DNA of 33,825 bases, taken from Candidatus Heimdallarchaeota archaeon (GTDB taxonomy: Archaea > Asgardarchaeota > Heimdallarchaeia > Hodarchaeales > Hodarchaeaceae). Within the stretch, counting starts at the first letter, position 1. Each line of letters starts with the position of its first letter. Location of the stretch: contig JBHLSH010000041.1 in NCBI GenBank assembly GCA_048881705.1, positions 1 through 33,825 of the forward strand, in the 5' to 3' direction. Positions 1 through 33,825 of this stretch are shown one piece after another. The translations under genes were made by a program, and so were the position numbers. The notes below the pieces were generated by a model. That model searched no databases, had not been told where the DNA came from, and saw only the letters and a program-made list of their open reading frames with translations.

Positions 1-788
1 TTGTCCATTGAAGGGAAGGAGTAAACTTCTCCGTTACTTGCACTAAATGATTTTCCCCATCCAAACCAGTCATCAAATCGTTCCAATAATACATATTCAT
101 CCTTGAGCCATTTAGCAAATTTATAAGGGCCTGCAGAAATAGGTTCTTGAGAGAAACTTTCCAGCTTAGCCTTACACGTCGTGTTATCATCAGTATAACT
201 GCCATGTGATTCATACGGAACTAGCATGAACCGATGCCACATTCCACAAACATCCCATTCGAACATCGGGTCAGGAAACCATGATCCACTGAATGTGACT
301 ATCCGTCCATTCCCATTTGGATCATCCGACGGAAAAGTTATGCTCATGCCCTCATTTTCTATAAGAAGTCGTGCAGCGTGACTGATGTTAATATAAGTTT
401 TTCCATACGCCTTATCCGCCATATAATTCGCTTCAACACTGTATTTTACCGTTTTTGCATCAATCCCTGTTCCATCATGGAAAGTCACTCCCTCTCGCAA
501 TGTGAAGGTCCATTCAGTTCGATCATCATTATGTGTCCAATTTTCTGCAATTCCTGGTAAAGTTACAATAGTTTCCCCAGGAGCAACCATGCCTAAATAT
601 CCTTGATATTGAGGAGCGAAATACCCAGTTTGCAGATGCCCTACCACCCTAGAATCAACCCCAAGGAATGATTGTACTAACTGAAGGTCGAGTGTTTCAT
701 GAGAAATGTCTTCTTTAGCAAGAGCAATTGAGAAAATACTGGACAGCGGAAGTATTATTAAAATCAGGAAAATAATGGAGGTTTTCAC
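1..788 (-). CDS. ABC transporter substrate-binding protein, family 5 (oligopeptide/dipeptide/nickel type); 5' part only, runs off the left edge
   Basis: Translated by hand (absent from the ORF track because there is no stop in the window). GTG at 788 preceded by AAAGGA. Hydrophobic signal MKTSIIFLILIILPLSSIFSIALA, then the family-5 signature LPGIAENWTHNDDRTEWTFTLREGVTFHDGT, and PISAGPYKFAKW..DEYVLLERFDDW. Confidence 0.9.
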   Translation of the reverse strand, partial: MKTSIIFLILIILPLSSIFSIALAKEDISHETLDLQLVQSFLGVDSRVVGHLQTGYFAPQYQGYLGMVAPGETIVTLPGIAENWTHNDDRTEWTFTLREGVTFHDGTGIDAKTVKYSVEANYMADKAYGKTYINISHAARLLIENEGMSITFPSDDPNGNGRIVTFSGSWFPDPMFEWDVCGMWHRFMLVPYESHGSYTDDNTTCKAKLESFSQEPISAGPYKFAKWLKDEYVLLERFDDWFGWGKSFSASNGEVYSFPSMD

Positions 789-920
789 AATTCCTTTTTT
801 TCTACCTTTCTCTGTAAGATTGAATGCTAATAAAACCAACGACAATTGTCGCGACACTTTACAAGACCCCTTCAGAAGTAATATCGCAAGATCCAAATGA
901 CTCCGATATTCGTAGATGGT

Positions 921-928
921 TTTATAAA
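921..928 (-). promoter_or_regulatory. Candidate archaeal TATA box (TTTATAAA) for the ABC substrate-binding gene
   Basis: Palindromic TTTATAAA about 130 bp upstream of the GTG at 788, with A-rich BRE-like sequence upstream on the minus strand. Motif match only. Confidence 0.3.
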
Positions 929-970
929 AAGCTTTTGTCTACAGAATCACCATATAGTAATTTTATGTAG

Positions 971-1207
971 GTGGATCTCTTATCCATAAGTACCCAAAAA
1001 TCAACAGGCCAATCTGAATCCGTAGCTGAATCTAGATAAAGATTAACTAAGGATAAGAACCAATAAATTCCAAATAGTGTTCCATTCTCTCAAACGACAA
1101 CGCAAGAGACACAAGCTGAGAAAATCCAGAAAACGTCGATATTGATTTTACTATCTTCTCTGCTTCTTCTATTTATAGTTCGGAGAAGGAAAGGTCCTTC
1201 GAATTGA
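971..1207 (+). pseudogene. Possible remnant of the 3' end of a membrane-anchored surface-protein gene
   Basis: One frame reads VDLLSISTQKSTGQSESVAESR*RLTKDKNQ*IPNSVPFSQTTTQETQAEKIQKTSILILLSSLLLLFIVRRRKGPSN*. This is a Thr/Gln linker, hydrophobic helix and basic tail, with TAA stops at 1037 and 1064 and no start codon in the open segment 1067-1207. Confidence 0.35.
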
Positions 1208-1260
1208 GATTGAAAGAAGTAGCTTTCATGTAGGCTTGAAAAGACCACTATCATAATTCA

Positions 1261-3582
1261 TCATTTTTGGTTACAGATGACGCAAAATGTGTGTTTGACG
1301 ACCTTTGGAGGTTTCCCCTCCCTGTTAGTTAATGAAATCATACCTCTCCCACAATTGTGACACTTTTCTTTCAATAAGTAAAGTCGTCCTTTCTTGGGAA
1401 GAAAATGACTGTAGGAACAACGAGGATAATTGGAGCATCCAACTAATCTAAAGGTTTTTCTTCTCTTTAACAAGAGAGTGCCATCGCACTTCGGGCAAGG
1501 CCCAACAAGGTCTTTTTCGGTCTCTACTGGTACTAAAACTCCTTGTCGGTTTTTTTTTCCTGGACTCGTCCATTGACAGGTTGGATATCGTGAACAACCA
1601 AAGAAAGGCTTTTTGGTCTTAGGATTGTATCGTTGTAGAAGTTGTCCCTCTCTACAAACTGGACACAAGATTTTATCCGCCTGCGGTGACTTAACCGCGC
1701 TGTGGGCTGAAGTTGCCATATCGATGGAGCTTTTTGACTGTTGAAGTAATCCCTGTAGCTTGGGTAGTTGACTAATTAATTTTCTATGGAGTTCAATGTA
1801 GTATTGCTTTAGCTCACTAAGCATATTATCATAGGGGGAGGTCTGGTCAGCCACACCGTCCATGTAGGCCTCTACCTTTCGGGTAAATTCCGGAACTACA
1901 AGCTCGGGCCAGATTTGTTCAAATACTTCGATGATAGACTGTCCAGTAGCTGTACTCAGATAGTTTGACCGTCCTTTCTTACTCACATATCTTCTAAGTC
2001 TTAATTTATTCAAAATCTCTGGTCTACTTGATTTAGTGCCGATCCCCAATTGTTCCAAGTGACGTATAATCGTACTATCACTCCATAGCTTTGGGGGTTT
2101 TGTTTTGTAGGCTTGCGCTCTAATATTCCCCACTGGGACGACCAGATCCTTTTTAAAAATGAATGGTGAACCTGATTTAGGTCGTTTCCAGTGGATAGCA
2201 GCAGTCCAACCTGCCTCCAGCGTTTGCTGATATCTTTGGTTGAAAGGTTCTCCTCGGATGAGGATGGTTACCGAACCGCGACCCTGTTCTAAATCGGGCA
2301 TGAACATGCCAATGTAATGTAAACTGACGTATTCCCAAGCTTTGAGGTGTAATTCTGTAATGTTATTCTTTAATTTAGGAATTTCTCCCGTAGGGTGAAT
2401 TGGGTCATGATCTTCAATTCCTTGTTTTTTCCCAGGGGTCTTAACCCTATCAGGGTCTAAAATCCGCCTCAAAAACGGTAAAAATAATTGGTGATTGTTT
2501 AATTTCTCCAGAATAAGAGAATGTGGGAACCCATCTTTAAAACGTCTGTTATCTGTTCTTGGATATGAAACAAATCCCTCTTCGTATAATGTAACAAGCA
2601 GAGATAAGGCCTCATCCGCAGAAATCCCCAACTCCTTTGTCAGTATTGCGAGTGCGTCTGTTGTATTCCAAGGGGAAGGAGGAGGTACCTTTACGGTTTT
2701 TGATTCAAAATCACTGACTGTCCCCCTCTCTACATTGGCCAGTTTCTTTAATAGTTCCTGAACTTCTTTTTGGTTGTCAAATGGTGATTTTGTATGTTTT
2801 ACCGTAATAAGAACCGTCTGGGAATCAGGTGCATCTCGGATATCTGCAAGTAAATTGTATTTATCTTGAGTTTGGAACTGCTCCCGTTCCCTGTCACGAT
2901 CAACAATTAGCTTCAATGTTGGTAATTGAACACGACCTACGGAATACACCACTCCGCTTTGTCGTACTACCCGTCTGGCCGCTATTGTTACTTCTCGAGT
3001 CCCAGCAAATCCAACCCAAGCATCTACGATTCGTCGGCCTTGTACAGCGAGTGCTAGGGAATCATTCCATGAAGTTAAATTCTCAAAAGCCCGTTCTATT
3101 TCATATGAAGTGAGGGAGGAGTTCCATACTCGTTTGGTAGCTCGTTTTAACCTAGAATTCGCTGCAATTGCGATCTGAAATGCTTCCCAAGCGATATTAT
3201 CCCCCTCGGAATCGGGATCAGTCGCTAACCACAATTGATTGACTTGCTTTGCCTGTTGACTAATAACTGCCTTGAATGATTTATTCCACGTGAAAAGCAG
3301 TGACTTATCATCTTCAACAATGTCAATTGGTGAACATTCCTTCCATCCAAAACCTGGTGCGGTATCCAGCGTTGTAATGTGACCAGTTAAGGGTAGAAAA
3401 ATCAAATTGTAACCTTTCCACATTCCTTTACGAAGAAAAATTCTTTCGGCCGCTTTTTCAGTAGTAACAGAGCCGCATAATGCGCTCGTTATTGCCTTGA
3501 CTTGCGATGGTTTTTCCCCAATGACAAGGACATTCTGTTTTGAGGATTCTTTCTCCTGCATTCCTAGATCAAAACCGTACAA
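1261..3582 (-). CDS. topA: DNA topoisomerase type IA (archaeal TopA/Topo III type) with C-terminal zinc ribbons
   Basis: Toprim motifs IGEKPSQ and LATDPDSEGDNIAWE, SVGRVQLPTL, catalytic Tyr in GFVSYPRTD, DHDPIHPT, LGIGTKSSR. Two zf-C4 topoisomerase ribbons (CPVC..FFGCSRYPTC; CPKC..LVGCSNYPRC) plus CHNC..CVIC. The real start may be the ATG at 3561. Confidence 0.96.
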   Translation of the reverse strand: MYGFDLGMQEKESSKQNVLVIGEKPSQVKAITSALCGSVTTEKAAERIFLRKGMWKGYNLIFLPLTGHITTLDTAPGFGWKECSPIDIVEDDKSLLFTWNKSFKAVISQQAKQVNQLWLATDPDSEGDNIAWEAFQIAIAANSRLKRATKRVWNSSLTSYEIERAFENLTSWNDSLALAVQGRRIVDAWVGFAGTREVTIAARRVVRQSGVVYSVGRVQLPTLKLIVDRDREREQFQTQDKYNLLADIRDAPDSQTVLITVKHTKSPFDNQKEVQELLKKLANVERGTVSDFESKTVKVPPPSPWNTTDALAILTKELGISADEALSLLVTLYEEGFVSYPRTDNRRFKDGFPHSLILEKLNNHQLFLPFLRRILDPDRVKTPGKKQGIEDHDPIHPTGEIPKLKNNITELHLKAWEYVSLHYIGMFMPDLEQGRGSVTILIRGEPFNQRYQQTLEAGWTAAIHWKRPKSGSPFIFKKDLVVPVGNIRAQAYKTKPPKLWSDSTIIRHLEQLGIGTKSSRPEILNKLRLRRYVSKKGRSNYLSTATGQSIIEVFEQIWPELVVPEFTRKVEAYMDGVADQTSPYDNMLSELKQYYIELHRKLISQLPKLQGLLQQSKSSIDMATSAHSAVKSPQADKILCPVCREGQLLQRYNPKTKKPFFGCSRYPTCQWTSPGKKNRQGVLVPVETEKDLVGPCPKCDGTLLLKRRKTFRLVGCSNYPRCSYSHFLPKKGRLYLLKEKCHNCGRGMISLTNREGKPPKVVKHTFCVICNQK

Positions 3583-3625
3583 CGTAATGATGAAGACTCC
3601 GAAAAGTTCAATCCCCCGATTCCTT

Positions 3626-6600
3626 TTATATGAAAGAGAACTGATGTTTGGGCAACGAATTCACCTTTTTTGAGGTCAATGACGCATTGCAGTTTGGACA
3701 TTGCTCTCTTAGTTTGACGCTCTCCAACAGATGATCTCTATGAAAAAAACTGTTACACCGAGGACATTGGATTATGTCAACGCGGGACAAGACTACAACA
3801 GACTTCCGACAAATTAAGCATGTGAGCCTTTGCGGGCAGAATCCACAATTTTTCTGACCTTCAAGAACTGGTTGACCACAACTTGGACATCGGCTCGTTG
3901 TTAGTCCCGTAGAAGTTCCAGGAGTTGTTTTTTCATAGATCTCATTTAATCCAGCCTGCCATATTTCACGAAGTGCATTTGCCGATGAAATTTCAAAGCG
4001 AGCAGCGAAACGCGAGAGCGCCTCTTGGTATTCATGAGTTTCTCTTTGATCTTCAGGAAGCTTCATTAAAACTGGCAGATGTTGCCATGTAAGATATTCT
4101 GCGAGTACAGGTAAGAATCCTGTCTTGAGATGGTCTTGATTGAGCCGCTGGTATAGGTTGATAAAGTAGGAAGCTGCGTCAGGTGGCGGTCGCGTTTTGA
4201 ATTGATCAAAGAGATGAGGATAAAGACTATTTTCAAAGGATCCTATTTCGGGATCCAGTAAAAGCTGTTCTAAAGTTTCTAGGGATAACTCGACAAGATA
4301 ACCTGGCAGTAAATCTCCTTGGGCTTGGGGACGTCCTATAAAGAGTTTAAGAAGAACATTGTGGGTGTGATATGTCCCTTTCACTCCTTTCAGAATGATC
4401 TGAATTAAATTCACCCCAGTTGGTGTAAACCTGGAATAGTTCTCTTCATAGACAGTAATCAGACCCGCGATATAGGCCGAATTCCTATTTACTTGGTTGA
4501 GAAAATGACCTATAACCAATGGATAAAACATTTCAGTGGTTAAAGCAGGGATTATCTGGTAAAGAAGATTCGTGCCGTGTTCAGTATTAACCCCTAAGAT
4601 AAAATTTTCAACTCGAGGTGTAAGCGAATTCAGTTTGAGATTATCTATGGACTTGATAGCGTCTTCAGGAAAACTGGTTATCAATTCTTTAACGATGGAT
4701 GAAGAAAACTCATCGAATTCAGCTTGGAGTTTAGAGCATCGTAATAAAGCATCTCCTAGAAGTCCTTGGAGATCATGCTTGACAAGCTCGACTATTGCCT
4801 CCTGTAAGAGACGAGCTGGGATTGGTTGAGATCGTATTCCCCCGAATAATGAGTATAGTGCGGAAGATCCTTTTTCGGTTGCAATTTGCTGTATATTATC
4901 ACGCCATATCTGTGAAAAAAGACGTGGAGGAAGGATATTCATAATTAAACCAAAATTCGGAACGGACTTTAGCAAAGCTTTAGCATAAAATTTCCGTAGT
5001 AACCCCACTTTTGAACTCGATAGATGACTGACTTCTACCCAAAACAACATTGGCTCTTCATTGATCAATAGTTCCAGGAGTTTTGAAAAACCCTTCTTTT
5101 GTTTTCGCGAGAGGAAAACATTCATTGCATAGGGTAGAGCGTCCTCTATGTTGGCGATCAAGACCTTGGCCCAAAATTCCACACTTTCATTATCTCTGGC
5201 TAATGTTTCTATCACATTTTTCAGTAGAGGGGGATTATTTTCAAAAATAGTGGCGAAGGCCACCAGAGGATACGTGATTTTTGTTGATAGGTCTAGAATT
5301 TGACCAAGTGATGCCGAAGAAATGTGTTCTTCCAAGTATTTGTCCATGTAAGCTTGATCAACCGTTGGTAGTGGTTTTGAAGACAACAATATAGCCTGGA
5401 AGAAATTAAAATCAGTAAACAGTGGATGGAACCTTTTTAACCAGTTATTCTCAATTATGTGAGCAGCGAGCTCAAATTTCATATTGGGGGGGCATTTATC
5501 AAAGATTTTCAGCAACGATTGGTCTGGTATTGAACTTCGATCCATGAGGAATTCCAGAACCTTCTCTCCCTGTCGAGAAGCTTGATCCTGTAGTACTGGT
5601 AGTAGTACTGCCTGATACTCTTCCGAATCAGATTGAAAATACGTATCAATTACCAATGGGATGTTCTGGTGCCCATAATCAATGAAAATCCTCTGTAAGA
5701 ATTCCATGTGATCCTTTAAGCTCTCATCTAGTTGATTTAACGCTTCCAGCATGTTTTCACAAGCATTGAAATCTATTTCTTTGTCTAAAAATGAAAGAAA
5801 TTCTTTAGCAAGCTCATATTCCCTGAGGTTCGTTGTAATAGCAAGGACGTCTGGAGCTGTATGCTGATCATGTTTGGATATCATTCCCAGTAATTCTGCA
5901 AGAAATGTCCTAGATTCTTTGGACTCAAGTAATTTACCTACCTGTACCAATTTTCGAATTGGGATGTTTTTATCGATAAGCCATTGTTGACTTGTTTTCC
6001 TACTTTTTGGTGTTAAGTGTTTTAAAAAATCCCCGATTATCCACCGTAACTCAAGATCTGAAGTTTCAAGGATATTGAGTACCAATTCGGTTTTCTTAGG
6101 AGATAACCTTAGCGGTAAATCCTCCCTCAGCGTTTTTACACGATCTTGTGTTGAAAGGTCTAGCAGATAATCGGTTAATACGTCTTGAGGATTTGTAATA
6201 TATCGCGATAACACCAGAGATGCAATTTTCGGTCCCCAAATGCGAAGTAGGGAGGGTCCAGTATCACTAGTATCTTTCGCCAACTTCGGAATTAGATCTC
6301 CTAATAATTCAGAATCCAACGAATTCAAAAGTGGGCTAAAGCCTGATCTATCAAGACTTGGTTCCCCCCAATTATCAAACACCTGAATTAGAAGCACCTT
6401 TTGTTGATCAATAGAAATTTTTTCGACAAAGGGGAGGAATTCCTTCTCAATTAAAAGACTTAATAAGCGAGATTTCTCTTCTCCCGGCTCTAGTTCTACA
6501 AGGAAGGAAAGAATTGAGATTAAACTATTAGGGAGGGTCTGTACTAATCCATATTTCATTCGAGAGAGATCTTCACCTGATTGGTAAGTTTCAATGAAGG

Positions 6601-6730
6601 ATTTGATCGCGGAGTTTGGATCCTTCTTGATTAACTTATTTATTGACCGTTTCCAAACAAATGGGATCCGCTCTGTTAATTTCTTCCCTTCTCCTTCCAC
6701 GCGGATATTTGGCGTTGTCTCTCGCTGCAT
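3626..6730 (-). CDS. Large Leu-rich, probably alpha-solenoid protein with C-terminal zinc ribbon plus RING-like finger (putative E3-ligase-like protein)
   Basis: 1034-aa ORF of helical, Leu-rich, HEAT/ARM-like character with no TM or signal segment. C-terminus CPSC-x10-CGFC, then CLIC-x14-CPRC-x4-H-x2-H-x10-CPNC. Confidence 0.8.
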   Translation of the reverse strand: MQRETTPNIRVEGEGKKLTERIPFVWKRSINKLIKKDPNSAIKSFIETYQSGEDLSRMKYGLVQTLPNSLISILSFLVELEPGEEKSRLLSLLIEKEFLPFVEKISIDQQKVLLIQVFDNWGEPSLDRSGFSPLLNSLDSELLGDLIPKLAKDTSDTGPSLLRIWGPKIASLVLSRYITNPQDVLTDYLLDLSTQDRVKTLREDLPLRLSPKKTELVLNILETSDLELRWIIGDFLKHLTPKSRKTSQQWLIDKNIPIRKLVQVGKLLESKESRTFLAELLGMISKHDQHTAPDVLAITTNLREYELAKEFLSFLDKEIDFNACENMLEALNQLDESLKDHMEFLQRIFIDYGHQNIPLVIDTYFQSDSEEYQAVLLPVLQDQASRQGEKVLEFLMDRSSIPDQSLLKIFDKCPPNMKFELAAHIIENNWLKRFHPLFTDFNFFQAILLSSKPLPTVDQAYMDKYLEEHISSASLGQILDLSTKITYPLVAFATIFENNPPLLKNVIETLARDNESVEFWAKVLIANIEDALPYAMNVFLSRKQKKGFSKLLELLINEEPMLFWVEVSHLSSSKVGLLRKFYAKALLKSVPNFGLIMNILPPRLFSQIWRDNIQQIATEKGSSALYSLFGGIRSQPIPARLLQEAIVELVKHDLQGLLGDALLRCSKLQAEFDEFSSSIVKELITSFPEDAIKSIDNLKLNSLTPRVENFILGVNTEHGTNLLYQIIPALTTEMFYPLVIGHFLNQVNRNSAYIAGLITVYEENYSRFTPTGVNLIQIILKGVKGTYHTHNVLLKLFIGRPQAQGDLLPGYLVELSLETLEQLLLDPEIGSFENSLYPHLFDQFKTRPPPDAASYFINLYQRLNQDHLKTGFLPVLAEYLTWQHLPVLMKLPEDQRETHEYQEALSRFAARFEISSANALREIWQAGLNEIYEKTTPGTSTGLTTSRCPSCGQPVLEGQKNCGFCPQRLTCLICRKSVVVLSRVDIIQCPRCNSFFHRDHLLESVKLREQCPNCNASLTSKKVNSLPKHQFSFI

Positions 6731-7153
6731 TCCATCTCTTAATTCCCTCCTTTCCTTTACTTCTCAAAAAGCTATCGTCACAAGATCGCTTTCACCCTAT
6801 TGCTCGGTTCGTCAGGGGAATAACTAAGGATTAAGTGTTTTCTATCGTTTTCGATTGAGTAAACCAACAAGAACCTCGCAAGCTAAAGCCATCGATTAGC
6901 TGGCGGTTTTGTGAATCGTTCGCTGGTACGCATGTTTGTAAACTTAGCGCTCCTATTTAACTTCCTTTCGCCTATTCGCGATTTTGTAAATTTATAATAT
7001 TTAAACTTTAGATTAATTGATTTCGTTAAAATCATCACTATCCTTTCAAAATATGTTTATATTGTAAACGGACAAAATTCAAATACTTAAGGGCCAGAAC
7101 CTTTCACGGAAAGTTGGTTCTCCCTAAATCAACTTTCCTCCGAGTGCACCCTT

Positions 7154-7843
7154 ATGAATGTTGAAGATGCGCAACCAAATAGTCCAATGCAAGAACCCTA
7201 CATTACCACCCGAGAGAAAATAATCAGATATTTGCTAAAAAATCAGCCAAGTACGATCCGCGAAATTTGCGATGCCATGAATCTCAGTATTAACGCGGTG
7301 AGGCAATACCTCCACCTTTTAGAAAAGGAAAGCTATGTTATCAGGTCAGAACTGAAAAAGAAGTCCACTGGCCGACCAGCCATGGTGTATCGGTTGACTG
7401 GACGTGCTTTAGGCATTTTTCCGAAAATCTATGCGGACTTCGCCCTATATTTACTGGATGAACTGGAGAAGCGTCACGGAAAAAAAGAAACCATGGAGAT
7501 TCTAGATTCAATAGGGAAGCGTGTTGCGGATGAAATTAAACATGCCTTTCCTCCCCCTGACGAACCCGAGACAGTTCGATCGAAGTTAAACCAGATAATA
7601 TCCGCATTTACAGAGTATGGAAAATTCCCAGAACTCATAGAGGACGAGAAATCTTACGGTATCAAAAGTTATAATTGTCTGGTATATGACGTTGTAGTTG
7701 AGAATCCTATGGTTTGTCAGGTAGATCAAACCTTGATCAACGAGATAGCTGGTTTCAAGACAAAAAAGGAAAAATGTCTTCGTGATGGCGATAACTATTG
7801 TCTTTATAGGATTTACAAGGATACGCTACCAGAGGAATCGTAG
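7154..7843 (+). CDS. Winged-HTH ArsR/SufR-like transcriptional regulator (COG2345 type) with Cys-rich sensor domain
   Basis: wHTH TREKIIRYL..TIREICDAMNLSINAVRQYLHLLE, GRPAMVYRLT, FPKIYADFA. C-terminal C-x12-C-x19-C-x7-C (NCLVYDV..VCQVD..KCLRDGDNYCLYRI). Confidence 0.85.
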   Translation: MNVEDAQPNSPMQEPYITTREKIIRYLLKNQPSTIREICDAMNLSINAVRQYLHLLEKESYVIRSELKKKSTGRPAMVYRLTGRALGIFPKIYADFALYLLDELEKRHGKKETMEILDSIGKRVADEIKHAFPPPDEPETVRSKLNQIISAFTEYGKFPELIEDEKSYGIKSYNCLVYDVVVENPMVCQVDQTLINEIAGFKTKKEKCLRDGDNYCLYRIYKDTLPEES

Positions 7844-7983
7844 TATACTCGATTTGTCCGCGGAATGAAATCTGATTATTCAACGTAGAACAGATAGCGA
7901 TCTACATGTCGTGTTCTGTTTCTGCAATAGGTTCGCCTCTGCTTATACATCAGTTTTTAAGATCAAACGTCGTCTTATTTCGC

Positions 7984-7992
7984 TTTTTTTTT
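7984..7992 (+). terminator. Candidate archaeal oligo-T terminator of the regulator gene
   Basis: T9 tract about 140 bp downstream of the stop at 7843. Confidence 0.35.
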
Positions 7993-8175
7993 CGAGTTCA
8001 AATCGTTCAACAGGAGACCTGCTAAAGGTCCCAACATGGATATTATTCTTTTTTAAGAGGTAAAACAACGTAGAATCCGAAACGCGGAATTCTTTGAGTG
8101 TTAAAATCCTCGTATTGCCACGAAACGGTAAGAAAAAAAACTATTTTGACCGTGAATCTTCCCCGAAAAGATTTG

Positions 8176-8204
8176 AAAAAAGAAAAAGAGAAAAAGATGG
8201 AAAA
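8176..8204 (-). terminator. T-rich terminator-like tract downstream of the DoxX-family gene
   Basis: The plus strand is A-rich (aaaaaagaaaaagagaaaaag), so the minus strand carries several T runs directly after the stop at 8216. Confidence 0.35.
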
Positions 8205-8215
8205 TTTTCTTAGGC

Positions 8216-8743
8216 TTATTTCAAGATTGGGAACTTCTCCACAAAGGAGAGTTCGCTCCATCTTTTGCCCAAACCCAAGTAATTCCCGGAAGGAATAGCT
8301 GCCAAGAAAAGCAAAATGAACATGTAGATCCAGTGTTCTTCAATGAGTGGGTTGTGAGCACCAGCTTGAAGTATGGGCCATTCAGCCAAGATTATCGCTG
8401 CCATGAAAATAGCACCGGAAAGGCCGCCGACGCGGGTTAGAATCCCAAGGATTAATCCAACGCCAACTACCAGGAGCATGGCCATATAGACCAAGTCAAT
8501 GATTTGATACATATTACCCAATATGTCTTTGAAGAAGAATGCGAATGGACCAGCCTCATTTGTTGCAAAGTTTAGAAATCCATTGGTAGGCGAAGTGCCC
8601 GCCAGGAAAGAGTTTTCGGGAGCGGTAGTAAAACCTAGTCCGACCAATTTGTCCAGGAAAGGCCATAGAAATAGAATTCCCATAGCAATTCGGGTTAAGC
8701 CTATAAAGTATTCAGAAAGCTTGTTAGAATTTTCAACAGCCAT
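8216..8743 (-). CDS. DoxX family / thiosulfate:quinone oxidoreductase DoxD-like membrane protein
   Basis: About four TM helices. TRIAMGILFLWPFLDKLVGLGFTT..GTSPTNGFL, VGVGLILGILTR, NPLIEEHWIY and LGLGKRW match the DoxX family pattern. Confidence 0.85.
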   Translation of the reverse strand: MAVENSNKLSEYFIGLTRIAMGILFLWPFLDKLVGLGFTTAPENSFLAGTSPTNGFLNFATNEAGPFAFFFKDILGNMYQIIDLVYMAMLLVVGVGLILGILTRVGGLSGAIFMAAIILAEWPILQAGAHNPLIEEHWIYMFILLFLAAIPSGNYLGLGKRWSELSFVEKFPILK

Positions 8744-8898
8744 TGTTGTATCCTCATTTTATGTTTTGGAGTATAATGTGACCAACATCTAAGCTAAATT
8801 GGCGTACAGGTGTGTTAGGAGATGTTGAAACGTGAACCAATTGCGAGGAACTATATGTGAATCCAATCAGGTGGCTGCGACTTTGGCAAATCCGATTT

Positions 8899-8934
8899 GT
8901 TTTACAAAGTTTACAAAAGTTACAATTGTAAAAC
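8899..8934. repeat. Short phased direct/inverted repeat cluster, candidate operator
   Basis: GTTTTACAAA-GTTTACAAAA-GTTACAATTG-TAAAAC: three units at 10-bp spacing, an internal palindrome TTACAATTGTAA, and inverted ends GTTTTAC/GTAAAAC. Confidence 0.5.
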
Positions 8935-9737
8935 GTAGATTTACCAGTCCAACTCTCTGTTTCTCGTTTCTGTGTTTTGATCGGATTGAACATTATTGTT
9001 CTCCATAAACGTTGGTCAAATAAACACATTTTCTACTAGTATTTAAGGTTTATTATAGTATTTATATTATAATTAAATTGAATAATTATTTATGTTTCTT
9101 TCAAAGAAAATTATAAAACTAAAAGTATCATTTTACGATTTCACGAGAAAATCTAAACTATGATTTGAGACGAGGGATTTGGTGAAAAAATAGACCAGAA
9201 TAGGTATATACAGTTAAAATTATCAACGAATCTTTTAATGCTATTATTATTGACAATTTTTACGTTAAACCTTGAGAACTCCATTTTCTGGTTTTTTTAT
9301 AAACGAGGTATCTTTAATATATTTTGTTTACAATGTCGTAATATGAAATTTTTATATGATGGTTCCAGTTTTCCTTTTTTCTATTCTCTTTTGACAGATC
9401 TGCATTCAAAATAATTATGAATCAGGAACTATATAGTTGACCATACCCCTGCTAGATCAGAGTTGTACTCGTATTTTCTGTTGCTTTTATTAGAAAAATT
9501 TTAATCTCTGCCAGTTTTAACATTACCTATAATCTAAATATGCCCTATATATTATCTAGATATTCAGCTTGTATTTACGGAGTCCAATAGCCGTATTGTC
9601 GTAAAGACGTTCTATTGCGTGATCCATGATATGGTTTCTTTGCATTTAAACAGAAATCTCAGATGTAATTTGATTATCTATTTAAAATCCCACTGACTGT
9701 TCCTAAGAAAAATATAATCATCGGCGATGAGGCTTTT

Positions 9738-12245
9738 ATGAAATTCTCAAAAAAGAAGATGTTAACTTTTTCCGTGTATTTCACAATTTTACTGACATCC
9801 TTCATTATTTCACCAACGTCTGGTCAGATACCAGTAAACTTTCCTGAAATGATTGAACCTAATACTTTTGTACCTGAAGATATTTATGATGATTGGCTTT
9901 ATTACATGAATTATCCGGGTGAAGATTATTCCAACCTTGGCATTGTCTATAACGGTATTAGTGGATATCAAAACGGAGAATATACCTATTTTTCCAGTTA
10001 TGATCAATTTGCTTATACTGCAGTTGATTTGACACGGGGAAGTACGATATCCAATAATTTGCTCAGAGAGAATTTACGATCCAGTGGACACCCTCTCTTC
10101 GAACCAGAATCTTATCCTAGGGCGGTGAGGATACCCTCCACCTTTAGTCCTGTTTTTGAGACATCAAGTACTCATGAGGCTATAAGCCTCCATATGGATC
10201 ATTCTTATTCTTTCATGGCGGATGGATACACTAATTATTTTGGTTTTCTGAATACAAGCCAATCATTCTTTTTGGATATAGAGATTTTCGACGGAAGCGC
10301 GGAGGGAGTAATCATCTTTCCTGATGCTCACCCTAGATCGGGGTATTCGATAGGGTACATCGAGAAACGAATGACATATGCATTTATACCTAAGAATAAC
10401 CTGACCATGCCCCTAAATTTCACGTTATGGCTTGATACGGGCTCATTAGTGACATTGACTCCCCATCCCTGGGAATTTCCGACCTATATACCACAAGTAG
10501 CGGTCAACACTACATATTCAGGTAATATAGATCAAGGGACTCGGCAGAGAGTCGTCTCCAACGAAATCATTTATCCTGAAAATGAAATATTCAGCATTCG
10601 CATGTTTAATCTTTCCCTAATAGCGAACCATAGCTATCGAATATTTGTAGATTTTAGCATGCTGGAGTCTTCAGGCTTCACTAGCGGACAACCATATCCC
10701 TTCTTGATTAGCGATTATGCCGAAATATTGGGAGGAGGTTTGGATCAAAATGGATACGAAGTTTACTCTCCTAGGAATGAGAGCGTGATTCTTGTTTTCT
10801 TCGCTCAAGGATGGTCTGTCGGCGAATACACAATCTTTTATCAAAACATAGCAACGGAAGCTGATGAATTTATAGATGGAGCTGAGCTGGAATTCGATAA
10901 ATCGTTTAGTAACCCGGGATACAATGTCTATTATACTTTTACTCTGGATTCACCCCATATGATAGCGCTAAATTATTCAAATTCGAACTGGTTCTATTTT
11001 TATCTATATGTTCCGGGTTCTGAACCCAATGAGTGGGAAATAGTTAGTGATAGATATTTCTTCGATCCCGAAGCAGGAAACCTTTATGGAGATTTTGCCG
11101 GTGATATTGGAAACAATTGGCGTTATTTCCCCGCTGGGACATATGCTATAAGATTCTCATACTATTTGTCTTCTCACATGTTCAGGTTTACGAAAATCCC
11201 AGTGATGACCCCCTCTACCGTTTCTGTGACAAGAGACAGTATTTATGCATTCGAAATTCCGTTAACAAAGAACCGAATCAACTTCGTAAATATTTCAACG
11301 AATGATCAAACGATTCCAAATCAGCAGGTTCAATATGAATATGGATGGGTCGGCAAGTTTAACGAAATGATAAGATACGTTTACAATCCGTCCAGTACTT
11401 GGATTGGCAATAGGAATATATCTAGTCAGTGGATCGGATGGAATTCTAATAACACCGCCATTGAATCTTTCCTACCTGCCCGAGACAATGAACAACCAAT
11501 CTTGATTATACGTCCATACGACGCTCAGAACAGCACAAATGACTTTCCAGATCCTTTTTCTGCAGAATTGACCGTTACGACAAATGTTGCACTCATTCAG
11601 CATGATTCTTATTACGGTTGGAATTACATTGGCGGCGGTTATTTTATTCCGCAAAATGCCATATACTCTACCACTAGTTTTCCAGTGAATAATGATACGG
11701 TTGCTAATACAGACCACATTTACGGCATTCCACTCAGCCTGGCAGAATATCGAATTTACAACATTACTGCAATTTTACATGGCAATTATACAAGTGGGCC
11801 CTCCTCATGGAATGCAACAATCGACGCTTTTAATATTCTGGGGGGTAATCTTGCAAGTTTGGAGATATTTAACACAGAGTCTTCTGGTTGGGATTCAACT
11901 AGGTACTGGAGTACAATGTTGATCCAAACAGTCTCAAGTACGTCCTACTTGTATGTTGATGTCAGCCGTACATGGGATGGATCTAGGTATCGGAACGCCG
12001 TGTTGGAAGTCCGTATTGAACTTGTATCCAACAATTATCTGTATTTCAACATCCCACCCTATCAGTATGGTTCAATGCCGCTATCCACAGAAATTCTTCA
12101 TACCCAATTACTCGCCGCCCAAATAATCGCCAGTGAAATGATTGCAAGGGGAACTCCTGGTTTCGAACTCCTGTTATCAATGGGAGCCCTTGTTGCATTT
12201 ACCGCCGTCATAATCCAAAGTAGGAGATTAAAACACCGAAATTAA
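9738..12245 (+). CDS. Secreted cell-surface (glyco)protein with PGF-CTERM archaeosortase-type sorting signal
   Basis: N-terminal signal (MKFSKKKMLTFSVYFTILLTSFII), a beta-rich Tyr/Asn/Ser/Thr body with many N-x-S/T sequons, and the C-terminus GTPGF + hydrophobic helix + RRLKHRN. Confidence 0.8.
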   Translation: MKFSKKKMLTFSVYFTILLTSFIISPTSGQIPVNFPEMIEPNTFVPEDIYDDWLYYMNYPGEDYSNLGIVYNGISGYQNGEYTYFSSYDQFAYTAVDLTRGSTISNNLLRENLRSSGHPLFEPESYPRAVRIPSTFSPVFETSSTHEAISLHMDHSYSFMADGYTNYFGFLNTSQSFFLDIEIFDGSAEGVIIFPDAHPRSGYSIGYIEKRMTYAFIPKNNLTMPLNFTLWLDTGSLVTLTPHPWEFPTYIPQVAVNTTYSGNIDQGTRQRVVSNEIIYPENEIFSIRMFNLSLIANHSYRIFVDFSMLESSGFTSGQPYPFLISDYAEILGGGLDQNGYEVYSPRNESVILVFFAQGWSVGEYTIFYQNIATEADEFIDGAELEFDKSFSNPGYNVYYTFTLDSPHMIALNYSNSNWFYFYLYVPGSEPNEWEIVSDRYFFDPEAGNLYGDFAGDIGNNWRYFPAGTYAIRFSYYLSSHMFRFTKIPVMTPSTVSVTRDSIYAFEIPLTKNRINFVNISTNDQTIPNQQVQYEYGWVGKFNEMIRYVYNPSSTWIGNRNISSQWIGWNSNNTAIESFLPARDNEQPILIIRPYDAQNSTNDFPDPFSAELTVTTNVALIQHDSYYGWNYIGGGYFIPQNAIYSTTSFPVNNDTVANTDHIYGIPLSLAEYRIYNITAILHGNYTSGPSSWNATIDAFNILGGNLASLEIFNTESSGWDSTRYWSTMLIQTVSSTSYLYVDVSRTWDGSRYRNAVLEVRIELVSNNYLYFNIPPYQYGSMPLSTEILHTQLLAAQIIASEMIARGTPGFELLLSMGALVAFTAVIIQSRRLKHRN

Positions 12246-12307
12246 TCTCCTCCTCTCTTCTCAATTCATTGAATCTTTAAATTATAAAGTGCAGGTATAT
12301 TGGAGCA

Positions 12308-13387
12308 CTAAAAGGTTCTCGATACTAGAAACTGCACTAGTTGATCCATTAATTCACGTGAGTCTTCGCGAAATGGAAGCCTAGAGAGTATATTCCGAGT
12401 TTGTTCAGCTAAATCATTTGCAAGGGATCGTGCCTCTTCGAATATCGCATATTTATTCATTAGTGTCAAGATCTTTTCTATTTCATTTTCGTTTCTTGAC
12501 CCTGGAGGTTTATCCATTATTTTATGCACCAGTTCCGAGTCCTTGTCCTTAGCCTTTTGAAACAGCTTTGCAAGCAAAATAGATCGCTTCCCCTCTTGTA
12601 TATCATTACCTTTCACTTTTAATCCATCAAAATCGGTAGTTAGATCAAGTAAATCGTCAATTATTTGAAAGGCACGACCTAAATTTACAGCAAACAAGTT
12701 TATATTGTCAAACAATTCCTTATCGTCTGAATCATTTGGGTTATATCCCGCAATTATAGCACCAAGTCGCATCGGTCCGCCAATGGTATAATATCCTGTT
12801 TTTCCATCCATTATATAATAAATGTCGTCTATCGTTAAATCTTTTGAGTCTCGCAGTGTTAAATCAGCAGTTTGCCCTACGACAGTTCGCAACATCATAT
12901 CATAAAACTCTTGCCACACCAATCTGCATGTTTCGGGCGTCAAAATTTCTAGATTCCGAGCTAGAATACCCCACATCATCACATGCAACCCATCCCCGGC
13001 ATTGATAGCATGGTCCACCGAATAAATCCTATGAAGGGCTGGTTTACCTCGTCGCTTTTTTGAGTCATCCTCTATGTCATCGTGTATGAGTGCCCAATTT
13101 TGACATAGTTCCATAGCTGCGGCTGTATATTGCGTATCGTCCCGTGAACCTCCAAGGGCTTCGCATGTAAGGATAATCAATGAAGATCTTACATACTTCC
13201 CTCCCCGTTTCGGATAATCTGAGATCTGTTCCCAAAAGAACTTCTCAATTCCCGGCATAACTAGTGGTGATAAGGAGGGAACGGGCTTTGGGCTAATAAA
13301 TTCTTCAATAATCGGCCAAATGACTGTCTTGCAACTTTTTAAGGCGGCAAAGACTGCCTCTTCAGCATCACTTGGTTCTAAATTCAT
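12308..13387 (-). CDS. Short-chain trans-isoprenyl diphosphate synthase (GGPP synthase-like, polyprenyl synthetase family)
   Basis: RGGKYVR, first Asp-rich motif LIHDDIEDDSKKRRGKP, GQTADL, GKTG, second motif FQIIDDLLD, DIQEGKRS. Confidence 0.93.
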   Translation of the reverse strand: MNLEPSDAEEAVFAALKSCKTVIWPIIEEFISPKPVPSLSPLVMPGIEKFFWEQISDYPKRGGKYVRSSLIILTCEALGGSRDDTQYTAAAMELCQNWALIHDDIEDDSKKRRGKPALHRIYSVDHAINAGDGLHVMMWGILARNLEILTPETCRLVWQEFYDMMLRTVVGQTADLTLRDSKDLTIDDIYYIMDGKTGYYTIGGPMRLGAIIAGYNPNDSDDKELFDNINLFAVNLGRAFQIIDDLLDLTTDFDGLKVKGNDIQEGKRSILLAKLFQKAKDKDSELVHKIMDKPPGSRNENEIEKILTLMNKYAIFEEARSLANDLAEQTRNILSRLPFREDSRELMDQLVQFLVSRTF

Positions 13388-13444
13388 TGATTTTTACTTC
13401 CTTGCAAATTAGTTTTGTCCATTTTTAGATTTTGAGAGATGGCA

Positions 13445-14353
13445 CTATCTTTTTAGAGTTTGAAAAACACGCTTTGGAAGTTTTAGTTTTACGCCGGTGT
13501 CACTTGCATCGACAGGTCCTATAACATCAAAACTATCAACTTGAAGATCTTCAGGTACTTCTAGTGCAATCAGCGCCTTGCAGAACCCTAAATATAGTCT
13601 TCCGAAAACTGTAGTTAATAGAAGTCCAAAGAAACCGACCAAGAGAATGAGTGAAATAACCAATAGAGGATTTGATTGATCTAGATTCATCCACCTGGCT
13701 ATTCCCGTAAGTCCAGCGAGGTATAAGAAATCAAAGAATGCCATAAACTGAATTAGGACAGAATCGATAATAACATCTAAGGTACCATATATGACCAACA
13801 GGCCCGCGATGACAAAAAATTGTCTTCTTCGGATCATTAGAATGTAAGAAGTCCTCAGAAGTACTTCCAAGTCATCCTTGGTAAGGTTTTCTAGGGCAAC
13901 AGCACTTATTTCGCCACTGAACTTGATCGTTGGCAAAATGTTGGTTATTCCAACTAATATCACAAATGTAGTCGCTAAGATCAAAGCTATAAGTGTAACC
14001 TTAAATGGAGAGTAAAAATTGAAGAATAAAAATCCCAGAGCGATAAGAAGAGCAACAAGCCCAGCAATCCAGGCAAAGAAAGGGATTAAAGAACCTCCTA
14101 AGATGTTTAAAAAATCGCGCGTTTTCGATCTGGATCCTCGTATAATGGCACCGTAAACCTGTTTTTCCACCCATCCTCGAGAAGTGGATGTCATTGAATG
14201 TGTTTCTCTCCCGTTTTCTCTTGTTCTTAGCGAATTTTCCAAGCCAGCAGCCTTGTCCAAGGTTAATTTTTTGAGTTTGTGACTCAAAAGTGACAGCCAG
14301 ACGCTTATTATCGCTAGTGAGAAAAAGAGAATGAAAATTCCAAGAGAAAACAT
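13445..14353 (-). CDS. Uncharacterised multi-pass membrane protein
   Basis: 302-aa ORF with about five or six hydrophobic helices and no recognised motif. It fills the gap between co-oriented genes. Confidence 0.7.
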   Translation of the reverse strand: MFSLGIFILFFSLAIISVWLSLLSHKLKKLTLDKAAGLENSLRTRENGRETHSMTSTSRGWVEKQVYGAIIRGSRSKTRDFLNILGGSLIPFFAWIAGLVALLIALGFLFFNFYSPFKVTLIALILATTFVILVGITNILPTIKFSGEISAVALENLTKDDLEVLLRTSYILMIRRRQFFVIAGLLVIYGTLDVIIDSVLIQFMAFFDFLYLAGLTGIARWMNLDQSNPLLVISLILLVGFFGLLLTTVFGRLYLGFCKALIALEVPEDLQVDSFDVIGPVDASDTGVKLKLPKRVFQTLKR

Positions 14354-14510
14354 GGCTACACCATTATTATCATATTTCAGCCTGTTTAATTACGTTTTTC
14401 ATATTATTTAATAATCTAGGGAGTGTAACATTCTTGATATAAAGAAATGACAAAGGAAGGGATTTTCCTAAAAATCTCGTATATGCTATGTTTCCAGACG
14501 GAAGGAGGAC

Positions 14511-14518
14511 AAAAAAAA
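14511..14518 (-). terminator. Candidate oligo-T terminator after the prenol-kinase gene
   Basis: A8 on the plus strand (T8 on minus) in a pyrimidine-rich tract about 30 bp after the stop at 14550. Confidence 0.4.
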
Positions 14519-14549
14519 GGAAAGGAGGGAGTGTTACTCCAAATTGGGC

Positions 14550-15362
14550 TTACAGAAAGAAGATGCTGAAGAAAGTACCTTCTAATAAAATATTCAATAA
14601 AAACATAAGGATTATTGTCGAAGCTGGTAGGAGCAAATTATCTACATCAGCGGGCGAAAATGCTTCTACGATCATGGCCACCAGACCTAGGACAATGATC
14701 ACCATCAGCATCTGAACTACGTCAATTCCTGGATCAGGGATTAATGGGCTAGTTAATCCGCCGATTAATCCCAAAAGCACGTAAAATACCAGGCACCCTG
14801 CAACGCTAAAGATAAAGACACTTAGAGAGCCCGTAAAGGTTTTTTCCGGACCTAAGGTTTTATATGTTCTTCCGCCATATTTCTTTCCTATATACGGGGC
14901 GATACCATCTCCCCAACCGACAACAGCCATCATAAAGACACCTACCCATGTATCGAGAAATAAAGTGCCCGCGACCATCATGACTATGGTGAAATAGAGC
15001 GGACCTTTTAGTAATTCCTTGGGATCCCCAGTACGGGTCATGGTTTTGACATCCTTGTCTTCAGAAGTCGCATTGTATCCTTTGTAGAGGAATGTAGCGA
15101 AGAATAGGAGCGGAACAATGATATTGAACATGGCAGAGAGAATATCTGACGTGTCGATGAATAACCATATCCATATGTAGCTACCCGCAGCGATATGGAT
15201 TACTTTCCTTGAGAGATCAGACGATAACGTTCCCGCATCTACAAGACGTGACATCAAGAATATTGTCCCTTGTATATAGATCATCATCACAACCGCACCC
15301 ATAAGGAGATTCCAAATTAGCGGTTGGTCTGGAAGAAGTGTAATATAACCCATAATTTTCAC
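14550..15362 (-). CDS. CTP-dependent polyprenol kinase of the phytol/farnesol/dolichol kinase family (VTE5/Sec59/DGK1-like)
   Basis: Multi-TM protein with SRKVIHIAAG, LLKGPLYF, GWGDGIAPYIGKKYG, EKTFTGS, VEAFSPADVDNLLLP. The start is GTG 15362 or ATG 15353. Confidence 0.88.
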   Translation of the reverse strand: MKIMGYITLLPDQPLIWNLLMGAVVMMIYIQGTIFLMSRLVDAGTLSSDLSRKVIHIAAGSYIWIWLFIDTSDILSAMFNIIVPLLFFATFLYKGYNATSEDKDVKTMTRTGDPKELLKGPLYFTIVMMVAGTLFLDTWVGVFMMAVVGWGDGIAPYIGKKYGGRTYKTLGPEKTFTGSLSVFIFSVAGCLVFYVLLGLIGGLTSPLIPDPGIDVVQMLMVIIVLGLVAMIVEAFSPADVDNLLLPASTIILMFLLNILLEGTFFSIFFL

Positions 15363-15428
15363 CAGAATATTGTTTCAGTTTCTTTTCTTAACCTAATAAG
15401 GAGTGAGCAGAAAACAAAATTAATTATG

Positions 15429-15436
15429 TTTATAAA
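15429..15436 (-). promoter_or_regulatory. Candidate BRE/TATA box in the divergent kinase/IPK intergenic region
   Basis: The minus strand reads ccaacaaa-TTTATAAA about 70 bp upstream of the prenol-kinase start. The TATA sequence is palindromic. Confidence 0.35.
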
Positions 15437-15629
15437 TTTGTTGGAGACTATTTATGGCTATTAGGTGTAAAATTCCCGTTGATGTTTTCCTTATGGTCTT
15501 TCAAAGAATAGCCATTCCATGCCCATAGGAAATTCTCATTTCATTGTTCCTATATTCAGACGTATTTGGCTGATTAGTGGGCCAACTATTATGGATTATC
15601 GGATATGGTAAAAAAAGAACCAAAACCGT

Positions 15630-16478
15630 GTGATTTTAATGGAAATTGATTTGATAATTAAGATTGGAGGATCCTGTCTCTCAAATAAAGCTTTACTCTA
15701 CAAGGCAATGAAAACTCAAGACCCTGAGGATATCAAATATGCATTGCAGCTAAACCTGGATGTAATCGATCAGATCGGTGCTGAAATTAGTAATATTCTT
15801 CAAGAAACCCCGAAAATGATTATTCTCACGGGTGTGGGTTCACCAGGCCACTTTACTGTTCTGAAGTACAATCTACATAAGGGCCACGATGGGACTCTGA
15901 AGCAACGTGTTGGATTTTTAGAAGCGCAGATTGCTGTTAATCGTTTACGTCAGGAGTTCTTGGAATCATTGCTAAGACACGGAGTCCCCGCCATTCAACT
16001 ATATGCTTCAAGCATGTATCAATCGAACAATAGGCGAATCCTTAAAGGGAATGTCGAAAATCTGAGTTGTTTTCTCGATGTAGGTATGATCCCAGTGATC
16101 TCAGGGGATATGGTTCCAGACCAATCGCTAGGTTACAGTGTTCTTTCAGGAGATCAAATATTATACGATTTGACAAAGCATTTCCGACCGAAGACGGTAA
16201 TTTTCGGATCAGATGTTGATGGTGTTTTTACGGCTGATCCCAAACTTGACCCCAATGCAAGGCTACTGCCCGAGATTTCCAAAGAAACTATCGATGAGCT
16301 AGTTTCGAAGAAATTTCAGGACGATGATGCCTCAGGTCAAATGAAAGGGAAGCTATCAGAGATCAAAAACTTGATCGAATCAGGACTTGGTGAAATTCTT
16401 TTACTTAATCTAACGGTAAAAGGAAATCTAACTCAAGCAATCAAATTCGGTGTCGGAAATTTCACTAGAATAAGTTAG
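15630..16478 (+). CDS. Isopentenyl phosphate kinase-like protein (amino-acid kinase superfamily)
   Basis: IIKIGGS, GVGSPGH (catalytic His at 15849-15851), IPVISGD, VLSGDQI, FGSDVDGVFTADP, DASGQMKGK. The start is GTG 15630 or ATG 15639. Confidence 0.85.
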   Translation: MILMEIDLIIKIGGSCLSNKALLYKAMKTQDPEDIKYALQLNLDVIDQIGAEISNILQETPKMIILTGVGSPGHFTVLKYNLHKGHDGTLKQRVGFLEAQIAVNRLRQEFLESLLRHGVPAIQLYASSMYQSNNRRILKGNVENLSCFLDVGMIPVISGDMVPDQSLGYSVLSGDQILYDLTKHFRPKTVIFGSDVDGVFTADPKLDPNARLLPEISKETIDELVSKKFQDDDASGQMKGKLSEIKNLIESGLGEILLLNLTVKGNLTQAIKFGVGNFTRIS

Positions 16479-16491
16479 ACCATAATTAAGA

Positions 16492-18063
16492 ATGTTTTTG
16501 GGATTCTTATTATTTTTTGGGAATGATTTTTCACTTAAGGTAGCCAAGATCTTAAATGACGAGGTTTCCATATAGTGGTTCAATCCATATCATGGAAATG
16601 TAATCTATCTTGAATGGTTTGATATGGAAAGCGATGGGGCTCCAGGAGTTTATAATATTACTTCGACTTTATCAGCGGAATCGATCTTTCCTTGGCGTTT
16701 GAATGCACCAGTAGAACTCAGGAACCTCAGGTTCTTACATCTTGATGAATTTAATATTTGAAATGAAGTTGATTATTATGAAGGTCCTTATTTTACAAGA
16801 AACTATCATTACCTAGAATTTGAACCACCTGTAGCATACCTTACTGGAAGAATCTGGGAGAGCAGGCTCGATACTGACCTAGATGGCTTGATCAACCAAC
16901 TTCTCTTCATTGTGGAAGTCAATGTCACTCAAAGCGGACACTACCTAATTGATTCCGAGATTTCACCTTTCATCGAGTTTTGGATCCCTCCTTACGCCTG
17001 GAGAACTTACTATCAACTAAACATCGGGGTTTATAATATCACAATCATCGAATATGTAACCATCCCCTATTCACTTCGGTTAAATACAGCCTTTAAACTT
17101 AAATCCAGCATATATTTTGAAGGATATCAAATTGACTGGCTTCGAGAGCCATATGTGAGTAATTTCTACAATTACAGTGAATTTGATCCTCCCGATGCCG
17201 TTTTGACCGGACAAATCTGGGATTACGGGGTTGACACTGATTTTGATGGAAAATTCGATCGGATTGTGTTTGATCAAGAGATATCGGAAACCGACAGGTA
17301 CTTTATCTATATCAGTTATAGTAGTAATTGGGGGAGTTTTCACCAGGATATTCAAACTGATGAATTATGGGGAGCTGGAATCAACAATTTGTCAATTTCT
17401 CTTAGTTCCACTCAACTTTTCTTGGAACCTACGGATACAAATTATGTAATTGAAAAGCTATTCATCTATGATGGTGCGGGTAACCTACTAGATTTACTCC
17501 CAGCCAGCTTTCATGGCCGAATTTTCGGTAATGATGAATTAGATGCACCTGGTGCTTACTTAACTGGAAGTTTCACGGATACGCCAATAAATATTGATTC
17601 GGATGAGAATTACGAGCTTATAAGGATCTATGTAGGTGTAAATGTAACCGTAGCGGGATATTATTCGCCGTTTTTTGACTTCCAAGTAAATTACCAGAGT
17701 GAATATTTTTCGTCCCCCGAGGTTTTTAATTTGACCGTCCAGGGATTTTGGGAAGAAGGAAGCCATGCCATTCCTGTTGACATCCCTTCATCGTTTTATA
17801 TCTTTAGCAGTCTCCCAAGCCTGTTTATCCTTGGTATCGAACAGGTTCAGCTTCTAGATGAGGAAAACAGACTAATCCATTGTATATTCTACCCTTATTT
17901 TTCCCGAGAATGCCACACAGACGAGTTTGATCTGTTTTATATCAAAGATTCTACTTATTTGATAAACCCTGAGAATTGCCTTCTTGAATCCCTGATTATT
18001 GCGTCCATTACTCTTTATTTTGTATTAAACTATTTCAAATCCAGTCTAAAAAGAAAGAACTAA
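16492..18063 (+). pseudogene. Disrupted gene for a membrane-anchored surface protein with about 120-aa DxDxDG-type beta repeats
   Basis: ATG 16492 (MFLGFLLFFG) is in frame with the 16888-18063 ORF but interrupted by TAG 16573-16575 and TGA 16759-16761. Repeats begin near 16810, 17173 and 17533 (EF[ED]PP.A.LTG.IWD...DTD.DG; VNVT..G.Y). C-terminal TM helix plus KRKN. Confidence 0.7.
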
Positions 18064-18262
18064 GAATCTAATTGTATCAAATTCTTGGTTTAAATCGCCT
18101 CAACCTGATAGAAGTTATATGGATAGGTGCCTATTTGCCAAGGCTGCCAAAAGCGCGACCTAAATACGAATTTTAGAATCATGACCTTCTGAAGTAGCGA
18201 TTAGAGATGCCAGGTAAAGTACACTGATATTTTGGTAGTGATCCTCCATAAAATTCCTTGTT

Positions 18263-20044
18263 TTAGATGGACTCGTCTACAAGGGTTTGAAATTCGAGGA
18301 GAAGCTTTTCAAGATAGTCGAATCCAGCCTGCCAGAACTTCTCATCTGATAAGTCAATCCCAACTGAAGCGGCGAGATCAAGGGGAAATTGTGAGCCGCC
18401 AGCTTTGAGAACTGCCTTGTAACTGGGGATAAACACCTCGCCTTCTTCCAGATACTTCTGGAATAGACCTAGCACAAACAACATACCAAAGCTATAGGCG
18501 TAGCAGTAGAATCGTGTTGTAATAAAATGGGGAATCGTTGCCCAGTTCCAGCTCTGCTCTGGTAAGAAATCAACGACCTCTCCGTAGGTTTGTATTACAT
18601 GTTTATCCCAAATATCACACATTTCTTTGCCAGAGAGGCTTCTGGTTCCCCCCGTCTCATGGCATTCTTTCTCAAATCCGATATACATTATCTGCCTAGA
18701 GATAGTTACAATGGCGTCTTCTAAAATCCGTCCTAAAAGTTTTAATTTCCCGTCCCTATCAGTAAACTCCTTTAACAACTCTTGAATAACCAGCTGTTCT
18801 CCAAAAACACTGGCGGTTTCAGCTGTAACGAGTGGAGGAGAATAATTCAGTTTAGTCTGCTTTTGCCCAGCAAACAAATCATGTAGAGCATGTCCCATTT
18901 CATGTCCTAATGTCATTACTGATTCAGGGGTTTCATCAAATGACATGAGAATGACGGGATCCAATTCGGGATTAATCCCAGCGCAAAACGCACCAGTCAT
19001 CTTATCTTTCCTTACTTCAGAATCTATTCGATTTCTGTCAAAAATACCCTTGGCCATCTCCCCCATCTCAATATCAAAATCAGAATACGATTCTAGAACC
19101 TTTCTTTTGGCCTCATCCCACGTATATTTGACCTCTTTTCCGATTGGTGCATAAAGATCAGATCCCTTGATTTTGTCTCCACTTCCAAGAAGCTTTGCCT
19201 TTACTTTGTAATATTTCTGGACTAGCTGAGAATTCCTGCGTACAACCTCAATCATCCTCATCACGATCTCCTCATCGGTCTGATTTCGAAGGTGCGCTAC
19301 TGTCATTGTTGCTGGCCAATTTCTAAGAGATTTGTTTTGGAAATGGTCTCTCCAGATATTATTGAAAGCGTGAGTGATCGCGATAGACTCGTCGGCATAC
19401 TTCTGGTAATAAGTTCGGAACGCTCGCTCACGAACTAGTGGATCTGGATGCTGAAACAGGGGACGTATCTCACCTGGTGACAGATTTTTTATCACACCAT
19501 TGATCTTCATTTCAAATCGGAAGGAGGAGGTATATTCGCTATAGAATTTGTACCAGGCAGATACTCCCACCAATCGCTTCCATGAAAGAGCTTGTTCAAC
19601 TTTTTCTTCTAGCATATACGGCTTAGAAAGGCGAAGAACCATTATAAAATGGTGATAGTTTGCTAGCGAGGGGTCCAAGAGATATTTCTCTACAATCCTA
19701 TCGTCCATTTTTCCTAATTCCAACTCACCCCAAACAAGCTGGTTACGGATTTCCACTGACAAACCTTGAATTTCAGTGTCGAGCGATTTAAAATCATCAT
19801 TAGAGGTTTCTTGCGCAAAAAGAAGAGACGCAAATCCACCAGCTCGAGATAAAATGGCGTAAATCTCCTCCACTTGTTGAAAAAAGTCCAATAGATCTTT
19901 TGATGATATTTCGCCATTCTGTATTTTTCCGCGGTGTTTTTCCGTTAAATGCTGGGCGATTTCTTCAGCCCTCTTCAAATCTGTTCTGATCTGGGGGTCA
20001 TTCGTACCTTGATATAAAAAACCTAAATCCCATTTAGTTGTCAT
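18263..20044 (-). CDS. pepF: Oligoendopeptidase F (peptidase family M3B)
   Basis: WDLGFLY N-terminus, KMTGAFC, zinc motif TLGHEMGHALH, AETASVFGE, WATIPHF..FYCYAYSFG. Confidence 0.94.
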   Translation of the reverse strand: MTTKWDLGFLYQGTNDPQIRTDLKRAEEIAQHLTEKHRGKIQNGEISSKDLLDFFQQVEEIYAILSRAGGFASLLFAQETSNDDFKSLDTEIQGLSVEIRNQLVWGELELGKMDDRIVEKYLLDPSLANYHHFIMVLRLSKPYMLEEKVEQALSWKRLVGVSAWYKFYSEYTSSFRFEMKINGVIKNLSPGEIRPLFQHPDPLVRERAFRTYYQKYADESIAITHAFNNIWRDHFQNKSLRNWPATMTVAHLRNQTDEEIVMRMIEVVRRNSQLVQKYYKVKAKLLGSGDKIKGSDLYAPIGKEVKYTWDEAKRKVLESYSDFDIEMGEMAKGIFDRNRIDSEVRKDKMTGAFCAGINPELDPVILMSFDETPESVMTLGHEMGHALHDLFAGQKQTKLNYSPPLVTAETASVFGEQLVIQELLKEFTDRDGKLKLLGRILEDAIVTISRQIMYIGFEKECHETGGTRSLSGKEMCDIWDKHVIQTYGEVVDFLPEQSWNWATIPHFITTRFYCYAYSFGMLFVLGLFQKYLEEGEVFIPSYKAVLKAGGSQFPLDLAASVGIDLSDEKFWQAGFDYLEKLLLEFQTLVDESI

Positions 20045-20262
20045 GCGAACTAAACTCCGATAATGGCTGTGATAGGCTTCCGTTTTCGTTCCGTTAAAAG
20101 AATTATATACGGAAAATAGAAGGGGTGTAAGAATCTGATCGAATTGGGAGTACGCAGGTTATTATGTAGTTAATTCACATCCTAAAAAGCCTTAAATAGA
20201 ACTGAGGACATCATTCTCTCCAACACACAAAAAAGAGACTTAGAACTAGTTGGGATCTAAAA

Positions 20263-21543
20263 ATGAAAACTCAATTACTTGAAGATGACATCTTGAATGC
20301 AATGAGTCTGGAACGACAGTACTCTGTCTTCAATGCTAATTTCATGATGTTGCTTGAGGAGGAGGATAAACAATTCGTCCAAGAAATTCAACATCTATGT
20401 TTAGAACAGGATGAAAAGATTGGCGGCGTTCCTGGCCATAACAATGCTGATGTTTATGATTGGTTTCCATGGGCAGGGAAGCATGGCCTGATAAATAGGT
20501 CAACTGAGTACCCCCACCGTGATGATCTCAAGATCGGCTTGAAACCAGAAATTCTCAGACAGTGGACCATGGATATTTTTAATCCACAGTTTTCCATGGC
20601 TCTCGGCGCATCAGTCCTTAACATAAATCCAATCGCTCATCACTATAAGGAAAAAGACAATCCCGAACCTCTCCGTAAAGATCTCGAAGGATTATTTGAC
20701 GGAACCAAAATCGGATGTATCGGGATTACAGAGATTAATCGGGGATCTGATGCCGTCAACATGACAGTCAAGGCCGAAAAAGCAGATAATGGTATTGTAA
20801 TCAATGGTACGAAGTGCTATACCACGAATTCTCCGAAAGCTGATATGTGTGCGGTTTATGCCGTGTATAACGAAGAGGATACCCGTAATACAATGGTTCA
20901 AGGGATTTCACATAAGGAATGGAATCGTGGATTTAGAGCAGAAAGATTGGGCATCCCTGCTGTTTCTAAGGTTCACATTGGAAAGACTATATTCGAAGAT
21001 GCTCTTATTCCCTTTGATTACGTCACTGGAGATGATGGGAAGGGTTACGAAATCCTTTTTGAAGGATTAGTACCGGAAAGAATCGGAATTGCGGCAGAAT
21101 GCGTAGGAAATATGTGGGGTGCTTTCACACTTGCATCAATTTATACCACAATTAGAAAACAATTCGGCGAAAAGATATTGAGACACCAGGCCATAGGCAT
21201 GAGCGTTATGGCTAAATACCATGCTCGTCTTTCAATGGCTACTATGGCACTCCTCAAACTTGCGGAAACCTACGATGCAAAAGCACATGAGTTGGTTGGA
21301 ATTCCAGTAACAATGAATCCTTTCGTTGCTACTGCCTCCCACATGAAGGAGTATTGTGCATATCTAAATCATGAATTGTGCTACGAACTAATGCACGCCA
21401 TGGGCGGTACCGGGGTGACTGATCAAACAAGGATGCCTATGTATCAAGGGTTATCGGAAATTTCCGAGGTCGTAGGAGGTACGAGGAACGTCCAGTTATT
21501 GATCGGTTCACGTACAATAAATACAATGGTAAAAATGGCATAA
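20263..21543 (+). CDS. Acyl-CoA dehydrogenase
   Basis: GCIGITEINRGSDA, INGTKCYTTN, GDDGKGYEI, LVPERIGIAA, RKQFGEKILRHQAI, HAMGGTG, EVVGGTRNVQ. Confidence 0.92.
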   Translation: MKTQLLEDDILNAMSLERQYSVFNANFMMLLEEEDKQFVQEIQHLCLEQDEKIGGVPGHNNADVYDWFPWAGKHGLINRSTEYPHRDDLKIGLKPEILRQWTMDIFNPQFSMALGASVLNINPIAHHYKEKDNPEPLRKDLEGLFDGTKIGCIGITEINRGSDAVNMTVKAEKADNGIVINGTKCYTTNSPKADMCAVYAVYNEEDTRNTMVQGISHKEWNRGFRAERLGIPAVSKVHIGKTIFEDALIPFDYVTGDDGKGYEILFEGLVPERIGIAAECVGNMWGAFTLASIYTTIRKQFGEKILRHQAIGMSVMAKYHARLSMATMALLKLAETYDAKAHELVGIPVTMNPFVATASHMKEYCAYLNHELCYELMHAMGGTGVTDQTRMPMYQGLSEISEVVGGTRNVQLLIGSRTINTMVKMA

Positions 21544-21570
21544 TCTAAGGTTATTCATCTTAGATATACC

Positions 21571-21579
21571 TTTTTTTTT
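21571..21579 (+). terminator. Candidate oligo-T terminator of the acyl-CoA dehydrogenase gene
   Basis: T9 tract 28 bp after the stop at 21543, followed by further T runs. Confidence 0.5.
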
Positions 21580-21799
21580 CTTATTTTCCAACTGGTCTTC
21601 TGGGGATAGGTTCTTTTTGAATATGTCGGGTAACGATTTATATCGTCTTTAATCAAAATGTAACAAATTACGATCCTAACGAATTCCTCGGATGAATTCT
21701 TCAGGTGGTTTTTTTTAAGGGGGTTGACCATTAGTTCACTTGAACAGAGTCATATTCTTATCAAAGAAACCAATAGATTAACAAACTGATTGTACGAAT

Positions 21800-22684
21800 G
21801 TGGAAAGAGTGACATTGCTTGCAGTTAGATTATTGGATTCAGACAATTCAGTAGTTCTATCTACCATGGGATTTACTCTAGAATCAAGTATATCAGAAAT
21901 TTTACCTTTTATTCGTTCCTTACAAGCGAAAAAATCTTCCAATCAGATTATAATCAATCAAGACAAACTAATTGCTTTTCAATCTGTTGGATCCAAACTA
22001 CTGGTGGCTACCGCTACCTCTACAATGGCCATAAATAAAATTCGAAAATTTTTAGCCGTACTTTCGAGAACTGTTTCAAACATATCATCATATGAGGAAT
22101 ATAGGCGGATTGGCGATTTCGAATTCCTTTGTAGAACTGTTCTTGCCGTGGTAGATGCCATACCACGGGTGACTATTGCATTGACTGGTCTAGCTCAGTC
22201 AGGAAAAACAACTTTTACACGGTTTTTCACAAATGGACAACCATTAAGAGAATTCGCTACATATAGACCAACCAGATTATTAGAAATGGTAGAAGTAGCA
22301 GAGATTAAAGAAATTCCTTTTGGCTTGCGGTTCATTGACCTCAGCAGCAGCTTCCAACCTTTTTGGTATTTGTTTAATCAGATTTCTGATGCTTTCATTT
22401 TCTTTGTTGATTGTTCAAAGCGCGATCAAATGCAAAAAGCTCAAGAGTGTTTTCTGGATTTACGTACTTTTTGGGACAAACCATATTGTATAGCAGCAAA
22501 CAAAAAGGATTTGAGTACGGTGAAGGACTTAAAAAGGTTTATTGCCCGTAGATTCCAAGTTCCCACTAATAGGGTTTTCGCAACTGAAACTCTCACAGGT
22601 GAAGGTATTATGCCCCTTCTGGAATCCCTACTTAATTCCGGAATTAATACAGAAAATGAGCTAGTATTAGACCTCAATTCGTGA
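21800..22684 (+). CDS. Arf/Rag-like small GTPase with an N-terminal approximately 120-aa domain (possibly longin/roadblock-like)
   Basis: P-loop GLAQSGKTT (22187-22213), switch I YRPT, degenerate G3 DLSS, FIFFVDCS, G4 NKKD, G5-like TETLTGEGI. Confidence 0.85.
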   Translation: MERVTLLAVRLLDSDNSVVLSTMGFTLESSISEILPFIRSLQAKKSSNQIIINQDKLIAFQSVGSKLLVATATSTMAINKIRKFLAVLSRTVSNISSYEEYRRIGDFEFLCRTVLAVVDAIPRVTIALTGLAQSGKTTFTRFFTNGQPLREFATYRPTRLLEMVEVAEIKEIPFGLRFIDLSSSFQPFWYLFNQISDAFIFFVDCSKRDQMQKAQECFLDLRTFWDKPYCIAANKKDLSTVKDLKRFIARRFQVPTNRVFATETLTGEGIMPLLESLLNSGINTENELVLDLNS

Positions 22685-22766
22685 TTAAACTATATTCAAT
22701 ATCATTGACAATTGTTTTATTCTAGTTAATCAGATCTAGGTACTGTAAACATGGCTGGCAAGGCCC

Positions 22767-24071
22767 ATGAAAGATCGAGATGACGTGATGGAAGACAGAC
22801 AAATCAAGCGCCAGCTTGAAGCAGTCGTTGCGGTCACAAGGGCGTTTATAAGGCATGATTTCGACACTATGCTACAAAAAGTTTTAACAGCGATCTGTGA
22901 TATGGTTTCCGCAAAATATGGAGCCATTTACCTCCTTGAAAACCAAATCGTCACTCTTGCCGTAGAAATCGGTGCATCAGAAGATCTCATCAGAACGGTC
23001 AAGCACCAGAAATTACCTGAGTCTCAGACCATATCATCAAAGCGGCCGACTGGTTTGGCTGCGCAAACAATTGTGTACAAGAAAACAATTATTCTTGGTC
23101 ATGACGCCATCTCCTCCTTTATGGAAGAAAAAAAGTGGTCAGAATATGCTGGCGAAGTGGTTCGTAGCTTGGGAATTACCGATATACTCTCCACACCGAT
23201 TTTTTCAAAAAATAAGGAATTTGGGGTTATACAACTTGCTCGAATTGTTAACAAACCCTTTTCTTCCCAGGAGATCGATTTGATTGAATCCTTTGCCCAG
23301 GAACTGGCCATAGTATTCGCAGAAAAAGAAACTCGAAGGGAGACAACAGAATTAAGAAAAGATCTAGATTTTTTCATCGATCTAATTTCTCATGACATTT
23401 CTTCGCAGGCGATGATTACACATTCTTGTCTCGAAGAATTACAGAGATTTTTTGAAACAAACAGTTTATTTGAAAGCGAACCTGATCTCAAGTTCTTCAT
23501 GGAAGCTTCTCGACAGAGCATTTTGCACGTGCAGCATGTTATAGATCAGGTGAAACTTTTGAACCGAGTAAGACTTCTCATTCCAGAGGAAATAAAGCCG
23601 TTTGACTTGATCCAGTCAATTAAGAGAGCAATCGTTGCAATAACCAGTTTGTATCCAAGAGAGGATATACGTATTGCTTTTAATAAGTCTGAGATCGATT
23701 GTTGGGCGCGCGGCTCCGAACTGGTGGATAACTGTTTAATTAATCTGTTTCAGAACGCCGTTTTAGCGGATCCTAAACCTGTGAAGAATATCAATATCAA
23801 AATATCACTTGACACGGAAAATGAAGAGAATTGGAAAATAGAAATCGCCGATCACGGCGAAGGGATTCCCGATTCAGTAAAACCTAAGATTTTTGACCGA
23901 TATTTTAGATCTCGCACTCGCTCCAAAGGTTCAGGGCTTGGCCTATATTTGGTACGAAGGATCTTGGAAACACATGGAGGATCTATTCGGGTAGAAGATA
24001 GATTTTATGGAGATTACACCAAAGGAGCGCGTTTTATACTTAAACTCCCTCGTTCGATCCCAGAATCCTAA
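22767..24071 (+). CDS. Cytoplasmic GAF-domain sensor histidine kinase
   Basis: GAF (YGAIYLLE..ILSTPIFSKNKEFGVIQL..FSSQEIDLIESFAQELAI), H-box LISHDI, N-box LINLFQNAV, G1 IADHGEGIP, G2 GSGLGLYLVRRILETHGG. No TM segment. Confidence 0.93.
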   Translation: MKDRDDVMEDRQIKRQLEAVVAVTRAFIRHDFDTMLQKVLTAICDMVSAKYGAIYLLENQIVTLAVEIGASEDLIRTVKHQKLPESQTISSKRPTGLAAQTIVYKKTIILGHDAISSFMEEKKWSEYAGEVVRSLGITDILSTPIFSKNKEFGVIQLARIVNKPFSSQEIDLIESFAQELAIVFAEKETRRETTELRKDLDFFIDLISHDISSQAMITHSCLEELQRFFETNSLFESEPDLKFFMEASRQSILHVQHVIDQVKLLNRVRLLIPEEIKPFDLIQSIKRAIVAITSLYPREDIRIAFNKSEIDCWARGSELVDNCLINLFQNAVLADPKPVKNINIKISLDTENEENWKIEIADHGEGIPDSVKPKIFDRYFRSRTRSKGSGLGLYLVRRILETHGGSIRVEDRFYGDYTKGARFILKLPRSIPES

Positions 24072-24133
24072 TCGTTTCTATTTCCAACCATCAAGCAAAG
24101 GATCCACGGCAGTACTTAACAAATGGGGTGTTA

Positions 24134-25888
24134 TTACTCCAGCACTTCTTCCTTAATTACACGTCTCAGAACTTTGCCAACGAGGCTGGTGGGTAGCGAT
24201 TCTCTGAATTCTACTGTCCTTGGACGTTTGTATCCGGCCATTTTATCTTTACACCACTCGAGAATTTCAGCCTCAGTAGCTTCCTCACCTTCTTTTAATA
24301 CCAGATAAGCCGCTACATATTCATTGGTCGGGTCATCTTCACGCGGTAAACCTATCACGGCCGCCAATTGAACCTTAGGATGTTCATAGAAGATATCCTC
24401 TATCTCTCGGGGGTACGCTTTCAAACCTGATACATTAATCATATCTTTTTTCCGATCAGTAATCACAAGATAGCCCTCTTCATCTAGATGCCCAATATCC
24501 CCTGATAAAAAGAATCTCAGACCATCTAATTCTCGCATCACTTCATTTGTCGCATCGAGTCTCTTCCAATATCCTTTCATTACCTGTGGGCCAGCTATGG
24601 CGACTTCACCATCCTCACCATGAGGTAATTCTTTCCTTCCAGTCTCTAAATCCACAATTTTGATAACAGTGTCCGATATTGGAAACCCGATTGCACCGAA
24701 TTTTCGTGTCTTTTTGTTCGTGGGACTTATAACTGCTGCAGGGGAGGTTTCCGATAGGCCATAACCTTCAAATATAACTCCTCCAGTCACTCTCTCCCAT
24801 TCTTTGGCTAATTCGGGAGCTAGCGGAGCAGCACCAGAACCAGCTCCACGAAGAGTTGTTAAGTCATATTCATCAACTTTAGGATGATTCACGATTGCAG
24901 AGTAGATTGTTGGAACCGCATGTAGAACAGTTCCGTTATATTTATCAATTGCTTCCAACACCACGGTCAGGGGAGGATCTCCTGCACGGGGATCTGGAAT
25001 AGGGATGATGGTTGCTCCAATCAAAGCACCTGTCACTAGAGTCAATGTTAATCCGTAAGAATGGTACCAGGGCAAAGCCCCAATAAAGACCTCTTTTGCG
25101 TAACGGAATGGTTCTGGAGGGCCGCCATCGTCAGGAACCAGTTGAACCCATTCGTTGATCTGAAGGACATTGCTGTACATGTTATGATGGGTAATCATTA
25201 CTCCCTTGGGAACACCTGTTGTCCCACCAGTGTAGATCAACATGGCCAGGTCTTCTTTAGGATTGATAGTAACGTTAGGTTTTTTGGGGGCGTATGAGGA
25301 AACAATATCCTTGAAAAATATGGTTTTATCTTCCTCATAAAATGGAGATTTGGGAATCTGTCCCGTAAGACCACCGATAAATCCAATCAATTTTGATTGA
25401 AACTCTTTTACGCTACAAACTACAACATGATTTACTTTGGTTCCCTTAATAGCTTCGTATGTCTTCGGAGTAAAGTTCTCATGGTCTAGACAGAATACCA
25501 TTACTGCCTCGGAATCTTTTAACTGATAGGATAATTCATCTTGTGTATAACTTGGGTTACACGTTACCGCTGTTGCACCAGCCTTTAAAATCCCAAAAAA
25601 TACTGCTGGATAGTGCGGGGTGTTAGGTAGAAACAATGCTACCTTATCTCCCTTCTTGATCCCTTTAGAAGCAAGGAAATTAGCTACTTTATCACTAAGT
25701 TCGTTTATTTCCAGATAAGTTGTCGTCTTCCCGCCTTTCACATGAAACTTAGTAAAGGCTAGTTCGGGGCTTTTGGCTGCTGTATTCTCCAAAATCTTGA
25801 ACAAAGGTTCGTTAGGATAGTCTAATGTCTTTTTAACAGTTTCAGGCCATTTGTGCTTGTGCCAGATGTATTCTTCCATTATAATCAC
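24134..25888 (-). CDS. Long-chain-fatty-acid--CoA ligase (FadD/LcfB-type AMP-binding enzyme)
   Basis: YTGGTTGVPKG, ALPWYHSYG, EGYGLSETSP, GPQVMKGYW, SGDIG..DRKKDMINVSG, LVGKVLRR. The start is GTG 25888 or ATG 25879. Confidence 0.94.
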   Translation of the reverse strand: MIIMEEYIWHKHKWPETVKKTLDYPNEPLFKILENTAAKSPELAFTKFHVKGGKTTTYLEINELSDKVANFLASKGIKKGDKVALFLPNTPHYPAVFFGILKAGATAVTCNPSYTQDELSYQLKDSEAVMVFCLDHENFTPKTYEAIKGTKVNHVVVCSVKEFQSKLIGFIGGLTGQIPKSPFYEEDKTIFFKDIVSSYAPKKPNVTINPKEDLAMLIYTGGTTGVPKGVMITHHNMYSNVLQINEWVQLVPDDGGPPEPFRYAKEVFIGALPWYHSYGLTLTLVTGALIGATIIPIPDPRAGDPPLTVVLEAIDKYNGTVLHAVPTIYSAIVNHPKVDEYDLTTLRGAGSGAAPLAPELAKEWERVTGGVIFEGYGLSETSPAAVISPTNKKTRKFGAIGFPISDTVIKIVDLETGRKELPHGEDGEVAIAGPQVMKGYWKRLDATNEVMRELDGLRFFLSGDIGHLDEEGYLVITDRKKDMINVSGLKAYPREIEDIFYEHPKVQLAAVIGLPREDDPTNEYVAAYLVLKEGEEATEAEILEWCKDKMAGYKRPRTVEFRESLPTSLVGKVLRRVIKEEVLE

Positions 25889-26116
25889 ATCATTCGGTTA
25901 AATCGATCTAAGTTCTCGCGGAGAAAAATTTCATTTCCCTGTTTCTTTAAAAGATGAGCGCTTTTCCGTGATTTTTTTCTTTTTTTGAATTTTTTTTTGA
26001 ATTTTTGGCATGAGCTCCCCCCGCTTCTGAATTGATCTCGGAAAAGATACAACAAGTTCATGCCCTGAAAGATGCGATCCCATCAATTTAAAACTCAAGG
26101 AAGCAGGAGTCGTTAA

Positions 26117-26956
26117 CTATGGAGAAGTCAGATCATAATATTTGCCATCCTGGTTATAGATTAAACCTAGAGCCTCTAATTCACTTAAATGATGTTCAAC
26201 GTGATGTTTCTCGAAAATCATCCACATATCTTTGGGAGACGATGATACAAAAGGACTTCCTCCATAAATGAAAGCTTCATTGGCGATTTCCGACTCTCTG
26301 ACACCATGAGGATTCTTCGCAATAAACTCTCTGATTTTTCTCTGTCGGAGACCGAAATGACTTTCAAATCGTTCAATATATTCCAAGGCCTTTTCCCTTG
26401 TCAAGGGACGAGAATGGCTAGTCAAAACCCAGCGTATCTCATCATGTTCGCTAACGAATGTCCTTACTTTGCCAACGGATTCACGAAATGCAGGGAGACT
26501 TGCATTTTTCCATCCATACCACGGACCAAATCTCGCGGTAAGAACTATATCACCAATGAAGAGTATTTGATCATTCGGAGAGTAGAACCCAGTGTGGCCT
26601 GGCGAATGACCTGGTAGATGGATGAATTCTAGTGTGGTTGCCCCTAAATCGAGGGGATTTGTGTAATTCGTGGATTCTATGTAATCAAATCCAAGCTTAT
26701 CCCAGGATGAGATTCCATCCAAACCAATAAGCGCTAAAAATCTCTTAACCCACAATGAATAGCTTGTCTCGTCTAATTGATCCGTGGCATAACAATAACC
26801 AATAAAATCCTTTAAGGAACCCAAGGCCTTCTCTTCGACTGAATGAATAAGCTTTGGACGATCCTCAAACACCCAACCTCCAAAGGTATGATCTACGTGG
26901 TAATGTGAAAACAAGATTAAGTCTAACTCTGATAAGTAAGTTTCTTTCAACTTCAC
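26117..26956 (-). CDS. Metallo-beta-lactamase fold hydrolase with C-terminal winged helix; the true start lies upstream of the tracked GTG
   Basis: SHYHVDH (HxHxDH), PGHSPGH, FIGDI, LTSH. The frame stays open upstream to about 27154 and encodes SNSILINDEIKILIDTG (MBL motif 1). Confidence 0.88.
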   Translation of the reverse strand: MKLKETYLSELDLILFSHYHVDHTFGGWVFEDRPKLIHSVEEKALGSLKDFIGYCYATDQLDETSYSLWVKRFLALIGLDGISSWDKLGFDYIESTNYTNPLDLGATTLEFIHLPGHSPGHTGFYSPNDQILFIGDIVLTARFGPWYGWKNASLPAFRESVGKVRTFVSEHDEIRWVLTSHSRPLTREKALEYIERFESHFGLRQRKIREFIAKNPHGVRESEIANEAFIYGGSPFVSSSPKDMWMIFEKHHVEHHLSELEALGLIYNQDGKYYDLTSP

Positions 26957-27353
26957 GAGTCTTCCATCCTGAAATTGAAATCCAGTATCTATTAAAATTT
27001 TGATTTCATCATTTATTAGTATTGAATTTGAAGTTAACGTCCTATGCTTATCAGGTTGAACCAGCGTTATATTAGGCGAAAGATGGGTTACATTACTCGA
27101 TATTTTGGCGGCGATTTGCGCATCAGTTGATCTACCTGTCAGTTCAGAACCGTCCTAAATGGATTTGATTTGAAAACAGACTTTTCGCCAGTGAAACAAG
27201 CCGAATTGAAATTCTCTATGCATATCTCTAAATCATCCCGAAATTATTTATGGAACCCTGATTTTTTGTAGCGAATAATTAGATTATGTTACTGATTAAG
27301 CAATTTGATCAACTGGCAATCAAAATCAGAGATCAGAGTAACAATGGATCGAT

Positions 27354-28091
27354 TTAGACGCGGTCGGAGAAGAATTCTAGTAGCAATTCAAAACTGGAAA
27401 TATAAGATCTTGTGAATGCATCGGAATTGATCCGTGACCATTTTCCTTCTCTTAACTCGTCACTAATTATAACCAAGGAAGCCGAATTGATCGTTCTAAA
27501 CTGTGCAACAGCAAAAACAGCAGCTACTTCCATATCGATAGCTAGAACTCCTTTTGGTCGTAATTCATCAATCAGAGTGAATGTCTCTCTAAATGGCGCA
27601 TCGGTTGAACATATCTTCCCTTCACTTATGGCACAATGCCGTTTTGAGAAGAAGACTCGAATTTGGTCATGAAGGGGCTTTGACGGCTTACTTAGAGAAG
27701 TTGATGGCAAATAATGGTAACTTGTACCTTCTAATCGAATCGCTTCGGTAACGAGAAGTCTATCGCCAATTGAAGTGTGTTCTATTCCGCCCGCAAATCC
27801 TAGAAAGATAACCTCCCTTATTCCAAGTGCGATCAATGTTTCTAAGAACATAACAGTTGCCGGTGCTCCCATTGTCCCTTGGAAATATACTACATTATCT
27901 CCCATACGGTAGAGGCGAGTTCCCTGAAATATCCTAGGCAATTCCTTTACTTTCAGCTTTCGTAATGTATTCGGAAAATTGGAAAGAATGAAAGGAGAAA
28001 AAATCAATCGACTTGGAAGAGGTTGAGCTGCCTGGTAATAACTTACTTCTGGTTGGATATATGTTCTCGTGTCCGAGTCAAAGAATTCCAA
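27354..28091 (-). CDS. Nucleoside phosphorylase (PNP_UDP_1, uridine/purine phosphorylase family)
   Basis: MGAPATVMFLETLIALG, FLGFAGG, AIRLEGTSYHY, STDAPFRET, AIDMEVAAV, IISD. TTG start. Confidence 0.9.
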   Translation of the reverse strand: MEFFDSDTRTYIQPEVSYYQAAQPLPSRLIFSPFILSNFPNTLRKLKVKELPRIFQGTRLYRMGDNVVYFQGTMGAPATVMFLETLIALGIREVIFLGFAGGIEHTSIGDRLLVTEAIRLEGTSYHYLPSTSLSKPSKPLHDQIRVFFSKRHCAISEGKICSTDAPFRETFTLIDELRPKGVLAIDMEVAAVFAVAQFRTINSASLVIISDELREGKWSRINSDAFTRSYISSFELLLEFFSDRV

Positions 28092-28157
28092 AGCAATAAC
28101 CTAACCTTCAAGGATAAACAATGTTCTTAATAATCAAATGTTACGGTTTGTGAAGTT

Positions 28158-29042
28158 ATGGAAACAAGACGTCTCGGAAGAACTGGATTCAAAGCGTCTG
28201 TTCTTGCTTTGGGAGGCTGTGCTTTAGGTTGGTTACATAAGTCTGATGAGGTTGAGGATCCTCAACGAAAGGCCAATGAAGCGATAGACACTGCAATAAG
28301 CCAAGGCATCAATATTATTGACGTAGCTCCAACCTATGGAGAGGCTGAACTTCGTTTAAAACCCTGGCTTGAAAAAAATCGGAAAAAGGTTTTCTTAGCG
28401 TGTAAAACCATGGAACGGTCAAAGCAAGGGACCTGGGAGAAGTTGAGGGCTTCATTGAAAAGATTAGGGACGTCAACATTGGATTTATATCAATTTCATG
28501 CCGTTTCCACCATGGAAGATTGTAATCTTATCCTTGGCAAAAACGGAGCATTGGAAGCCGCCTTGGAGGCTCGTGAAACAGGCGTGATCAAACATATAGG
28601 TATTACGGGCCATTCAGATATGCGCGTTTTACAGGAAGCCTTGAATCGTTGCGGAGATTTTAGTACGGTTCTACTACCTGTTTATGTTGCTGCGAAGACT
28701 CGTCCTAATCCAATCAATAATTACGAATCAATACTAAAAATGGCTATTAATCAAGATATTGGAGTCATTGCCATCAAAGCCATTGCAAAGCGAAGGTGGA
28801 CTTTTGCAAAGAAATATGGAACATGGTATCAACCTATGGATGACTCTGATTGGATTAGAGAAGCGGTCGCTTTTACATTATCCCAAGATGGCGTGACTAC
28901 TTATTCATTGCCCTGCGACCTTAGATTGTGGCCGATGGTAATTGATGCAGTTCAAACAGTGAGGAAGCTCGATAGAGACGAGCAAGCTCAATTTATTAAA
29001 CGGGCCGAACAACATTACGTTCGACCTCTATTTCCGATTTGA
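28158..29042 (+). CDS. Aldo/keto reductase
   Basis: RRLGRTGFKASVLALGG, and a D/Y/K/H tetrad in IDVAPTYGEAE, ACKT and DLYQFH. Also IKHIGITGH and IAIKAIA. Confidence 0.92.
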   Translation: METRRLGRTGFKASVLALGGCALGWLHKSDEVEDPQRKANEAIDTAISQGINIIDVAPTYGEAELRLKPWLEKNRKKVFLACKTMERSKQGTWEKLRASLKRLGTSTLDLYQFHAVSTMEDCNLILGKNGALEAALEARETGVIKHIGITGHSDMRVLQEALNRCGDFSTVLLPVYVAAKTRPNPINNYESILKMAINQDIGVIAIKAIAKRRWTFAKKYGTWYQPMDDSDWIREAVAFTLSQDGVTTYSLPCDLRLWPMVIDAVQTVRKLDRDEQAQFIKRAEQHYVRPLFPI

Positions 29043-29067
29043 TGCCATCATATATCGCTTGATCTCT

Positions 29068-29099
29068 TATCTTGATGCCATTATTACGGACTCAAGATA
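29068..29099 (+). terminator. Inverted repeat downstream of the aldo/keto reductase
   Basis: TATCTTGA (29068-29075) / TCAAGATA (29092-29099), a perfect 8-bp stem with a 16-nt loop. Its function is unproven. Confidence 0.3.
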
Positions 29100-29634
29100 C
29101 CCCAGAGGAAGAATCATCTAGAATCTTGTTACATCCGTCCTGGTTGGAACTGTAGTTTTAAATACCGCAATCCGACTCGTTTTATGTCAACTGGAGCCAG
29201 AGTTGATTCAGTAACAGGGAGGAATATCGTGCCATCTAGAGACCTTATTTTTCATCCATTAACAGGAAACGATTCGAAAACTTGAAAAGGATTGCCTTTA
29301 ATATATTCTTAAACGTCAAATGATGATGCAGTTGCATTGGTTCTCCACGACTCTAATGCCAAGTCAAGGAGATTCTGGGACACGAATGTATAAGTCTGAA
29401 GCCGTTGAGGTACCATCTACTCTTCTCCAACATGAGCCTCAGCTGCCAATCCCTGGAATTTATTAAACCGCCAGGAATATTCAGATCATGATAAGGATGG
29501 AACGGAACAGGATCAGCGATATTTATTGGGGGCCTCTTATTCAGACTTTTTAAAAGCACCTAAGGTCGTGATGCCTTTCATGTACAGCCCCTTAGTTAAA
29601 AATCGAAGAATTAAATGTGATAGGCCATTTTTCA

Positions 29635-32313
29635 TTATTGCCTAGTACTTTGGATAAAGGGTTTCTCTGCTTCTCGATTTTTCTCCCATCTTTTTCTTTC
29701 GGAACGTAATCTAAAAAGGTCCACATCCTTATATATAAAACCTTCTTCGCCTGCAGGGAGTGTGCGTTCGATTCGTTCTTTTTCTGGAGTGTAAATAAGA
29801 GAATTTCCAAATTCCGCAATATTTGCGAAAAAACAATATGCATAGATTGAACGACGAGCATCAAAGTGTGCGGCCTTAAATTCCGCCGTGACTGGGGTGA
29901 ATGCAAGGTTGAAAAGTAGATCTATCGGCGGTTCTGCGTTTTTCAATTCGACACGCAAATCCATATCCAAAAAATCTCGGCAAATCACAATAGCCATTCT
30001 TCCATATTCTGTTTCTCCAATAATGATCTTCCGTGCTGCGATTCCCGTTTCAATTCCTTCTTTGAAACGTTTCCCTTCGTAGGTTATTGTGGCCGCAATG
30101 TGTTTACCTTGCTCCCAGAGGATACCATGTGGACTGATAACATTACTAACATTTCGTCTGGTGCTTTTTTTGTGATAGGAGCCAGCTACGATGTACATTT
30201 GGTATTTCTTGGAAAAGAATGAAATTTCCTCGAACAGAGTACCGTGATTTAGGTCAATAGAGAGCTCAGGAAATAGTAGGATGTTGACTCCTTGCGAATG
30301 GGCATTTTCGATCAATTCCTTTACCTTGGTTGCAATCTTCCCAACTTTATCCTGCTTAATGGAAAATAAGCCCGGTTCAAACTCTTCATAGAACTCTTCA
30401 AGAACATCACCTGCAGTTGAGAGACCAATTTGAGCAACAGCAACACGACACGTATCCTTCTGGATTCCCCCATAATCTCGCAGGAAATCGCGATATTCTA
30501 GCTTATAAACGGGGCCTTGGAGTTTTCTCGATATGGGAAAAAATTCATTTCCCAAATCTTGAATCAAACTAGCTTTCAGACCCTCAAGCAAATTAGAATG
30601 TAACGGAATTTCTTCCAGTCGATGTGTGAGATTTTCAATTCTGCCCCCGTTGTCTACTCCTTTTCTTATTTCATTATTGACCGATTCTTGTTGCTGAATA
30701 ATCTTTGGTAAATAATGGGAGAGTCCTTTAGTTTCTGCGGCATGCCTAGCCCTATTTAAACATGTGATTGCTTTATCCATATCTCTTTCAATTAGATCCA
30801 CCTGTGCAGTGAGTAAACATGATTCAATTAATATCATGGGAACGTTATTTTCTTCTCCCAATTCAGCCAATTTTTGAAAAAGACCATGTATTTCATCTAA
30901 TACTTCTGGTTCACCGTAGGATTTGAATTCAGAAATCAACATATCACAGTAGTTTAGGGTTGCGAAAAGTGTTAAGCAAATATCTACGGTTTTTTCAGTA
31001 ACTAGTTCTCTCAGGATACTCTGGGCATTAACCTTCATGGTAATTCTGGTACTTCGTTTCAAAATTAGTGCCTTTGCCAATCTTAACTGGTAATGGACAA
31101 TGGCGCTGGGTTCCCGGGCATAAAACTTCTCCAACCTTTCTAGGTACTTTTGGGCCTGATCTTGTGCCTCCAATTCCAAAGAGACCAATACAAGATAATA
31201 GAGCGTTTCAGGGTAACCAAACATGTTTAAAGGAATTTCATCTGTTGGTTTATTATCGGCCCTATTCCATAATCGGTGAATGAAACTACTGTTAAAATGC
31301 TGGTACGCGAGATCTATTTCTCCTAAACTCAAATAAGCCCTTCCAAGCTTCAAATTGGTTTCAATAGAGCAGTATTTGTCGTTTAAACTTCTAAAAATGA
31401 AAAACGAGTCGTGAAAGTTTTCAACGGCTCCGTGGACATCCCCTCTAACAAGTAGAAGTTCTCCTGAATTGAGCATCCCCTTTGCATACAGGTGTCGATC
31501 TTCTACTTCTTTGGCCAATTGAAGACTTTGCTGGAGTTCGAGGTGACTCAACACGAATTCCCCTTGACGTCTGAAAACCTTTGCGAGACTTAATCGTAAT
31601 TCACCCTCCAGCCATTTATTCTGAATTTTACCAGCTACCTGGATACCTCTCTCCAACACCGATTGGGCAGTCCTAAGCTTGCCTACAGAGTAGTAACATT
31701 CCCCTATTCTATAAAGCGAAAAAGCTATCCCTGGTTGAACATCATTTTTCTCAGAGAGAGCCAAACCTCTTTGTGCAGAATTCATGGATTCCTCCAGGAG
31801 TCCTTCAAAGAAGTATATCATACTCATGTTGTTCAATGCCTGAGTGGCACCACGGTGGTCCCCAATCTCAGAAAAGATCTCATAACCTTCCTGTTCGAAT
31901 TGTACCGCGAGATCAAGTTCCCCAAATACTACCTCAGTGTACATCCCTTTTTCAATTTTTAACTCAGCGATCCAAAGTTTCTCCGTTTCCAAAATACCTT
32001 GGTCCAAGGTATCAACCAAGTTTTCTGCCTTATTGATTTCTGTAAATGCCTTGTTCCATTTAAGAAATACTCTTAATGAAAGACCCTTTACAATGCGAGC
32101 TTTAAATTCAACAATCGGGTCATCATAAGACGAAATTTCCTCAAGTATGGAATCGGCCAGATCTGACGCTTTCTTATAGAGTGCTTTGTAATAGAGAATT
32201 AAGGCCTTCAGGGCTGTATCATGAAGTGAGGGTTGATCTTTTTGGTTTATCTGATTAAGGGCCTCATCAAAAAGCCCGTTTTTAAATAAGTCAAGGGTTT
32301 TTGAGGGCACCAT
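29635..32313 (-). CDS. TPR-repeat protein fused to a C-terminal carbon-nitrogen hydrolase (nitrilase superfamily) domain
   Basis: About 40-aa MalT/TPR_12-like repeats (ALNNMSMIYFFEG, SLYRIGECYYSVG, SLAKVFRRQG, NSGELLLVRG, KLGRAYLSLG). C-terminal domain (about 29635-30450) with RVAVAQI, FPEL (Glu), QGKH (Lys), VICRDF (Cys). Confidence 0.9.
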   Translation of the reverse strand: MVPSKTLDLFKNGLFDEALNQINQKDQPSLHDTALKALILYYKALYKKASDLADSILEEISSYDDPIVEFKARIVKGLSLRVFLKWNKAFTEINKAENLVDTLDQGILETEKLWIAELKIEKGMYTEVVFGELDLAVQFEQEGYEIFSEIGDHRGATQALNNMSMIYFFEGLLEESMNSAQRGLALSEKNDVQPGIAFSLYRIGECYYSVGKLRTAQSVLERGIQVAGKIQNKWLEGELRLSLAKVFRRQGEFVLSHLELQQSLQLAKEVEDRHLYAKGMLNSGELLLVRGDVHGAVENFHDSFFIFRSLNDKYCSIETNLKLGRAYLSLGEIDLAYQHFNSSFIHRLWNRADNKPTDEIPLNMFGYPETLYYLVLVSLELEAQDQAQKYLERLEKFYAREPSAIVHYQLRLAKALILKRSTRITMKVNAQSILRELVTEKTVDICLTLFATLNYCDMLISEFKSYGEPEVLDEIHGLFQKLAELGEENNVPMILIESCLLTAQVDLIERDMDKAITCLNRARHAAETKGLSHYLPKIIQQQESVNNEIRKGVDNGGRIENLTHRLEEIPLHSNLLEGLKASLIQDLGNEFFPISRKLQGPVYKLEYRDFLRDYGGIQKDTCRVAVAQIGLSTAGDVLEEFYEEFEPGLFSIKQDKVGKIATKVKELIENAHSQGVNILLFPELSIDLNHGTLFEEISFFSKKYQMYIVAGSYHKKSTRRNVSNVISPHGILWEQGKHIAATITYEGKRFKEGIETGIAARKIIIGETEYGRMAIVICRDFLDMDLRVELKNAEPPIDLLFNLAFTPVTAEFKAAHFDARRSIYAYCFFANIAEFGNSLIYTPEKERIERTLPAGEEGFIYKDVDLFRLRSERKRWEKNREAEKPFIQSTRQ

Positions 32314-32884
32314 TTTTCTTCACGTTGATCCAGGATTTCTTTGTTCTTTAGGTAAGTCCTTTGCCGAACTCAACTCTCTAACGTAACTATGCCCCCTCAT
32401 GACGGGAAAAACGCTCTTATTACCTCCCAAATCATGATTACTAGAATTGGACTACACGTCCCGTACAAGGAACTCACCTCTAATATTATGATACTTGACG
32501 ACCCGTTTTACTCGTTTGGTTTCAGATTTCAAATGGGGATTCCTATCCTCATTCTTCATAGTGTTTTATTAATTTAACCCTTTTTTTTATGTTTAAAATG
32601 TCTAAATTTCCCCGAGGCACTCCCATAAATTTCGGAGCCAAAATTACTCCCGCGGTAAAAAAGGAAGCAGCGTCATTTCCTTATCCCAAGAAGGCGAAAA
32701 AGCTTGCTCGCTGTCGCGCGACGTTGGATTATGGCCAAAAGTACCTAATACACCCAAAAATCCTAGACGATTCGATAGCGAAGAATAATCAAGCTTCATT
32801 CAGAAAGCAAATCAGAATCATCTACGACCCCTTTTTCAAAAATAGGCGCTACTATAGGTTATCTAGTGAAGGAATTTACTTCCC

Positions 32885-33463
32885 ATGATGCTTAATCGTA
32901 TTCAAAATAGATTTTTGGGTGTTCAACCAAAATATCTGGTATTGAGTCTGGTTTTTGGAAGTTTATTTGTAGTTGGTGTCATTTTGCTTGTTTTCATGCC
33001 AACAGAAACTACCATGGCTTCAACCGGATTCACTATCTTTGATTTTCAGTTGGCCTGGACGAAAGCGAAAATGGATATGATATTAGAAGCGTGGATGAAC
33101 ATTCTCCCCACAGTACTCTATCAGACATACTTGGATTACGTGTTTATTGGAGGGTATATTCTCCTATTCACGAGTTTTTGGTTGCTCGTTTCACGAAAAA
33201 TTCGTGAGAGAAGAATGGGGAGGGTCGCAGGGAGTATGATCTGGTTTGTAGGCCTCGCGGGTATTTTTGATGCAATCGAGAATCTGTTTTCTTTACAGGT
33301 ACTCTCATCTCCATTGAATTATTCAGATTTCCTTCCTATCATAATAAGTTCCTTTGCTACTCTTAAGTTTCTTGCATTGCTTGTTCAAATTGCGATTCTC
33401 GTGCCTTCTATTATAACATTCATCACTGTTAACCTAATGAGCGAGAAAAATCCGCACACTTGA
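32885..33463 (+). CDS. Uncharacterised integral membrane protein (about 4 TM)
   Basis: 192 aa with four hydrophobic helices and the conserved-looking motifs FDFQLAWT, LDYVFIGGY and AGIFDAIEN. Confidence 0.75.
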   Translation: MMLNRIQNRFLGVQPKYLVLSLVFGSLFVVGVILLVFMPTETTMASTGFTIFDFQLAWTKAKMDMILEAWMNILPTVLYQTYLDYVFIGGYILLFTSFWLLVSRKIRERRMGRVAGSMIWFVGLAGIFDAIENLFSLQVLSSPLNYSDFLPIIISSFATLKFLALLVQIAILVPSIITFITVNLMSEKNPHT

Positions 33464-33553
33464 GTGTATCGGGAAAGGTTCTGATGTTCATCACAGAGAA
33501 CCTTGTACATATGCTTCGTAGAATGTCTGATTGGCCTAAGGGATCGTAATATT

Positions 33554-33825
33554 TTACCGAGTGCTTTGAATGAAAGGACTTTCGGACTCTCGTTTTTTCT
33601 CCCACTTTTTCCTTTCGGAACGTAGTTGAAACAGATTTACATCTTTATATATAATACCTTCTTCCCTTGCAGGAAGTACCCTTTCAATACGTTCCTTTTC
33701 TGGTGTGTAGATTAGAGAGCTTCCATATTCAGCAATATTTACGAAAAAACAATACGCGTAGATCGAACGTCGAGCATCAAAATGCGCTGCTTTAAAATCG
33801 GCTGTGACAGGGGTGAAGGCGAGAT
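33554..33825 (-). CDS. 3' end of a second carbon-nitrogen hydrolase domain gene, paralog of 29635-32313; runs off the right edge
   Basis: Hand translation LAFTPVTADFKAAHFDARRSIYAYCFFVNIAEYGSSLIYTPEKERIERVLPAREEGIIYKDVNLFQLRSERKKWEKKRESESPFIQSTR* (TAA at 33554-33556). There are 13 differences in 89 aa versus the C-terminus of the 892-aa protein. Confidence 0.92.
   Translation of the reverse strand, partial: LAFTPVTADFKAAHFDARRSIYAYCFFVNIAEYGSSLIYTPEKERIERVLPAREEGIIYKDVNLFQLRSERKKWEKKRESESPFIQSTR

Follow-up and report, generated by a model that had tools for sequence, protein, structure and literature searches.

We have found that a gene for a VTE5-type membrane kinase (P0001) and a gene for an isopentenyl phosphate kinase (IPK; P0003), which lie side by side in a member of the Hodarchaeales, represent a pairing that is conserved in many archaea and in a few bacteria. 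Our preferred reading, to which we assign a probability of about 0.5, is that the two genes stem from a widely conserved module of two kinases for the two-step phosphorylation of prenols and that P0003 has a dual role. P0001 would be a CTP-dependent kinase of the VTE5/FOLK kind that converts free isoprenoid alcohols in the membrane to monophosphates, and the soluble IPK-family kinase would add a second phosphate, taken from ATP, to yield prenyl diphosphates that return to the synthesis of isoprenoids and ether lipids; the short-chain prenyl diphosphate synthase encoded nearby would use the same pool. Within the genus the module would have come apart, the genes being divergent here and unlinked in most relatives, and P0003 would most likely also carry out the last ordinary kinase step of the archaeal-type mevalonate pathway. 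The two enzyme activities, their phosphate donors, the chain length of the substrates and the dual role are what we infer from the genes.

Results

The whole stretch of DNA that we analysed (the window) comprises the 33,825 nucleotides of contig JBHLSH010000041.1, and four open reading frames (ORFs) in it occupy exactly the positions given in a first-pass annotation made from the sequence alone. The gene for P0003 lies on the forward strand (15630 to 16478). On the reverse strand lie the gene for P0001 (14550 to 15362), an orphan ORF (13445 to 14353) for a putative membrane protein of 302 residues with hydrophobic stretches, and a gene for a polyprenyl diphosphate synthase (12308 to 13387). 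With GTG start codons the kinase genes diverge, as had been described, across a 267-bp AT-rich intergenic region (15363 to 15629), in which the sequence has a TTTATAAAT stretch near 15429-15438; the gap is 285 bp if the ATG three codons inward serves as the start. The ESM Atlas records of P0001 and P0003 both start at the inner ATG, and the true starts are likely the ATG at 15353 for P0001 and the ATG at 15639 for P0003. We note that the arrangement at the present locus is divergent and not an operon. Among ORFs of at least 100 aa in the window we found no mevalonate-pathway gene and no idi, in agreement with the first-pass annotation.

P0001 has no Pfam or NCBIfam match of its own, even at E<10, and a search of solved structures with its sequence likewise gave no match. 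It has 477 homologues at E<=1e-3, many of them named polyprenol, dolichol or phytol kinase and others diacylglycerol/polyprenol kinase, and precomputed annotation places PF01148 on several homologues that are 56-68% identical to it. A homologue from Fischerella is 41% identical to P0001 over its full length (238 aligned columns), cyanobacterial and green sulfur bacterial homologues range from 41 to 50% identity to P0001, and cyanobacterial and Chlorobi relatives are 47-52% identical to the family query. Phytol kinase is established in cyanobacteria and green sulfur bacteria. P0001 thus shows significant full-length similarity to VTE5/FOLK-type members (COG0170, PF01148 clan). Because of the names of the homologues, the presence of PF01148 in some of them and the identity to the Fischerella protein, we consider the original assignment to the VTE5/Sec59 family to be right, with P0001 being of the VTE5 kind rather than the Sec59 kind. 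The invariant motifs of the protein are SRK..HIAA, VKTMTRTG, GWGDG.AP and EA.SP.D.DN. An AF2 model (pLDDT 90.3) is an all-helical membrane bundle of about eight long helices; the best Foldseek match of the whole model is a weak one to CdsA (4q2e, E 0.038), and residues 136-269, the C-terminal half, align with CarS (5guf) at Z 7.1 and an rmsd of 3.4 Å over 109 aligned positions (VIA), values that helical bundles reach by chance.

P0001 might instead be a dolichol or polyprenol kinase whose role is to recharge the lipid that carries glycans in protein glycosylation, with the IPK serving an unrelated function. The VTE5 family is related to Sec59/DOLK, and several homologues of P0001 are named dolichol kinase by their sources. 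We nevertheless regard this explanation as unlikely, as the nearest non-archaeal relatives of P0001, at the 41-50% identity given above, come from phototrophs and their kin, and as the genome has other proteins that could serve carrier-lipid recycling, namely a paralogue on contig C111 (26% identity to P0001) and another PF01148 protein on contig C11. Recharging of a carrier lipid would also leave unexplained why genes of the P0001 type are found repeatedly beside an IPK gene.

That association is what a survey of synteny across Asgard genomes, which had been suggested as a check, brought out. A P0001-type gene adjoins an IPK gene in 30 of the 151 genomes surveyed, at a distance of at most 1 kb in 29 of them and of 3.3 kb in the remaining one, and the pairing is therefore conserved. 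The paired genomes span 8 family-level groups, and the two genes are usually co-directional. A second, higher-scoring IPK is encoded elsewhere in all 16 of the paired genomes that we checked, and in one of these (G065) the second IPK is fused to IDI2. Outside the Asgard archaea, the pair occurs on four Thermofilaceae contigs and on contigs labelled Caldithrix and KSB1. Paired genes are set apart from unpaired paralogues in the tree of the IPKs as well as in that of the P0001 family, and the groupings are similar in the two. Apart from the present genome, G102 (the closest relative) is the one member of the genus that retains the adjacency, and it has the same divergent arrangement; the adjacency is missing from G062, G139, G107, G119 and G136.

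P0003 scores 174.5 bits against the NCBIfam model NF040647 (cut-off 120; 171.8 bits in the genome search), and its translation, aligned with solved IPKs, retains the K.GG, GVGS.GH (with the catalytic histidine), SGD and G.MKGK motifs. For the clade of IPKs that adjoin P0001-type genes we have coined the name IPK2. In quick IQ-TREE trees P0003 falls inside this clade with SH-aLRT support of 95 (57 rows) or 99 (66 rows), and it scores 113-174 bits against the paired IPKs but 57-97 bits against the remaining IPKs that those genomes encode. The signature of the clade consists of a valine in the glycine loop (GVGS), valine in place of alanine three residues after the catalytic histidine, glutamine in place of histidine or arginine after the second pocket residue, valine rather than isoleucine as the fourth pocket residue, and AS in place of VT ahead of the G.M.GK motif. 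When we took as diagnostic those residues that occur in at least 80% of 17 other clade members and in at most 10% of 34 canonical IPKs, 12 of 19 were present in the genus; of the residues diagnostic of canonical IPKs, the IPKs of the genus have three of six, one of them being leucine three residues ahead of the aspartate of SGD. These comparisons suggest that P0003 belongs to the partner-linked clade and not among the canonical IPKs, a placement to which an AU test that grouped the IPKs of the genus with canonical IPKs of the same class left an alternative that it did not reject (p 0.10).

The alkyl pocket of IPKs is lined by four residues, and shrinking them leads to acceptance of C10-C15 monophosphates (PMC8500459). 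In the partner-linked clade these four residues are not clearly smaller, and only the present genus has alanine at the second position; the pocket therefore gives no sign of a capacity for long chains.

Canonical archaeal ipk genes are usually clustered with mvk or idi. No such association is seen among the ORFs of the window around P0003; mvk and idi2 lie together on a separate contig (C100), in an operon that encodes MVK, a UbiD-like decarboxylase, both AcnX subunits, a UbiX-like protein and IDI2. This is a complete archaeal-type mevalonate operon with idi, and we searched the genome for diphosphomevalonate decarboxylase and phosphomevalonate kinase and found neither. The first-pass annotation had proposed that the two kinases bypass de novo mevalonate synthesis; with the complete operon present nothing needs bypassing, and we abandon that part of the proposal. 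The check for a second canonical ipk that had been recommended came back empty, in that a profile search of the genome returned P0003 as its sole IPK above the NF040647 cut-off. Given that no canonical IPK was found and that the operon makes isopentenyl phosphate, P0003 is probably also the ordinary mevalonate-pathway IPK of the cell. The other candidate in the genome is a genus-specific fusion of an IPK-like domain to an MBL domain, which could take this role instead of P0003.

These findings bear on a second explanation, according to which P0003 does ordinary housekeeping as the kinase of the mevalonate pathway, there is no two-step coupling in this organism, and the position of the gene is a leftover or reflects a loose isoprenoid neighbourhood. 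An operon that ends in isopentenyl phosphate and a genome with one IPK over the cut-off speak for this explanation, and the divergent orientation of the genes, their separation in most of the genus, the three canonical residues and the outcome of the AU test all fit with it. Retention of the 12 partner-clade residues, branch support of 95-99 and the conservation of the pairing across many lineages that also have a canonical IPK argue in the other direction, as does the second IPK-derived domain of the genus, which could itself take the housekeeping role. We regard housekeeping alone as possible, though doubtful.

The UbiD-like and UbiX-like genes of the mevalonate operon raise a third explanation, in which the pair would control C5 monophosphates: with prenol as the starting material, P0001 would supply dimethylallyl phosphate (DMAP) to the UbiX-like prenyl-FMN synthase, on which the mevalonate decarboxylase depends, and the IPK would keep DMAP and DMAPP in balance. 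Bacterial UbiX does use DMAP. Integral membrane kinases of the VTE5 type, however, act on lipophilic alcohols, the pair also occurs on contigs labelled bacterial, and at the loci that we fetched, in which we screened for IPK, DUF92 and polyprenyl synthase only, the pair was not seen linked to UbiX or UbiD. We consider this explanation highly improbable.

The remaining two genes of the proposed cluster fared differently. The product of the synthase gene matches PF00348 (174.7 bits) and carries both aspartate-rich motifs, DDIED and DDLLD, which bears out its description as a trans-prenyl diphosphate synthase. Its nearest NCBIfam models are IdsA (163.8 bits) and GGPP_syn (155 bits), all below their equivalog cut-offs, and we describe it as a short-chain, IdsA/GGPP-synthase-like enzyme. 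The genome has one further PF00348 gene, at G000:C1:176868-177599. In both G102 and G136, an orthologue of the synthase gene follows directly downstream of that of P0001. The orphan ORF exists as had been reported, but its membership of the cluster does not stand: it has no Pfam or NCBIfam match, no homologue at any of the fetched loci and none in any of 20 further genomes from the genus, and in G102 about 200 bp, free of any ORF, separate the synthase gene from that for the prenol kinase. The orphan ORF may represent an insertion specific to this strain, or may not be a genuine gene.

Discussion

The two-step prenol route that had been proposed for this locus is thus borne out in part. The conserved link between VTE5-type kinases and IPKs and the placement of P0003 in the partner-linked clade speak for it; the bypass of mevalonate synthesis, the orphan ORF as a member and adjacency throughout the genus do not form part of the version that we favour.

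The logic of the favoured route, in which an alcohol would be converted to a monophosphate and then to a diphosphate, is that of phytol salvage in plants and cyanobacteria, where VTE5 or FOLK is followed by VTE6, a phytyl-phosphate kinase (DUF92/COG1836). The first enzyme of that pathway is of the same family as P0001. The second kinase differs, in that VTE6 is a DUF92 membrane protein whereas the gene linked to P0001 encodes an IPK of the amino-acid-kinase fold. We note that the present genome does encode a VTE6 homologue (DUF92), on contig C69 beside genes of acyl-CoA metabolism and unlinked to P0001, and that most of the genomes with the pair also have one; there is therefore no missing VTE6 for which the IPK would have to make up. 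In another family of the Heimdallarchaeia (f2), the other VTE5-like paralogue is fused to DUF92. With an IPK linked here, a DUF92 protein unlinked and this fusion in f2, two parallel systems appear to exist.

P0003 shares its fold family and its catalytic histidine, lysine and aspartate motifs with archaeal IPKs (EC 2.7.4.26; NF040647; PDB 3ll9, 7lnt, 8u0k, 3k4o and 3lkk). The clade in which it probably belongs is separate from canonical archaeal IPKs, has a signature of its own, and is tied in the genome to a prenol kinase and not to mvk or idi. The chemistry that we propose is also that of engineered isopentenol utilisation pathways, which combine a promiscuous alcohol kinase with an IPK but are laboratory constructs. 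Engineered IPK mutants that accept geranyl or farnesyl phosphate have enlarged pockets, which are unmatched here save for the alanine at the second position in the present genus.

That farnesol and geranylgeraniol are salvaged in two steps has been clear from biochemistry for decades, in animals and plants as well as in parasites and archaea, while the genes are known only in plants (FOLK, VTE5 and VTE6) and, for the first step, in Plasmodium; for the second kinase no enzyme has been identified in the literature outside plants (PMC10849223, PMC9782597). For archaea, biochemical evidence of 1996, as cited in two later papers, indicates that a C20 prenol is phosphorylated in two steps, and these papers give no genes for the activities (PMC9385802, PMC9782597).

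The conserved association of a VTE5-type kinase with an IPK paralogue of its own provides a concrete and easily expressed candidate for this second salvage step, and would be a counterpart in nature to the alcohol-to-diphosphate pathways that have been engineered for the production of terpenoids. We suggest, tentatively, that the partner-linked clade of IPKs represents the naturally occurring oligoprenyl-phosphate kinase, which would be the enzyme so far missing from the second step of farnesol, geranylgeraniol or phytol salvage. In the Hodarchaeales this same enzyme would have become the sole conventional IPK, and the canonical one would have given rise to a fusion of kinase and phosphodiesterase. 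If this is true, then such an IPK, paired with a phytol-kinase-like enzyme, would enable sediment archaea to channel free alcohols of C15-C20, phytol from the decay of chlorophyll among them, into ether-lipid synthesis. For the present genome the point is a narrower one, namely that the enzyme that annotation would take for the ordinary IPK of the Hodarchaeales probably belongs to the partner-linked clade. The Hodarchaeales are the archaea closest to eukaryotes, and the probable presence in them of an IPK from this clade bears on how the change of the mevalonate pathway in that lineage is reconstructed.

Genes of the cluster

The window holds two kinase genes in close company with a prenyl synthase gene, and the ORFs named in the first-pass annotation are all four present at exactly the coordinates it gave. 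A polyprenyl synthetase gene (12308-13387, minus strand; PF00348, 174.7 bits) and the gene for a VTE5-type membrane kinase, P0001 (14550-15362, minus strand), flank an ORF of 302 aa, and a gene for an isopentenyl phosphate kinase (IPK; 15630-16478, plus strand; 174.5 bits against NF040647, cut-off 120) is transcribed divergently from P0001. The kinase genes are 267 bp apart, or 285 bp if the ATG starts used in the ESM Atlas records are taken, and mevalonate-pathway genes are absent from the window among ORFs of at least 100 aa, again as annotated; the kinase pair with its synthase is thus confirmed as an observation. The synthase comes nearest to the NCBIfam models for archaeal IdsA/GGPP synthase, with scores under their equivalog cut-offs, and a second PF00348 gene is present in the same genome. 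The 302-aa ORF drops out of the cluster to which it had been assigned as an unknown membrane protein: it is an orphan that matches no Pfam or NCBIfam model, has no homologue in any of 20 further members of the genus and lacks a counterpart in the syntenic gap of G102, the closest relative.

Elsewhere in the window we note a 1034-aa ORF (3626-6730, minus strand) upstream of an 835-aa ORF (9738-12245, plus strand), both lacking a family match; the segment at the start of the latter (9001-10000) has 29% G+C, against a window mean of about 40%. A 294-aa ORF with a weak match to Arf-family small GTPases (21800-22684, plus strand) is followed by a sensor-kinase-like gene with GAF and HATPase domains (22767-24071, plus strand).

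P0001 matches no Pfam or NCBIfam model, and a PDB sequence search with its family profile returned nothing. We classify it by sequence as a putative prenol kinase of the VTE5/FOLK type. It has 477 homologues, among them some with PF01148 and many annotated as phytol kinase, dolichol kinase or diacylglycerol/polyprenol kinase; going by the names of these homologues, the source organism belongs to Hodarchaeales (Heimdallarchaeia). A search of species-representative genomes with the family alignment found relatives in Melioribacteraceae/Ignavibacteria, cyanobacteria (Fischerella, Westiellopsis and others), green sulfur bacteria, Thermofilaceae and Asgard archaea. P0001 is 41% identical to a Fischerella protein over its full length; identity to the paralogue encoded on contig C111 is just 26%. 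The motifs SRK..HIAA, VKTMTRTG, GWGDG.AP and EA.SP.D.DN are invariant in the family. AlphaFold predicts a membrane bundle of helices (pLDDT 90.3), for which the top Foldseek match is weak (the CDP-DAG synthase CdsA, E 0.038); the C-terminal half aligns with the CDP-archaeol synthase CarS at Z 7.1, a value that is not decisive for a helical protein.

Pairing of the two kinases

P0001, the family model for IPK and the IPK of the window served as queries against 151 Asgard genomes, and the coordinates of the hits were then compared. An IPK gene adjoins a P0001-type gene in 30 of these genomes, which fall into eight family-level groups (15 in f10, five in f16, three in f13, two each in f1 and f26, and one each in f9, f23 and f27). 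Almost all of the pairs are co-directional with gaps of less than about 250 bp; one has a spacing of 3.3 kb and two are interrupted by contig ends. Sixteen of the paired genomes were examined for a further IPK, and every one has another, higher-scoring copy elsewhere. In G065 (f13) this copy forms a fusion with type 2 IPP isomerase, an arrangement shared by the IPK of one unpaired f24 genome and one that marks such IPKs as pathway enzymes. Fusions of canonical IPK, that is, IPK of the unpaired kind, with type 2 IPP isomerase are seen in f24 and f13, and in f16 the IPK has an N-terminal extension of about 170 aa of unassigned nature; the loci concerned are L057:433-2343, L034:1489-3393 and L067:675-2009, all plus strand.

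Outside the Asgard archaea, an IPK gene lies directly upstream of a P0001-type gene in four Thermofilaceae contigs, and also in contigs labelled Caldithrix and KSB1 whose neighbouring genes are bacterial in appearance; no IPK lies near the P0001-type gene at any of the fetched Melioribacteraceae, cyanobacterial or Chlorobi loci. The adjoining IPKs belong to at least two subtypes, so that the pairing draws on more than one IPK lineage. The different subtype, found upstream of the P0001-type gene at L141, L142, L140, L144 and L159 (Njordarchaeia, one Promethearchaeati contig and the two bacterial-labelled contigs), is recognizable by HGTG or HGVG and by having, where the GD motif would normally stand, ADG or GDG and then Pro.

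The window IPK appears to belong with the partner-linked enzymes. In quick trees, made without bootstrap or outgroup, it falls together with the other IPKs of its genus in a clade whose remaining members are solely IPKs that adjoin P0001-type genes (57 rows, SH-aLRT 95); the same clade has 25 members and support of 99 in a tree of 66 rows. The tree of the P0001 family shows matching groupings and splits the paired genes from a second clade of paralogues. The genus IPKs carry 12 of 19 residues diagnostic for the paired clade and three of six diagnostic for canonical IPKs. Residues typical of the paired clade include a Val within the GVGS glycine loop, a Gln that follows the second residue of the alkyl pocket, a Val as fourth pocket residue and Ala-Ser ahead of the G.M.GK motif. 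An AU test does not reject a tree in which the genus IPKs join the canonical enzymes of their own class (p 0.10, log-likelihood difference 26.5), and the placement in the paired clade therefore relies on branch support and signature residues. We regard membership of the window IPK in the paired clade as well supported but not proven.

The first-pass annotation had called for a survey of synteny across Asgard genomes; the pairing is conserved in the eight family-level groups listed above, but within the genus only in G102; in G062, G139, G107, G119 and G136 the P0001 and IPK genes lie apart. Adjacency of P0001 and the synthase is retained in G102 and G136. In the window the two-kinase module has loosened, and its genes run divergently. 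We also note that the genome search placed an in-frame TAA in one IPK orthologue of the genus (G107:C57:2042-2878).

Mevalonate pathway and role of the window IPK

It had been proposed that the two kinases and the synthase recycle free prenols and so bypass de novo mevalonate synthesis. A search of the genome for a complete pathway found one: contig C100 (L071:4394-9878) carries a compact, full archaeal-type mevalonate operon encoding MVK, a UbiD-like decarboxylase, the large and small subunits of AcnX, a UbiX-like flavoprotein and a type 2 IDI, the last interrupted by the contig end and resuming on C58. The salvage interpretation, with its predicted activities, is accordingly only partly supported, in that the conserved kinase pairing speaks for the two steps but the operon speaks against the bypass. 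With a eukaryote-type mevalonate pathway an IPK would be dispensable; however, neither diphosphomevalonate decarboxylase (DMD) nor phosphomevalonate kinase (PMK) is found in this genome (91% complete) or in G102. When 20 genomes of the genus were compared, five or six had DMD, in agreement with a published account (PMC11052028). An archaeal-type operon in the absence of DMD and PMK implies that the pathway ends in isopentenyl phosphate and that an IPK is required.

The window gene is the sole IPK of the genome over the NF040647 cut-off; the second, canonical ipk that the annotation had suggested looking for was not found, nor did the phylum sample yield one from any of its eight members of the genus. 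The genome holds one other candidate for the pathway enzyme, a 572-aa fusion of an IPK-like (amino-acid-kinase) domain with an RNase Z-like metallo-beta-lactamase (C29:36536-38254, minus strand; L072:16537-18255). Its kinase domain scores 67 bits against NF040647, retains all the catalytic motifs (K.GG, GAGSIGH, SGD and G.MQGK) and branches outside the paired clade in the 66-row tree. All eight sampled members of the genus have the fusion, and the other 143 Asgard genomes of the sample lack it; its gene neighbours encode a GNAT acetyltransferase and a Ras-family GTPase. Either the window IPK would cover both roles or the fusion would be the pathway enzyme, and we lean towards a dual-role window IPK, since of the two proteins it is the one that still has the score of an IPK.

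The alkyl pocket of IPK is lined by Y70, V73, V130 and I140 in the Thermoplasma enzyme (PMC8500459), to which F96, A99, M161 and V171 correspond in the window IPK; the first two positions come from an alignment with the M. alvus IPK and with an Ile-to-Ala variant of that enzyme, the other two from spacing. Other paired IPKs mostly have Leu, Thr, Met or Ile, and Val, and canonical Asgard IPKs Phe/Val/Ile, Thr/Ile, Ile/Val/Ala, and Ile. Comparison of these four residues reveals no clear enlargement of the pocket in the paired clade, and the substrate could thus lie anywhere from C5 to C20.

Relation to known prenol salvage

The closest known system is the phytol salvage of plants and cyanobacteria, in which VTE5 is followed by VTE6. 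Here too the pathway would open with a member of the VTE5 family, but the enzyme linked to it as second kinase has another fold. Reviews know of no identified second kinase for the salvage of farnesol and geranylgeraniol outside plants (PMC10849223, PMC9782597), and we found no description of a natural pair of IPK and prenol kinase in the open-access literature.

The VTE6 homologue DUF92 is itself encoded in this genome, beside acyl-CoA genes on contig C69, and in 89 of the 151 Asgard genomes. Most pair-bearing genomes are among these, so that the two candidates for second kinase are not complementary in distribution. In G139 (L049; G139:C9, 3513-7471) and G062 (G062:C64) the IPK lies about 2.3 kb from a DUF92/VTE6 gene in divergent orientation; we give this proximity little weight, an NAD-dependent DNA ligase gene lying between them in G139. 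In f2, another family of Heimdallarchaeia, a protein of about 530 aa combines a DUF92/VTE6 domain with a VTE5-like kinase from the other clade of paralogues (L099:275-1873, minus strand, in G133, and in some ten other f2 genomes). This fusion joins the first and second prenol kinases of the plant type in one protein, and suggests that two-kinase systems exist in parallel in two versions, a plant-like one and one that uses an IPK.
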